A stretch of 63,772 nt of DNA, the filler included, from Stramenopiles sp. TOSAG23-2 (Eukaryota), in the NCBI GenBank assembly GCA_900128395.1. It is 54 parts of 54 records of this genome, joined end to end, with 100 filler letters (N's around TTAATTAATTAA, not from the genome) between each part and the next. Parts side by side here need not be neighbours in the genome. Positions count along the whole stretch, not along the records: positions 61,519 to 62,595 come from LT653806.1; 53 more parts are not named here. One strand, written 5' to 3'. Of this stretch, positions 1 through 63,772 are shown piece after piece. Every line of letters begins with the position of its first letter. The stretch's first letter is position 1. The notes below the pieces were generated by a model that saw nothing but the letters and a program-made list of their open reading frames with translations, was not told the origin of the DNA and made no database searches. Made by a program: the position numbers and the translations under genes.

Positions 1-104
1 AAAAGTAAAAATAGTCTATCAAAAGTTTGATGTGTTAGATATGCTGTGTCTATGTTGTTGAAGACTATTGATACAGCATTAGAATAATGCTATTCATATG
101 GTCC

Positions 105-130
105 TTAAACTGTACCTAGGTACAGTTTAA
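105..130. repeat. Perfect 26-bp palindrome
   Basis: TTAAACTGTACCT|AGGTACAGTTTAA with no loop, downstream of the SYLF gene. Confidence 0.9.
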
Positions 131-258
131 ATATATCCCACGAGAGGATAATCCTACTAGTATGTGTAAAATAGATGATATTTTAAATGAGCGAAAAAAA
201 CTATGCATATAAAATATATTATATCGATTCTGCCTACATATTCTTTTACTAATAATAT

Positions 259-1090
259 TTATTCGCCTTTATTCGCTTCTATTGAATCAATATATTGATA
301 TATTTTCTTTAACTCATCATAAAGTGGATTTGCAGCAACAGGTGGTTGGACATTTCCATTTAATAAATCAACAGGATCAACGTCGTAACCGTAGAATTTT
401 CTATTAATTTTATTACGTGTCTTAATAGCTGAAACTTCAATTGCCAAACCAGCAAATACACCTTTAGACCTTGCATATGTATATGTATGTGCAAGCATCT
501 TCTTATTTGAGCTTACGACATCTCCTTCCATTTTACGCCCCAATCCTATTGTTAGCCCACCAGAACCACCAATTCGTCCAATGACGCCCTTAGTTGAAAA
601 GCTATCTACAGCAGCTTTTGTATTTAACACAATTATAAAATCACAACAATCACCACCAATTTGCAATCCCCATGATATGCCCATCGACCCGATAGCGGAA
701 GGTGCCGACCAGGAGCCATCCTCTAGCCTCGCAACAACAAGCCCAGTACNNNNNNNNNNNNNNNNNNNNNNNNNNNNNNNNNNNNNNNNNNNNNNNNNNN
801 NNNNNNNNNNNNNNNNNNNNNNNNNCTTTGGCATTTGACAACGTTGCCTCTGTGATGGATTGATCTTTCACTGGACCTTTGAAACAATTTTTTAATGCAT
901 ATGCAGCTTTCCGTATTTCACCAGAGAGAGTTCGACGATATGGACTATTAAAATGTCGAGCATAACTATCTGAATCGTATTTTTCATTGATTCGATGTTG
1001 TAAACTATTCGTTGCTATAAGCTCTTGCTGCAACGGTATCAATTTTTCGTAGCAATTGAAACAAACTTTTTCTGGCGTTCTAGTTTCAAA
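259..1090 (-). CDS. FYVE + SYLF/Ysc84 domain protein (5'-partial, internal N gap)
   Basis: GLVVARLEDGSWSAPSAI..GLQIGG..DFIIVLNT..YARSKGVFAG..RNKINRKFYG is the SYLF signature; the upstream PEKVCFNCY resembles the end of a FYVE finger. Confidence 0.85.
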
Positions 1091-1190
1091 NNNNNNNNNN
1101 NNNNNNNNNNNNNNNNNNNNNNNNNNNNNNNNNNTTAATTAATTAANNNNNNNNNNNNNNNNNNNNNNNNNNNNNNNNNNNNNNNNNNNN
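1091..1190. other. Artificial contig linker (first of 53 identical 100-bp linkers)
   Basis: 44 N + TTAATTAATTAA (stops in all six frames) + 44 N, recurring about every 1180 bp; contig lengths decrease steadily from 1090 to 1077 bp. Confidence 0.99.
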
Positions 1191-1356
1191 TTTTACAATT
1201 TATTGCGACACGATCGATTGATAGTGCGTTGCAAAAATATTTTCAATCGAAGGAAGTGTAGAATGTGGGAGAAGGGGGGAATTGGGGAGTGTGGGTTTTG
1301 CATATGTGACATGTACTTGTAAAATATATTTTCTCTTTTTGAAATAAAATACGCTT

Positions 1357-1380
1357 CTTCGTAATGATATCATTACGAAG
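1357..1380. repeat. Perfect 24-bp palindrome
   Basis: CTTCGTAATGAT|ATCATTACGAAG. Confidence 0.9.
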
Positions 1381-1431
1381 CATAGGTCATATATGATATG
1401 ATATATATCATATTTTTTACGCGTAATACTT

Positions 1432-1528
1432 TATTACCCTGCACATAAAAAAATACGAGTAAACTATGCATACACTGATTTGTATTACCCCGCACATAAA
1501 AAAATACGAGTAAACTACACTGATTTGT
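1432..1528. repeat. About 51-bp tandem duplication
   Basis: TATTACCCYGCACATAAAAAAATACGAGTAAACTA...CACTGATTTGT present twice. Confidence 0.85.
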
Positions 1529-1571
1529 CTCTTCTTGTTCTTACAAGTCACGCTTAAATAAGAGTGTGTCT

Positions 1572-1805
1572 TTAATCATTTAAATCACCATTACCTTCTC
1601 CTACATATCTACCATTTTCATCAAAACAATTTGCTTTTCCACCTTTTGAACGTAAAAGTGCAATGATCTCTTGGCGAAGTGGAGTATCATTATAATAATT
1701 ATCGTCATATGCATTGTCCAGGGGAGTTTCTTCTTCCAACGCTTCAATCGTTGATTGCTTTAATCTTTTTGCTGGTGGTGTGTCATCATTTGCTAATGAC
1801 GCCAT
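1572..1805 (-). pseudogene. Internally deleted member of the ankyrin/KGGKAN-tail family (77 aa, frame intact)
   Basis: The C-terminus TPLD..RQEIIALLRSKGGKAN..DENG..VGEGNGDLN is near-identical in DNA to 15902 and 30276, but it follows directly after a 26-aa N-terminus with no full ankyrin repeats. Confidence 0.6.
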
Positions 1806-2381
1806 GTTGTTTAATCTGTTTCTCTCTCTCTCTCTCTCTCTTTCGCTTTCTCTCAGTTTCTCTCTTACTTTCTTCTTACTCTATCTCTCTCATTCTTAGT
1901 TACTAAAAAATGTTGAAGTTTTTATAAATGTGTACATCCTTCATTCAAAAAATCACTAGCACGTGACGACTACTATATAAATACGAATAATATTAAGATT
2001 AAGGTATTATAGCTGATTCTATGTTGTGGAAAACAAGATTGATGAAGACGACTAAAAATATATATTATTGATAATATATCGATATAAATAATATTTGTTT
2101 TAAAATCCAATGTACATATATAGTAATATATATACATCAGATAGATTTAAAATCAGTATATAACCATCAAATACTAAACAATGGAATTTTCTATCAATAA
2201 AACAACAAAAAAAATACGCGAGTCATATTCAGCATTAAATGCTGAAAGGCAATTTATTACAGAGTCTGAAGTACGAAGGTNNNNNNNNNNNNNNNNNNNN
2301 NNNNNNNNNNNNNNNNNNNNNNNNTTAATTAATTAANNNNNNNNNNNNNNNNNNNNNNNNNNNNNNNNNNNNNNNNNNNNA

Positions 2382-3469
2382 CGAGAGGCAAATGATGAAG
2401 AAATTCGAGGAATAACAAAAAAATCATCACCAAAAAAAACAAAAAAAATACCGAGTTACAAAGAACAAATCAAAGCGGTAATTCTTGCTTTGAAGGATCG
2501 TTCAACATTGGAATATGAATCATGGGATCATTTTATTTTTAGATATTATGAAGAAGAACTACAAATCGTAGAGAAGCAAGCAAGTTACAAAGATCAAATC
2601 AAAGCGGCAATTCTTGCTTTGAAGGATTCAGTAATGAAAACGGATCATCTGGACAAAGTGCAACACATCGACGAAAAATTATCCGCGATGACCACAGCCT
2701 CAACATTGGAATATGAAGTCTGGAAAGATCGTTCTAGATATGAGGCTCTTGATAGTACAAAGTACGCGCAAGCAAAAGATGGTTACAACGAACACATCAA
2801 AGCGTTGGCAATTTTTGCTTACGAAAAATTAAAATTACAAAAGATTATAATGCAACCAACAAAGACAGAGAAGTGCTACCATATAAATTTGAGATATAAA
2901 AGAAAGGAAATGGATGAAAATATTGAAAGAATAACCGAAAGTACAATGGAGAGTGCCTCCCGATTGAGATTGATTAAAATAAGGAAGTGCATCGTGATTC
3001 AACGTATGTGGCGTGGCTGCTTAGCCCGATGGAGGTTGCGAGCACTGCAAGGGGCAGCGTTCAAAGTGACCCAGGGCCGACCAACGGCCGGTTTAGGAGA
3101 TGATAGTATGTTCTTTGATGATGACGATGACATCATGGATGATGGCGGATTGTTCGAACGGAAGTCCACCCCGATTCGGGAAAAGGGCCCGCAGTGCCCG
3201 CCGACCCCGGTCCGGACTCCGACGTGGGCGCACTCGAGCGTCCTCGGAGCAGAGCAAATTGTAGAGAATCATATAGCGGAAACGGAAGCCATGACTATTT
3301 TACAAACACCATCCATATGGGTAACGCGTTGGGATTACACAAGTAAATACGGGCTTGGTTATATGCTTTCAAACGGTAGCGTCGGTGTATATTTCAACGA
3401 TTCTACAAAAATCGTATTATCCTCCAATGGTAACAATTTTGAATACATGAAAAGAACATCTGCAAGGGC
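2382..3469 (+). CDS. Mosaic ORF open across the whole contig: histone H1-like fragment x2, IQ motif, TP-rich segment, Polo-box 1
   Basis: KKSSPKKTKKIPSYKEQIKAVILALKDRS; IQRMWRGCLARWRL; CPPTPVRTPTW; IWVTRWDYTSKYGLGYMLSNGSVGVYFNDSTKIVL. Confidence 0.65.
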
Positions 3470-3822
3470 NNNNNNNNNNNNNNNNNNNNNNNNNNNNNNN
3501 NNNNNNNNNNNNNTTAATTAATTAANNNNNNNNNNNNNNNNNNNNNNNNNNNNNNNNNNNNNNNNNNNNGTCGTCTTTCCCAAGCCGTCTTTCCACACAC
3601 AAATATGATTCACCAACAATATATATTCAATATACAATATATACATTCACATTTCCATCTTTCCATCGATCAAATCCGTATATATATTTGATATATATGT
3701 GTATTTATTATCAGAAATGTGTGTCAATTTTCCGTCAAATTTCTTCTATTTTAGGCCTATGTACCTGCTAATTATACTTATCATAACCCTGCAAAGAACA
3801 CTATTTTAATGCTATAACGCTA

Positions 3823-4242
3823 CTATAACTTCATGACAAATGTGTGTAAGCCAATGCATAGCTTGTTTACCATAACAATTGGATATGGTTTCCATGTTCA
3901 ATCATCAAACATGTCATGTTTGTATTAAATCCAACCATAAAATGACCACCTTGCTGCAAATTCACCGTCGCAAGATACCAACCTTCGTTGTAAATGATCA
4001 TATTAGCATTTACTGTTGTATTGCCAACCTGTTGCACATTGTTTGGCTCTTGCATGTTCTTCTTTTCATTTTGCTATATGTGCTTCCCGTTCTTTTTCTA
4101 GTTTTTCCCGTTCTTCTTTTGGTTTTGCTTCCAACGTATTATTTATTATTTTCTTGATCATTTCGTCGTACTTTCAATTTATAATATCACGAGGCAATTC
4201 TATGGACAATTTTAATTTAGAATCTCTATTATCCACTAACAT
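3823..4242 (-). pseudogene. Possible decayed reading frame
   Basis: A 140-codon frame with protein-like charged sequence (KPKEEREKLEKEREAHIAK*KEEHARAKQC) and 5 internal stops. Confidence 0.3.
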
Positions 4243-4844
4243 TTAGATAAAGTTTGGCCGACTACACGCTTATTTTGTACTGCTGTTACAACTGTTCGTG
4301 TTACTAACCGCATTGGGGACGTTCCCACATCTCTTGTCGTTGTTCTTGATCTGCTGCTTCCATTTCCATAGCTTTCAGCTATCATCTTCTTCTTTTATTT
4401 TTTTCATGATACGTAATTGTTCTTAATGTCTCCGAACAGCCGGTGTATGATTTTATCGACGAGAGCCAGATTTGTCGGTGATAATTTTGAGACACTTGTC
4501 CAGTCTGGTCTCATAAAAGAAATATATATATATATACATCGACTATCACTAATTAAGTTCAGACAAATATATTTTCTAAATAAATTGTTATTAACAAAAA
4601 ATTATTTGAGCAATTTTAAACGAAAAGCGTTGAAGGAAGGTAAACCGTATAAAGAGCCNNNNNNNNNNNNNNNNNNNNNNNNNNNNNNNNNNNNNNNNNN
4701 NNTTAATTAATTAANNNNNNNNNNNNNNNNNNNNNNNNNNNNNNNNNNNNNNNNNNNNCGTAAAATATAGGGGGTAGATATATAGTATATCGCTACGATT
4801 ATATATTTATTATATATACAAACACATACACACATCCAGAAAAA

Positions 4845-5285
4845 TTATTTTTCTATTTCCATTCCCATACTTTTTGCTGTACCAATAATAGAAGCTGATA
4901 ATGCTTCAATAGAGTGTAATTTTAAATGGTCATCCCGTTTTTTAATTTTTGCAATTTCATATATAGCACGCATTGATACTTTTCCAACTGTTTCTTTCCC
5001 TGGTTCAGTTGCACCTTTGGAAACATTTGATGCTTGTTTCAAAAACCAAACCGCTGGTGGCGATTTAGTAACAAAATTATATGTCCTATCCTCATAAGCA
5101 GTTAAATTAACTGGTATTGTTATATTCCTATCTTTATTCCATTTCGCTGTTCTATCATTAAATTGTTTACAAAATTCGACCATATTTACACCAAGCGGTC
5201 CTAATGCTTGTCCAATTGCTGGTGATGGTTGTGCTTTCCCTGCAATCAATCGCAATCGCGCCGTTCCTTTGACGACTAACGACAT
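4845..5285 (-). CDS. MRPL11: Mitochondrial ribosomal protein uL11m (complete)
   Basis: AGKAQPSPAIGQALGPLGVNMVEFCKQFN..KSPPAVWFLKQA..IYEIAKIK..IIGTAKSMG. Confidence 0.93.
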   Translation of the reverse strand: MSLVVKGTARLRLIAGKAQPSPAIGQALGPLGVNMVEFCKQFNDRTAKWNKDRNITIPVNLTAYEDRTYNFVTKSPPAVWFLKQASNVSKGATEPGKETVGKVSMRAIYEIAKIKKRDDHLKLHSIEALSASIIGTAKSMGMEIEK

Positions 5286-5758
5286 GTTGTTTGTTTGTTC
5301 TTCGTGTTATTTTTCAAAAGAATAGACTTGTTTTTTTTTTTTCATTTACGATGTGTTGATGTCTGTCTACTTCCTCTGTATTTCTATTTTCATCACCTTC
5401 ATCAATTCTAATGTTCGTCAATAAATAAATATATTCGATTAATCTTTGGTAGTCTTATGAATATATATTCAACTATCAAATAATACTATTATGATACTAA
5501 TAAGTATAAAAACTATATCACTCCCAAGAGCACATACATTACGATAGACGTAGCATCTCTATACATGGAAATAGCATTGTCGTAAAAGCTACCTGTTTTT
5601 TCTGTTTTTCTTTGCTATTGCTATGTCAAAGATATAAGACGACTACTGAAAGTTATACTTAACATTCAAACCGATAGGCGTACCACTGGTCTAGCATGGA
5701 AGTATCACTATCTAGCATAGTTCTAGCATGGAAATACAAGGTAATACAAGGTAGAAAC

Positions 5759-5783
5759 AAACCCTAACTCTAACCCTAACTCT
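5759..5783. repeat. Degenerate telomere-like repeat (CCCTAA/CTCTAA x4)
   Basis: AAACCCTAACTCTAACCCTAACTCT. Confidence 0.6.
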
Positions 5784-5947
5784 GGAATAAAAACGGGGAA
5801 GTGGATGCTGTGTCCTTGTTATTTTCAATTAAAGCCACGATCACCAGNNNNNNNNNNNNNNNNNNNNNNNNNNNNNNNNNNNNNNNNNNNNTTAATTAAT
5901 TAANNNNNNNNNNNNNNNNNNNNNNNNNNNNNNNNNNNNNNNNNNNN

Positions 5948-7036
5948 GAAGATGTAATAGTATCTAACACAACCTGGAAAAAGATTAACAATATTGTAAT
6001 GTGTGCGATTATATATCCTTCAATTTACTTTTCAATTATACTTTCTCCTGTTTCTGTTGCTTTTATATGGGATAATGAAATATTAAACTCATTGCTGTGG
6101 ATTTTTGAGGTGATTTACGTGTCATATTTTATTTCAATACATCGTTATTGCCAAAAGCGTTTGGTTTCTAGAAAATCAAAAATACTATTCGCAATTTACG
6201 TTATGGTTATCGGAGCGTCTGTATTTAGTTTGGGGAACAGTAATGGTGAAAATTACTTAGGTTTTCTCCGTATAATTCGCTTTGGGCATTGTATGAAACA
6301 TTTAAATAGATTTAGTAAAATGTTGACACGCAATATTTCAGCACCCGTATCAAGAGCTATCATGGTAACCATTTTGATCCTGTATTTGTCACATTTCCTA
6401 GCTTGCAGTTTCTATTATATTGTACGCTTACAACGTGAATTTCAAGCAGAATCTAAACTAACGTGGGCAAACTTTATAAACTACGATTTCCTGGGCAATT
6501 TTAATTATGATGCTAGCAGCATTATTATGCGATGCAGGGGTTACGGCCATTTTATCTCATTTAGTCGATACATTAGATAGAAAATCTGCACTATTAAATC
6601 AAAACGTAAAGCGAATGGGTAATTACTTGAAAGCCCGGAGCATACCTGACAAAACATTCAATCGTCTAAAAAAATACTATGCAAATACCCAATTAAATCA
6701 ACACGGTGTAAATGAAACACAGATTTTTAAGTTGTTGCCAATAAGTTTAAAACATGAGATATTGGTCACTACAATGTGGGAATCGTTTACAGAAACAAAT
6801 GGTTTGTTCAATGAGAATGCCGTCCATAGTTCTCACACGAAGTACGATCATGGTACACTATTGACAATAATAAAAAATATGAAGCCAAAAACGTTTTTCA
6901 CTGGTCAAACAATAGTAAAAAAGAAGGACATATGGCAAGGTCTATATTTTATCATTGCTGGGCATGTGAAAATCAAACAAACTGTTACGAATTTTCATGA
7001 TGAAGAAAAGAAAGATGAGTCGAATTCTATACACAT
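5948..7036 (+). pseudogene. Cyclic-nucleotide-binding cation channel with the pore segment missing and a frameshift near 6505
   Basis: S4-like FLRIIRF and S5 YLSHFLACSFYYI are in one frame; S6, C-linker (LPISLKHEI) and CNBD (FFTGQTIVKKKDIWQGLYFIIAGHVKI) are in another; no pore helix or GYG filter lies between them. Confidence 0.6.
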
Positions 7037-7136
7037 NNNNNNNNNNNNNNNNNNNNNNNNNNNNNNNNNNNNNNNNNNNNTTAATTAATTAANNNNNNNN
7101 NNNNNNNNNNNNNNNNNNNNNNNNNNNNNNNNNNNN

Positions 7137-8224
7137 AAACGATAAATTAGCTGCTGAAGGGCCGTCGAAAGCTAAAGCGCTGATTAAAATGGAAGGAGTT
7201 GCAGATGTACGACCTGCTGAAAATGAAAATGGTAAATTACCAGATTATGCAATAGATATTTATTTCATAGATGGAAAAATATTAACATTATGTGCTGAAA
7301 ATAATACGGATATGTTGGCATGGATAAAAGCATTTAATGCATTTGTTTTCGTACAGCAAAAGGCAAATGCGAAAAGCGTCATCGAAGGACCGTTGGAACA
7401 TAGTTTAGATCACGGAAAAACATGGACAATGTGCTATGTAGTATTGAATCCAGATCGTATCTTAGTTTATGACAAGTTATCTCAAGAGCAGCAAAAACAA
7501 AATAATAATCAACGTGGCGAACCAATATCTGTATTAACGTTTACGGATGAATTTTATTGCAGTGATGGTACTGGTGGGCAATGGGCATTTCAAATTTCAG
7601 ATTTTGATATCACATATTATTTCAATGCCCCTGATGCAGAGCATCAAATGTTTTGGATGCATGCAATTGCAAGAATTATACGTAAACTAAGAGCAGAAAG
7701 AGAACATGCAAATAGTGTAATTGACAATCAATTTGCAACATCATCGACTGCGGAAAATCCAATGTTAAACCAAAGTGGTAATAGGACGAGTCAATTGGTT
7801 AGACAACAAAGTGCACAAGAATTATTAATCGGTAAAACACACGATGATGAAGAAGACAATGAAGAAGACAATGAAGAAGAAATTGATTTATCACAATTGA
7901 AGCCAGGGACAGCACAACTTTTATATGATTTTCAAGCTGAATCAAAAGGTGAAATATCCGTTCCTGTAGATGAATTCGTAATATTAATTGAAAAATTAGA
8001 TGAAGATTTTTGGGTTGTTGATTATAATGGGGTTAAAGGTTTTGTACAAAACGATTATATGGAAATATTAAAACCCTTGGAGCCAAAACGTGCCGTAAAA
8101 CGTGCATCATTGAAAGCTAGACGAGAAAGTAACAGTGCTAAATTAAAATCTGGGCCACCCCCTGGTGCTCCACCTTCTCACCATCCAGGTGCACCACCAC
8201 CACCACCGTCATCATTATCTGGGG
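7137..8224 (+). CDS. PH-PH-SH3 protein with a proline-rich tail (partial)
   Basis: Two PH C-terminal helices (DMLAWIKAF; HQMFWMHAI), SH3 AQLLYDFQAESKGEISV..DEDFWVVDYNGVKGFVQNDYM, and PPPP tracts. Confidence 0.8.
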
Positions 8225-8324
8225 NNNNNNNNNNNNNNNNNNNNNNNNNNNNNNNNNNNNNNNNNNNNTTAATTAATTAANNNNNNNNNNNNNNNNNNNN
8301 NNNNNNNNNNNNNNNNNNNNNNNN

Positions 8325-9411
8325 AACTTCAAGTGCAACTTCACCAAATGTTTTCGTCATTTCTTCATGAATTTTTTTATCTAGAAAAGTAACAAAATTT
8401 TCACGACAACCATGTTTGTCTATCCACTTTGCTTGCAAAGTCTTGTCTTCGTCAAATTTTTTCAATTGTTTTGTATGCCATTCATCAAGTTTTCTTCGTG
8501 CTTTTATCATTTTAACTTTGATAGCATTACCTGCTGTAGCCAACTCATATAAACTCTTAGTATTTTGCGCAACTCCAGATTTTTCCAATTCATGTACCCA
8601 ATCTTTAACTTTCATCAAACTTGCCCATTTATTCGTATGTTCAATAATTGATGATTCGTAAAGCCCATCGCCACTTGCTCGTTTCAATGCCAAGGTAGCA
8701 TCTAGCGGATCTTCAAATTCAGGTGTTAATAATAGACCATATATGCAATCAATAACGGTTTTTATGGTTGTATCGTAACTCCAGTCGCGATCAAGAATTG
8801 AATGGCACACGCGTCCATAACTATTTATATTGCAATGTTTAATTGGTGTGACAAACCGAAGTTTTGGTGGTGAATGTGGAAAATTGTTACCAAAATGAAT
8901 GTAAGCAAGCCATACTCCACTACGATACGGTGTGCCATCTGGACCTTTAATGATTACACGCCAAAATCGAATATTTTCGTAGCTTGGTAATACTGTTATA
9001 TCTGGATGAGGATTTTTCATTATTTTTCGTAATTCTTTCATCAATCGCTTTGCTGTTTTACTATCCGGTGCTCCATCTTCTTTGCCATTAGTAGCAACAT
9101 GATCAATATAACTTTCGTTTAAAACTGTTGCCGGCAAACCTAACAAAGGGTGGTTTACAGCAGGTGGTACAATTCCACCACCACATGTATCTTGATCCAT
9201 ACTACCATAATACCACATATCAGCAGAAGATTGTACTTTTTTTTTAACTTCGCTTTGAAGTGCTTTTCGTTTTTCACAGGAAAGAAGCAATTCTAGTTCG
9301 TTTAACTCAAGCGCATCTTTGATATTTTTTGGATGAAATGAATAACCTCTTGATGCTTTTGCAATAGCATGAAGGTCATCATTTGGATCATCGCTGCCTA
9401 TCATGATCTTT
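8325..9411 (-). CDS. Ubiquitin-conjugating E2 with a long, probably vWA-type N-terminal extension (partial)
   Basis: KRLMKELRKI..WRVIIKGPDGTPY..FPHSPPKLRFVTPIKHCNINSYGRVCHSILDRDW. Confidence 0.88.
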
Positions 9412-9513
9412 NNNNNNNNNNNNNNNNNNNNNNNNNNNNNNNNNNNNNNNNNNNNTTAATTAATTAANNNNNNNNNNNNNNNNNNNNNNNNNNNNNNNNN
9501 NNNNNNNNNNNAG

Positions 9514-10598
9514 GAGTCGACAATCGAGGAAGAGGCTGATAGAATATTGAATAAAGTAAGTACATTAACAGACACCTACAGTAACAAAGGGAATATCACA
9601 ACAATATTAGTCAAGACATACTAACATATATTATAATACTTTATGCAATATTTACAACAAACAGTCAACCATGGGTTTTCAACCCAAATATAATAATGTT
9701 TCGTGTGGCTGCTTGAAAGAGTCCAACCCGTTACGTAAAGCTTGTATACGTCTAGTACATAATGCATATTTTGAGCTTTTTATCATAACCATGATTTTAG
9801 CAAATTGTGTATTCTTAGCGTTGTCTTCGCCACATCCTTTATGCTGCACGGGTGTAGATCCCATTATTGGTTCTACATACGTAAAGACGGGCTTTATGGC
9901 CTCATATGGCACAGGTTCATATGATGGGAAAATTGTTAAATGTGGTGCAGATAACTACATGAGACAATGGGATGACACAAAATCGCCAGCGGTGGGTCCT
10001 AGAGATACAATTGGAGTAGCTGATATCTGGGTCAAACAAACTGACCGTTGTTGTGTTGAAGAAACTTTAGATGGTGTTCTACCATCGAAACACCCTATAA
10101 CTGATCAGCTTATATCAACAACCAAACAATGTAAAGATGTAGGGTTGACACAAGCATCGGAGATTGCCGAAGTAGTCTTTTTAGTGGCCTTCACATTTGA
10201 AATGATTGCTAAGATCATAGCTATGGGGTTCATTTGGACCGCACCGAAACCGGAGGATGGAATTGGAGGTTCATATCTACGCGATGCATGGAATTGGTTG
10301 GATTTCGTAGTCGTAATCGTTGCATTCCTTGCCTACATTCCTGGCGTTGGTAACTTCTCAGGATTGAGAACCGTGCGTATACTTCGCCCATTGAAGACAA
10401 TGACAGCTATCCCGGGAATGAAAACCATTGTTAGTTCGTTGCTAGCATCAATGACCAGCATGGTATCCGTGATTATATTGGCTGGTGCGCTTTTTACACT
10501 TTTTGGTGTTCTAGGCGTACAATTATTCGTTGGTACTTTAGAAGGCCAATGCTTTTATCTAGACCAAAGCGCTATCGATTCGGAAACTGGTGGATGGA
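9514..10598 (+). CDS. Voltage-gated Ca2+/Na+ channel alpha subunit, first domain (partial; intron 9556-9664)
   Basis: NPLRKACIRLV..FELFIITMILANCVFLAL (S1), SYLRDAWNWLDFVVV (S3), LRTVRILRPLKTM (S4), GVQLFVGTLEGQC. The intron GTAAGT..TACTAAC..CAG keeps the frame. Confidence 0.9.
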
Positions 10599-11113
10599 NN
10601 NNNNNNNNNNNNNNNNNNNNNNNNNNNNNNNNNNNNNNNNNNTTAATTAATTAANNNNNNNNNNNNNNNNNNNNNNNNNNNNNNNNNNNNNNNNNNNNAT
10701 ACATATGAAGCAAATGTGACGCTTGGAAATGTTGAATGGAAAGATGTTTATCCCATGGATTTCTATAGAAAAGAATCTGGGCCATGGACAAATTATTTCA
10801 ATTGATCGTTGAGAGAGAGAGAGAGAGATGTAATCTAAAAAATAAAAAATATATTTAAAAAGTATAATCTCGAGCTTGTGTTATATACGTATAATCTCAA
10901 AAAACTTTTATAGAGTATTAATATTCTCGCGTGTGATCGCGGCGGCGCAGGTGATTGAATTTACAACGATTTCAAATTTCAATTACTATAAAATATTCGA
11001 ATATATATATATATATATATATACATACCAACAACAGAAAGAAAAACAGCCAACAACATTCGAAATGTTAAGTGGCACGTTTTAATAGATATATTAGACA
11101 AATAGATAAAATT

Positions 11114-11785
11114 ATGAAATATGTTACAGATTCTATAAACATAATTTAAGCAAAATAAATTATTTTTACAAAAAACATATCAATTGTTAAGCGGCTAAGA
11201 TTTGGTGAATACCACTATGAAAATGAGAATAATGACATTTTATGTGAACCATGTTGTGTGAAGGAAGCCAGTTTAACACGTGCAAAACGTGAGGATCGAT
11301 CTGCATCAGCTGTAAGCAAATTGAAACATGAAAGTGAAGTACTCCATATGTTGAAAGATCATCCAAACATTGTATGTAAATATGTCGATACTACTAGTAA
11401 TAATAATGATAAGAGTCATAAAAACAAAGAAGATATCTTTTTTCAATTAATTATGCAAAAATGTCACGGAACAACTTTATCAAAGGCGATTGCGAACGAA
11501 TTATTGTCTTTAGATATGCGTATTAGATGGTTATACGAGATTGCTGATGCAATGAATTTAGGGTTAGGTTAGGGTTCTAGCCCTTCTCGTATCTATGCAA
11601 ATAAAGAATCAAAAGTTGGATTAGCAGCTAGTAGAGCTATTGGTGATTTATCTTTCAGACCGTATATTTCAAGTGTACCATTTACGAAAATGATAAAAAG
11701 AAAGCATGACAAGCACAATTATTTATAATCATTGCAAGTGATGGTATTTGGGACGTCTTAACTCACAGTGAGGCATGTGAAATTG
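11114..11785 (+). pseudogene. Protein kinase + PP2C phosphatase fusion relic
   Basis: Kinase N-lobe (CVKE..E..ML.DHPNIV..IMQKC..L..WLYEIADAM), an in-frame TAG inside a TTAGGG tract, then PP2C motifs GLAASRAIGD and, after a frameshift, IIASDGIWDVL. Confidence 0.75.
11558..11576 (+). repeat. Interstitial telomere-like tract
   Basis: TTAGGGTTAGGTTAGGGTT exactly at the kinase/PP2C junction. Confidence 0.7.
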
Positions 11786-12659
11786 NNNNNNNNNNNNNNN
11801 NNNNNNNNNNNNNNNNNNNNNNNNNNNNNTTAATTAATTAANNNNNNNNNNNNNNNNNNNNNNNNNNNNNNNNNNNNNNNNNNNNTACAAGTTTATTTGA
11901 TGGTGATTGGGCCGTGGATCATCGTAGTGGTTGTTTTTAATATTTAAATACGACGTATTATACACCGATATTTACCGATTTTTAAACGTACACGGTTTTT
12001 AGAGAGATTATTATATATACGAAAAAATATGCACATTTTATTTTTGTATTTTTTAATGAAGTATACCTCTATATTAACTTCTGGCATATCACTTTTCTGG
12101 TACATATATATGTGACGACCACTACTCTCGTAAGGCCAACAAATTAAAAAGAAGTGTGTTTTTAGCCTCTGTTTTCTGGCACACCCTTCTATGTACTTGA
12201 AAGTGATATTAGAATACGAAATAACCCTATATCATCACCACATCTCCAATTTTTTGAGGATGTGTGAAATACATTTTGATATCTTATTGTGCTATTTATC
12301 TTTAATACATAATTTTGCATGTAGGTAGTAGTTAGTCGTCTACTTATAGCTGAAAGAAGAAGACGATTAATGTACAAATAACAGAAGAAGAGAACAAGAT
12401 TGTAATTTCTTTTTGTAGCTCTGTACATTTGTATTTATTTATTGCCGTCTTATGAGATATACTTACCATATTATCAAATATAACAAAGCAAATAATTATT
12501 AATATTTCTTACTATCATCTTCTTTATAAATATTACAGTAAGATATTAGTTAATTATTAATAGTTAGTCATAAATATAATATTGAACAGAATAAATACAT
12601 CAAATATATACAGATACAAAACTTAGATAGCCTTATTGCTATTATTATAGATAAAAACA

Positions 12660-12710
12660 ATGATGATGATGACTAGTGAGGGCAACAATAATAGCAATAA
12701 ATACAATGGA

Positions 12711-12741
<31 letters not shown>

Positions 12742-12972
12742 GTCACAACGAAAAGAAACAACCAGCAATATCACCGAAAATTATTCAACATGATCGTGAT
12801 AAATTTGACCAATTTTTTGATATGGATCGAAATATACATGATGAATTTATAACTTGGATTGGTAACAATGGGGGAAAATTTCCTAAATTATATTTAAAAG
12901 AGTATGCAAATGGTGTCCGAGGTGTGCATACGAATGGGACGATACATGAGGATGAAGTGATCATGCGAATTC
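12660..12972 (+). CDS. SET-domain (SETD3/LSMT-like) methyltransferase, N-terminus
   Basis: FITWIGNNGGKFPKLYLKEYANGVRGVHT..IHEDEVIMRI; poly-Asn leader. Confidence 0.7.
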
Positions 12973-13586
12973 NNNNNNNNNNNNNNNNNNNNNNNNNNNN
13001 NNNNNNNNNNNNNNNNTTAATTAATTAANNNNNNNNNNNNNNNNNNNNNNNNNNNNNNNNNNNNNNNNNNNNCTCATAAAGTTACGACAAATATAAATAG
13101 AGAATGAATTCACATGTAGAAAAATTTATAATGATACATCAACTACATCTTGTCTAATTGCATTAGAACCTGCATTTTCATCTCATTAATTCAAAGGTCT
13201 CCACACTCCTAAAAATTTCTTAATACCTCCAACAGTTTTAAATCTTATTGAACCTTCTGTATTACTATATTGTCATAATAGAAAAAGATATATATATATA
13301 TTTATAATATTTGGATTTATTTATTGCCACTTAATTAGAGCAATTGTGTGGGTGTGAGGAGAAGAGGGCCTTTTCTGTTAATGTACCGTATGTATTAAAA
13401 AATATTAAATATCGTAGTAGAAATATTATACTCTCTCGCTTGTCAAAACTATTCTATGTGTTCATGTTTCATGCACATATTCATATATAGATATATATAT
13501 ATTTATTGTTGTCTACTTCATGTATACATATATATATATGAAAGAATACATGCCTTTCTCCTCTCTCTTTCTCTTTGTTTCGAGTG

Positions 13587-14158
13587 TTACCCCAATCCTA
13601 AATTTTTTAAAAATTCTTGATTTCTAGAAATATTTTTTTTCCTTTCTTTTTCATATAAACTTTCACCTTCTGATGCTTTTCTAGCACTTTTACGACGTTT
13701 TCGATCTGCTTCCTTTGCTGCACGTTGAAATTCTTTTTCCTCCTTTGCTTTACGTTCCTTTTCTTGTTTTTTATATTCGTTCCATGCCGCAACTTCAACT
13801 GCACGTTTACGCTTTTTAAGAACTTGTCGTATTTGTGCATTAAGATTACTAAAACTTAATAAATCACCTGCTGGGCCAGTACGATGAAATACTTGCTTTG
13901 CTTCAAAGGATACTAAAAAACGACCAAAGAAAAGATTTTTATCTTTTGGTTGTCTTCTGGAAAATGGGCCACATTTCAATTTACCAGCAATACGCAATGC
14001 ATTTACTTGGATTTCTTCAAATGTATCAAATATCTCTTTCTCATGATATTTTCGTTTTCCCTCATTAAAACATTCTTGCAAATCATCCATTGCTTGTAAT
14101 TGCTTTAACGTATACATTTTACGGCAATGTATGGTTGGTATCCATTGCTCTTTTCCAT
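13587..14158 (-). CDS. Unknown protein, C-terminal part
   Basis: Open to the contig edge; ends in YEKERKKNISRNQEFLKNLGL, a YExxRxxNIxRN motif seen in chromatin-associated proteins. Confidence 0.55.
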
Positions 14159-14258
14159 NNNNNNNNNNNNNNNNNNNNNNNNNNNNNNNNNNNNNNNNNN
14201 NNTTAATTAATTAANNNNNNNNNNNNNNNNNNNNNNNNNNNNNNNNNNNNNNNNNNNN

Positions 14259-14888
14259 TATAACAATTTAAAAGCAGCATTTAATGATGGTAATGAGGAT
14301 AATAGTTCCAACTCTGATTTTATAAAGACATTTAAATATTCCACAAAAATACAAACATGTTTACAAATTGTATTAAATTATATAAATGTATATTTATCAA
14401 ATGGACAAAATGGTATAATGGAAGTAAAAGCACCGATATTATCTACCTATGAGCAAAGGTTGCAAATTAATCAAGTAAATGATGTCAAAGAAGAATTTAT
14501 TGGGCGAGAAACAATAAATGGTGCAAATCGTTTACCAGCAATACAAACAAACCCAAATACAATACGAAAAATGAATTTCAAATCATTATTAGAATCTATT
14601 GCGGAAAAGGAAGGTTTATTATTTATGCCATGGAATGGTGGTAAAAAACATTCAAGTGGAAAAACAATTTATTGTTTTGGTGATGTTTGTAGAATATATA
14701 TGGATAATGGTGTTGCATTTTTAAAAGGTGATAGTAGTGAATGGGAACCGGTGTCATTGGATGAATTAGTTCAAAAAGCAAGAAGGAGCGATGATAATAA
14801 TAGTAATGGGAGTAGGACGACGAATGATGTTGAGAAAAAAGACCGAGATCAACATCAACAAAATATGGATATCGATGATCTTGATTGA
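14259..14888 (+). CDS. TFIP11: Tuftelin-interacting protein 11 / Ntr1, C-terminus
   Basis: NFKSLLESIAEKEGLLFMP..GKTIYCFG..IYMDNGVAF..WEPVSLDELV; the first 55 bp equal the last 55 bp of contig 20188-21272. Confidence 0.85.
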   Translation, partial: YNNLKAAFNDGNEDNSSNSDFIKTFKYSTKIQTCLQIVLNYINVYLSNGQNGIMEVKAPILSTYEQRLQINQVNDVKEEFIGRETINGANRLPAIQTNPNTIRKMNFKSLLESIAEKEGLLFMPWNGGKKHSSGKTIYCFGDVCRIYMDNGVAFLKGDSSEWEPVSLDELVQKARRSDDNNSNGSRTTNDVEKKDRDQHQQNMDIDDLD

Positions 14889-15901
14889 AAAATTATTTGA
14901 TTTATTATTTTATATAAAAAAATATCAGTATGCCAGTATTATACAAAGCTAGTAAAATATGGACACACGCGAAAATATTAAAAACTTTTTTTTTATGATA
15001 GCGTAAAATTTAAATATACATGTACACCACATTCTGTTTTCCATTTCTGCAGCATTTTCTCTAATTCATCAAATATGATAAAATATAAATTTCTCTAAGC
15101 AGAGTGGACATTAATTGTTGATATGAGCCGGTATACACACACACACACACACACACACTACTTTCACCTTCCATATATATATATATATACACCCTACACC
15201 CAATCGTATTCCAATTTCAAAACGATTTGATTTGGTGGTTGAATTTGCAATGCCATCGCAGCATGTTGTTGCATCTGTTGCAATTCCATTAAAATATCAT
15301 TTAATGATAACGAAACGTGTTCACTTCCCCATCCATGATGGTTCNNNNNNNNNNNNNNNNNNNNNNNNNNNNNNNNNNNNNNNNNNNNTTAATTAATTAA
15401 NNNNNNNNNNNNNNNNNNNNNNNNNNNNNNNNNNNNNNNNNNNNTGTTTTGTATTTCTTGACGCCATCTTGTATATATATATATATATATATCTTGTGTG
15501 TTATCTATATAGTTCAACATTATTCTATTTCATATATATTTCTTAGTTCAAATTCAAAGGAACGACTAGAAATACAACATGGAAGAGAGACACGAAAAGG
15601 CATTCATTAGAAAAAAAGCTTTTTGTTGAATGTGTAAAGAAAGAGTAAAAAATAATTTGTTGTGTTATTGTTTTAATTTCTTTTTAGTGTTTCCAACATT
15701 TTGGTATCACCACGCATGCGCCGTATCTCATATACTTTCACAACTCACCACACCTTGCTCCCCGTTTGCTCCATCTCATTTCCTCACATCTATTTGTATT
15801 TGGAATTTATATTTGATTGTTGAAACGGATGATTAGATAGACGACATCTCTCTATATGCAAACAACTCTTTCATTCTGGACGTCTTCCTCTGATTGTATT
15901 G

Positions 15902-16530
15902 TTAATGATTTAAATCACCATTACCATATCCTACTTCTCTACCATTTTCATCATGCCAATTTGCTTTTCCACCTTTTGAACGTATAAGTGCAATGATCTC
16001 TTGGCGAATTGAACTATCATTATTATATGCATAGTCCAGGGGAGTGGATCCCGACCTGGACTTCTTATTAATGCTATCAAGAGTCATATGAGTTAATAAC
16101 AATTGAATTAACTCAGTAGTCGTTCTGTTATTACGTGCTGCCCAATGTAATGCATTCCATCCATCACTATCTACAATATTAGGATCAGCTTCACCTTGTT
16201 CAATCAAATATTCAACTAGTTGGAAATGTTCGCAGGCTGCAGCTGCAATTAAAGGTGTACAATCAAAACCAAGACTACTCCTACCGACTTGATTCACCAT
16301 CTCGTTCAACGTCATATTACCTTCTTTCACACCGTTCATTTCAATATATTTATGAAAACGATGTAAATTTACAAATAATAACACATCATTCATACGTCCT
16401 TCTTCACATGCACATACCAGTGCCGACCTCCCTTCAAACTCATTTTCATACCTTTGATATAGCTCATACAACTGTTTTGGTTTACTTATCGCTTCACTTA
16501 CACACTCATTAAAACTTGCATGTCCTAAAT
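15902..16530 (-). CDS. Ankyrin-repeat protein of the KGGKAN-tail family (5'-partial)
   Basis: ALVCACEEG, TPLIAAA..LVEYLIEQGEADPN, NALHWAA, TPLDYA, then the conserved tail. Confidence 0.9.
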
Positions 16531-16854
16531 NNNNNNNNNNNNNNNNNNNNNNNNNNNNNNNNNNNNNNNNNNNNTTAATTAATTAANNNNNNNNNNNNNN
16601 NNNNNNNNNNNNNNNNNNNNNNNNNNNNNNTGTATCTCTCTAACTTAATGTATAGCGCTTAGAATTCCTGATTATGGTCTGTAGCAAGGGGAGATGAGAC
16701 AATTTTAGTGTAGGGACCGAGTACTTCGTGTATGTTATATATTCCATTTGCAGTTGCATTTGTAAAATATAAAGATATAATTAATAAAGGTGCAAAGTGC
16801 TAAGTGCCTCTAAAAAAAAAATGCCACTTCGACAACTTTTACATATAATAATAC

Positions 16855-17530
16855 AGGCTGGCAGGCCCAACAATAACATGGTGCCAAGCCTTAGCAAGCC
16901 CAGCAAGGTGCCAAGAGCAAACCAGCAAATAATAATAGTCGTCTATACTGTTATTATGTGCCACTCACAATGCTATTTAATGCTAATGCAGGTAATTTTC
17001 CTTCTAGCAAAAGCTGGCAAGATGAAGATCGGGCCCGCCGGCCCGCCAATTATTTTTTTTCAATGGAGGGGTTTTGGCAGGCCCAGCACAGGCCTTGCAG
17101 GTTGGCAGAGCTTATACTATTATTATTCAATTAACACTCTGTCATTATACTACTGTAGACCTTAGTCTAAGTCGTCCTACGTCCTACAATTACGAGGGTG
17201 ATTTAAGGTTATTACGTTATTACAGCTTTTTTTTTTTCCTAGTATGTGACACAGTTGGCAAGCTCGCTATTTCCTGGGAAAACGTAGAATGCCTCTGGTA
17301 GGTTCAAATTTTGGATCGTGGCTGAATTTCCTTGTCGAGTGAGGTATACCAAACAATGGCAATTTAAATTATAGCATTATAAATTAACTAAACTTTCCAT
17401 TAGTATTAATACTCTGTAATAACTTGATAAGAAAAATATTCCCTGGCCCGGTTGTAGTATAGTTAGCTAACTGGCTAGCCAGGCTAGCTCTAGCTAGCCA
17501 GCTATGCGCTATAGCTAACTGGCTAACTTC
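16855..17530. mobile_element. Non-coding repeat or transposon relic rich in GGCAG/CCAGC/CTAGC words
   Basis: No credible ORF; GC-rich words in an AT-rich background; palindrome-rich block at 17461-17528; a similar motif recurs at 32348-32365. Confidence 0.4.
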
Positions 17531-18043
17531 CTTATTATTGCCACGTTGCCAAATAATAGCAATAACACTATAACCACCAGATAATATTAATATATACCAT
17601 ACTGTATCATCATTATACTTGTACATACTGTAGTGCGGTATACCATTATTAACATTATTACCACCATCCACCACCTGGAAAAAACAAATGATATAGATAG
17701 TATAATCAAATATATANNNNNNNNNNNNNNNNNNNNNNNNNNNNNNNNNNNNNNNNNNNNTTAATTAATTAANNNNNNNNNNNNNNNNNNNNNNNNNNNN
17801 NNNNNNNNNNNNNNNNTTACTGTCCCTTTTTTATATATTGTTTTATTATTTTGTTTTATACTGAGACGATATTTATATTTTAATATATTTCGTATATAAT
17901 ATATTTAATTACCGTCTTCTCTTGTTTCAATACACATATGAACTTGATCTCTCACTAGATCATTTTGTTCCTGCTTTAATTTTTTTATAATATGTGCGTT
18001 GAAATTGTTTTACAACTTTTCGATTCTCCTTCTTTTATTTTTT

Positions 18044-18902
18044 TTATAATTCACTCGAACGTTTGCATCCTTTTGCTCTTAACATTTCAATAATTTTTTG
18101 TCTTGAACTTTCACCAGCATTAGTGTCAGTACTACTATTTTCATCATTGTTGGTATCATGGGTTGTATAATAAGAAATCCCGTCTACAATATTCGTGAAA
18201 TCATACGGCTCAGGCGCAACTTTGTATGCTACATCTAACGGGGTCTCCCCGATTGTATTCAAGTGATTCAAAAATTCTGTTGTAGCAGATTTATGGTTAA
18301 TCAATTTATCCAATATCGTTAAATTAGGGTCAGTTTTATCACTGTACCGAATCACATAAAAATGCAATGCATTCCACTCTTTATCTGTTCGTAAAGTGAC
18401 GTTGAGTTCTTCTCTTGCTAACAATGCCAATATATTTTCATGCCAATAAGTTTCTACGTCATTGTTATATCTAAACAATGATGCTGATAGAGCAGTCCAT
18501 TTATCTCCCAAATGACAGTAGTCTCTACTGAAGAATTTATGTGTACTTTGTTCATTGATAATATCTTTGATAGGTCTGTTTCGAAGAGGCAGTAATGTAC
18601 GAAAGGACAAAAATTCGATGGCCTCTCCTCCTAAACAATATTCCTGAAATGCCGGAACTTCTATTGTACTATCAAACTCTTGAAGGAAGTCTCTCATATC
18701 ATTTACTCTTTGAAACGCACATGTTGCGATCATCCCATATATGATATTACCTACCTTAGTGTCATATTGCTTAAAGATAGATGTCAAAGCAAACTTGTAT
18801 AACGACTCCGGATCCAAAAATTCATATATGGATGTCATTATTGCTTTACCTGCATCACCGCCAGGTATCACAATATTACCAAATTGCAATACTGTCTTTT
18901 CA
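18044..18902 (-). CDS. F-box-like + ankyrin protein (5'-partial)
   Basis: IMTSIYEFLDPESLYKFALTS (F-box-like); WTALSAS, WNALHFY, GETPLDVAY; tail RQKIIEMLRAKGCK resembles the family tail. Confidence 0.65.
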
Positions 18903-19504
18903 NNNNNNNNNNNNNNNNNNNNNNNNNNNNNNNNNNNNNNNNNNNNTTAATTAATTAANNNNNNNNNNNNNNNNNNNNNNNNNNNNNNNNNNNNNNNNNN
19001 NNTGCCTACCATGATCATCAACATGTACACGACATGGATATGCATCTGCAGTAAATAGTTTACGTTCAAAAGTAAGTTTTGCATTATTATTATTATTGGT
19101 ATTAGTCGTCGTCGTAGTAGAAGTAGTGGAAACAATGAGTATACTAATTATTATTATGAATATTTGTTTACAACAATCAATAATACTATTTTGATGATGA
19201 TCATTGTTGAATAATAATTTCATCGTCGTTTTGATCAATTTTAATTAAATGAATAAATATGTAAAATATAATTGTGTTCATAGGTTGTTATAGGTTCTCT
19301 CTCTTTGTTTTAAATAATATATATATATTTTAATTTATTATAGACGACTAATGCATTATTATATTTACTACAGGTGTACTATACCGCGACCATTATTTTT
19401 TTGTTGCTGCTGCTATAATATAAATAATAATACCCTTTTTACATGTACCTTAAGTAATGTAAAAAATATAAAACAAAAGTGAATTCAGGGGTGCTAAATT
19501 TAAG

Positions 19505-20087
19505 GAAAAGAATAATAAAATGTTTTACTAGATTTACTGATTTACTGAGTGCTGTGTTAGTCTATAAGTAATAGTTTTGTATTGACATCAGCTATATCTT
19601 TATTATTATTCTAGCAGGTATAAATCTTGACCACCACCAAGCAGGTTAGTATAGAAACTAATAATTATGTATTAATTAATATATATCTATATGATGAATG
19701 ATAGAATAAAAAGAAGATTATAAGATGAGATACACAATATATAATATACAAAACATATATAGATATATAAACAACGACAATCCAAACCCTCCCACAAAAA
19801 AAATAAGAAAAGAATAATAAAATGTTTTACTAGATTTACTGATTTACTGAGTGCTGTGTTATTCTATAAGTAATAGTTTTGTATTGACATCAACTATATC
19901 TTTATTATTATTCTAGCAGGTATAAATCTTGACCACCACCAAGCCGGGCAAGCAGGTTAGTATATAGAAGAAACTAATTATTATGTATTAATTAATATAT
20001 ATCTATATGATGAATGATAGATTAAAAAGAAGATTAAGATGAGATACACAATATATAATATACAAACATATAAAGATATATAAACAA
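19505..20087. repeat. About 270-bp imperfect direct repeat (period about 302 bp)
   Basis: GAAAAGAATAATAAAATGTTTTACTAGATTTACTG... at 19505 and 19807, differing by substitutions and small indels. Confidence 0.9.
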
Positions 20088-20187
20088 NNNNNNNNNNNNN
20101 NNNNNNNNNNNNNNNNNNNNNNNNNNNNNNNTTAATTAATTAANNNNNNNNNNNNNNNNNNNNNNNNNNNNNNNNNNNNNNNNNNNN

Positions 20188-21272
20188 AACAGCATACCCA
20201 TGGCTTGATCAATTAGAAACTGTATTTAATATTTTAAAAGTGAAATATCGTGATTATTTTTATCAATATGGATTATATCGAATTATACCAGACATTGTTA
20301 TGTCCAATCTAAAACAAGATTTTAAACAATTTAATAGAAAGTTAATGGAAAATACAATTGAAATGCATCAAGTTATGCATCGTATTCGGAAATGTTTTGG
20401 CGATTATACATTTCCAACAAGCACGAAAATACGTTTAAATCTATATGATCAAATAATGGATGAAATTATTGTATCAAAAATAGAACGTGAAACAATACAA
20501 ACAAATTGGAATCCTATTGAAAGTAGTGATCAATTGATTCAATTATTAAATAATTGGAAACAAAATCATGTCATGTCCAATTATCATTACAATACTATTT
20601 TAGATGAACAAATTATACCAAAATTGATTTATACATTAGAACATGTGTATGTAAATAATAATAATAATAATAATGATGATGTTATCATTCCGCCACATGT
20701 ATGGTTACATCCATGGTTACCAATGTTAAAAGCTAAAATAATAGAATTGAATGATACATTATATCAAAGTTTATCTACGATATTAAGTGATCTTCTTAGC
20801 AAAAATAATAATAATAATAACAATAGTACTAGCACTTGTGCAGAAATTATGAAATATATTGTACCATGGAATGGTATATTGAAACAAGATTTAATTGATG
20901 ATATTGTTGAAACAAGTGTTATTCCATATCTAGTAATGGATATGAGAAATGCTGTTACATCATATTCAAGTTTAAAATGTACATTCAATAATATAAAGCT
21001 TATCATTGAAATGAATACATTTATAAATCCAATACAATTATTATCATTATTAGAAGGTGAATTTTTTCCACAATGTACAAATGCATTGAAACAAATATTA
21101 TTAGTTGGGAATAGTAGTAGTAGTAGTAGTAGTAGTAGTAGCAGTAGTAGTAATGATACGACGACAACGACAAATGCATTAACAAACCAAGTAGATTTGA
21201 AATTACTTTTGAATTGGTATAACAATTTAAAAGCAGCATTTAATGATGGTAATGAGGATAATAGTTCCAACT
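20188..21272 (+). CDS. TFIP11: TFIP11/Ntr1 central GCFC domain (continues in 14259-14888)
   Basis: WNP..QLLNNWK..ILDEQIIPKL..PPHVWLHPWLP..PW..LLEGEFFP..WY. Confidence 0.8.
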
Positions 21273-21481
21273 NNNNNNNNNNNNNNNNNNNNNNNNNNNN
21301 NNNNNNNNNNNNNNNNTTAATTAATTAANNNNNNNNNNNNNNNNNNNNNNNNNNNNNNNNNNNNNNNNNNNNTTTATAATATTCTCCGGTATATGCATAT
21401 TATTTTCGTGTCTGCATAACACACACTACACTTTTACGAGTAAATTTCGATGTATGATATGCATCATATATCCTCGCTTCT

Positions 21482-22457
21482 TCATTGTTTACTTTCATCG
21501 CCACTCCCATATGATGGATTTTCTTTACTATTATTAATCAAATCTTTGCTTTCTGCTTTATATTTATACATATCAAATTCACAACAAAATAATTTTTTTA
21601 TCATGGAAGATAAATTTGTATAAATAAATCGTGGCATTGGAATCAATGGTGATGTTGTCTTTGCATATTGTTCCCAATTTGCACCATTATCTTCCAACTC
21701 ATACCAACGTTTTAAATTTGGTCCTTCTGCATATGGTATACCAGATAAAAATAACAATACGAAGATTGAAAATATTGGAGAAACAATTGTTAACCATCCT
21801 AATCCATTAGTATTATTTGACGAGATAATAATTGGTATTGCACCAATGAATATACCTGCCCATAACATGATTTCACCAAAATAATTTGGATGTCTACTAT
21901 ATTTCCAAATACCAACTTGGCATATAATACCTTTATTCTTTGGATCTTTACGAAATTGAAATTTTTGATAATCTGCAACAACCTGGGATAAAAATCCAAT
22001 TGCATATACGATCCATCCGATCCAATCAATTGCACTTAATGATGGGTTGGTACTATCCCCATTCACAAAGACGACAGGTGCTATCGTTGCAAAAACCCAT
22101 ATCATTTGATACACCCAAAAACCTAGAAATGCGAAAAAATTTTCACGCAACTCGTCAAATCTAGCATCTTTCTTACGTGAACATACACGATATAATAAAA
22201 ATAAACCTAATTCTGCACGGCATGCAAGTAGCAATCCAGTTAATACCACTTGCCTCGTATAAAACGTCCCATTGAATGTTAGAGTTAATATTGCTAATAT
22301 GCATTTATTTAACGCAGCAGCAAAGTCAGTTAATAAATCAAATTTACATACATATGCTATCGTAAAAAATGATAATTGCAAACCTACAGTAAATAATGCT
22401 GAAAATGCAAAATAATGTTCATCCAATATCTCCACTTTTGTTGAAGATGTAGTTGTT
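21482..22457 (-). CDS. DUF1295 / steroid 5-alpha-reductase-like membrane protein
   Basis: KDARFDELR..FWVYQMIWVF..ADYQKFQFR..GIWKYSRHPNYFGEIMLW..LLFLSGIP. Confidence 0.9.
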
Positions 22458-22613
22458 NNNNNNNNNNNNNNNNNNNNNNNNNNNNNNNNNNNNNNNNNNN
22501 NTTAATTAATTAANNNNNNNNNNNNNNNNNNNNNNNNNNNNNNNNNNNNNNNNNNNNTATATATATATATTATATATATATATATATATATATCAATGCA
22601 ATTTCCAACTTAC

Positions 22614-23534
22614 AATGTGTGAATTACGTAATGTAATTGTAATACCATGATCATTTCCTAAATGTGTTTCTGCAATATCAACACCTTTTCTGTATGAATG
22701 TAAACTTTGCTCATGGCGTTTTAAAAATTCTTGTTCAACACCAATATTATGATATGCAATTGCTAATACCGCAATACGATCCACTTTTTGTGCAACACCA
22801 TTGTTACCATCTCCACCAGACATTGCACCACTAAATAATTCTTCTTGCAATAAAATCAATGCAGATTGTGCATGTTCCAATGCGCCTATATTTTATTATT
22901 ATTATTATTATTATTATACGTATTTAATTTAGTTAGTTAGCTATATATGATATCGTATTGATAATAGATAGAAAGATAGATAGATAGACCGATCGCTTCC
23001 ACCCCCTTTTCTTCCCCACCTCCTCCACCTCTTATATATCAATAAATATTTCAACTTACCAGCATGTCTACCTAATTGACTTAATACGGCACACATATTT
23101 AAATGTGTATCAGCAGGATTATCCACATGTTCCAAACGTGATTCTATACGCAATGCCTTTTGCAAATAGGACAATGCCGCATGCAATTTACCTTGCCTGC
23201 GATAATAACATGCTAAATTATTATATGTCACAGCACGTCCAGCTTCATCCCGTTCCGTTAAAATTTCAGCTTTTTTCAATAATTCTAATACCATACCAAA
23301 ATCTTCTTGTTGTAAATATGTCATGGCTAATAAATTACACATTTCACCAACTGTTTTACATGCACGCCATACTTCATCGCTATCCGCACCAAAAAAATGC
23401 TGTCGCAACACTAAGCCACGTTCCATGCATTCTAATGCTTCTAAATATTTACCTTGTTCTTGTAATTTGACACACGTATCATCAATACGTTGTAAAGCTA
23501 ATAATTCTGCGTTTTCAGAAGTTTCTTCGTCCAT
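22614..23534 (-). CDS. TPR-repeat protein (exons 23534-23060 and 22885-22614; continues off the contig)
   Basis: AVTYNNLACYYRRQGKLHAALSYLQKAL; LAIAYHNIGVEQEFL. Intron 23059-22886 (GTAAGT..CTAAC..TAG) is in frame; the next donor GTAAGT is at 22613. Confidence 0.85.
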
Positions 23535-23850
23535 TGTTTATGTTAATATTGTTGAATATATCTCTTGTGTGTGTTTTATTGTTATTATGTTTTTGATTAC
23601 GTTATATCTTTGTTATATATATATATATATATATATATATATNNNNNNNNNNNNNNNNNNNNNNNNNNNNNNNNNNNNNNNNNNNNTTAATTAATTAANN
23701 NNNNNNNNNNNNNNNNNNNNNNNNNNNNNNNNNNNNNNNNNNACTGTTTGTTTTATTTTTGTGCATTCACTGTAATATGTGTTTGTATCAATATATATGT
23801 ATATCGATCGTTTGTGTGTTTTTCTATTAGGTCGTTACTGTAGTATATAT

Positions 23851-23890
23851 GTAGTTTATTGTAGTTTATTGTAGTTTATTGTAGTTTATT
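23851..23890. repeat. 10-bp tandem repeat x4
   Basis: (GTAGTTTATT)4. Confidence 0.9.
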
Positions 23891-24273
23891 TTTCTATATT
23901 TTCAAAATTTTTTTTAAAATGGACCTTATTTCACCACATTGCGTGTCGCATCATTTTGGCAACTAACAATAACTTAAAATTGACTCCTTTCTATAACGCT
24001 TATTTAATTAATTAGTACTTGGCACCTTGGTGTAATGGACACATTTCGAGAAAAAGACATGTACATACATGAATATATATATATTTGAATGAATTCTGCG
24101 TGTATAGATGTACCTGGATGTATTATGTCATAAAAACGAAAGAACTACGTATTTGTCTCACTCCTATTATATCGCATAAAACGTTTAATAAAATATTTAT
24201 TTAAAAATCAGGGTGTTTTAGAAAAAGGAGGTATTACATATTTTATTATCTAAAATATCAATATAATATAAAT

Positions 24274-24827
24274 ATGTCATCTTCGGATCCAACATTTACA
24301 CATAATTATGCTTTGTATCTAGCTGCTGGTTATAGAAACGATTTAGATGCAGTGAGACATGCATTGATCCAAGGTAAAATATTGCAAATCTCAAATACAA
24401 ATGAAAAAGGTTATATATTAGTGAATGAAAACATTTGGCCAAAATCATATGAAAAAGATTGGCGTCCATATAAACATTGTGCAATTGATGGATTCGCAGC
24501 ATCCCATCAAGCAGCATTACGTGGATTTAAAGAAGTATTAGAGATTTTATTTACTTATGGTCAATTTTCAGCATTTGCTAAAGATGGAAGAGATTTAAAA
24601 CCTAACGATTATGCCTATGAAGGTGGTCACGATGCTTTGGCAACATGGATATTACAAACGGGGAAAATACAGAAACAAACTAGAAAAATTAATAAATTTA
24701 TTCGTAATACAATAAAACGAAAAGATATCACATTACAAGATTATTTATTAGAAATAGGATATATCCGGAAACATAAAAGTGGCAAAATAATTATAGGTGA
24801 CTCATTGATTGCGATTCATAAAATATG
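24274..24827 (+). CDS. Ankyrin-like protein (3'-partial)
   Basis: ALYLAAG, GFAASHQAALRGFKEVLEIL, KPNDYAYEGGHDALATWI. Confidence 0.6.
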
Positions 24828-24928
24828 NNNNNNNNNNNNNNNNNNNNNNNNNNNNNNNNNNNNNNNNNNNNTTAATTAATTAANNNNNNNNNNNNNNNNN
24901 NNNNNNNNNNNNNNNNNNNNNNNNNNNA

Positions 24929-25406
24929 CATTTTGTACAACATTCCGTACAACAAAATGCAACACATCTAAAGGAGTGTATATTATTTCATATTGTCAGT
25001 ACGTTTAAGTACACTTTTCCTATATAAATTTTGTTGTACCAGAACCCCGGAAGGGAGGTATATTATTTGAGACTTAGCATGGAATACTATTGGAAGAGAG
25101 GTATATTATTTCAAAATTAGGGTTCTGGGACAACAAAATAAAATTATAACTAAGGACAAAGGGTCAATTTAACAATAAATACGTAAAGTAGAGTTAGAGC
25201 TACCACTAAATAGCACTAAGAACTCGAAACCCTAATATTCCTGGTACAACAAAATGAGCTATAACGTAGGAGCATGGGAGATTTTGTTGTACCAGCTGGA
25301 AAGTAGAGTTAGCAAAACAGTGCTATCCCCTTCTGGTCAATAATATACCCCTCTTCCTGGGGACAATTTGTTGTACAACTTTTGTTGTAAAAGAGGTATA
25401 ATATTA
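24929..25406. repeat. Array of two interspersed motifs in both orientations
   Basis: GTACAACAAAAT-like motif about 7 times and GGTATATTATT-like motif about 5 times; inverted pairs at 25028-25047/25120-25139 and 25241-25255/25281-25295. Confidence 0.8.
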
Positions 25407-25473
25407 TGATATCATCATACTTCAATTATGTATGATACTACTTTCGTATTAATACACACATACACACACAATT

Positions 25474-25899
25474 TTATTGATATTGATAAAAATATTGAAA
25501 AAATTGTATTGCTATTGAATTGCCCGTTCCTTCTTTTACAATGTCAAATGGTGTTTTGCCATATTTATCTTTCACATTTACAGCTATTGGATCCATATAC
25601 AGCATATATTTAATTGTTTTAGGATTAAATCTTGCAGCTAAATGCAATGGAAAATCACCTTGAAATTCATGACTTTCATATTTAAATGCTTTTGGGAATG
25701 CATCACCAATATATTTTACAACATTAACTGAAGCACCTAACATAATAGCATAATGTAAAGGCAAATCATGAAATTTACCACCACGTTTTCTAATATTTTT
25801 AGGATTTTTCTTTAATAATATCTCTATCACTTCAACAGTTGTATTTTTCCATCTACTTTTTCTATCATCGTACCACCATGTGATTGATGTTCCATTCAT
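25474..25899 (-). CDS. Small ankyrin-repeat protein
   Basis: LPLHYAI, FPLHLAAR, KDKYGKTPFDIV. Confidence 0.7.
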   Translation of the reverse strand: MNGTSITWWYDDRKSRWKNTTVEVIEILLKKNPKNIRKRGGKFHDLPLHYAIMLGASVNVVKYIGDAFPKAFKYESHEFQGDFPLHLAARFNPKTIKYMLYMDPIAVNVKDKYGKTPFDIVKEGTGNSIAIQFFQYFYQYQ

Positions 25900-26111
25900 T
25901 TTCCATTTCTATGTTGTATTTGTGTATATATATATATATGTATATGTATATGTACGTCCAATGTCTACTTGTATTTTACATATGTGGTGCTATGATATTT
26001 TTTTTACGAAANNNNNNNNNNNNNNNNNNNNNNNNNNNNNNNNNNNNNNNNNNNNTTAATTAATTAANNNNNNNNNNNNNNNNNNNNNNNNNNNNNNNNN
26101 NNNNNNNNNNN

Positions 26112-27195
26112 CCTCCAATACGTGTAACAATTGATTTGGACGATTCATCATAGCAGCACCCAAACCACGATTGCATACAACATCAATTGGACATCCTAAA
26201 TTTAAATCAATAAAATCAACTTGCGTTTCATTTTCAATGACTTGTGATAATTTACCCATGATATCTCGTTTATTTCCTGCTATTTGCACACCAAAAACAT
26301 CTTCAGATTTATGTCTTCGCAATAAAGCCCATTCTGAATTTTGCCCTTTCTTTAACGGAAAGCTTAATGCCATCTCACCACAAGTAATATCAGCTCCAAA
26401 CTCTTTCACTATGCGACGAAAAGGTAAATTCCCTACCGTAGTCAATGGGGCAACATAACATTTACGTTTAAAATCCACTTTTTTCCATTCTTTATCAATC
26501 GTACTTAAACCAACTTGTGGGTGTTGATTATTGATTTTGTTATTGTTACTGTTGCTACTGTTGCTACTATCGTTATTATTATTATCACTATCATTGGTGG
26601 TGGTGATGGAAGAGGTATCACTTTTAAGTTTTTTTACTTCTTTATATGGATATTGATTTCGTCTTAATAAATCACGTATTTCTGTTGTGATTAAATTTAA
26701 ATTTTCTGGTATAGGTAATTTTCCACCTTCTTCCTCCGATCGCACTTTTTGTTTAAAATTATCCCAATCAGAATGATGTGACGCAAAACGACAATTAAAC
26801 CCTTCTGGACAATGGCCATATGTTTCATATAAATAGCATATACTTCCTAAATCAGGAGGTTTTAACTCCCGATATTTTGCAATATCATGGTCATATTTAC
26901 AATCTTTACCAAAATCACATTTTCCAATTTTACAAAATTGTCTACATAAATTATTATTTAAATTACTAGTTTCCAATCCCATTTCTTTCTTAGATCTTGC
27001 TCTATTCATGCCTTTTTTACGTTTAAAATCGCGTTTGCCTGTTTCATTGTTGTTATTATTGCTATTGCCTTGATGTTTGTTGTTATTATTGATGATAATG
27101 CACTGGTGGTCACTATTATTGCTATTATTGCTATTATTATTATTATTATTATTACTACTAGTAGCCGTAGTAGTTTGGCTTATATCGTTTGCTTC
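26112..27195 (-). CDS. DUS3: tRNA-dihydrouridine(47) synthase (partial)
   Basis: Two CCCH fingers; YVAPLTTVGNLPFRRI..GADITCGEMA..SEWALLRRH..FGVQI..DFIDLNLGCPID. Confidence 0.93.
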
Positions 27196-27407
27196 NNNNN
27201 NNNNNNNNNNNNNNNNNNNNNNNNNNNNNNNNNNNNNNNTTAATTAATTAANNNNNNNNNNNNNNNNNNNNNNNNNNNNNNNNNNNNNNNNNNNNTATAT
27301 ATATATAGAATATACTATAATAATACTACAAATAAAAAGAAAAAGGTTCACATCTTATGTGAAACAGTGTATTGCAATAATACTAACAAACGACTGACAA
27401 TAGTAAA

Positions 27408-28016
27408 ATGAGAAATATAATTACAATATTATTATTATTCTTGACAATAATTATAGATGTAACTGCAAAATGTCCAAATAATTATCAAGTTAGTTTTGAA
27501 ACAGATGTGAAAAGCAGCAGTGATCCCACATTTTTAATTTCTGTAAATACGAGTCTCGCGCCACTAGGTGCAGAAAGGTTTTATGAGCTGGTGAATGATG
27601 GATTTTATGACAACAGCGCATTTTTCAGAGTCGTGCCAAAGTTTGTTGTTCAATTTGGTATCTCTGGAAATAAAACAGAGAATGATAAATGGTTACACAA
27701 GGTAATCAAGGATGACCCTGTAATAGGAAGTAACACTGAAGGCACCATTACTTTTGCTACGGCTGGGCCAAATACACGAACATCGCAAGTATTTATTAAT
27801 TATAAAGACAATTCAAGATTGGACAACATGGGATTTGCACCATTTGGTATAGTTGTATCTGGATTCTCAGTTGCTATGAAAATTTTCAATCCTACACCAA
27901 ACTCATCTAACGGTGTATCACAAGATTTGTATGAAAAAAATGGAAACGAATGGATCAAAAAAAATTATCCAGGAATTAATTTTATTACTAAAGCAACAAT
28001 TATGCAGACGGATTAA
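27408..28016 (+). CDS. Secreted cyclophilin-type PPIase (complete)
   Basis: Signal peptide; APLGAERFYELV..FFRVVPKFVVQFGISG..ITFATAGPNTRTSQVFIN..LDNMGFAPFG. Confidence 0.92.
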   Translation: MRNIITILLLFLTIIIDVTAKCPNNYQVSFETDVKSSSDPTFLISVNTSLAPLGAERFYELVNDGFYDNSAFFRVVPKFVVQFGISGNKTENDKWLHKVIKDDPVIGSNTEGTITFATAGPNTRTSQVFINYKDNSRLDNMGFAPFGIVVSGFSVAMKIFNPTPNSSNGVSQDLYEKNGNEWIKKNYPGINFITKATIMQTD

Positions 28017-28172
28017 TGAGAGAGAGAGAGGAGAATTGTTGTGTCTGTGTGCATGGCATAAATGGATCAAAAAAAATTATCCAGGAATTAATTTTATTAC
28101 TAAAGCAACAATTATGCAGACGGATTAATGAGAGAGAGAGAGGAGAATTGTTGTGTCTGTGTGCATGGCATA
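27949..28172. repeat. Exact 112-bp tandem duplication of the cyclophilin 3' end and flank
   Basis: AATGGATCAAAAAAAATTATCC...GCATGGCATA at 27949 and 28061. Confidence 0.9.
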
Positions 28173-28479
28173 ATGTGCTGTCTTAATACATATTCGTAAA
28201 ATATATTATATAATATATATTTGGTGTAAAATATGATAATAAAATTTTGTATCTCTTCTCTATAAGATATGATACTATGACATAGAAATTATGTATGCAT
28301 ATATCATACGAAGTATCCATCATACTGTATTTTTTTAATCATTCTTTTTATCTGGTATCATAGAAATTAATCGATCTGCNNNNNNNNNNNNNNNNNNNNN
28401 NNNNNNNNNNNNNNNNNNNNNNNTTAATTAATTAANNNNNNNNNNNNNNNNNNNNNNNNNNNNNNNNNNNNNNNNNNNN

Positions 28480-29331
28480 ATCTACAACATTGTTATTATT
28501 ACTATTATTATTATTACTACTACTACTATCCCCACCGCCGCCACTACCATCATCTTCAACACACATTGTAGTTGAATTATATGAAAGTAAAGATACAGAT
28601 TCAGCATGATTTTTTATAACTAATTTTGATATGCCAATTAATGATTCAGAAGCAGCTTGCATCGACTCACTGGCAATGTGCTTATGACGCAATGGCGCGT
28701 AAACGAAGGATAAAGGATTTTTTAATTGCGCAAAGATAAAATCAATATCTTTTTTATTTAATATCTTCTCATCAATGAAACCAACTAATATTCGTAGTGA
28801 ATCAATTGCAAATAGTTGTACAACATCCGATTTTTTCCTAGCATTGCGTACAGTATTCACTAAATCGTCCTTTAAATCTTTGCATAAAGCCAAAACATCA
28901 GATGCACGATCCACGCACAATCGTAATGCTAAAATATAAGGTGCAAATGATTTTTCATCCTTAGCTTTCTTTGCAGAACTTACTAAGCTTATAATTTCTT
29001 TTTTAGTCAAATCATTATCAGAACCTAACGACATAGCTGCTAACGATAACCAATGCCCCTTTGCTTCTATCACTTTCGCTAGAGTTTTCTTATCTGATTG
29101 AACTTTTTTCAATAATAAATTCAACGCGTTTAATGCAATAGACAATACATTTTCAACGGTGCTTTTACCTTTATTTTCAACTTGTAAACGTAAAGATATT
29201 AATGCCGATAAAAAATTATTTTTTTGCGCATCTGATAATAATGGTGCGGAGGTAAACGTAGCAGATAATGGTGTAAAATCCTTCGATGTGACTGCTGCAT
29301 CCACTGCACTTTGTAATGTCGATGTTGGCAT
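28480..29331 (-). CDS. Unknown alpha-helical protein, N-terminus
   Basis: ATG after an AT-rich leader; about 280 codons open to the contig edge. Confidence 0.6.
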
Positions 29332-29710
29332 TATTCTTCTTGTTTAAAAATATAATACTTCTATATACAGTATATATGTATATTGTAAACTATTCTGTTT
29401 TTTTTTCTCTTTTTCAAATACTTTTGTACAGTGTATGTAAATGAGGTCTTTCTGTCGCAGCTATTATAATTATCTGAAATATAATTATTCATTCGAATTG
29501 CGTCGAATATAATTGTGTGGCTCCATCGGCGGCAGCATTTTGCTCCATACTGGCTTCCAGGCNNNNNNNNNNNNNNNNNNNNNNNNNNNNNNNNNNNNNN
29601 NNNNNNTTAATTAATTAANNNNNNNNNNNNNNNNNNNNNNNNNNNNNNNNNNNNNNNNNNNNTTGATGAAGATACGGAAAAAGTGAATTATTTAGATTTT
29701 TACGATGAAG

Positions 29711-29875
29711 CGACATCTGATCAGAGGTAGGTGGATGTAGTCGACAATCTGAACAGAGGTAGGTGGATGTAGTCGACAATCTGAACAGAGGTATAGCTAT
29801 GTATATATAGATGGAGTCGAAGACGTATGTTGTGACAATTTGACCAGAGAGGTATAGGTGGAGTCGAAGACGTAT
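29711..29875. repeat. 32-bp minisatellite with degenerate copies
   Basis: CAGAGGTAGGTGGATGTAGTCGACAATCTGAA at 29722 and 29754, partial at 29786, degenerate afterwards. Confidence 0.85.
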
Positions 29876-30275
29876 ATCATAGTATGTTATATTGTTGTAT
29901 CATATCATAAATATATGTGATGTGATAAAAAAAACATGATATTTTGGTAAATAAAAACAAAAATTGTGAGTGTGTATTGGGTGTTGTATATACTCATAGT
30001 GTTGATCGTGGTGTGTTGTAAACTGTCATGGACAGGCAAGTTGCAAAAGAAGAGACTAGAAGTACGTGATATATTAGTAGAGAGAGAGAGATTTGGTCAT
30101 TGTATGATTATTTTGGATGAGATTTGTGAGAATTGTGAAAGAGAGTAAAAATATGCATCATATATATATGATAATTTATAAAGTTTTAAAATATGAAACA
30201 ATACACGTTTAACAATGACAACAAAACCTTCTTTTCTGTACACACACACTCAATAATTTCGTTTTTTTAATCATT

Positions 30276-30745
30276 TCAATCACCATTACCTTCTCCTACA
30301 TTTCTACCATTTTCATCATAATAATTTGCTTTTCCACCTTTTGAACGTAAAAGTGCAATGATCTCTTGGAGAATTGGATTGCGATTATTACTATATGCAA
30401 AGTCCAGGGGAGTGAATCCCCACCTGTTCTTCTTATTAATGCTATTAAGAGACATATGAGTTAATAACAATTCAATCGACTCAGTAGTTGTTCTGTTATA
30501 ACGTGCTGCAAAATGTAATGCATTATATCCATCACTACTTGCAATATTAGGATCAGCTTCACCTTGTTCAATCAAATATTTAACTAGTTGGAAATGTTTG
30601 TTCAATGCAGCTGCCATTAAAGGTGTACATTCAAAACCAGAACTATTTTTACCGACTTGACTCACCATATCTTTCAATGTCATATCATCTCTGTAGCCAT
30701 TCACATCACGATTAGTAATATACTTGTGAAAAGGATGAAGATTCA
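30276..30745 (-). CDS. Ankyrin-repeat protein of the KGGKAN-tail family (5'-partial)
   Basis: Close paralog of 15902-16530; the tail is shortened by a TTA-to-TGA change (GD*ND*). Confidence 0.9.
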
Positions 30746-31390
30746 NNNNNNNNNNNNNNNNNNNNNNNNNNNNNNNNNNNNNNNNNNNNTTAATTAATTA
30801 ANNNNNNNNNNNNNNNNNNNNNNNNNNNNNNNNNNNNNNNNNNNNAAACGGCCTTTTTTTGAGATAAAGTTAGATGCTATTTTCATACTATACTATAAAT
30901 AAGGTTTTGCATCGATCGAAATGTAGAAAAATATGATGAAGAAAGAGTATTCGGCTCACATGGAACTTAAATATTAGGTGCGTGTGAGATGAAACCACAG
31001 TGAAACACAGTGAAACAGAAAATATTCAGTTTTTGAAAAACAAAAACGTTGTGTGTATCATATGAAATGCTACTTTTGTGAACTGTGTGAAAATATTCTT
31101 CTTCAGGGTACGTTTTAAATAAACGTGTGTGATTGTGCGTAATATCTTTTTTGCTAAAAGGGTGAAATATGACGAAAGCCCCTACATAAGTACGAGTAGT
31201 ATCATAGTAGAATTGAGTGTGAAATATGACGAAAGCCCCCTACATAAGTAGTAGTGGTATTCTTGTATTATTTAATCCACACATAAAAAGTTGTTTTTAA
31301 GAGATTCGAAGTTCTTTTTAAAATCAATCTATTTATACACTCCTTCATCTTTTTCTTTGTACCGATGCGTATACCTCCTCCTTCTTTTTT

Positions 31391-31928
31391 TCAATCTTCC
31401 CCTTCATATACTTCCTTTCCAGCATCATTTGGTTTACTTTTCCCAGTGATAATTTTGTATAAAATACGTAACATTAATCCATACCAAAATAAATGCAAAC
31501 ATGTTAGCAAACATAGAAGCATACCACCAGTATAACAACTACCTAATTTCTTACAAGCTTCAACACGTAAAAAGAAATCATCTTCTTCCACTGGACCGCA
31601 ATATTTTGTATATCCATTAAATGATCCACCCCAAATAACATTCACTGGAAAATAATAAAGTCTTAAATATGGCCATACTGCAACGATATTCAATGCAAAG
31701 ACTGTTTCAACAATATAAAATCCATGTGAATCTTCAAGTTTTAAATAATTACATAATTTCATTAAATCTAAAACGATATCACTAAAATCATGTATGAATA
31801 ATATAACTAGTCCTACATTGTGTTCTTCATATAAAAACGACGCACTAACTAAACAAATTGTTGCTACGTGATGGGTCATCATTTCAACATAATCTTTACG
31901 CCTAGATTCAAGCCATTTACAACTAAAT
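31391..31928 (-). CDS. Ceramide synthase (TLC/Lag1 domain), C-terminal part
   Basis: RRKDYVEMMTHHVATICLV..GLVILFIHDFSDI..LHLFW. Confidence 0.9.
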
Positions 31929-32704
31929 NNNNNNNNNNNNNNNNNNNNNNNNNNNNNNNNNNNNNNNNNNNNTTAATTAATTAANNNNNNNNNNNNNNNN
32001 NNNNNNNNNNNNNNNNNNNNNNNNNNNNATTACGTGTGATCAACATGATGGTATATAAAATGAAATATATACAATTTGATATTGTGTTGAATAAATTTTT
32101 GTATATATTAATATTGATGAAATTAATAATTTGTATCAATTATGTATGTATATCTACATATTTTTTATATTTGTTTTTGTATTTATTATGTACACATACA
32201 GTATCTTATTTAATTTTACCAAGGTGGTATAATTATTTATTATTTTTTTTGCATCATTTTTTCAATTTTTTCTCTCTGGCCAGCTGGGCCAGCCCACACA
32301 CACAGGGCCAGTATAATAGCACAGTACATCATTACAAATCATACACATGGCGGGCTGGCGGCTCCAATCCATGCAGTATTATAATACACAGTACTAGTAC
32401 ACAGTACACATCTCATATCTCCTCAATCCTCAATATAATAAAATCATTACATCATTACCCATATATCTAGAATATAATATATATATTAATATATGAGAAA
32501 GACAATCATTTACGTGATGTTACATGTGATTTATTAACATTATATATATACTGCATTGACATGACAAATTGGTCATAGAACCATCTCTATTAAGATTCAG
32601 TCCGAGCATTCTATATATATATATATTATATACATATAGTATAATTAATATATATATTTATATATACATATATCAGTCGTATATTTCGTAAAAAAATTAG
32701 TACT

Positions 32705-32929
32705 ATGTACAAGCAATTCCAATTTAAAATATATTTATTAGTACATATATTAGCAACGGTATTGGCATCGACGTCAAATACAACACAAAATGCAAAAGCA
32801 AAAATTGAAGAAAGTCCTGAAGATGTGACAGGACTATATATAATGTATGGTGGTATTGCTTTAGGCTTCATCTGTTTGTGTACAATTACCTATGGTTGTG
32901 TGAACCGTTTTGTTTTCAATGGGAAATGA
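32705..32929 (+). CDS. Putative small single-pass membrane protein (74 aa)
   Basis: Signal-like N-terminus, polar spacer, TM helix LYIMYGGIALGFICLCTITYGCV, short tail. Confidence 0.5.
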   Translation: MYKQFQFKIYLLVHILATVLASTSNTTQNAKAKIEESPEDVTGLYIMYGGIALGFICLCTITYGCVNRFVFNGK

Positions 32930-33213
32930 ATAAATAATAAGTTTTGCGGCACATAAAATCCATATTTTTAAAGTATTGTATCCACCAAAAAGGTAAATAT
33001 TAGCGATAACACTCAATTAATTCTTTGAGATTATGATCCATCATATTTTTTCAAAATATTCAATTTTTAAAAAAAGAGAGAGAAGAGATTTTACATAATT
33101 ATACATATACNNNNNNNNNNNNNNNNNNNNNNNNNNNNNNNNNNNNNNNNNNNNTTAATTAATTAANNNNNNNNNNNNNNNNNNNNNNNNNNNNNNNNNN
33201 NNNNNNNNNNTTC

Positions 33214-34292
33214 TTAAACAATAGCAAAGCTTGGTACATCTGCCAAACCACACGTATTGTTACCCATTGCAAGATACATAAAGCCTCCATTCCCCCATGT
33301 TGTATCCCATGAATTTCGTACAATCCAATATGGTTCTTCCACATTTTTATTATATCCCACTAATTGTACACAATGGTCCAAAGATCCATGATCATTTCCA
33401 CCACAATGCGTTCCTGACATGATCCCACTTTTATAATAGATCCATTGCCTTGCATTGACACAAATTGCTAACGGTCCTTTTGTTGCTATATATTGCATTA
33501 CACCATCCTCGTCTTGATTATCACAATTGTCCCATGGTAAAACACAAGGTTTAATGGCAAACGAAAAATTTTTAATTTTACCACCAACATTTGGAATATC
33601 TTTTTTACATGTACTTTCCTTTCCGGTCTTACCACTAGTATATGGATACGATGCTTCACTAGCTAATCCACCATTTTCTTCAATAAATCTATACCCGCTC
33701 CCACCGCCAGAATATGCACCACCACAACCATATGCACCTGATGAATCACAATCGATTACTTGCTGTGTTGAAAATTCAAGAACAACTGTATTATTATTAG
33801 TATTAATAGTATTACCTTTCGATAAAAACCAATCAGATTCAACTTGCTCGACACATGAAAATGCCCAACAAGAACCACATTGACCTTGATTACGAATAGG
33901 TGTTGTTGCTTTTAAATACCAGTTCTTTTCTTTTGGCAATGAAGTTTCTTTCAATTTGTCATTATTATTATAATCGTCATTAGCACGTACATTATTTATA
34001 CTTTTTAAATGTTGTTTCAAGAAATTATTTTCAATTAAATAAAATTGTTTAAATTCTTCTTTCGTTAAATCAGCAAATTTATTAATTTCAAATAATGGTC
34101 CTCCATTTTTTGATCCATCGGACATGGCATTTAATCGTTCAATTTCCATTGTATTCGCTTCGAATATTTGTCTTCTATGATATAATTCAGCTTCATTTTC
34201 ATATGTTTTCTCATATTTTATAATAAAGTCATTAAAACGTTGATGATTATTAATAAATGTATTAGCGTTTATAACAACATTATTGAATATCA
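33214..34292 (-). CDS. Papain-family (C1A) cysteine protease with I29 propeptide
   Basis: ERFNIN-like propeptide, NKFADLT, QGQCGSCWAF, LDHCVQLVGY, YWIVRNSW. Confidence 0.96.
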
Positions 34293-34415
34293 NNNNNNNN
34301 NNNNNNNNNNNNNNNNNNNNNNNNNNNNNNNNNNNNTTAATTAATTAANNNNNNNNNNNNNNNNNNNNNNNNNNNNNNNNNNNNNNNNNNNNATCGTAAT
34401 TTTAATACGAATATT

Positions 34416-34488
34416 TTAAAAGCTAATATTATGTGTGACTAAATAACACTCTTCTTCTTTTAAAATTAAAATTTTACAAATTTTACAT

Positions 34489-34527
<39 letters not shown>

Positions 34528-35303
34528 TCAAACCTGACTATATCAAAAGTTACTTCAACAAAGCTCAAAATGACCATAATGACAAATATTGATGTGTAAT
34601 ATACATTACTAAACCGTTTATATGGCACTATAAGTGTATCTTGAAAGACTAATAATAATACAATCCCAACAAAACTTAAACCTCGTATAATTATATGATA
34701 TTCATGGTAATGTATAACATAAATAATATCTGTTGTCAATCGTAATATACACAACAGTAAAATTTTATACGTCCGGAATTGTCGAAAAAGTATCTCTAAT
34801 ATTGTTTTTGACATTTTAGAAATATACCATGCTAGAAATAAATTGATATAAAATGCAATTGTCAATAAAAACAATATAATATATATCCATACATGTTTAT
34901 TTTGTCCACCAAAACGTGTTCTTAAAATACGTTCTAAAATTAATAAAATACAATATGGAATGGTTGCTATGCGTAAAATAAACTCATTTTGATGGAATTT
35001 GCGTGCTTTTTCTTTTAATTTTTTAGCATTTCGTGTTGCATATTTTTTAATTTTTATGTCTTCTATTGATAATGATGTTGATACTTTAAAACCATCAGGC
35101 GGCTCATCTTCTTGCTTTTTCCCTTTATTTTCCTCTTCTAGTACGATCAATGTAGGTGACTCAATTTTATCATCATCAAATTTTGATCTTCTTATTAATG
35201 GATGATCATTTTCAATCTCATAAATGATATTATTAATTATATCTTGAATGATATCATTTGTTATGATCATCTCGTCTATATCAGTTTCATTTTTTTCATC
35301 CAT
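34416..35303 (-). CDS. Multi-pass membrane protein of unknown function
   Basis: About five hydrophobic helices; the 3' end runs through a (GA)n tract, so the true end is uncertain. Confidence 0.55.
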
Positions 35304-35574
35304 CGTTAGATACTGGTATGTATAATAATATATCTATTTGTCTATATATATCCAATATCAATCTTGAAAGGAGCACAATACATACAAGCAATCTATAAGT
35401 ATTCTCTCTTTATATATCTAAAATGCAATGAATTGTTTCAACCATTCACTCTCTCATATATATATTAATTTATGNNNNNNNNNNNNNNNNNNNNNNNNNN
35501 NNNNNNNNNNNNNNNNNNTTAATTAATTAANNNNNNNNNNNNNNNNNNNNNNNNNNNNNNNNNNNNNNNNNNNN

Positions 35575-35880
35575 TCAAGACGTGGTGTATTATATTTCAC
35601 ATTTAAAGAGCCTGATTTGAAACCAATGGAAGTACATGTATATAAAGCGACAAAAATATCTGGAGACATTGTAGAGTCTGACGAGATGAGACCCTTTTGG
35701 CATGATTTAAATGAACCAATTCCTTATGATAAAATGTGGGCTGATGATATTTATTGGTATCCATCGTTTTTAAATGATAAAAAATTTATTGGAAAATATG
35801 GATTTATAGATACAACAAACTTAGTAACAAACGAATTGGAAATTATAGATACCTTGCCAGTTGTAGAAGGTGCAGAGTAA
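35575..35880 (+). CDS. NUDT1: NUDT1/MTH1 oxidised-purine triphosphatase, C-terminal half
   Basis: MEVHVY..ESDEMRPFW..IPYDKMWADDIYWYP. Confidence 0.85.
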   Translation, partial: SRRGVLYFTFKEPDLKPMEVHVYKATKISGDIVESDEMRPFWHDLNEPIPYDKMWADDIYWYPSFLNDKKFIGKYGFIDTTNLVTNELEIIDTLPVVEGAE

Positions 35881-35938
35881 AACGCATGTAAATGAAAGTT
35901 ATATGGCATATAATATATATCATATCATTTTAGGGGTT

Positions 35939-36606
35939 TTACTCGACATAACCTTCTGGGACTTCCCAACTAGTTTCAAATGTTTCTTTATTTTGATAAT
36001 AATATGAACCAGATTCTTCATCTAAAATTTTATCCCATAATAAATCATTAATTGTTGATTTGTTGTCACCTCCTGTTGTAGTTGGTTCGTCTTGTTGTTG
36101 TTGTTGATCAATAATGGATGTTTCACCTTCAATAATAATATAACCTTCAGGTACTTCCCAACTAGTTTCAAATGTTTCTTTATTTTGATAATAATATGAA
36201 CCAGATTCTTCATCTAAAATTTTATCCCATAAATCATTCACTTTTTTATCATCTGTTATCACGTCTTCTTGCTCGCCAGATCTAGAAGCACTTTCCATTG
36301 GTATCTCTAATGCTTCTTCTTCTTTTTCCACAACTTTTTGTTGACGTTTAAATTGAGTTGCCACTGATATTGCAACAGAACCTTGTTTTAAGAACCATTC
36401 TTCAAATTCATCTGTTTCAATTGTACCATCACTATTGATATCAATATCGCTCATGACCGCATCGACTTCATCGCTGTTTAATCCCATATTTAATACACTC
36501 TCAAATGCTCTTCCTAAGCAATCACGATCTATTTCACCTTTGTTATCTATATCAATTGCAATAAATATTTTTTCTGATAATTCTTTTAATTTCTTCTTTG
36601 TTTTTT
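35939..36606 (-). CDS. EF-hand pair + two WW domains (5'-truncated)
   Basis: DIDNKGEIDRDCL and DINSDGTIETDEF; WDKILDEESGSYYYQNKETFETSWEVP twice, 192 bp apart. Confidence 0.85.
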
Positions 36607-36655
36607 TCAATGGTTTCGGTGGAAAAGTGGAACCCGGTGAAACAATATTAGCAAC
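36607..36655 (+). other. NUDT1: Displaced NUDT1 Nudix-box fragment (chimeric junction)
   Basis: NGFGGKVEPGETIL lies downstream of its own C-terminal half. Confidence 0.75.
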
Positions 36656-36755
36656 NNNNNNNNNNNNNNNNNNNNNNNNNNNNNNNNNNNNNNNNNNNNT
36701 TAATTAATTAANNNNNNNNNNNNNNNNNNNNNNNNNNNNNNNNNNNNNNNNNNNN

Positions 36756-37306
36756 CTGATTTTCATCCAGAGTCTTGGAATCCTATGTGGAGTGTCTCAA
36801 CAATTTTATCTGGTTTAGTTTCATTTTTTTTAGAAGAATCATCTCATACGTATGGCAGTATGTCTGCGTCTAAATTACAGCGTAGGAAGTTTGCTACCAA
36901 TTCCTCGACATTCAATCTTCGTGACAGTGTATTTTGTGATTTGTTTCCTGATATGGCAACTGTTTGTAAAGAAAATATTTATAAAAGTATCAAAGCGAAC
37001 AATGATAATAATAATAGTAATAATAGTACAAATAATAATAATAAGAATAATAATAATAATAAAATTTATAATAATAATAACAACACAGTTCGTCGTAGAG
37101 GAGGGACAGGACATTTAAATAATGATATTGGTGGCAATGCAACACCAGCAGCATTGTTTAATAAAAATAATTTACGTAACATGAAAAATAATATTGATGG
37201 TGTCAATCGTTCTGGAAAATTTATCGAAACAGTTTTTCTTGTATTATTTTTAATTTGCATCTTTGGAGTAATCAGCATATTGTTCTATTTACAACAAAAG
37301 AAGTAA
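36756..37306 (+). CDS. UBC6: ER-anchored E2 (UBC6/UBE2J type), C-terminal part
   Basis: DFHPESWNPMWSVSTILSGLVSF..GS..F.DLFP; C-terminal TM anchor. Confidence 0.88.
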
Positions 37307-37653
37307 TATAAACAACATGGATGGGCCGCGTTATTTGGATTTGTGGAGGATGTGCTCGTGTTTTTGCTTTTTACAAAGAAGTGTGGTGGGGCAACTAAAA
37401 TATCAGTATGGTTTATAATGAAGCGGACGGGAATCTCACACAGTAATATTTAATTTAGCGTGCGTACTATCATATGCATACTACTGGGTGTATTTTTTAA
37501 AATGAATATATTATTAAATGATACGACTGATATTTTATGCATTTATAAAAACAAATTGTCTTTTTACATATCATAACTCCCTCATACCTCATACAGACTT
37601 GACGACTTGACACTACTAAATCTCTAACTTCTCGCTTCTCAAATCACTCTCAG

Positions 37654-37836
37654 TCAATCATACAACACGTCGACAACATGAACTCCATCTTCCTTTGTAA
37701 TAAATTTAATTTGTGTAGATTTTTGATCTAAATTCAATGTATAGACACGTGGTAATGTATCGTTGCCATCGCCAATTTGTTTTGTCAGTTGCATTTTGTT
37801 CGTCTTTTCTTTATTAACATCTCCACGACCTTGATG
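37654..37836 (-). CDS. C-terminal fragment of an unknown gene
   Basis: 60 codons open from the contig edge to TGA (..QIKFITKEDGVHVVDVLYD*). Confidence 0.45.
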   Translation of the reverse strand, partial: HQGRGDVNKEKTNKMQLTKQIGDGNDTLPRVYTLNLDQKSTQIKFITKEDGVHVVDVLYD

Positions 37837-38383
37837 NNNNNNNNNNNNNNNNNNNNNNNNNNNNNNNNNNNNNNNNNNNNTTAATTAATTAANNNNNNNN
37901 NNNNNNNNNNNNNNNNNNNNNNNNNNNNNNNNNNNNGATGGAAAACCAAAAATGTGGAAGTAATGTAGAAATAAATACCCGAACGTTCGTAAAATAGAGT
38001 ATTTATAATACCACGGGAAGTAAAATTATTATATAACTGTAGAGATTTTAACCATCTTTTATAATATCATGTGGTAATGATAATGCATATATTTTTTAAA
38101 ATATTTTTTAAGTTTTTTATGAATTCGTAATAAATATCATTAATATTTAAAATAATATATTAAATGTTAATAGTTACTAGTCATATATTCATTATTAATA
38201 GTTTTTAGTTTATTTGACTATTAACTATTAACTATTAATAGGTTTCTGAGTATTTTCCTATCATTTTCGAATATCATTTCTTTTAACGTGTTATCCTACC
38301 AGTATATCCTATATAATGGGAAAAAATCTTAAGTTCTATTTATATGCTAAATAGGTGTTTTTCTGTTCCTCTGAATTCCTATT

Positions 38384-38586
38384 GTTCAAAAACCTGGTTC
38401 ACAGTATTCACCTGCTATAGTGGTATACACTACATAGCATTGTAATGATATTATATTTATTTAGCCGTGGTCCACTTCGTATTTATTATATACTAAATAT
38501 TATAATATGTTCTATCAAACATATACAATGGTATGTCTATCTTGCTTGCTATAAGCAGGTGAATACTGTGAACCACCTTTTTGAAC
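38384..38586. mobile_element. MITE-like element with about 37-bp terminal inverted repeats
   Basis: GTTCAAAAACCTGGTTCACAGTATTCACCTGCTATAG versus CTATAAGCAGGTGAATACTGTGAACCACCTTTTTGAAC. Confidence 0.7.
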
Positions 38587-38651
38587 CCCAATCGGGACGG
38601 AAGGAAAATCAAATTCATCACCACCACACCACCACCAAACAAAACTTAATA

Positions 38652-38893
38652 TCCTGATATAATTTTTACTGTGCCGGCCAGTCACCGATTTTCGGTACGA
38701 ATTAATTATTATACTTAAACACTATATTACCTATCAAATACACAAATTAATCAGGTTTTCAATAAATTTAAATTTCGAGTGTGTGAGTTTTGGATTAATT
38801 TGTGTATTTTATAGGTAATATATTTTTTAAGTATACCATAGAATTTGTACCGAAAATCGGTGACTGGCCGGTACAGTAAAAATTATATCGGGA
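38652..38893. mobile_element. Foldback/MITE-like element with about 101-bp inverted arms and a 40-bp loop
   Basis: 38652-38752 is the imperfect reverse complement of 38793-38893; the outer about 50 bp are nearly perfect. Confidence 0.8.
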
Positions 38894-38982
38894 ACAAAAG
38901 CTAATAAAGATGAATAAAAGATATATAGAAAACAAATGTATACATCACACAGAGGAAAATTCAATTCCCATTGGCATAATAC

Positions 38983-39017
<35 letters not shown>

Positions 39018-40298
39018 NNNNNNNNNNNNNNNNNNNNNNNNNNNNNNNNNNNNNNNNNNNNTTAATTAATTAANNNNNNNNNNNNNNNNNNNNNNNNNNN
39101 NNNNNNNNNNNNNNNNNTGTGATATTTTTTGTTTCTTATTGTTATGATTCATTCTTTTATTTCTCCATTCTTTTCCAATACATGATGATATCTATATTCT
39201 CTCTCTTCTACTTTGTTATGACTATTTTTTACACAACAATAAATTAAAATATATATTTTTATGGTGAAAAATTTATAACTAATTGTACTTGATAGTATAT
39301 AATTATATGCTAGGGGAAATGGGTTTTATTTTATTAATGTTAGTATTAGGGTTATAACACATTAGCGCAAGATAGCATTGTGATGTGTTGACGATGCTAT
39401 TCCTATATATATGTTTATTTATTATGATATTTTTGATGCCACAGTATGCACATATAGAAAACTAAAACCTATTAAGAACATGAAAAAAATGATGTGGTAG
39501 TCATATTTCTTGTAGCTGCCACAATTGCTTGCAAAAATCACACTAGATATAACGTCTCTGGTTTTTTTTCTCATTTCCAATCCCCTTTACTTTTATCCTT
39601 CTTTCTTGTAAATTGCTGCTTTGGTTGCTTTGGCATTGATTCTTTTGATTTATATGCTGGATTTATAATGTGTAACAACAAATTACTGAATGGTATATCG
39701 CGTAGTTCTGGATGTAACAACAATTTATCCATATCATTTATCGTTTTTGATATTTGCTGTGCATGCTTCTTCTTCTTTGCGTGCTTCTTCTTCTTTGCGA
39801 GCTTCTTGAGGTATTGCCGTATTGCTGGATGTAATTTCTGGGTGTGTCTTGAAACCGTCGCTGAAACCGTCGCGTTAGCACTTGATCTATCAAGGTTCGA
39901 CGAGATTCTTCTTACACACTTACTACTGCTGATGATGGTAATGTATTTTACAACTTTCGCCCATGTGTGTAATAATGTAATACAAAGTGAAAGAAATGAT
40001 AATTGGAGATCTCGGACAAAAAATAGAAAAATATTTTTGGCACTAAAACACCACATCGCAACTTCTTGTGTGTTTAACAATGACGATTGTTTTTTCTTGT
40101 TGATACTATCATTCATTATTACAAATAATTGTTGTACCATAAAGTTTGAAAACGTCGCGATCACCAATCCGTAATCTTTACATTATCACTAAATGTACNN
40201 NNNNNNNNNNNNNNNNNNNNNNNNNNNNNNNNNNNNNNNNNNTTAATTAATTAANNNNNNNNNNNNNNNNNNNNNNNNNNNNNNNNNNNNNNNNNNNN

Positions 40299-41379
40299 CT
40301 ACCAGCATATATACCTTCGTATCATTCAATAAATCATAATGTTAATGATAATAATAATTTAGAAAATGATGTAACGAATGATTCGTGCAATAAATATGCG
40401 TGGGATAAATTAGTTCAAGTAGATCTTCAATATCATTTAAAAAAGGGTGGTTTAATGGAAAGTAATTTGAAACATACAGTCAAGGTATGGCATGATTTCA
40501 TTTTTCACTTTCAATATCTAAATGGAAAATGGTATATATCAAACATCCCATCAAAAAAATGCACCAGAGAGGGCCGTGTTTGCTGGGCTAGATTACTATC
40601 CTTTCTTGAAGAGCTGCAGTCAATAAACAACCGCCAACTATTAAAAAAGAATGTAAAACCAAATAATGTTTTAGACGTATTATATTCACCGTGGGATGAG
40701 CCATTAAATATTAGTACATATCCAGTTTTACAATATAACCGAAGAGTGGACGACTTTGGTATGATTATTCCATATAGCTATGCCTTCAATCATGGTCAAC
40801 TTCGTGATTACATAGTACGAAAAGTGAGATTAAAAGGAAATAAGCTTCGTTCTAGGTCGGAAAATATATTCGTCATTAGACAATTAGAAAAATGCAAACA
40901 AACTTCTAATGCTGAGCGAAAGAATGTTGCTATTTTTCGAGGATCAGCAACATATGCCAATTCATTTATGACATCATCGCGTGGTATTTTATGTAAGATG
41001 TTGGAGAACTCTCCCAAATTGCAAACTTATTTGGACGTTGGTATAATATCAGGAGAGGCTGATGGTACATATTGTGGTCGGACACATGATAGAATATCGC
41101 TTAGGGAACAAGCGTCATGCTATAATATGATACTTGATATTGAAGGTCAATCGTATTTTACAGATAGAATGGTCTCTTTATTGCTGTTAAATACAACTAT
41201 TTTAAGACAAGAACGCAAAGGCGTTGATTTTTTGTCTCCATTTTATCTCCAACCGTGGAAACATTATATTCCTGTAAATTATGATTTTTCAAATGTAGAA
41301 GATCGAATTCATTGGGCTATCTCAAAAAAAAATTTAAAACAAATAAAAGCAATACGTAAGAACTCTATCGATATAGGGT
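40299..41379 (+). CDS. Glycosyltransferase family 90 (CAP10/POGLUT-like), partial
   Basis: AIFRGSAT..SR..LDVGI..YNMILDIEG..DRM..LL..LQPWKHYIPV. Confidence 0.85.
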
Positions 41380-41479
41380 NNNNNNNNNNNNNNNNNNNNN
41401 NNNNNNNNNNNNNNNNNNNNNNNTTAATTAATTAANNNNNNNNNNNNNNNNNNNNNNNNNNNNNNNNNNNNNNNNNNNN

Positions 41480-42560
41480 ATCCGTTGCATTTTTCGGAGA
41501 ATTGTTTGGGGATGTTTTTTGCTCCCAGGCTGACTTTACTTGCAGCAAATTTTCTCGTGTCTGTTTACGGCGTTTTTTTCGGCTTGATTCGCTTTCATCA
41601 AAACCTAACATAAATCCACGTTGATTTAAACGTCGCTGGGCGCGCCGCTTGCGTTGTCTGATTTGATTTGCTTTGAACCAATTATTTAATGCAACTAATG
41701 TCCATACACAACCACTTAAAAATATACAAATCAATGGTAGTGACAATACAGTCGCTTGATGAAGGAAAAATGTTGATGTTTTAATTGTATCCGGCCCACG
41801 CCTTTCAAGACTGCAAGAAGGATTGAAAACATATTCCCCAGCAGATCCTATGGCATTTAAAAATCTAAAATAATTACTCATTGAATCTGGCCATTTCAAT
41901 GGAAATCCAGTTGCTAAACTTATTAATTGCAAATGATTGATGACAATTTTTTTCAATGATTGTGCATAATGATGATGCGAATGATTCAAATCTTCCTCAT
42001 TTTGTTTTAAAGCTGTTCTTAAAAATCCAGCAACGATAAATACAATAAATAGAAAGGCAAAGCCGACNNNNNNNNNNNNNNNNNNNNNNNNNNNNNNNNN
42101 NNNNNNNNNNNNNNNNNNNNNNNNNNNNNNNNNNNNNNNNNNNNNNNNCGACGACAATGGTATTTAACCATTCTGGAGGACATGCGACACATTCGCCAAC
42201 GCCAGCTTCCCAATATCCTGGGCGACAAGCACGGCAAAGTCTACATGTCTTGTGCAAAGACGTATCATTCGACGTTTTGTCCCCACAATTGGTTTCAAAA
42301 CCCAACTCGTAATTGCAAATTTCTGGACCATCTAATAATGCCATGTCCTTACCATCCTCATCAAAGTATTTACCACGCAACAGATTATTTGTACCACCTA
42401 AACATGCTTTTGGATTAATGCATGGCCAAAATATTTCTTTCGTCCCACGTTTGTCTATTTCATCTAATCGATAATACCCAAACTTTGCCCGAACATCCTT
42501 CCAAAGGCTTTCACCGGTACAATCAGCCCCTCGCGGACAGTCACGACATTCCCAATTTGT
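41480..42560 (-). CDS. Large Cys-rich ectodomain + multi-TM protist membrane protein (partial, N gap)
   Basis: CRDCPRGADC, WPCINPKACLGG, LCRACRPGY..CVACP, then KIVINHLQLISLATGFPLKWP. Confidence 0.7.
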
Positions 42561-42662
42561 NNNNNNNNNNNNNNNNNNNNNNNNNNNNNNNNNNNNNNNN
42601 NNNNTTAATTAATTAANNNNNNNNNNNNNNNNNNNNNNNNNNNNNNNNNNNNNNNNNNNNAA

Positions 42663-43127
42663 TATGAATACAGAGATACAATACATAAGTCAGGTAAAAC
42701 CATAGGATTTATAGCCCAAGAAGTTCGTGAAATTATACCAAACGCAGTAATGTTAGAAAAACGATTTACTCCAAATGAAATGCGACATTTCGTAAATCTT
42801 GAATGGAATGAAGTAAAAGACAGTAGTGATAATACACATTATACATTACACACGGATTTACAAGATGTTAGTGGAGTTAAATATTTATTTTATGTTAGTA
42901 ATGAAACAGATGGTATTGGAGAAGAAGCGGAATATGTGGTAGGAAATAGTGATAATACCTTTACATTTCAAGAAAAATACAGCAATATATTCTGTTATGG
43001 AAAAGAAGTAAATGATTTTCACCAATTAGATAAAAGTAAATTATTTGCTTTAAATTTTTCAGCAACACAAGAACTAATACGAAAAGTAGAACAGTTAGAA
43101 CAAGAAATACAACTGTTAAAAAAATAA
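42663..43127 (+). CDS. Virion fibre C-terminus with a peptidase S74 intramolecular chaperone domain
   Basis: YEYRD..IGFIAQEVREIIPNAV..IFCYGKEVNDFHQLDKSKLFALNFSATQELIRKVEQLEQEI (terminal coiled coil). Confidence 0.85.
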   Translation, partial: YEYRDTIHKSGKTIGFIAQEVREIIPNAVMLEKRFTPNEMRHFVNLEWNEVKDSSDNTHYTLHTDLQDVSGVKYLFYVSNETDGIGEEAEYVVGNSDNTFTFQEKYSNIFCYGKEVNDFHQLDKSKLFALNFSATQELIRKVEQLEQEIQLLKK

Positions 43128-43149
43128 AATAATCTTTAGCAAGTATATA

Positions 43150-43329
43150 ATGCCTCATAAAAGAAAACCCGGACGCCCTCGAAAAACACGAAGAAGAAAA
43201 AAACAACGCGGTGGTGCTATTTTTGGTGCTGCTGCGTCTCTTTTGGCACCAGTGGCAATTGAAGTTATTGGAAAATCAATTGCAACTAAAAGACCTGTTA
43301 TTAAAGTGTTAGCCGATAAATTTAAATAA
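43150..43329 (+). CDS. 59-aa basic core-like protein (AT-hook, QRGG, hydrophobic helix); not in the ORF track
   Basis: MPHKRKPGRPRKTRRRKKQRGGAIFGAAASLLAPVAIEVIGKSIATKRPVIKVLADKFK*. Confidence 0.75.
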   Translation: MPHKRKPGRPRKTRRRKKQRGGAIFGAAASLLAPVAIEVIGKSIATKRPVIKVLADKFK

Positions 43330-43359
43330 ATATTAATAAATAATTGTTAATATTTATTT
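43324..43359. terminator. AT-rich hairpin between convergent ORFs
   Basis: AAATAAATATTAATAA-ATAA-TTGTTAATATTTATTT: 16-bp stem with 1 mismatch and a 4-nt loop. Confidence 0.6.
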
Positions 43360-43368
43360 GATTTCTTT

Positions 43369-43740
43369 TTAAATTGTTTTTAATGTATTAGTTTTTGTAT
43401 TAAGTACCCATTTTGGTCGTATAATTTCTTCTACTGGTTTTGGCATTGATTTACCATCTTCTTCATAATCACTTAAATCTATCCAATATCTAGGTTTTAA
43501 TATTGGATAATAACCAATTACTACTCCTTTCATATCATACCTTACAATACCAGGTATTTGGTTATAGAATTGTGGATAGGCTCTATTCCATAAGATAACT
43601 TCTTTAGTTATTTCTCTTTCAATGCTTCCAGTGTCAAATAACTGAAAACACATTACTTTTGCTACATATATAGCTGCATCTTTTATTTCTTCTTTATCAT
43701 CAAAGCCGTGTTTATGAACTCCAGTTTCACTATTATTACA
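43369..43740 (-). CDS. Hypothetical viral protein (5'-partial)
   Basis: 123 sense codons open to the contig edge; the stop lies next to the hairpin. Confidence 0.6.
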   Translation of the reverse strand, partial: CNNSETGVHKHGFDDKEEIKDAAIYVAKVMCFQLFDTGSIEREITKEVILWNRAYPQFYNQIPGIVRYDMKGVVIGYYPILKPRYWIDLSDYEEDGKSMPKPVEEIIRPKWVLNTKTNTLKTI

Positions 43741-43841
43741 NNNNNNNNNNNNNNNNNNNNNNNNNNNNNNNNNNNNNNNNNNNNTTAATTAATTAANNNN
43801 NNNNNNNNNNNNNNNNNNNNNNNNNNNNNNNNNNNNNNNNT

Positions 43842-44920
43842 ATGGAATTGAAAGAATATTATACGCAAACTATCTATTTGTTTACGCATGATAAATATGG
43901 TAATCCACAGTTACATTCAAATGATGATATCGAAGTTGTAGTGGAGGAATCGTGTCCATATCGTTTAAGAAGTATTATCCGTGGTGAAGATGTTGATAAT
44001 GAAAAAGATAAGTTTAAAATTACCAGAGAAGATCGATACTTTGCGGAAAATGTTAAAAAGAATAGTAATAAAAATGTTTACAAATGCGAATTTGTCTTGA
44101 AAGATGATTTCGAACATAGATTAGTTGCAAAAGGATTTGCTGCGCTTGTAGAGTCAGATGAAACGATCGAATGCATTGTGCGTATCAAATGTAACGGAGA
44201 TAGTTTGCCACAATCGCCATTTATTTTAAAAACAAATTTAGATGGATCGAATCAAGAGAAACAAGTGGTTACCTTACATCATGATATTGATGAAACGATG
44301 ACATTTAAAGACACTTATGGCAGTAAATCACCACGAGAATTTCAACGCATTATGCAAGAAAGAAATGACAAGGAAAAAGCCAGTAGACGACTGATTTATA
44401 ATAAAAATAAACATCATCATCGACGACAAATTGCAAATGATATGTCTTACAATACAAGTGAAGAGGAAGAAGAAGAATATGATGAATATGAAGAGGAACA
44501 GGATGATAGAAATGGGAAAAAGCGTGATAATGAAAACGGCGGGGCACTTTATGGGGATAACACTCCTAACATTGTGAATAATAATGATGATAACAACAAG
44601 ACAAAACCAGTATTGGTTACAAAAAACATGATGTTAAATTATAGTCCTGTAAAAACGCCTATGATGAATAATACCAGTAGTGGTAAGAATGATTTAAAGA
44701 AATTTATACCATCACGTACTGAAGATTACATAGCAAATGTACGAAATGAAACTATTTATCCATCATTGGCTGAATATATTCGTGGTGAAATTTATGAGCA
44801 TTTAAAGAAATCTCCATTTTCATCATTAAAAGTGATGCAACCAGATATTAGAGCACCAATGGCTGCTCCAGCAATGAAAGTACTGGAACGATATGTATAT
44901 GGGCTGTGGATGGTATTTAT
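43842..44920 (+). CDS. Protein with a filamin-type Ig repeat (partial)
   Basis: IYLFTHDKYGN..DIEVVV...VRIKCNGDSLPQSPFIL; open across the contig. Confidence 0.6.
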
Positions 44921-45020
44921 NNNNNNNNNNNNNNNNNNNNNNNNNNNNNNNNNNNNNNNNNNNNTTAATTAATTAANNNNNNNNNNNNNNNNNNNNNNNN
45001 NNNNNNNNNNNNNNNNNNNN

Positions 45021-46099
45021 TTGACGACGACGTACATCAAGTGCATCACCATCGGCACCAAGAAGATGAACGCCATGTAATGCATCGAGCACCTGGAATA
45101 CATCGCCTCGATTACGTTCCAATACGTCTCGAATTTATTCTCAAACCACAATTCTCTCACTGCTGGTGCCGAGAATTGAAATAAAAACGCGTAGGATATG
45201 GACATGATCGAGTAGAACAATGAATACTTGAAGCTCGAATACCTCGAAATGTTATACTTGCCGATGATCAACGGCATGAACGCAATTGCCCCAAACTGTA
45301 TCTTCGTGAACTCGTGCGAGATAGGTCCGTACACTCCCGCTAAAAACAACGTCACTTGTGGATGTCTCAAAAAAGTCTTAATCATTTGCCTCCAAAAGTA
45401 CAATTTTTCCTCGTATTTTCTATCGTACTCGAACGTGCCTCTCGCGCCGATTTGTTTCCTCACGCCTAAACTCAAAAACGCCGCATCGATTGCCAACTGT
45501 AACGGTACAAATCTCGTCAAAACGTTCTTCACGTACACCGAATACACATCTGGCGTTAAAATCCTATTTTCGTTCGGGACAATCTCCTGTATCCCAGTGA
45601 TGGTAATTTTCGTTTCCAACATCAAAATGCACGCGAAGTAAATCGCGTACTGTTTCAACCTCGGATCCAGCCTGAAATGCCCGAAATGAGGGTGGCTAAA
45701 AGCATCTTTCTGTTCGAAGTGTTGTTTTCGTTGTTCGTGTTCTCGATTCAACGCCGTCTTCTTATTCGTCGTCCTCTCGGTATACGAAGACCGATGAAAC
45801 CCCACGATTTCCTTCTTCTCTTTCGTGGTTTCAAACCACCTCCTACGAATGATCTCTCTCAATTCGACCGCGTGATCTACCACAACCGAGAAGGATTTTT
45901 GGTTCTCCAGATTTAACTGAACGTCTTCGTATCGCACCATCGTCTCTCCGCCCTGTTGATGCAACCGTTTCAATTCTCCTGTCGTTTTCTCTCGTCGCCG
46001 GTGGTCTCCCTCCCGCGCAACATCATCAAAACGTTTCGCAGACCAATAATGTCGTCGTTGTTGACGGTGCTGGACGATACCGTCCTCCTCCTCCTCCTC
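45021..46099 (-). CDS. Membrane protein fragment on a higher-GC, CpG-rich contig, probably from another organism
   Basis: Open across the contig; frequent CG-containing codons and GAG/GAC repeats, unlike the other contigs. Confidence 0.6.
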
Positions 46100-47423
46100 C
46101 NNNNNNNNNNNNNNNNNNNNNNNNNNNNNNNNNNNNNNNNNNNNTTAATTAATTAANNNNNNNNNNNNNNNNNNNNNNNNNNNNNNNNNNNNNNNNNNNN
46201 CTTCTCGTGTTAAAGTAATATGCTCAATACTCAATCGCAAGAATAATATGTTATCCTACTATAGTAAAGCTCTAATGCACCTCTGCAAACTAATACTCTA
46301 CAAGCACAAGTAGGTTTCTATCCTTCCAACATGTTCGAACGTTGAACGCGTTGGACGTCGGGTTCACTCGATAGCACTGGATATCTTTGCAAACATTGTA
46401 GATAAGCGAATATGGATGAATATGTATCATGTGTTGCACACAACAGATTAGAATACGTATACTTTTAATTGTTTAGCAACTTAAGTTAAGTCCATGTGTT
46501 GATGTGTTGTGGCGAAAGCTTGGCAAAAAGTGCCAAAGAAGCTATTTAGGAAAGAGGATCCTCTCTACTATTTAGCTGGTTAGCCCTAGTAATTTAGGCT
46601 AAGGCTAGGAAAGTGAAAAGTGGCATCGAATAGATTTTGCTTTTTCGTCCAGTTGCTTCGGCGTTTTTCATTACCATGAAAATAGCATTTGATACTCGAT
46701 TTTTCAGGAGCTAAGCTTTGTACCAAAATGTATACATATTATCCTTTACGGGAGATCGATAAGTGCACCAGGGGCTGCTGTTATAACCATATAAATATCA
46801 TTAGGATCCTATTCCCTGTAACCTATAATTTTTATGAATTTATGCATATAATGCATTTTATTTATCATATTTTATTGTTTTTTTGTATTTATATTCCTAT
46901 ATATTTATACTCTTAGTATATAAACTTAATAAGAATATAAAATCGGATATTTATTTACTGACAGTCGATTGCAATAGCGCGTCCAAGGTGAAACGCATAT
47001 TAAAATAACACATATTATTGAAATTATAATGAAATATATCTTATAAATTTAACAAAAATTGTCTAGTTGGAGACGTAGATTTAATGCTGTGTAGCTTCTA
47101 TTTCGAGTACGATCAAGGGTATTTTTAAGGTTTTACAATGCTATTTCTAGCCTAAATACATGGAGCACTTCGTTTGATGATTTTAACCAGAGAGAAGAGA
47201 GGTGGCTCTTAATGCTATGTCCATGTACTTTTGATGGCACAAAAACCTGTTCTGTAACATACCTTATTTTGTTTAAAAATNNNNNNNNNNNNNNNNNNNN
47301 NNNNNNNNNNNNNNNNNNNNNNNNTTAATTAATTAANNNNNNNNNNNNNNNNNNNNNNNNNNNNNNNNNNNNNNNNNNNNATATGCATAGACCGGGTAGA
47401 TCCAAATTCATAAACTTTTATTT

Positions 47424-47462
<39 letters not shown>

Positions 47463-47800
47463 TGTGTGCTTGTACCATCTTGTGTCTCTTTTTCATTTCG
47501 TTTTTCTTTTTTGACATCTATCTTCTTTTTATTTGATTATTCGGGTAAAATATTTTTATATATATAATAATATATAATATGTATCTTATGCTAAAGCAAA
47601 GTCAATATACCATACGTAGTTGGAATATCGTTTCTGTTGCATTATACTAAAATACTATATTGAAGACAAGTTTTTCTTGTCATATTATTATCAAACCTTG
47701 GGTGAAGGCGAAGACTTGTAATGATTCTCATTTTAAACTTTTTTGCAAAAATATACAATCAAAATTAAATACAAAACAACTTTTCATTATACAATTGTCA

Positions 47801-48459
47801 TTACATTGGTTGTCCAAAATTAAAACCTGGTTGTGTGTGCGGTGCTAAATCTGCCGGTCCACCAAATGCAAATTGACCATCCGTGCCAATCTCAGGAGCA
47901 ACTTCGGCATCATCTTCATCGACAGCACCAAAATATTTTTCCAAAATTTTCACAGCACGCTCGTATATATTATTATCTTCGTGTTGTTGCAAATTATCGA
48001 TTTTGTCCAATCCATTCGCTTGCTCTACCACTAAAGCATGTGGATTTTCACCGCCATTTTGATCTTTCAAATCATCGCCAATTTTCAAGATATTCTCAAG
48101 GCCTTCTAATGCCACGGTAACAATCTTTGCATCATTCACTTCAAGCAACTCACACAATGGCAGTATGCAGCCTTGACTGACTAAGAAATTAATTTGCTCC
48201 GATGTGCCACCACTTGTTGCATTTGAGATTGCCCATGCTGCTTCTTTTTTAATATCAAATTCAGCAGAATTTAATAGATTAATCAATGGTGGAATAAGAT
48301 TTGCTTCAATCACAGACTTAATTTGCATATCATTTCCCGCTGTGATGTTGGATACTGTCCAACATGCTTCTTTTCTAATGCCTTTCTTAGTGCTTGATAA
48401 AAGTGCTAAAAGGCATGGTAAGGCTTGGCAATTGATAATGACTTGAGTTTGTAAATCGT
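47801..48459 (-). CDS. KPNA: Importin subunit alpha, C-terminal ARM repeats
   Basis: [65 protein letters not shown]. Confidence 0.96.
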
Positions 48460-48559
48460 NNNNNNNNNNNNNNNNNNNNNNNNNNNNNNNNNNNNNNNNN
48501 NNNTTAATTAATTAANNNNNNNNNNNNNNNNNNNNNNNNNNNNNNNNNNNNNNNNNNNN

Positions 48560-49638
48560 CATACTAAAAAAGTTGAAGAAAAAATATATGTACAGTCATC
48601 TGAAAAGAACGCAAGAACAATTATTTCAGGTGGTGTAAAAATTAATTCAACATGGGAAAAAGTTTTGTCATCAAAATACACTACAACAACATTGTGGAAA
48701 GCTACGTTACCATCAAACATGAATCTATCTATTTCATCTCGTTTACAAGCTTGGCGCGGAGAGACAAGATTACAAGTTGCAAAATCACCGCTGTATCAAT
48801 ATAATAATGTAACATCGAAATCGTTGAATTATGCAAATGGACAAATATTATCAAAATATTATGATCAAAATAATGTTTTACTAGTTATGTATGAGTCATG
48901 GACAGCATCTTTGCATCGAATCGCAAACATTGATCCGTTAAATAGTTCATTGTCATTTCAAACAGCTTTTAATTCACAATGGGCAAATCAAGCATCTGGA
49001 CGTCGATATTATGTAATGAATGCGAAAGAATTGTTAGATGAAGTTGGTGAATTTTATATTGATGTATTGACGGAAGAAATATATCTAGTTTTAAATGCAA
49101 CTGAGAATCCGAATGATGATGGCAATGATGTAACTATTGGACAACATGTTACACTACTTAACATTCAAGGGGAAAACAGCAATTTGATAGTAAAAAATAT
49201 TCATTTCAATGGCATTGAATTTGCACATACAAGTGTTGAAACGATGTTATGTCTATCTACAAGCTGCGATGGACAATCTGCTTCGTTTTTAACTACTGCA
49301 TTATTTCATACTCGATTTACTAAAAATATTATTATTGACAATTGCACATTTAGGAATACGGGTGGTTATGCTGTATGGTTTGATCGTGGCTCTATTGATA
49401 ATATTTTATCGAATAATAATTTAATCGATCTAGGTGCAGGTGCCGTACGTATTGGAGAACCAGCTGTCAATGTTGATCTTGCAGATGGCAATAAAATAAT
49501 AAATAATGTCATGAATAATGGTGGTCAAATATATCAAATGGGTGCAGGCGTCTTGTGTCAACATTCAAAAAATATTTTAATCTCCCACAATGAAATAGCA
49601 TATTTTAGATATACGGGTGTTTCAACAGGGTGGACTTG
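48560..49638 (+). CDS. Right-handed beta-helix glycoside hydrolase (GH141-like), partial
   Basis: RYYVMNAKELLDEVGEFY..GGYAVWF..DLGAGAVRIG..ISHNEIAYFRYTGVSTGWT. Confidence 0.75.
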
Positions 49639-49843
49639 NNNNNNNNNNNNNNNNNNNNNNNNNNNNNNNNNNNNNNNNNNNNTTAATTAATTAANNNNNN
49701 NNNNNNNNNNNNNNNNNNNNNNNNNNNNNNNNNNNNNNAATAAATAAATTGATAGATAAATAGATAGAAAATATTGATTCACGTCGGTAAGAAAGGTAGA
49801 CAATGGAAGGATATGTAGATTATCATCGATCGCCAAATGCAAC

Positions 49844-50817
49844 TTATTGTACAATACAACAATATAATGATAGATTTGGTACTTCAATACCAGAAAATGA
49901 ATCGACAGAGTTTTCATCATACACAAGACTGCCATTTGCACCGTTTTTCGAAAGACGCCATTCCTGCACTAATCTTTTCTTTTTCTCTATACGACATTCA
50001 TGTACACAATGCCATTTCCAATGACTTCGAATTTGCTCGATAGTCATAGTTGGCAAATGTTCTGCTACTGAATGCAACATATCCGTTACCCTGCCTTCTA
50101 AACCTCGCGATAGCAATGGCATTTCCTCTTCCTCACCTTTCGACTTTTCAACTATCCATTGTACCACAGTGCGCAATTGGTATTTCGATAAAATACGAAG
50201 AAACAAAGCATGATCACGTGCTGTCCATCCACCAGTTGCTTTACCATCATTATCTATTTTACGTTCAATATTTATTAATTCAATTGGACGCTTGTCATTT
50301 GAACGTATACTTCTGACAGTCTTATCCTTCACAGGCGTTTTAAATTTTCTAGCTTTTTTGGCAGACGATGCTACAACGATTTCATCCCATATACGCTCAC
50401 GATTACGATCCGCATCTACCCATACTTCAAAGCGTTTATTGTAATTAAAAATTTCTTTATCGAGTGTAGTTTCTTGATTTGATAGCTCGTTATATTCAAC
50501 TCGTTGGGATCTTTTGAAAAGATCAATATCACCTTCTAACTTATCAAATGCATTGTGCAAGTTGCTAATTTCGTAATTACCACGACCATATGCATCTCCA
50601 GTAATAATATCAATTTGCTTCTTTAAATGTAATTGAGATTGTTGTAGCCTGCTTAACTTATCAACCAATTTATTTTTAATTTCTTTTCGTTTAAAAACAA
50701 GTTTTTGCCTGTCGCTAGCTAAAGAGGATGTTATTTCTTTCATATTTTGCACAGATGTTGTAAAGAACCTATTTTTCAAATCACGTTCGAATGCTTGAAA
50801 TCTATGACGTAATTTAG
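49844..50817 (-). CDS. CCDC112-like coiled-coil protein (partial)
   Basis: GGWTARDHALFLRI..EQIRSHWKW..KKKRLVQEWR; the 3' end looks prematurely cut. Confidence 0.65.
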
Positions 50818-50917
50818 NNNNNNNNNNNNNNNNNNNNNNNNNNNNNNNNNNNNNNNNNNNNTTAATTAATTAANNNNNNNNNNNNNNNNNNNNNNNNNNN
50901 NNNNNNNNNNNNNNNNN

Positions 50918-51518
50918 GTACACAGCCTGCCGTGGCTTTCGTACCACCGCCTATTCTTTTCAAACGGAAGTTATTCATTGAGTTTAATACTTTAGGTTGA
51001 TTATTTTTCAACATGTGATGAGCTCGAAGATAGTTGTCTGATGGTTGGGGTTGTTCATTATTGACGGGTAATCGATCTTTAATTTGTAATAACGACATTG
51101 ATCTTTTCTTGTGTATTTTGTTTAATATTTTATTATGTACATTCTTTAAAATTGGCGAGTTTAAAAGTTTTGGTATTTTTTTATGTACATTTTTTAGACT
51201 CTGAGCAATTGCTTTTGCTAATATTTTTGCATTAATTTTTTTATTATATTCATTAATTCTTTTATTGTAGTTACCGCTTGGAACATTATTGTTGCTGTTA
51301 ATATTTTTAGAAGGAAGAATCAATCTACTTAAACATTTTTTCAATACTTTTGTACCAAATAGATGTTGTTGTATATACTGCTGAATGGTATGTTTTTTTA
51401 ATAAAAGCAGTTGTTGTTGCTTAATTCTTTCACTATCAAAAGTATTGACAGAATTACAAAAATGTATACAACAAATAAACAATAAAAATAGTAATGCTAC
51501 CAATATATTGCTTCGCAT
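50918..51518 (-). CDS. Putative secreted protein, N-terminus
   Basis: MRSNILVALLFLLFICCIHFCNS signal peptide; open to the contig edge. Confidence 0.5.
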
Positions 51519-52096
51519 ATTGTATCTGGGTATACTATTTAGTTGAAAACACAATTAAAACAATATTTTCTATTTAACAAAAAAAGCGATTGTTACATGT
51601 TTTATAATATATGTATTTGTCTATTTATAATTTCATTTTTTGGAAGTATAATATTGTTATTACTATTAATTATACAGTAATATACAAAAAAAAGTCTATT
51701 AAAAAAAGTCTGAGCGAAATTAGCATGTAAACAGTATAGGTACAATATTGTGTATAAAAATATAGAATTATTAAAAATATAATATATATATAATATTTTT
51801 ATCAAATTATAAATTTTACTCTCCAACAATTTCATCTTTTTATATATATATTTAAACCTGTTTCTTTTTTTATAGAGATTGTATACATATATATATGTAT
51901 ATATATTAGTGTATTCATCTTCTATTAATTAAAAAGAGCCCACATTTTCTTATCTACTTTATCCACTGTACCATCTTTTTTCAATTCTCCAGCATANNNN
52001 NNNNNNNNNNNNNNNNNNNNNNNNNNNNNNNNNNNNNNNNTTAATTAATTAANNNNNNNNNNNNNNNNNNNNNNNNNNNNNNNNNNNNNNNNNNNN

Positions 52097-53124
52097 ATTG
52101 GCATTGGATTTTTAAACTTTTGAAGATATTCGTCTTGTCCTTCACGTGCTTTCCCAATATCATTGCTTATGTTTATATCAAATTTTTCTTCCTTTTCAGA
52201 AAAAGGTAAACTGTTTATTTTCTTCTTTTGCCTTTTATCAATTGTATTACTCTTCATCTGCTTCTCATTAGCCCCCGCAGCGTTATTGGTGTTCTGCTCC
52301 CTATTCTTGTTGTTTGTACTAGGAATATCGTGAAAATCATCAAAGTCTTCATCCATCCAATTATCTTCAAAAGATGTCTTTTTTTTAGGCTTCCCATCAT
52401 TTCCTCGTCTTTCCTTCTGCTGTTGTAATGATTTCTTCTTTTCATCTATTTCCATTTGTAACCCGTCGTAAATATCATCATATAATCCTTTAAAGTTTAA
52501 CATGTTTAAATATAATTTCGTCCTTTCTGAATGTTGTACTTGATAAGTTTTTTGACCCAACGAGCTACGTCGTTGCACACTATTACGAAACAGTTTTGCT
52601 GGATCAACAAATTGATTTACTTTTCCATGCTGTGAATTTGTCAAGTTAAAACCCCAAGTAGTTTCAAACTTATGCTTTTGACTATTTGATGCCATCCATG
52701 CATCATTATCATTATTCTTGCGACCATTTTTATTGATTTTTTTATCTTTCTTTGCCGCACCACCGACTCGAGAGGGGCTAAAAAGGCTTATCTCCATCGA
52801 CTGTTCAACACACTCAGGTTGAGAGTCCTCTGGTAACATTAAAGGATTATGATTGTAAAGCATGAAGGAAGAGCTTCCTCGTAGTAAAAGTGATTTGATT
52901 TTTTCACTTTTCTGAGTTGCCATTTTCTGCTTCTTTTTGTCATCTTCTGTCATTAAAACGACGATTCGACCCGACCGTTTCCTACCAGTCCGTCCAAATC
53001 GTTGAACCATACGAGTTGGTGATCCTACTGCATCAAATGATATAATCAAATCAACAGACCCAATATCCAAACCTTCCTCCCCGATACTAGTACATACTAG
53101 AACATTCAGTTTGCCATCTCGAAA
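52097..53124 (-). CDS. FANCM: FANCM/Mph1 helicase, C-terminal helicase domain
   Basis: NVLVCTSIGEEGLDIGSVDLIISFDA..SPTRMVQRFGRTGRKRSGRIVVL. Confidence 0.9.
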
Positions 53125-53275
53125 TTATATTTAAACATGTTAAACTTTAAAGGATTATATGATGATATTTACGANNNNNNNNNNNNNNNNNNNNNNNNNN
53201 NNNNNNNNNNNNNNNNNNTTAATTAATTAANNNNNNNNNNNNNNNNNNNNNNNNNNNNNNNNNNNNNNNNNNNNT

Positions 53276-54145
53276 TTATCCTCGATCGTGAAAAATTTAT
53301 TAAAAGGGTTTGAAGATGTACACTATGAATGTAAAGTTTCTGGTATATCTAAAGTTGAAAATGAAGATAAAACTGCTTTTCAATGGAAAGTTGATCATAA
53401 TAAGATGGACAATAATAATAATGATAATAATAATAATAATAATAATAATTTTGATGCAGTCGTGTTAACAATACCGACGCATCAAATATTAGAATTGAAT
53501 GGTGATTTTCAAAATATTTTATCATCGACTAGTATTGAAAATAATAACAAAAATAGTAATAGCAATAGTGATAGCATATCCGATAAATTAAAACAAGTGA
53601 ATTATTCTAGTCGTTGGGCATTAGGATTATATTATCCATCCGAAGCATGGAATGCAGTTGAATCTGTACCATGGGTTGGTAGATATACACAAGAAGAAGA
53701 CGATGCAATTGTATGGGTATCATTGGAATCAAAAAAGCGTGGATCCAAAAATTTTATCGAGGAAGATAAAAATAATGGAGTTGGTCCTGTTGTAGTGGTA
53801 CATGGTGGAGTTCCATGGAGTTTGGAACATTTTGAAGATGCACGTGAAGATGTGATGGAAGCAATGAAAACACATATGGAAAAGTTTGTTCCTGGTATTA
53901 ACAAATATACACCGATTGATAGCAAATTGATACGATGGAAATATTCACAAGTACGACCTGGTACAACAGTTGGGAGGAATAAAGAGGAAGCTGCTATATT
54001 AATTCAAAACGAAGACTACCCACCATTAATATTAGCTGGTGATGGAATTGGTGGTAGTAATTTTGAGAATTGTGTAAGAAGTGGAATGGTAGCATCAAAT
54101 TTAGTTCGTTCTCTTTTCGAAAATGATAGCTCATCAAAAATTTAA
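53276..54145 (+). CDS. Renalase-like FAD-dependent oxidoreductase, C-terminal part
   Basis: FDAVVLTIP..VNYSSRWALGLYY..RWKYSQV..LILAGDG..SNFENCVRSG. Confidence 0.85.
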   Translation, partial: LSSIVKNLLKGFEDVHYECKVSGISKVENEDKTAFQWKVDHNKMDNNNNDNNNNNNNNFDAVVLTIPTHQILELNGDFQNILSSTSIENNNKNSNSNSDSISDKLKQVNYSSRWALGLYYPSEAWNAVESVPWVGRYTQEEDDAIVWVSLESKKRGSKNFIEEDKNNGVGPVVVVHGGVPWSLEHFEDAREDVMEAMKTHMEKFVPGINKYTPIDSKLIRWKYSQVRPGTTVGRNKEEAAILIQNEDYPPLILAGDGIGGSNFENCVRSGMVASNLVRSLFENDSSSKI

Positions 54146-54452
54146 AAAAAACATAATATATAAAGAATTCTCTTACTTAAAATTTATATAGAGGAGTGCC
54201 GTATATATGTATCATATTCGTACGTCGTGTGTAATTACATCATACGCGTACGAATCTCAAATAAAAATAAAATATACGCTTCGTAATATATAAAATTATA
54301 AAAATAATCTCTGGAGAATTTTTTTATATATATTTTTTTTTTTTTTTTTTTTNNNNNNNNNNNNNNNNNNNNNNNNNNNNNNNNNNNNNNNNNNNNTTAA
54401 TTAATTAANNNNNNNNNNNNNNNNNNNNNNNNNNNNNNNNNNNNNNNNNNNN

Positions 54453-55152
54453 GATTGTCTAGTATCACTGCCGATACTGGTAAATTGTCTGACGTTTTAG
54501 ATTTTTTATTTGCACCATCCAAATTGCTGCTATTTGTTGTAGTATCAGCTGATGAGGAGGATATCGTAGATGTGATAGCTTTGTCACCAACATTGCTTTG
54601 ACGGTTACCTTTTTTGTGACGTTTATTCTTACTTCCTTTTACATCATCATCAAATGTTGGTTTCATTTTTGGTGGCTTTGATAGAACAGATGTATCTAAT
54701 AAAGGTTTAAATTTCTTTTTCGAAGGCAAATATTCCAAACAACAACTATATACCGGTCGAGATGGATTGCTTGATTTTGACGCTGGGGAACCGTCTGGGT
54801 ATACATACACGCGTTGCATGATCGTTTTCACATCGTTTTCATCTTCATCTCTTGAAAAGAACACTTCATTTTCACCAAATTCATGCCTTTCGTCGCGATT
54901 CTGATTTGAATGGAGATGCGTATCTTCCGTTCGAAACAACCAACGTACACGCATTAATTCTTGAGACCCTACTTTATAAAAGGATCGAATCAATCCAATA
55001 TATGGCTTAGCGTCGTTTGATTCCATATCAGATTTCAAATGTACAAAATTCCCTACGGAATAGATATATGGTCCAATCATGATCTCCTTGTAATACTCTT
55101 TCTGACCTTTCTTCGTGATGACTTTCCCAAGAAACTTAACGTACGATGACAT
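54453..55152 (-). CDS. BAH-domain protein, N-terminus
   Basis: YSVGNFVHL..PYIGLIRSF..MRVRWLFRTEDT..NEVFFS..DENDVKTIMQRVYV. Confidence 0.85.
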
Positions 55153-55685
55153 GATTGTTTAATATATGTATATGTATATTATTATTATTTCTTAGTTAGC
55201 CAAGATACTATAATATAATATATATTTATAATGTTGAAGATGATGATGTTGTTTTATAAAACAATAATACGTCAAAGGTATAATTATATAATATTAATAA
55301 TATTCTTTGATACGTCGTACTATTTCTTTTTAATTGATATTATTAAGTAATAAAGAAATGTTAGTTATATAAGATAAATGTGTTTTCATTAATCTAATAC
55401 ATGTATATATGTATGTCTATCTATATGTTTATAATGTTATAAATGTGTACATGTATACCATTGTTATTCATTTTAATTTATTTACAGTATAAGTTTTTGA
55501 TTGATGCCCATGCTATGTCCATGCTATTTGNNNNNNNNNNNNNNNNNNNNNNNNNNNNNNNNNNNNNNNNNNNNTTAATTAATTAANNNNNNNNNNNNNN
55601 NNNNNNNNNNNNNNNNNNNNNNNNNNNNNNTCATCGTCATTACTGTTATTCATGTCTTCATCGTCGTCAATCATCAATTAGAAAA

Positions 55686-56708
55686 ATGAACGGTAAAGAT
55701 GGCGCGGATGCCCTGCATGGACATGGTAGACCAAATCGAAAATTAAAATCGAAAAAAGACGCATTATTAGCTTCTAATGGAAAATTTTGTTTCTTTTGTG
55801 AACAGAAATATTTACAAGGGGATATCATGCCATTAGCCAAAGTTGGTGGTAGCCCTAAACGGGTGCAACGGCGTAAGAAAGACGCTGCAAATGTGATGAA
55901 AAATGCACATAATAATGATGGTGGTGGATATGATAAGCCACAACTTTTTGAAAGAAAAGTTGAAAGTTTTGGGTATAATATGACGGAACGCATGATGATA
56001 GACACAATTAAAGTACTAAATCGTCGTGGAATCAATCCATTTTGCTTCTCCTTGAATTTGCGCAGATTAGCAAGCACAACTGGGGCTATAGGTGAAGTCG
56101 ATAAACATACAGGGGTAAAAGCAAAGGTGGGTGAAAGTTCTGATATGCATAAAGTATGTCGTCCATGTTTTGAAATTCATAATTCCCAACGTTCGCTAGT
56201 GGCATTGAGTAGGCAATTTGCATTGGCCTTAGGTGTGCCTCGCCTTCCACTATCTTTATTACCTGGGCATCATCCTGATTCAGAAAAAATAAGCTCTGGG
56301 GATGCGTATTATGATACAATGATGCAGAAATACTCCATATTGTGTGGACCCGGTAAGAACAACAAAGCTAGCAAGCGTATTGGAGAAGGTGCTGTAAGTG
56401 CGCCACCAACATACAGTGCATATGCAAGACCAATGGGTATGCCACCACCGCCGCCGAATAGCTTAAAACCTGGGAATTTAGATTGGGTTGAAGTTCATCA
56501 AGGACCACGCGATGCGAAACAATATCGCATTGTATTTTTTTGGCATGAAATGGAAGATGTTTTGCCGCGTAAAATGCCAAAAGTTCATGCAGAATTACAA
56601 TACAAATTAGTTGAACATGTGCATCGTATCAAGGTAGATCTAAATGCCAGAGGTACAGAGGGATATGCAGAAGATTGCATCCCGTTGAAACAACTTCGTA
56701 TAAATTAT
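55686..56708 (+). CDS. Unknown protein with spaced CxxC pairs (partial)
   Basis: About 340 open codons; CFFCE...KVCRPCF. Confidence 0.6.
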
Positions 56709-56808
56709 NNNNNNNNNNNNNNNNNNNNNNNNNNNNNNNNNNNNNNNNNNNNTTAATTAATTAANNNNNNNNNNNNNNNNNNNNNNNNNNNNNNNNNNNN
56801 NNNNNNNN

Positions 56809-57886
56809 TGGTCTTAAACTTTCATCGTTGAATTTTACCAAGTCAAATAATCGTGGCACTTGCTCCGGTGTTCTACATTCTTTTTCATATGACTTTTTTA
56901 AATATCCCAATTTTTCCAATACGATAAATGTACTACGGCCAAGCTTTTTTTTTCTTAAAAAATCAACACACTTAGTTGCACCTTTGGCAGTTCGAGAGAC
57001 TAAATAATCCAATGCACCACATGCAGTTGAGATAGCAACGTCGTATTTCTTATCAATTGCACCCAAGTCCCCCAAACGGCCTAATAGCCCTGAATTTGCT
57101 AATGGGCCTCCAGGTTGCTGTGCATCACTTAACGCTTTTGCTAACCCTTGCTTCGTATTTGCACTGTGCATTTGAGCCCTGTATTCTTCCATTTTAACAC
57201 GCGCTTTTCGTGCCGCGTCTTGAGCTTTTTTTTCCTCGTCCTCTGCCTCACCTTTTTCCATTTCAGCTTCTTCTAAACGATCAGCTGCTTTTGTTCTCTC
57301 CTTGGTCAAACGTTTGATGGTATCTGCATGGCCTTCTTTAGTAGTAATAGCCTTGCGCAATGCTGCATTGGCCTCCACATTGCGTTGGCGTGCGGTGCGT
57401 ACACGATCTTTCACCATTTTAATCTCAGCTGCAGATTCATCATATAGAGCCTTTAATTCATTTGCATTTTCAACAATTGGTTTCATTTCAACTCTTTTGT
57501 CTTCCAGTTGAGATCGTAATTTCTCCGTCTCCTCTTTCACTTCCGCTTGTACAATTTCCATTTGAGCCATTGCTTTTTCATGTGCCTCACCAGCATTTTC
57601 TAATTTTGCAATTAATTTTGGCTTTTCACTTTTTAATTGTTCGATTTTTTCAACATTGTCATTGACGGTTTTCTCCGCTCTTTGTATTGAAACTAATATT
57701 TTTTTCAAAGTACTTTTTTGATGTTTCAAGTCTTCACGAAATTTAATATCTTTGCGTTCAAATGCTGCATATTCTTTTTTTGCATTTTTCAATTCAATTT
57801 CCAATACTTCATCCTCCTTGGTTGTTACAGATAATTCTTTTTCCATTTTATCACAAGTTTCAATTAATTCTTCCATTTTCTTATTT
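56809..57886 (-). CDS. SMC4: Condensin subunit SMC4, coiled coil and hinge
   Basis: GRLGDLGAIDKKYDVAISTACGALDYLV..LGRSTFIVL..PRLFDLVK. Confidence 0.95.
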
Positions 57887-58623
57887 NNNNNNNNNNNNNN
57901 NNNNNNNNNNNNNNNNNNNNNNNNNNNNNNTTAATTAATTAANNNNNNNNNNNNNNNNNNNNNNNNNNNNNNNNNNNNNNNNNNNNCAAAAAATCGAAGA
58001 AGTAGATGATATAAGTGATGATATTAGTGATATAATTGCTGAATTTGAAGAGAAACATAATGTATCATTAAGTCACAATACACATATGTTGTAAGATTTT
58101 GAATATGTATATGTATTCGTACACTATATTTCTATTTATCTAAATCTGTGCAAGCATCGATAATCAATTATTTTATACCTCTGTTATCGGTATTTCAGCA
58201 GAGAGAAGATTTCAGGTATATATAGGAGGTTGCTATAATTTTATTAATATTATTATATACTGTGTGATGATATTAATTAATAGCTGGATGGATAGCTGGA
58301 TAGCCAGATAACTAATAGCATCGTGCAATAATATTTTGAGCAGTGGTAATGCACTATGCCACTATTATAATGGTTATTACGCAGGAAACCCCGGTGCTAT
58401 TCGTACATACAGTATAATACTTGTATTATTTAATACCTATCTATAGATAGGCGTATACACGCTCATTTCGCGGGAAAAATGTCCAAATCGATTTTCAATT
58501 GTTGTTTATTTGGTCTAATTTTATAAAATATTATTATATAAATAGCATTACACATCACTATTATTATTATTACAACAAATATCTTATTATAATTAATATT
58601 AAAAGTCTAGTCTAAATGTAATC

Positions 58624-58654
<31 letters not shown>

Positions 58655-58766
58655 TTAAAGTATTTCAAAAATATAGAATTACTTCATCTATACTACAAGT
58701 GAACAGAGAAAGAGATACTTAGACATAATTATATACGAATTTTGTAAACGGAGAGAAAGGAAACAA

Positions 58767-59054
58767 ATGTTACGATTATTACAAACGACGGAGGAAAAAA
58801 AAGATGGTGGTGCTACTACCTCTGATAATGATACTAATAATAATGGTGGAAGCAGACGTACAAGTAGACGTGCTGCATCGAAAAAAGTTAGTTACTCAGA
58901 GAAAGATGCTGATAAAGAGTTCAGAGAAAGATTACGTGAATCAAATTTAGCAGCCAAACAAGCAAAGAAGGAAAAGGCTATGAGAGCACGTGAAGCAAAA
59001 AAAAAAGCTTTAGAAGCTGCTAAGAAACAGCAAGCAGAAGAAGATAGTGCCTGA
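58767..59054 (+). CDS. Short charged low-complexity ORF
   Basis: ATG after an AT-rich leader; RRTSRRAASKKVSYSE. Confidence 0.4.
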   Translation: MLRLLQTTEEKKDGGATTSDNDTNNNGGSRRTSRRAASKKVSYSEKDADKEFRERLRESNLAAKQAKKEKAMRAREAKKKALEAAKKQQAEEDSA

Positions 59055-59164
59055 GTGCAGGAATNNNNNNNNNNNNNNNNNNNNNNNNNNNNNNNNNNNN
59101 NNNNNNNNTTAATTAATTAANNNNNNNNNNNNNNNNNNNNNNNNNNNNNNNNNNNNNNNNNNNN

Positions 59165-59354
59165 ACTAGTGACAATGGACGTGAAGAATGTATAATATGT
59201 GAAATACAATGACAAAAAACATATTGCTATACTCGTGATTTGTTGCCGCAAATTGTGTAAGAAACTGAAGCAAAAATATGGAAGAAGGCAATGCAGAACT
59301 TTATGTTCAAAATCAAAAGTATTGAGAAATTATAAAAATATGTTTGGTGCTTGA
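59165..59354 (+). pseudogene. Possible decayed C-terminal RING finger
   Basis: EECIICE then a stop; a shifted frame reads VICCRKLCKKL..C...C..KNMF. Confidence 0.3.
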
Positions 59355-59857
59355 AAAAAAAATTTCTTCTAGAGTGTTTTATATGTGTGTAGAAATATTT
59401 TAAAAAATAAACATATTATTTATAAAATTATTCTATAAAAGAATTAATAAATTCATTCAATGTGTTTAAAAAAAATTACACTATGTGGGTATATTATCGT
59501 GTATTTTGGTATTATATATATTAAGGTATTTTGAAATTGCTTTATCTATGCCTCCAGCCATCACCAGAAACTTCACAGCTACATAGCGGGGTGAGTACGA
59601 GGATACCACAGCCTTTTGCTTTTCACAAAAGAGTGCAAGCCCTGGCAAGCTGGCAAGCCAAGCCAGCAAGAGGCAAAAAAGAAACAATGCTATTATTAAT
59701 ATCCTGTACCTAATAGCTATTTCCTCGTATATATGGTTGTAATATAATATTATACCACCAGTGGTATGTTAATGTTCACATTTACATTGGTCACATACGA
59801 GTCTCGTAGCTACTTATACTATTGAATAAATACTTTAGATATATAGATTGTGTGGGA

Positions 59858-59900
59858 TGAAAGCCTGGAAAGCTAGAAAGCTGGAAAGCTGGAAAGCTGT
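59858..59900. repeat. 8-bp tandem repeat (GGAAAGCT), about 5 copies
   Basis: GAAAGCCTGGAAAGCTAGAAAGCTGGAAAGCTGGAAAGCTG. Confidence 0.85.
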
Positions 59901-60366
59901 GGAAAACCAACTTTAAAATTTATAAATTTTATTTCTAATATCGTTTTAATATTACTTATAAAGTACATTTTATCATTTAAAAAAAAAAATATCTGTCTGC
60001 TCCGGAACCCACGTAGAAACAAGCGAGTTCTAGTAGGCCAGTAGGCATACTTCGTAGCACCGTACAAACAGTATTGTCTTTTTACGAACGTGTACAAAAA
60101 TACATATATATATATATATTAATTTTACACACAAATTAAGGCACACACGCTACTTGTAATATATTCGCATCCCAATACTCAAAAACACAATTATACTTCC
60201 TAATATCGCGTAATCGTTTAACGTATGTTGAAAAATAATACNNNNNNNNNNNNNNNNNNNNNNNNNNNNNNNNNNNNNNNNNNNNTTAATTAATTAANNN
60301 NNNNNNNNNNNNNNNNNNNNNNNNNNNNNNNNNNNNNNNNNTATATATATATATATATATGCAGTC

Positions 60367-61392
60367 TCAACACGTACGTTTCACTCGTTTGTAACCAGTA
60401 ATATAATGAAATGCTTTTGATATAACATCTGATGCGCTACCTGGTGATACACCACCACCGCGTATGTAAATTGTCTCCCCGAATGCAACTTTAGATGCCC
60501 CATCAATAGCAACACCTTTTTTCACCTTTTTCTTATCAACTTTTTGCGCTTTGATTGCAGCGGCTCTTAGATAATCGCAAAAGACTTGCATTTGATGTGG
60601 TTTCACATCCCACGTTACATTAACCGATTCACAATATGCCACGCATTCCTCAGATGTTGGAATGTTATACAACATAAATTCTGCAGGTGGTTTTGGCTTT
60701 TTAGTTGTCTTTCGAGGTTTTCGTGTTTTTTTTGTAGTTGTTCCTGTAGTAGTTTTTCCACCGTCATCGTCGTCGTTGTTGCTGTTTTTTTTTGATTTCT
60801 TGATTTTAACTATAGTTGTTTTTTTATTGTTACTACTATTATTATTATTATTATTCTTTTTACGTTTATTATTTTTTTTCGTAGTTTGTGTTGCTACTTG
60901 TGTTTCTGGTACATCAACAATATCGTCATTGTAACGAATATTGTTCAATTCATCTTCATCTTTATCTTGTTGTGGATTATCAACGAAAATGTGTTGAAAG
61001 GCTATCTCACTAGATAATGCATGATGAGTACTACGTTTGTAATCTATTATCAACTCCTGCTCTTCTGCTTCTTCTTCTTCTATGATTGGATCTAAGTCGT
61101 CGTCATTAAAAGGTGTAAGAGGACTTAAATCATCAAAATCACTATAATCTGTCGTCGCCGATGAATAATTTGTATCACTACTGGATGAATCAATTTCACT
61201 GAATAGGTTTTTGTAAAATGGATCGTTTTTAAACTTTGTAGTACTTGGTTGGCTACTACTACTATTATTAATAACTATATCCTCATCTTCATTTAACGCA
61301 ATATTAATGTCAACATTTTGTTCATATACAAAGTCATCATCGGAATCACTTAGAAATGGATTCGATGCAGGTTCCGAGCGGTAATTCGACAT
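60367..61392 (-). CDS. Unknown protein with an acidic disordered N-terminus and a basic globular C-terminus
   Basis: 341-aa ORF with ATG and TGA and host-like poly-Asn/Thr tracts. Confidence 0.65.
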   Translation of the reverse strand: MSNYRSEPASNPFLSDSDDDFVYEQNVDINIALNEDEDIVINNSSSSQPSTTKFKNDPFYKNLFSEIDSSSSDTNYSSATTDYSDFDDLSPLTPFNDDDLDPIIEEEEAEEQELIIDYKRSTHHALSSEIAFQHIFVDNPQQDKDEDELNNIRYNDDIVDVPETQVATQTTKKNNKRKKNNNNNNSSNNKKTTIVKIKKSKKNSNNDDDDGGKTTTGTTTKKTRKPRKTTKKPKPPAEFMLYNIPTSEECVAYCESVNVTWDVKPHQMQVFCDYLRAAAIKAQKVDKKKVKKGVAIDGASKVAFGETIYIRGGGVSPGSASDVISKAFHYITGYKRVKRTC

Positions 61393-61538
61393 AGTAGTTA
61401 TTGTTGCTATTTACAAAANNNNNNNNNNNNNNNNNNNNNNNNNNNNNNNNNNNNNNNNNNNNTTAATTAATTAANNNNNNNNNNNNNNNNNNNNNNNNNN
61501 NNNNNNNNNNNNNNNNNNGATGATAAAGATCTACGTAC

Positions 61539-61871
61539 GTCCTCCTCTCGCTATAATTATATCATCAATAATAAATGTATGATGTGTATTTATGTTAGTA
61601 TTGTGGAATCGTCCAAATATGTAAACGTACGTGTATGTGTGTGTGTGTGTGTATATATGCATGCCGTATTCAAGCTGCAATAATTATTTCATCCATTGCA
61701 TGATCATTACTTACGTGGTGCACCACGACCTGCTGCTTTCCATTTATTTGTAAATTCATATTGTGTTAGTATTTCAATTTGTATGATTTTATGTAGTATG
61801 TATATAAAGAAATATGTAATTATGCAGAAGTAGATGATTAATTTCGTATGTATAAGATCCTTGGTACCATG

Positions 61872-61902
<31 letters not shown>

Positions 61903-62447
61903 CAAAGCATATGCCTATCCATATTAATAATGTTCCAGTTCTACTAATTAATTTAACGTACGTGCTCGTCCAGGTGCTGTTTATTTATAATAATTTCAAT
62001 CGATAATGGATGTATATATATTTATTTGTGTGTGTTGTGTGTGTGTGTGTGTGTTTTTATCTGTTAGTTGTAAACGCAAAGGTTGTTTCATTTGGTGATA
62101 TATAACTGTAACGTACGCCCTCGACCTCGTCCTCCTCTACCTCCTCTACCTCCTCTTGATGGGGCTATTTAATGAAACGGATGATATGTGTATGTGTATA
62201 TATGTATATGTATATTTCGTTAGATACACGTTTGTTTATATTTGATAGTATTATTTATAATATTACCTACGTCCTCTGCCTCTTCCGCCTCTACCTCTGG
62301 GTGCTAATAATATACATTTATCAAAACAAAAAATCGTGCATTATACGATAGAAAAAAAAAAAGTTAGCTATGTCGCAGTTAATTGGTTGTTATTTTTGTA
62401 ATAGAATTTATTTGTTTACATACGTCCACGACCCCTTCCCCTCGGAG
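61539..62447 (-). CDS. Six phase-1 microexons encoding an RGG/Pro-rich segment
   Basis: Exons 62447-62424, 62303-62271, 62164-62117, 61976-61962, 61732-61715 and 61550-61539, each flanked by AG and GTA(A/C/T/G)GT with an upstream CTAAC; they splice to xPRGRGRG PPRGRGGRGRG PPSRGGRGGRGGRGRG PPGRA PGRGAP PRGG. Confidence 0.85.
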
Positions 62448-62939
62448 CTTTATATTTTATGATATGTGCGCGTATGTGTGTATGTGTGTATATAAATATA
62501 TAGAATCAGTCTGTTAGCTTTTTTATATTATTATATATATGACAGTTTGGGAAATGAACGTAGAAGGCTTGGGCAATTTGGAAATAAAAATTTAANNNNN
62601 NNNNNNNNNNNNNNNNNNNNNNNNNNNNNNNNNNNNNNNTTAATTAATTAANNNNNNNNNNNNNNNNNNNNNNNNNNNNNNNNNNNNNNNNNNNNGAATC
62701 CGTATTTATATAATTAATGTGCATAATGTTAAATAAATATAAAATTAAACACACAAAGCATATATATATTAAATATTACGAGCCGTATAAAAATTAATAA
62801 TGAACATCGTAAAAAAAATATACGAACTCGTAATTTGAAACATGTTACACATACACTGCTGCTGAGATTTATACACACACGCTATGATATTACATTCTTA
62901 TATTAATATTTTTTTATATTTAAATATAGTCTACTCTCG

Positions 62940-63720
62940 TTAAGGTCTTGTTCTTCCACCACGTTTTCTACTTAATTTCTCATCACCAAGATTATTATTC
63001 ATACCATCTACAACATCCGTAGAATTTTTATCTTCTTCCGCATGTATATCTTGAGCTACACGTTCAAAAAGATCATCAAAATCCCATGGAATATCTTGCT
63101 CACCAACATTTTGTTGTGGTGCAAGTGACGAAGTAAGTAAACTTAAATCAATCCACTCGACACCAGCACTAACATGATCACGCAATGACAATTTAATATC
63201 CAAATCAAGCTCGCGAATGCTAGACATTCGACGTGCTTGTGCTTTCGGTGCGTTAGCAATGTCTGCTTCAACTACTTCATCTTCTTCCTCTTCCAAATCT
63301 GGTATGACAGGTATATCGTCACCTTCATCATCGTCAAAAAAGTTATCACGAGCTGCATTTTTTTTTCTTGTCTTTTTTTTTCTTTGCATTACGACTACGT
63401 GAGGAAGATGAAGATGTTTTACCTTCATCACCCCAACCACTGGAAGGTCCATTTTTCGGTGGCGCATCATCTTCCTCATCATCATCCCACCCTTTCGATG
63501 CTTTCTTTGAATCAGATTTTTCAGCAAATTTTGATTCATTTTTTGCCGTTTCCGCAATTTTCGAACTACCACTATTATCATTATTATCTACGTTATCGTT
63601 ATCCTCATCCTCATCACCTCTTCTACGCCTTCTTCTCCTATTCCTACGGCCACCACCATCATTGGAACTTTTCTTATCATTACCACCACTTAACCAATCA
63701 GTATTATTATCACGATCCAT
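62940..63720 (-). CDS. IFT43: Intraflagellar transport protein 43 (frameshift in A-runs at about 63358-63385)
   Basis: DIPVIPDLEE..IANAP..RMSSIRELD..IDLSLLTSSLAPQQNVGEQDIPWDFDDLF; the N-terminal GW motifs are in the adjacent frame. Confidence 0.85.
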
Positions 63721-63772
63721 ATTATTTATTTTTGTGATTGTAATATATATATATATGTATGTATATTATGTA

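Follow-up and report, generated by a model that had tools for sequence, protein, structure and literature searches.

The 59-aa reading frame at positions 43150-43329 of the window (the whole 63,772-nt stretch analysed here, from the assembly GCA_900128395.1 of Stramenopiles sp. TOSAG23-2) is a genuine, previously unannotated gene that is conserved and under purifying selection. A preliminary description had presented it as a small gene of viral type, which its relatives, the selection acting on it and its start and stop signals bear out. We tentatively regard its product, with a little less than even confidence, as a late, particle-associated protein, in which a basic arm would hold DNA and a hydrophobic module would lie in a membrane or under the capsid. 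Gene callers systematically overlook small virion proteins, and there is next to no knowledge of how AT-rich genomes are packed and anchored in marine giant viruses and their satellites; the family described here, with its putative DNA-binding arm of 22 residues, its hydrophobic module of 37 residues and its clean transcription signals, is a compact and testable candidate.

Identification and conservation of the gene

The reading frame on the plus strand translates without a stop into exactly the 59-aa protein described previously and contains no masked bases. The spacer of 22 bp given in that description was reproduced, since the TAA of the upstream ORF occupies 43125-43127, and the KPGRPRK core (residues 6-12), the Arg/Lys tract, the GG dipeptide (residues 21-22) and the hydrophobic stretch were each found in the translation. 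By itself, the size of the ORF is unremarkable in DNA of 29% GC, as the region of 38-48 kb in the window holds 78 ORFs of at least 30 aa; it is placed beyond chance by its conservation across relatives. A word-indexed search returned 14 relatives of 57-63 aa with 68-98% identity; their sources are metagenomes, a marine GOS scaffold among them. An exhaustive phmmer search over 1.84 billion representatives returned five clusters, with matches of 42-78 aa and no relative longer than 78 aa. A first metagenome scan with the small-gene family gave nothing; a second scan gave three further DNA copies on metagenome contigs, referred to here as L004, L005 and L006. Altogether the family comprises about 20 distinct relatives of 54-65 aa, every one of them from marine metagenomes.

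All six pairs among the four DNA copies have dN/dS values of 0.05-0.27 (calculated for the last 33 codons, with synonymous sites near saturation). Three substitutions within the ORF are listed for the assembled contigs (at 43221, 43284 and 43287; 11 further differences stand outside this list), and all three fall at third codon positions. The sole internal indel among the differences listed is one of 15 nt that keeps the frame, and indels of 1 and 2 nt occur in the spacer.

Searches for relatives elsewhere were negative. The 59-aa protein has no match in PHROGs or Pfam. Homologues in tailed phages or in cells had been named beforehand as the finding that would speak against a viral gene of this type; we found no family match among phage records (50,697 at E up to 1) and no true match among 185,579 prokaryote species, each represented by one genome, where the two raw hits proved to be out-of-frame motif matches in high-GC genes. 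Four candidates were rejected in the course of these searches: the presumed relatives L002, L003 and L007 have a short motif in common with the family and nothing more, and are spurious, and the presumed fusion P0162 (450 aa, placed in the 54-56 aa cluster of P0019) resembles, by eye, a CobB/CbiA-type enzyme and is evidently an artefact of clustering.

A viral-type island in protist DNA

Judging from its coding content, the window is protist nuclear DNA and not a viral contig: its standard-code ORFs contain IFT43, importin-type Arm repeats, SMC hinge, Polo box, cathepsin, ribosomal L11-family and cyclophilin domains, among others. The ciliate code (TAA/TAG read as Gln) was considered and dropped, as it opens all frames in AT-rich DNA and is uninformative, and the Pfam matches come from standard-code ORFs. 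A tRNA search of the window found none. One ORF of 334 aa (44969-45973, minus strand) stands out by its GC3 of 0.63, against 0.13-0.35 elsewhere, in a region (44-46 kb) with a local GC content of 0.37; it has no Pfam match.

Positions 42661-43740 of the window correspond to LT653790.1 and have masked stretches at both ends. The window includes 4,821 N in total, mostly as pairs of 44 N that recur every ~1.18 kb, with two longer runs at 750-825 and 42068-42148. These masks are artificial and not biological, because the 12-base linker between the N pairs gives stops whichever of the six frames is read; the masks interrupt many ORFs and conceal both junctions of the island. The island itself is of viral type and about 1.1-1.3 kb long, and it extends at most over ~42561-43840, since the fibre fragment and the convergent ORF both open into masks, leaving the 59-aa gene as its one complete gene (Table 1). 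Within the window GC3 is lowest in the three island ORFs, at 0.13-0.15; ORFs with host-type domains have 0.17-0.35.

Table 1. Features of the island and of the small gene (positions in the window).
Feature	Position	Strand	Evidence or remark
Masked stretch, 44 N + 12-base all-frame stop linker + 44 N	42561..42660	.	Hides left junction with host Cys-rich gene (minus strand)
Fibre gene 3' fragment: C-terminal Peptidase_S74 intramolecular-chaperone region and terminal coiled coil, 5' part missing	42661..43127	+	Open frame, Pfam, PHROG
TATATAATG, promoter- or initiator-like motif directly at the start codon	43144..43152	+	4/4 loci; TATATA peak in giant-virus loci
59-aa gene, stop codon included	43150..43329	+	Translation, relatives, dN/dS
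Residues 1-22, basic arm with no secondary structure predicted	43150..43215	+	Net charge +12; KPGRPRK at 43165-43185; ends in GG
Residues 23-59, conserved 37-aa part	43216..43326	+	Hydrophobic helix 23-46, break K47-R48-P49, short helix 50-58
A/U hairpin from the stop codon on, between the convergent genes	43322..43361	.	-13 kcal/mol, z -4.67
Convergent gene, C-terminal 123 aa, open up to the right-hand mask	43369..43740	-	GC3 0.13; no Pfam or PHROG match
Masked stretch	43741..43840	.	Hides right junction with next host-type ORF (43842-44972)

The neighbour upstream of the small gene, previously called a fibre gene, is indeed an S74 fibre, but merely a C-terminal fragment of one. Its 154 aa, whose frame runs in from the mask at 42661 without a stop, match Pfam Peptidase_S74 (E 6e-5, profile positions 28-57 of 58) and the C-termini of tail fibres in PHROG (E 1.6e-5). 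It belongs with the S74 fibres of giant viruses and Polinton-like viruses (PLVs), as does the fibre ORF of L006, to which it is 56% identical. The terminal chaperone region alone is kept here, because the frame is open from the mask edge, the S74 match begins only at profile position 28, and a Cys-rich host-type ORF on the opposite strand reaches that same mask (42561-42660). For the convergent ORF, an assignment as a Rep_1-type protein was rejected, as the atlas recognition score is low (1731) and the matches are not credible. A segment of 37 nt within this ORF (43596-43632) has a depth of 56.4 in public run X3 and 18.1 in run X6 (marine DNA), with the same loose ends on both sides, and is a short conserved segment common to another abundant sequence.

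Genomic contexts of the relatives

The DNA similarity among the four copies is limited to a segment from ~20 nt before the ATG to ~25 nt past the stop. The gene order of the window is repeated in L006, which contains an S74 fibre C-terminus (Pfam E 1.1e-13), a spacer of 19 nt, a 65-aa family member and a convergent WD40 ORF. In L004 the small gene is preceded by an ORF of 217 aa, which has no match in Pfam or PHROG and a single fragmentary relative. The atlas clusters nearest to this ORF (0.97, 183/256 features) are viral, their few labelled members being mostly from Preplasmiviricota, and lower-ranked clusters carry Phage_integrase; together with inspection of the sequence, this offers a lead, and only a lead, towards a recombinase-like protein. 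L005 (positions 1-1015) comprises a 5'-truncated FabD-like gene, ~60 nt of a fibre 3' end, the small gene and a complete gene for a cytochrome c with a signal peptide. Its FabD-like and cytochrome c flanks look bacterial and the contig has low coverage; it is possibly a chimeric assembly, or else an odd insertion. Linked genes for an adenain/Ulp1-like protease or for capsid proteins, which the preliminary description had proposed to look for, are absent from the island in the window and from L004-L006, as are packaging genes and penton, hexon or adenain neighbours, all these contigs being short.

Start and stop signals

The motif TATATAATG is invariant at the start of the gene in all four small-gene loci, and the sequence farther upstream differs. 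For the S74 fibre family, from which a broader set of loci was drawn, 8,000 candidates were scored; 2,412 of them are relatives at E up to 1e-5, and the contigs that carry them reach 484 kb. Among 42 IMG/VR loci with related fibres (L008-L049), 20 are named "GVMAG", which denotes giant-virus MAGs, and others lie on contigs of up to 212 kb. TATATA is the most enriched 6-mer (8.3-fold) in the 30 nt before the ORF starts of these 42 loci, and its peak is confined to the last 20 nt before the ATG, with 44 + 52 occurrences against 0-9 in every other 10-nt bin. The control words AATAAT, TTTTTT, AAAAAA and TTAATT have no peak, and the AT content rises only from 0.71 to 0.79. TATATA is found 0-13 nt before the ATG at 53 of the 265 ORFs in these loci, and at most 20 nt from the start in 9 of the 16 fibre genes whose start lies inside the locus (Fisher p 0.001). 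In the host window the motif occurs at 0/51 ORFs of at least 100 aa and at 2/83 ORFs of at least 70 aa. Some genes in the giant-virus loci begin with AAAGTATATAATG, which is near the CAAGTATATAATG of the window, and the early motif of mimivirus, AAAATTGA, was encountered in only 1 of 277 upstream 30-mers from the 42 fibre loci.

From its position and its enrichment at fibre genes, we infer that TATATA may act as a late promoter in these uncultured marine giant viruses; a TATATA motif has been described as the ASFV-like late promoter motif of Nucleocytoviricota (PMC11788076, in the text available). Sharply placed and seen in 42 uncultured giant-virus loci, it also offers a practical way to separate genes under viral control from those of the host in protist assemblies. 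At the other end of the gene, a hairpin overlaps the stop codon in all four loci, with stems that differ from one locus to another (z -4.67, -1.22, -1.78 and -3.85, two of them individually significant). Transcripts of Mimiviridae terminate at hairpin-forming palindromes (PMC4402537), and PgVV-type PLVs, as far as the available text of bioRxiv 10.1101/2022.07.28.501842 describes them, have their genes transcribed one at a time and rely on their giant virus for this. With its start motif and its stop hairpin the small gene is thus equipped for transcription of the giant-virus type, and both signals match the marine giant-virus loci, not the host. They fit a gene of a giant virus or of a satellite that borrows giant-virus machinery. 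The S74 fibre partner and the start and stop signals point to giant viruses or their satellites, and not to Polinton-like viruses in particular.

Architecture of the protein family

The layout of a basic arm, a Gly hinge and a hydrophobic helix, proposed for the window copy, is common to the whole family. In the 10 full-length lineages the N-terminal arm varies between 19 and 29 aa and carries a net charge of +10 to +16, while the part after the hinge is constant at 36-37 aa. The invariant residues of the latter are A29, S30, P34, I40, I44, K47, P49 and V53; its best 19-residue Kyte-Doolittle mean is 1.5-2.2 and its hydrophobic moment is low. An AF2 model calculated from a 17-sequence alignment predicts coil for residues 1-22, a helix for 23-46, a break at K47-P49 and a second helix for 50-58, with a moderate mean pLDDT of 68.6 that reaches 76-83 in the C-terminal part. 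The hydrophobic helix includes a conserved Pro and an acidic residue.

Of the three elements whose conservation was to be checked, the hinge and the helix are present throughout the family and the GRP core is missing from some members. An AT-hook core is found in the window copy (KPGRPRK) and GRP in 17 of the 22 members (14 of 19, plus L004-L006), doubled in P0016 and L005, but it is lost in P0008, P0014, P0017, P0018 and P0019, which suggests that it is basic charge in general that is conserved, and not the hook. The Pfam AT_hook model is matched by one of 10 members, weakly (E 0.51). Where the arm meets the helix, every member has a hinge of the form G-G-[A/G] or G-[S/R/K]-G, with Q, K or R at P4. 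The covariation between GG-A and GX-G that is visible in alignment A2 disappears in alignment A5, in which the hinge is ungapped, and the resemblance of the hinge to two types of adenain sites depends on the alignment used.

Comparison with adenovirus pX and other systems

The pX-like architecture attributed to the protein holds for its general plan, namely a basic arm followed by a hydrophobic tail of ~37 aa, but neither for a profile match nor for the cleavage site. In an hmmscan of 10 members against all Pfam-A models at E up to 10, four unrelated weak families were returned and no pX model (Adeno_PX). Compared with the adenain consensus, (M/I/L)-X-G-G|X or (M/I/L)-X-G-X|G, P4 at the hinge is never M, I or L. 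The family is therefore pX- or "Macc"-like by layout only.

Macc is a polyphyletic class defined by architecture, with adenovirus proteins VI and X as its canonical members and a small virion-core protein with a holin-like hydrophobic domain as its characteristic form (PMC11071296, in the text available). The small family, known here from sequence alone, shares the hydrophobic domain and the architecture. A further comparison is offered by the adomavirus virion core protein LO6, which by HHpred matches the 37-aa hydrophobic segment of pX and, in virions, is apparently cleaved by adenain, at motifs given as (MIL)XGXG or L(LR)GG (bioRxiv 10.1101/341131, in the text available). Adenovirus X, Macc proteins and LO6 resemble the small family in combining an Arg/Lys-rich DNA-binding stretch, a hinge of Gly-Gly type and a hydrophobic segment of ~37 aa, the best conserved part. 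Unlike pX, which has two cleavage sites, the small family has one hinge; GRP AT-hook cores take the place of Arg/His runs, and the carrier of the gene appears to be of giant-virus type instead of an adenovirus or a Polinton.

Two other systems share single features with the family. ASFV pEP84R is a small single-pass membrane protein of an NCLDV that links the inner membrane to the core; it resides in the inner envelope, guides core assembly and is needed for DNA packaging (PMC9910796, in the text available). No homology to it is claimed, and it binds the polyprotein pp220, not DNA, a basic AT-hook arm being undescribed in the available part of that paper, but it gives an example of core organisation by a small protein of the inner envelope that is not a pX. 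Late genes of ASFV, like the small gene, have a start motif of TATATA type. With HMGA-type AT-hooks the family shares a G-R-P core flanked by Lys/Arg (17/22 members), which would suit an AT-rich genome; HMGA proteins lack a hydrophobic helix, whereas the arm of the small family is attached to one. A full-text search, covering main texts, found no paper that combines "polinton-like" and "AT-hook".

Proposed role and alternative readings

We infer late timing, location in the virion, DNA binding and membrane anchoring for the small protein. Its carrier would be an uncultured marine giant virus (Nucleocytoviricota, mimivirus-like) or a small satellite using such machinery, and the window copy would lie within a short virus-derived patch inside protist DNA. 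The gene may form a transcription unit of its own, with a TATATA-type, probably late, promoter at the ATG and a hairpin at its end. The flexible and very basic arm, in which one or two GRP AT-hook cores are usual, would attach to the AT-rich DNA of the virus, and the hydrophobic helix-break-helix of 37 residues would be seated within the inner particle membrane or beneath the capsid. Acting together, the arm and the helix module might tether or condense the genome within the virion, a role already suggested for the "membrane-active capsid core" class, of which adenovirus protein X is an example; a cut at the Gly hinge would not be needed for this. Weighing against this reading are the absence of family members from IMG/VR and from the surroundings of the giant-virus fibre genes, the lack of linked capsid, packaging or protease genes in the four contexts, the bacterial-looking flanks of L005, the Pro and the acidic residue inside the hydrophobic helix, and the moderate confidence of the AF2 model.

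A true analogue of pX or pre-Mu, in which a viral clan-CE cysteine protease cuts the Gly hinge at maturation and frees an AT-hook DNA-condensing peptide from a hydrophobic tail of 36-37 aa, is unlikely in our estimate, and we consider pX-style cleavage of the hinge as such possible to the same small degree. Such an analogue would account for the position of the hinge, which in all members lies precisely at the border of the arm and the helix (residue 23 being the first of the helix in the AF2 model), and for a post-hinge part of fixed length behind a variable arm, and it has a parallel in LO6, whose pX-like part is likewise a 37-aa hydrophobic segment and which is apparently cleaved in virions (bioRxiv 10.1101/341131). 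It is countered by the failure of the Pfam pX model to match any of 10 members at E up to 10, by a PDB profile search without any adenovirus chain, by Q, K or R at P4 instead of M, I or L, by the disappearance of the GG-A versus GX-G alternation once the hinge is aligned without a gap (A5), and by the lack of a linked protease gene in all four contexts (on short contigs); moreover, the word "protease" does not occur in the available text of the paper on PgVV-type PLVs, and a Gly hinge ahead of a helix is common without any cleavage. Still less probable, in our view, is a non-structural small membrane protein, either a viroporin- or holin-like pore or a protein tail-anchored in host ER or nuclear membranes, with the basic N-terminus as a topology signal or a signal of nuclear-localisation type. 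In tailed phages, lysis genes often lie near fibre genes, and the small gene follows a fibre gene; the protein moreover has one membrane-competent helix, 24 residues long, whose hydrophobic moment is low and which has basic residues on either side, and some Macc classes are described as holin-like (PMC11071296, in the text available). An arm of +10 to +16 with GRP in 17/22 members, however, far exceeds what topology requires, the small gene and the fibre genes have a promoter type in common, and PHROGs and Pfam contain no match to the protein. A chance ORF or a piece of a cellular gene, e.g. a relative of ribosomal protein eS7, is effectively refuted: residues 105-161 of eS7 are the sole PDB match of the family profile, but at a non-significant E of 0.14, and the low dN/dS values given above, a frame start and stop kept in ~20 distinct sequences and the exhaustive search, with its matches of 42-78 aa and none longer, all speak against it. 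The resemblance to eS7, obtained with profile A2 and consisting of a basic stretch followed by ...VEIVGK...K..KVL, was rejected as chance.

As regards the window copy, there is a substantial possibility, which we hold to be slightly below our confidence in the particle-associated role, that the island is not part of the protist chromosome but an amplification or assembly join, or else a dead fragment of an old insertion without a role for the host. Both outer genes of the island are incomplete and both junctions lie inside masked stretches; in run X2 a 696-base contig of depth 5.6 represents the identical piece and ends at 43724, with the S74 part under diverged high-depth copies, and L005 presents a comparable short island among unrelated genes on a low-coverage contig. 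On the other hand, an insert with host genes on both sides would require two chimeric joins, and the small gene, its start motif and its hairpin are all intact in the window copy.

Should the protein indeed occur in particles, and above all if its hinge is cut, it would link core biology of the adenovirus type with giant-virus biology. The most far-reaching version of this, which we consider a long shot, is that adenovirus-style core maturation operates outside the adenovirus/Polinton lineage: a giant virus or its satellite would produce a mini-precursor with one hinge, and a clan-CE protease, cutting at Q-x-G-G|A (or G-x|G), would free an AT-hook peptide from a membrane-active tail of 37 residues. 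In that case the layout of pX/Mu would be an old answer, shared among viruses with double jelly-roll capsids, to the packing of AT-rich genomes, and the gene would be a promoter/ORF/hairpin cassette moving between viral genomes and into host DNA.

Occurrence in public sequence data

Sequence words sampled from the island were found in 20 public runs from eight studies, marine or seawater wherever labelled, six of the runs being RNA libraries. Contigs from four runs were aligned to the N-free island only, and gaps of coverage in X3 and X6 are no sign of absence. Near-identical pieces cover all 30 bins of the island in the RNA run X1; such contigs attest presence in RNA libraries, and transcription of the gene, its timing and its level are not proven thereby. 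The contigs diverge from the window at 43093, 43118, 43127 and 43151, and the small gene thus has other upstream partners in other variants. In X2 the S74 part (42661-43092) is multi-copy, with several diverged contigs at depths of 150-980, and the piece with the small gene covers 43029-43724. The exact 59-aa protein is encoded on 15 short ENA contigs, and P0142, a near-identical member that differs from P0001 by R48K only, on a contig of 26.6 kb.

No family member was detected among 2.9 million IMG/VR contigs with profiles A1 and A5, and searches of IMG/VR with each island neighbour singly returned either nothing or a coiled-coil match of only 18 residues (L001). The small-family HMM likewise found no member within 4 kb of the fibre in the 42 IMG/VR fibre loci, and because of this absence from IMG/VR and from the fibre loci no complete viral genome with the small gene is known. 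Other short ORFs follow the fibre gene in some of these loci: a conserved ORF of 162-168 aa beginning with MAFTRFNYD or MSFTRFNYD (L012, L013, L027, L031, L034 and L039), a Gln-rich ORF of 82-92 aa (L009, L014, L016 and L043) and a His-rich ORF of 43-64 aa beginning with MPRYAHH or MPRFAHQ (L030, L033 and L035).

Follow-up and report, generated by a model that had tools for sequence, protein, structure and literature searches.

A predicted array of frame-symmetric microexons encoding an RG/RGG-proline region in an intron-poor stramenopile

Repeat-module genes, among them those of fibrillar collagen with their 54-bp exons and of titin with its PEVK exons, arose through the duplication of exon-intron units. 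In Sm B/B', Sm D1/D3, LSm4, Sam68 and the hnRNPs, the tails carry GRG/RGG runs combined with short proline stretches. RG/RGG regions bind RNA and are substrates of arginine methylation, and the tri-RGG and tri-RG types are defined by at least three RGG or RG repeats in close succession. To our knowledge, the RG/Pro tail is not broken into microexons in the known Sm, Sam68 and hnRNP genes. Tandem splice acceptors of the NAGNAG type also form a known class.

In Schistosoma, the exons of micro-exon genes (MEGs) measure 3-81 bp, many or most of them 15 bp, and lie symmetrically between introns; 35 such genes produce at least 87 proteins, and automatic annotation struggled with them (10.1101/2023.06.21.545858). 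By the same account, MEGs are schistosome-specific, encode secreted proteins, have introns of up to 5 kb and yield documented variants. With regard to intron-poor lineages, one paper describes a strong branch-point consensus as typical and convergent, together with a tendency to a constrained branch-to-acceptor distance (PMC2483917). In an intron-poor yeast, a further study found that alternative splicing mainly takes the form of intron retention and that nonsense-mediated decay removes the resulting transcripts (PMC2911113). Among the literature matches listed, taken as titles and the starts of abstracts, there was no description of an RGG region split into microexons.

Here we describe a contig of Stramenopiles sp. 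TOSAG23-2 which is probably an internal fragment of a nuclear gene made of duplicated phase 1-1 Pro-Pro-(RG/RGG)n microexons, constitutively spliced across short introns. The folded part of the encoded protein would lie off the contig. The closest known architecture is that of the schistosome micro-exon genes, and the likeness is in architecture only: the shared property (10.1101/2023.06.21.545858) is a run of very short frame-symmetric exons, all within 3-81 bp and multiples of three. In contrast to MEGs, the array belongs to a free-living marine flagellate, has yeast-type introns of 106-226 nt and encodes an RG/RGG-Pro product. Membership in the schistosome MEG superfamily was rejected in view of the marine sequencing runs, the presence of IFT43 in the window and an RG/RGG peptide that is not secretory. 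As in collagen and titin PEVK genes, each exon carries one low-complexity module, and all introns share one position within the module and one phase; the differences are the unequal exons of 12-48 nt, the Pro-Pro-(RG/RGG)n module and a genome that is otherwise almost free of introns. The peptide, compared from the contig fragment alone, resembles the tails of Sm B/B', Sm D1/D3, LSm4, Sam68 and hnRNPs in its alternating GRG/RGG and its prolines. Unlike the genes for those proteins, the locus shows no Sm, KH or RRM domain, since the contig leaves out the remainder of the gene. An array of symmetric mini-exons joins a known kind, that of module arrays, and is unusual in its intron-poor setting and in the extreme sizes of its exons.

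The window, meaning the whole stretch of 63,772 bases that was analysed, is not one locus: it comprises ~54 separate contigs of 1077-1090 bases each, ordered by length and joined by N runs around a TTAATTAATTAA spacer. Its GC content is ~24-46% per 2-kb bin and mostly ~30%. The target contig occupies positions 61519-62595 (1077 bases), and the array is read on its minus strand. Twelve of the ~54 contigs are reading frames open end to end in the standard code, and the genome is therefore intron-poor; with one other validated intron in ~57 kb, the contrast between the array and its intron-poor surroundings that an earlier sequence-only reading had drawn is borne out. The other contigs are clearly eukaryotic and nuclear. 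Pfam matches on them include importin-type Arm repeats, a papain-family protease with an I29 propeptide, an SMC hinge, PH and SH3 domains, a polo box and an ion-transport domain, and the contig adjoining the target in the window encodes the flagellar transport protein IFT43. A cathepsin-like ORF was also observed, for which a feature search gave only generic eukaryotic C1 peptidases, and so was a UBC-domain ORF, whose homologues comprised a 98% match on a 1078-base contig followed by relatives with at most 49% identity. An Rfam search of the whole window gave no rRNA or snRNA match.

All or part of the target contig was present in 20 sequencing runs from 13 studies (6 of the 20 being RNA runs). 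The runs are labelled as marine, seawater or aquatic metagenomes or bear one of two coded organism labels, the second of which covers runs X3 and X4 (share 0.41). Given these 20 runs and 0 differences between the contig and DNA run X1, the locus represents real DNA. The X1 DNA contig seems to continue ~386 letters beyond the 62595 end, and an RNA-library contig of run X12 seems to continue 48 letters beyond the 61519 end. Exact-pattern scans of metagenome contigs, using exon 1 and using the acceptor with the start of exon 3, returned 0 loci. The longest open stretch on the target contig is 64 codons, and alternative genetic codes were rejected, as they gave no sensible long frame. There is a practical warning here for annotation: ORF-based or prokaryote-style gene prediction leaves a contig like this one empty.

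The six GC-rich islands that the sequence-only reading had placed on the minus strand, between AG and GTAnGT and with CTAAC upstream, were all found (Table 1). Its CTAAC coordinates also agree with ours, given that they mark the final base of the motif; the starts are listed in the table. As it had stated, all six islands have a length that is a multiple of three and carry C as first and last base, and Pro is regenerated at all five junctions. Each island is flanked by AG and GTAnGT, and exactly one CTAAC is present in each preceding intron. Five introns are complete, with lengths of 106-226 nt, and two more are cut off at the contig ends. Both ends of the contig lie within introns, which makes six exons a minimum. 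The stretch of intron 0 contains neither a GTAnGT donor nor a GC-rich island, its donor lying beyond the contig end; its branch A is 66 nt from the AG.

Table 1. Positions of the predicted microexons and introns, and of the long RNA-library pieces, counted along the window.
Feature	Positions	Strand	Length (nt)	Description
Intron 0, 3' part	62448..62595	-		CTAAC 62517-62513; acceptor AAG ends at 62448
Microexon 1	62424..62447	-	24	Phase 1-1; (P)P-(RG)3; donor GTATGT
Intron 1	62304..62423	-	120	CTAAC at 62367, then T run, then TAG
Microexon 2	62271..62303	-	33	Phase 1-1; (P)P-RG-RGG-RG-RG; donor GTAGGT
Intron 2	62165..62270	-	106	CTAAC at 62223; CA/TA-rich up to TAG
Microexon 3	62117..62164	-	48	Phase 1-1; (P)P-S-(RGG)3-(RG)2; donor GTACGT
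Intron 3	61977..62116	-	140	CTAAC at 62067, then (CA)n, then CAG
Microexon 4	61962..61976	-	15	Phase 1-1; (P)P-G-R-A; donor GTACGT
Intron 4	61736..61961	-	226	(TA)n run; TACTAAC 61771-61765 (CTAAC from 61769)
Microexon 5	61715..61735	-	21	(P)A-G-R-G-A-P; donor GTAAGT
Intron 5	61551..61714	-	164	(CA)n, internal GTACGT; TACTAAC 61600-61594 (CTAAC from 61598); acceptor TAG
Microexon 6	61539..61550	-	12	Phase 1-1; (P)R-G-G; donor GTACGT
Intron 6, first 20 nt	61519..61538	-		Runs into contig end
Long RNA-library pieces	61519-61610; 62067-62181; 61582-61732; 62075-62317			Unspliced

Exon lengths of 24, 33, 48, 15 and 12 nt stand as originally proposed. Exon 5 is assigned 21 nt, and not the earlier 18, because the other five introns obey a first-AG rule. 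The tandem acceptor claimed for this exon is present and is larger than the CAGCAG described before, with three in-frame AGs (AAG-CAG-CAG) that allow starts at 61735, 61732 and 61729 (21, 18 and 15 nt). As in the NAGNAG class, each predicted acceptor would add or drop one residue. With a later AG intron 4 would measure 229 or 232 nt, so that of the intron range first given (106-229 bp) the lower end is kept and the upper end becomes 226 nt by the first-AG rule. A seventh AG...GTACGT island at 61674-61631 was rejected as an exon: it has 44 nt, which is not a multiple of three, 41% GC and a CA repeat.

The other 110 contig strands together carry 70 islands of the form AG-(6..60 nt)-GTAnGT, of which only 2 have a GC content of at least 55%; per strand, GC-rich AG...GTAnGT islands number six on the target strand and at most one on any other. 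The exons have 65% GC vs 26% in the rest of the contig. CTAAC is found six times on the minus strand of the target contig and 0 times on the plus strand, for which the window rate (71 over 108 contig strands, mean 0.66 per strand) gives a Poisson P of ~6e-5. In six of six introns, the first usable AG after CTAAC is the predicted acceptor, the sole exceptions being AGs that directly abut CTAAC in two introns and are too close for use. The segments between CTAAC and the acceptors contain 2 AGs in 324 nt vs 14 expected (P 8e-5 at the window rate); with the lower AG rate found in the 5' portions of these introns, P rises to 0.048. At the donors, G1, T2, A3, G5 and T6 are invariant and only position +4 varies. 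The base at -1 is C in all six donors and +4 is C or G in four, making them weaker donors than that of the validated intron, GTAAGT. The introns are fully diverged, with the islands and their boundary bases kept, which is a signature of selection on the islands. This pattern of signals goes beyond what chance would give, and all six islands very probably represent real microexons.

The validated intron at 23059-22886 (contig 22558-23642) is 174 nt long, with a GTAAGT donor, CTAACTAAC ~55 nt before the acceptor and a low-complexity tract preceding the terminal TAG. It interrupts a gene whose two open frames measure 478 and 290 nt; of these, the upstream one matches TPR families above the Pfam curated cut-offs and the downstream one matches TPR_1 and TPR_8 below the cut-offs only (18.8 and 18.9 bits vs 27.8 and 25.7). 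The count of one validated intron outside the array rests on a stricter screen, a broad screen being too permissive for a count. Since this intron shares the long simple-sequence gap between branch site and acceptor, the gap is a habit of the organism and not a quirk of the target contig. The branch-to-AG distance ranges from 30 to 87 nt across the array introns, which show no constraint of the kind ascribed to intron-poor lineages (PMC2483917). The array resembles the yeast-type U2 GT-AG spliceosomal introns of intron-poor eukaryotes in its strict 5' signal, its CTAAC-type branch site and the use of the first downstream AG, and differs from them in having seven introns in 1 kb, a long and variable branch-to-AG distance and a donor -1 base that is always C. 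The introns would be recognised one by one, across the intron, through GTAnGT, CTAAC and the first AG. With the signals paired in this way across short introns, the tiny size of the exons would not be limiting and all exons would normally be included.

Two of the three reading frames are open through all six islands, and the third has stops. The Arg-Gly frame is phase 1, with one codon base before each intron, and its 50 codons specify G (21), R (15), P (10), A (3) and S (1). The other open frame (phase 0) would produce an acidic, Glu/Val-rich peptide. The frames were scored by synonymous-codon log-odds with 21 long window ORFs (7153 codons) as reference, yielding +12.6 bits for the Arg-Gly frame and -44.7 bits for the acidic frame, a gap of 57 bits. 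The acidic frame loses because it needs GAG, GAC and CAC where the genome uses GAA, GAT and CAT, and it was ruled out as the coding frame by codon usage; the frame of the sequence-only reading, with its RG/RGG and Pro content, was upheld by the same scores. The peptide has at least three close RGG/RG repeats: exon 3 encodes (RGG)3(RG)2, a tri-RGG box with an internal 9-nt period, and exons 1 and 2 add seven RG/RGG repeats. In the window, RG runs were found on this contig only, apart from 2 two-repeat matches elsewhere. The product would be a disordered RNA-binding tail or linker of the Sm, hnRNP or Sam68-like type, in which the arginines could be methylated.

Common to all units is an intron inside the first Pro codon of the module, in the same phase, and the units also share their boundary bases (..AC or ..GC before the donor GTA.., and ..AG before the first exon base C). 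An intron at the same module position in every unit points to repeated exon-plus-intron duplication. One such unit would have been duplicated repeatedly to form the array; the exons would then have been kept by selection and changed in length by triplet slippage, with the introns drifting into unrelated AT-rich and microsatellite sequence. The 9-nt period in exon 3 implies that triplet slippage can alter exon length in frame. A multiple alignment of the introns had a mean column identity of 42%, with only splice signals and microsatellites in common. Because the introns have no alignable likeness, the case for duplication is drawn only from phase, module position and boundary bases. Tandem-repeat finders applied to the contig reported dinucleotide runs and the 9-nt RGG period only, and no unit of ~150 nt. 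Introner-like mobile introns were rejected, given the lack of likeness between the introns and of any non-repeat match in the other ~57 kb, which is a small sample of the genome; the matches of the introns to other window contigs were TA repeats only. A snoRNA host gene was likewise rejected, with 0 Rfam matches at the gathering score in the introns. At E up to 1, Rfam gave 7 far-sub-threshold, repeat-like miRNA/RUF matches over TG/TA runs.

The RNA check covered three RNA runs (X12, X16 and X17) and DNA run X1, as assembled contigs at 90% likeness. No splice joints, including skipping joints, were reported in these four runs, where large parts of the contig are without RNA cover and where assembled contigs drop rare forms. 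Run selection relied on matches to 31-letter genomic words, a procedure that favours unspliced material; spliced mRNA would share almost no such words, since all exons but 2 and 3 are too short for one. Four longer RNA-library pieces (Table 1) are colinear with the genome and cross nine exon-intron boundaries unspliced, at a depth of 2-5. They may be pre-mRNA or carried-over DNA. Two of the three RNA libraries, X16 and X17, were primed with oligo-dT. Short RNA pieces of 31-36 letters cover 62125-62157 at a depth of ~25 with 2-3 differences, and a 110-letter RNA piece matches 62125-62155 only, its flanks being unlike the genome and unlike the predicted spliced form. These short pieces were rejected as mRNA of this gene and are read instead as RGG-coding stretches of other genes. 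The population differences listed, at 61568, 62174 and 62240, are all intronic (the last two in intron 2), and three are too few to serve as evidence. Translation that runs past any donor into a retained intron would reach a stop 2-9 codons later.

Several other explanations of the array were weighed. We regard as very unlikely the view that the islands are not exons and represent purine-rich, GC-rich low-complexity sequence in AT-rich DNA that is non-coding or belongs to a decayed gene, with a resemblance to exons due to chance or to repeat descent. The exclusively unspliced RNA-library pieces and the two open frames are compatible with it, and a GGA/AGA triplet and 9-nt periodicity could keep lengths at multiples of three by slippage alone. 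However, each of the six islands is flanked by both splice signals and preceded by an AG-free zone and a branch motif on the expected strand; GC-rich islands between AG and GTAnGT number just two on the other 110 strands; codon usage clearly favours one frame; and the intervening sequence has diverged fully around islands and boundary bases that were kept. Unlikely, though less so, is inefficient splicing of real exons with weak donors, in which output would depend steeply on spliceosome capacity and the unspliced RNA would be destroyed; if the protein were a splicing factor with an RG tail, a feedback loop would result. The non-consensus bases at donor -1 and +4 and the unspliced pieces from the three RNA libraries, including the two primed with oligo-dT, speak for this explanation, as does the early stop past every donor, and the study on an intron-poor yeast documents intron retention with nonsense-mediated decay (PMC2911113). 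Against it, the RNA libraries may just contain DNA, given the low depth of these pieces, and early stops are expected in any retained AT-rich intron.

Exon skipping raises a different question, as the sequence-only reading had proposed that RGG valency is tuned in this way. Regulated cassettes, that is, symmetric microexons included or skipped to give isoforms that differ in the number of RGG modules, are in our judgement distinctly unlikely. The phase is 1-1 everywhere, Pro is regenerated at the joins and any subset of exons stays in frame, as had been claimed; this holds arithmetically and says nothing about use. The sub-optimal donors (C at -1 throughout, C or G at +4 in most) and the tandem in-frame acceptors at exon 5 would also suit cassettes, and the schistosome micro-exon arrays yield many variants, the 35 genes giving at least 87 proteins (10.1101/2023.06.21.545858). 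On the other hand, the contigs of the four runs contain no joint, skipping or other; duplication of a single module gives the symmetry without selection for skipping; and the introns have no element conserved between units that could serve as a shared regulator. Moreover, the introns are short with strong branch sites, a setting in which intron retention is the usual event in intron-poor yeasts (PMC2911113). The proposal of tuning by skipping is therefore not supported. Highly improbable is its fullest form, a combinatorial MEG-like array in which skipping and the triple acceptor set the RGG number of an RNA-binding protein in a near-intronless flagellate. If such combinatorial use were true, exon choice would set methylation load and condensate valency, and micro-exon combinatorics would have been invented here independently, within a disordered region and with intron-definition splicing.

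The preferred reading remains that of a duplicated, constitutively spliced module array. If the exons are real, a disordered RG/RGG-proline region was built here module by module, each step of which would be the duplication of a tiny exon and its intron, and this took place in a genome that otherwise lost nearly all of its introns. The array bears on the minimum exon for yeast-type splicing, its smallest predicted exon having 12 nt and following an intron of 164 nt. It would also bear on how low-complexity regions of proteins grow and on why some introns survive in intron-poor lineages.

The minus-strand GTAnGT donors lying directly 3' of the predicted microexons in the target contig (61519-62595) are almost evenly spaced along the first part of the array. 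The first four, at 62423, 62270, 62116 and 61961, are separated by 153, 154 and 155 nt, intervals which contain exons of 33, 48 and 15 nt, respectively. The spacing is nearly equal despite the unequal exons, and thus intron length offsets exon length. The later donor spacings are 247 and 176 nt. This near-constant distance may be the remnant of a duplication unit of approximately 154 nt, may reflect a nucleosome-scale constraint, or may be a coincidence.

CA-rich or CA/TA microsatellite tracts occur in four of the six stretches that separate the CTAAC branch site from the acceptor, and they have the same orientation every time. Three pure CA runs are present on this contig, at 61636 (16 nt), 62027 (8 nt) and 62036 (18 nt); the other contigs of the window contain a single run longer than 10 nt (22 nt at 15136).

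Coordinates of features in the target contig and other contigs of the window
Feature	Position	Strand	Details
CA-rich or CA/TA tracts	61636-61651, 62027-62053, 62184-62215, 62466-62497		CA on transcribed strand
TPR-repeat gene	contig 22558-23642	minus	ATG start at 23534
TPR-gene intron	23059-22886	minus	174 nt, clear; GTAAGT, CTAACTAAC, TAA-repeat tract, TAG
IFT43 homologue	62696-63772	minus	Pfam E 2.5e-29
Degenerate repeat	29723-29880	plus	~4 head-to-tail copies, unit ~41 nt

The window (1-63772) consists of about 54 contigs, unrelated to one another and each 1077-1090 bases long, which are ordered by size and joined at runs of N flanking TTAATTAATTAA; therefore, adjoining "genes" in it are not adjacent in the genome. 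In the TPR-repeat contig, a GTAAGT near 22612, not far from where the contig ends, is a possible second donor. The units of the degenerate repeat include GTAGGT or GTATAG, together with GTCGA, and this array adjoins the 3' side of an open frame at the start of its contig. In the IFT43 homologue, the N-terminal part (from the ATG at 63720) is out of frame with the IFT43 domain, and the frame switch is located around two A9 runs near 63350-63380. The switch probably stems from a wrong homopolymer length in the assembly and not from biology.

Short RNA pieces (depth ~25) from two oligo-dT RNA runs match positions 62125-62157 with one to three differences, a segment corresponding to the RGG-coding core of exon 3. 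Their flanks are visible in only one RNA record of 110 letters, where they are unlike the target locus. The same communities seem to express other genes that encode RGG, apparently intron-free and very similar in codon choice.
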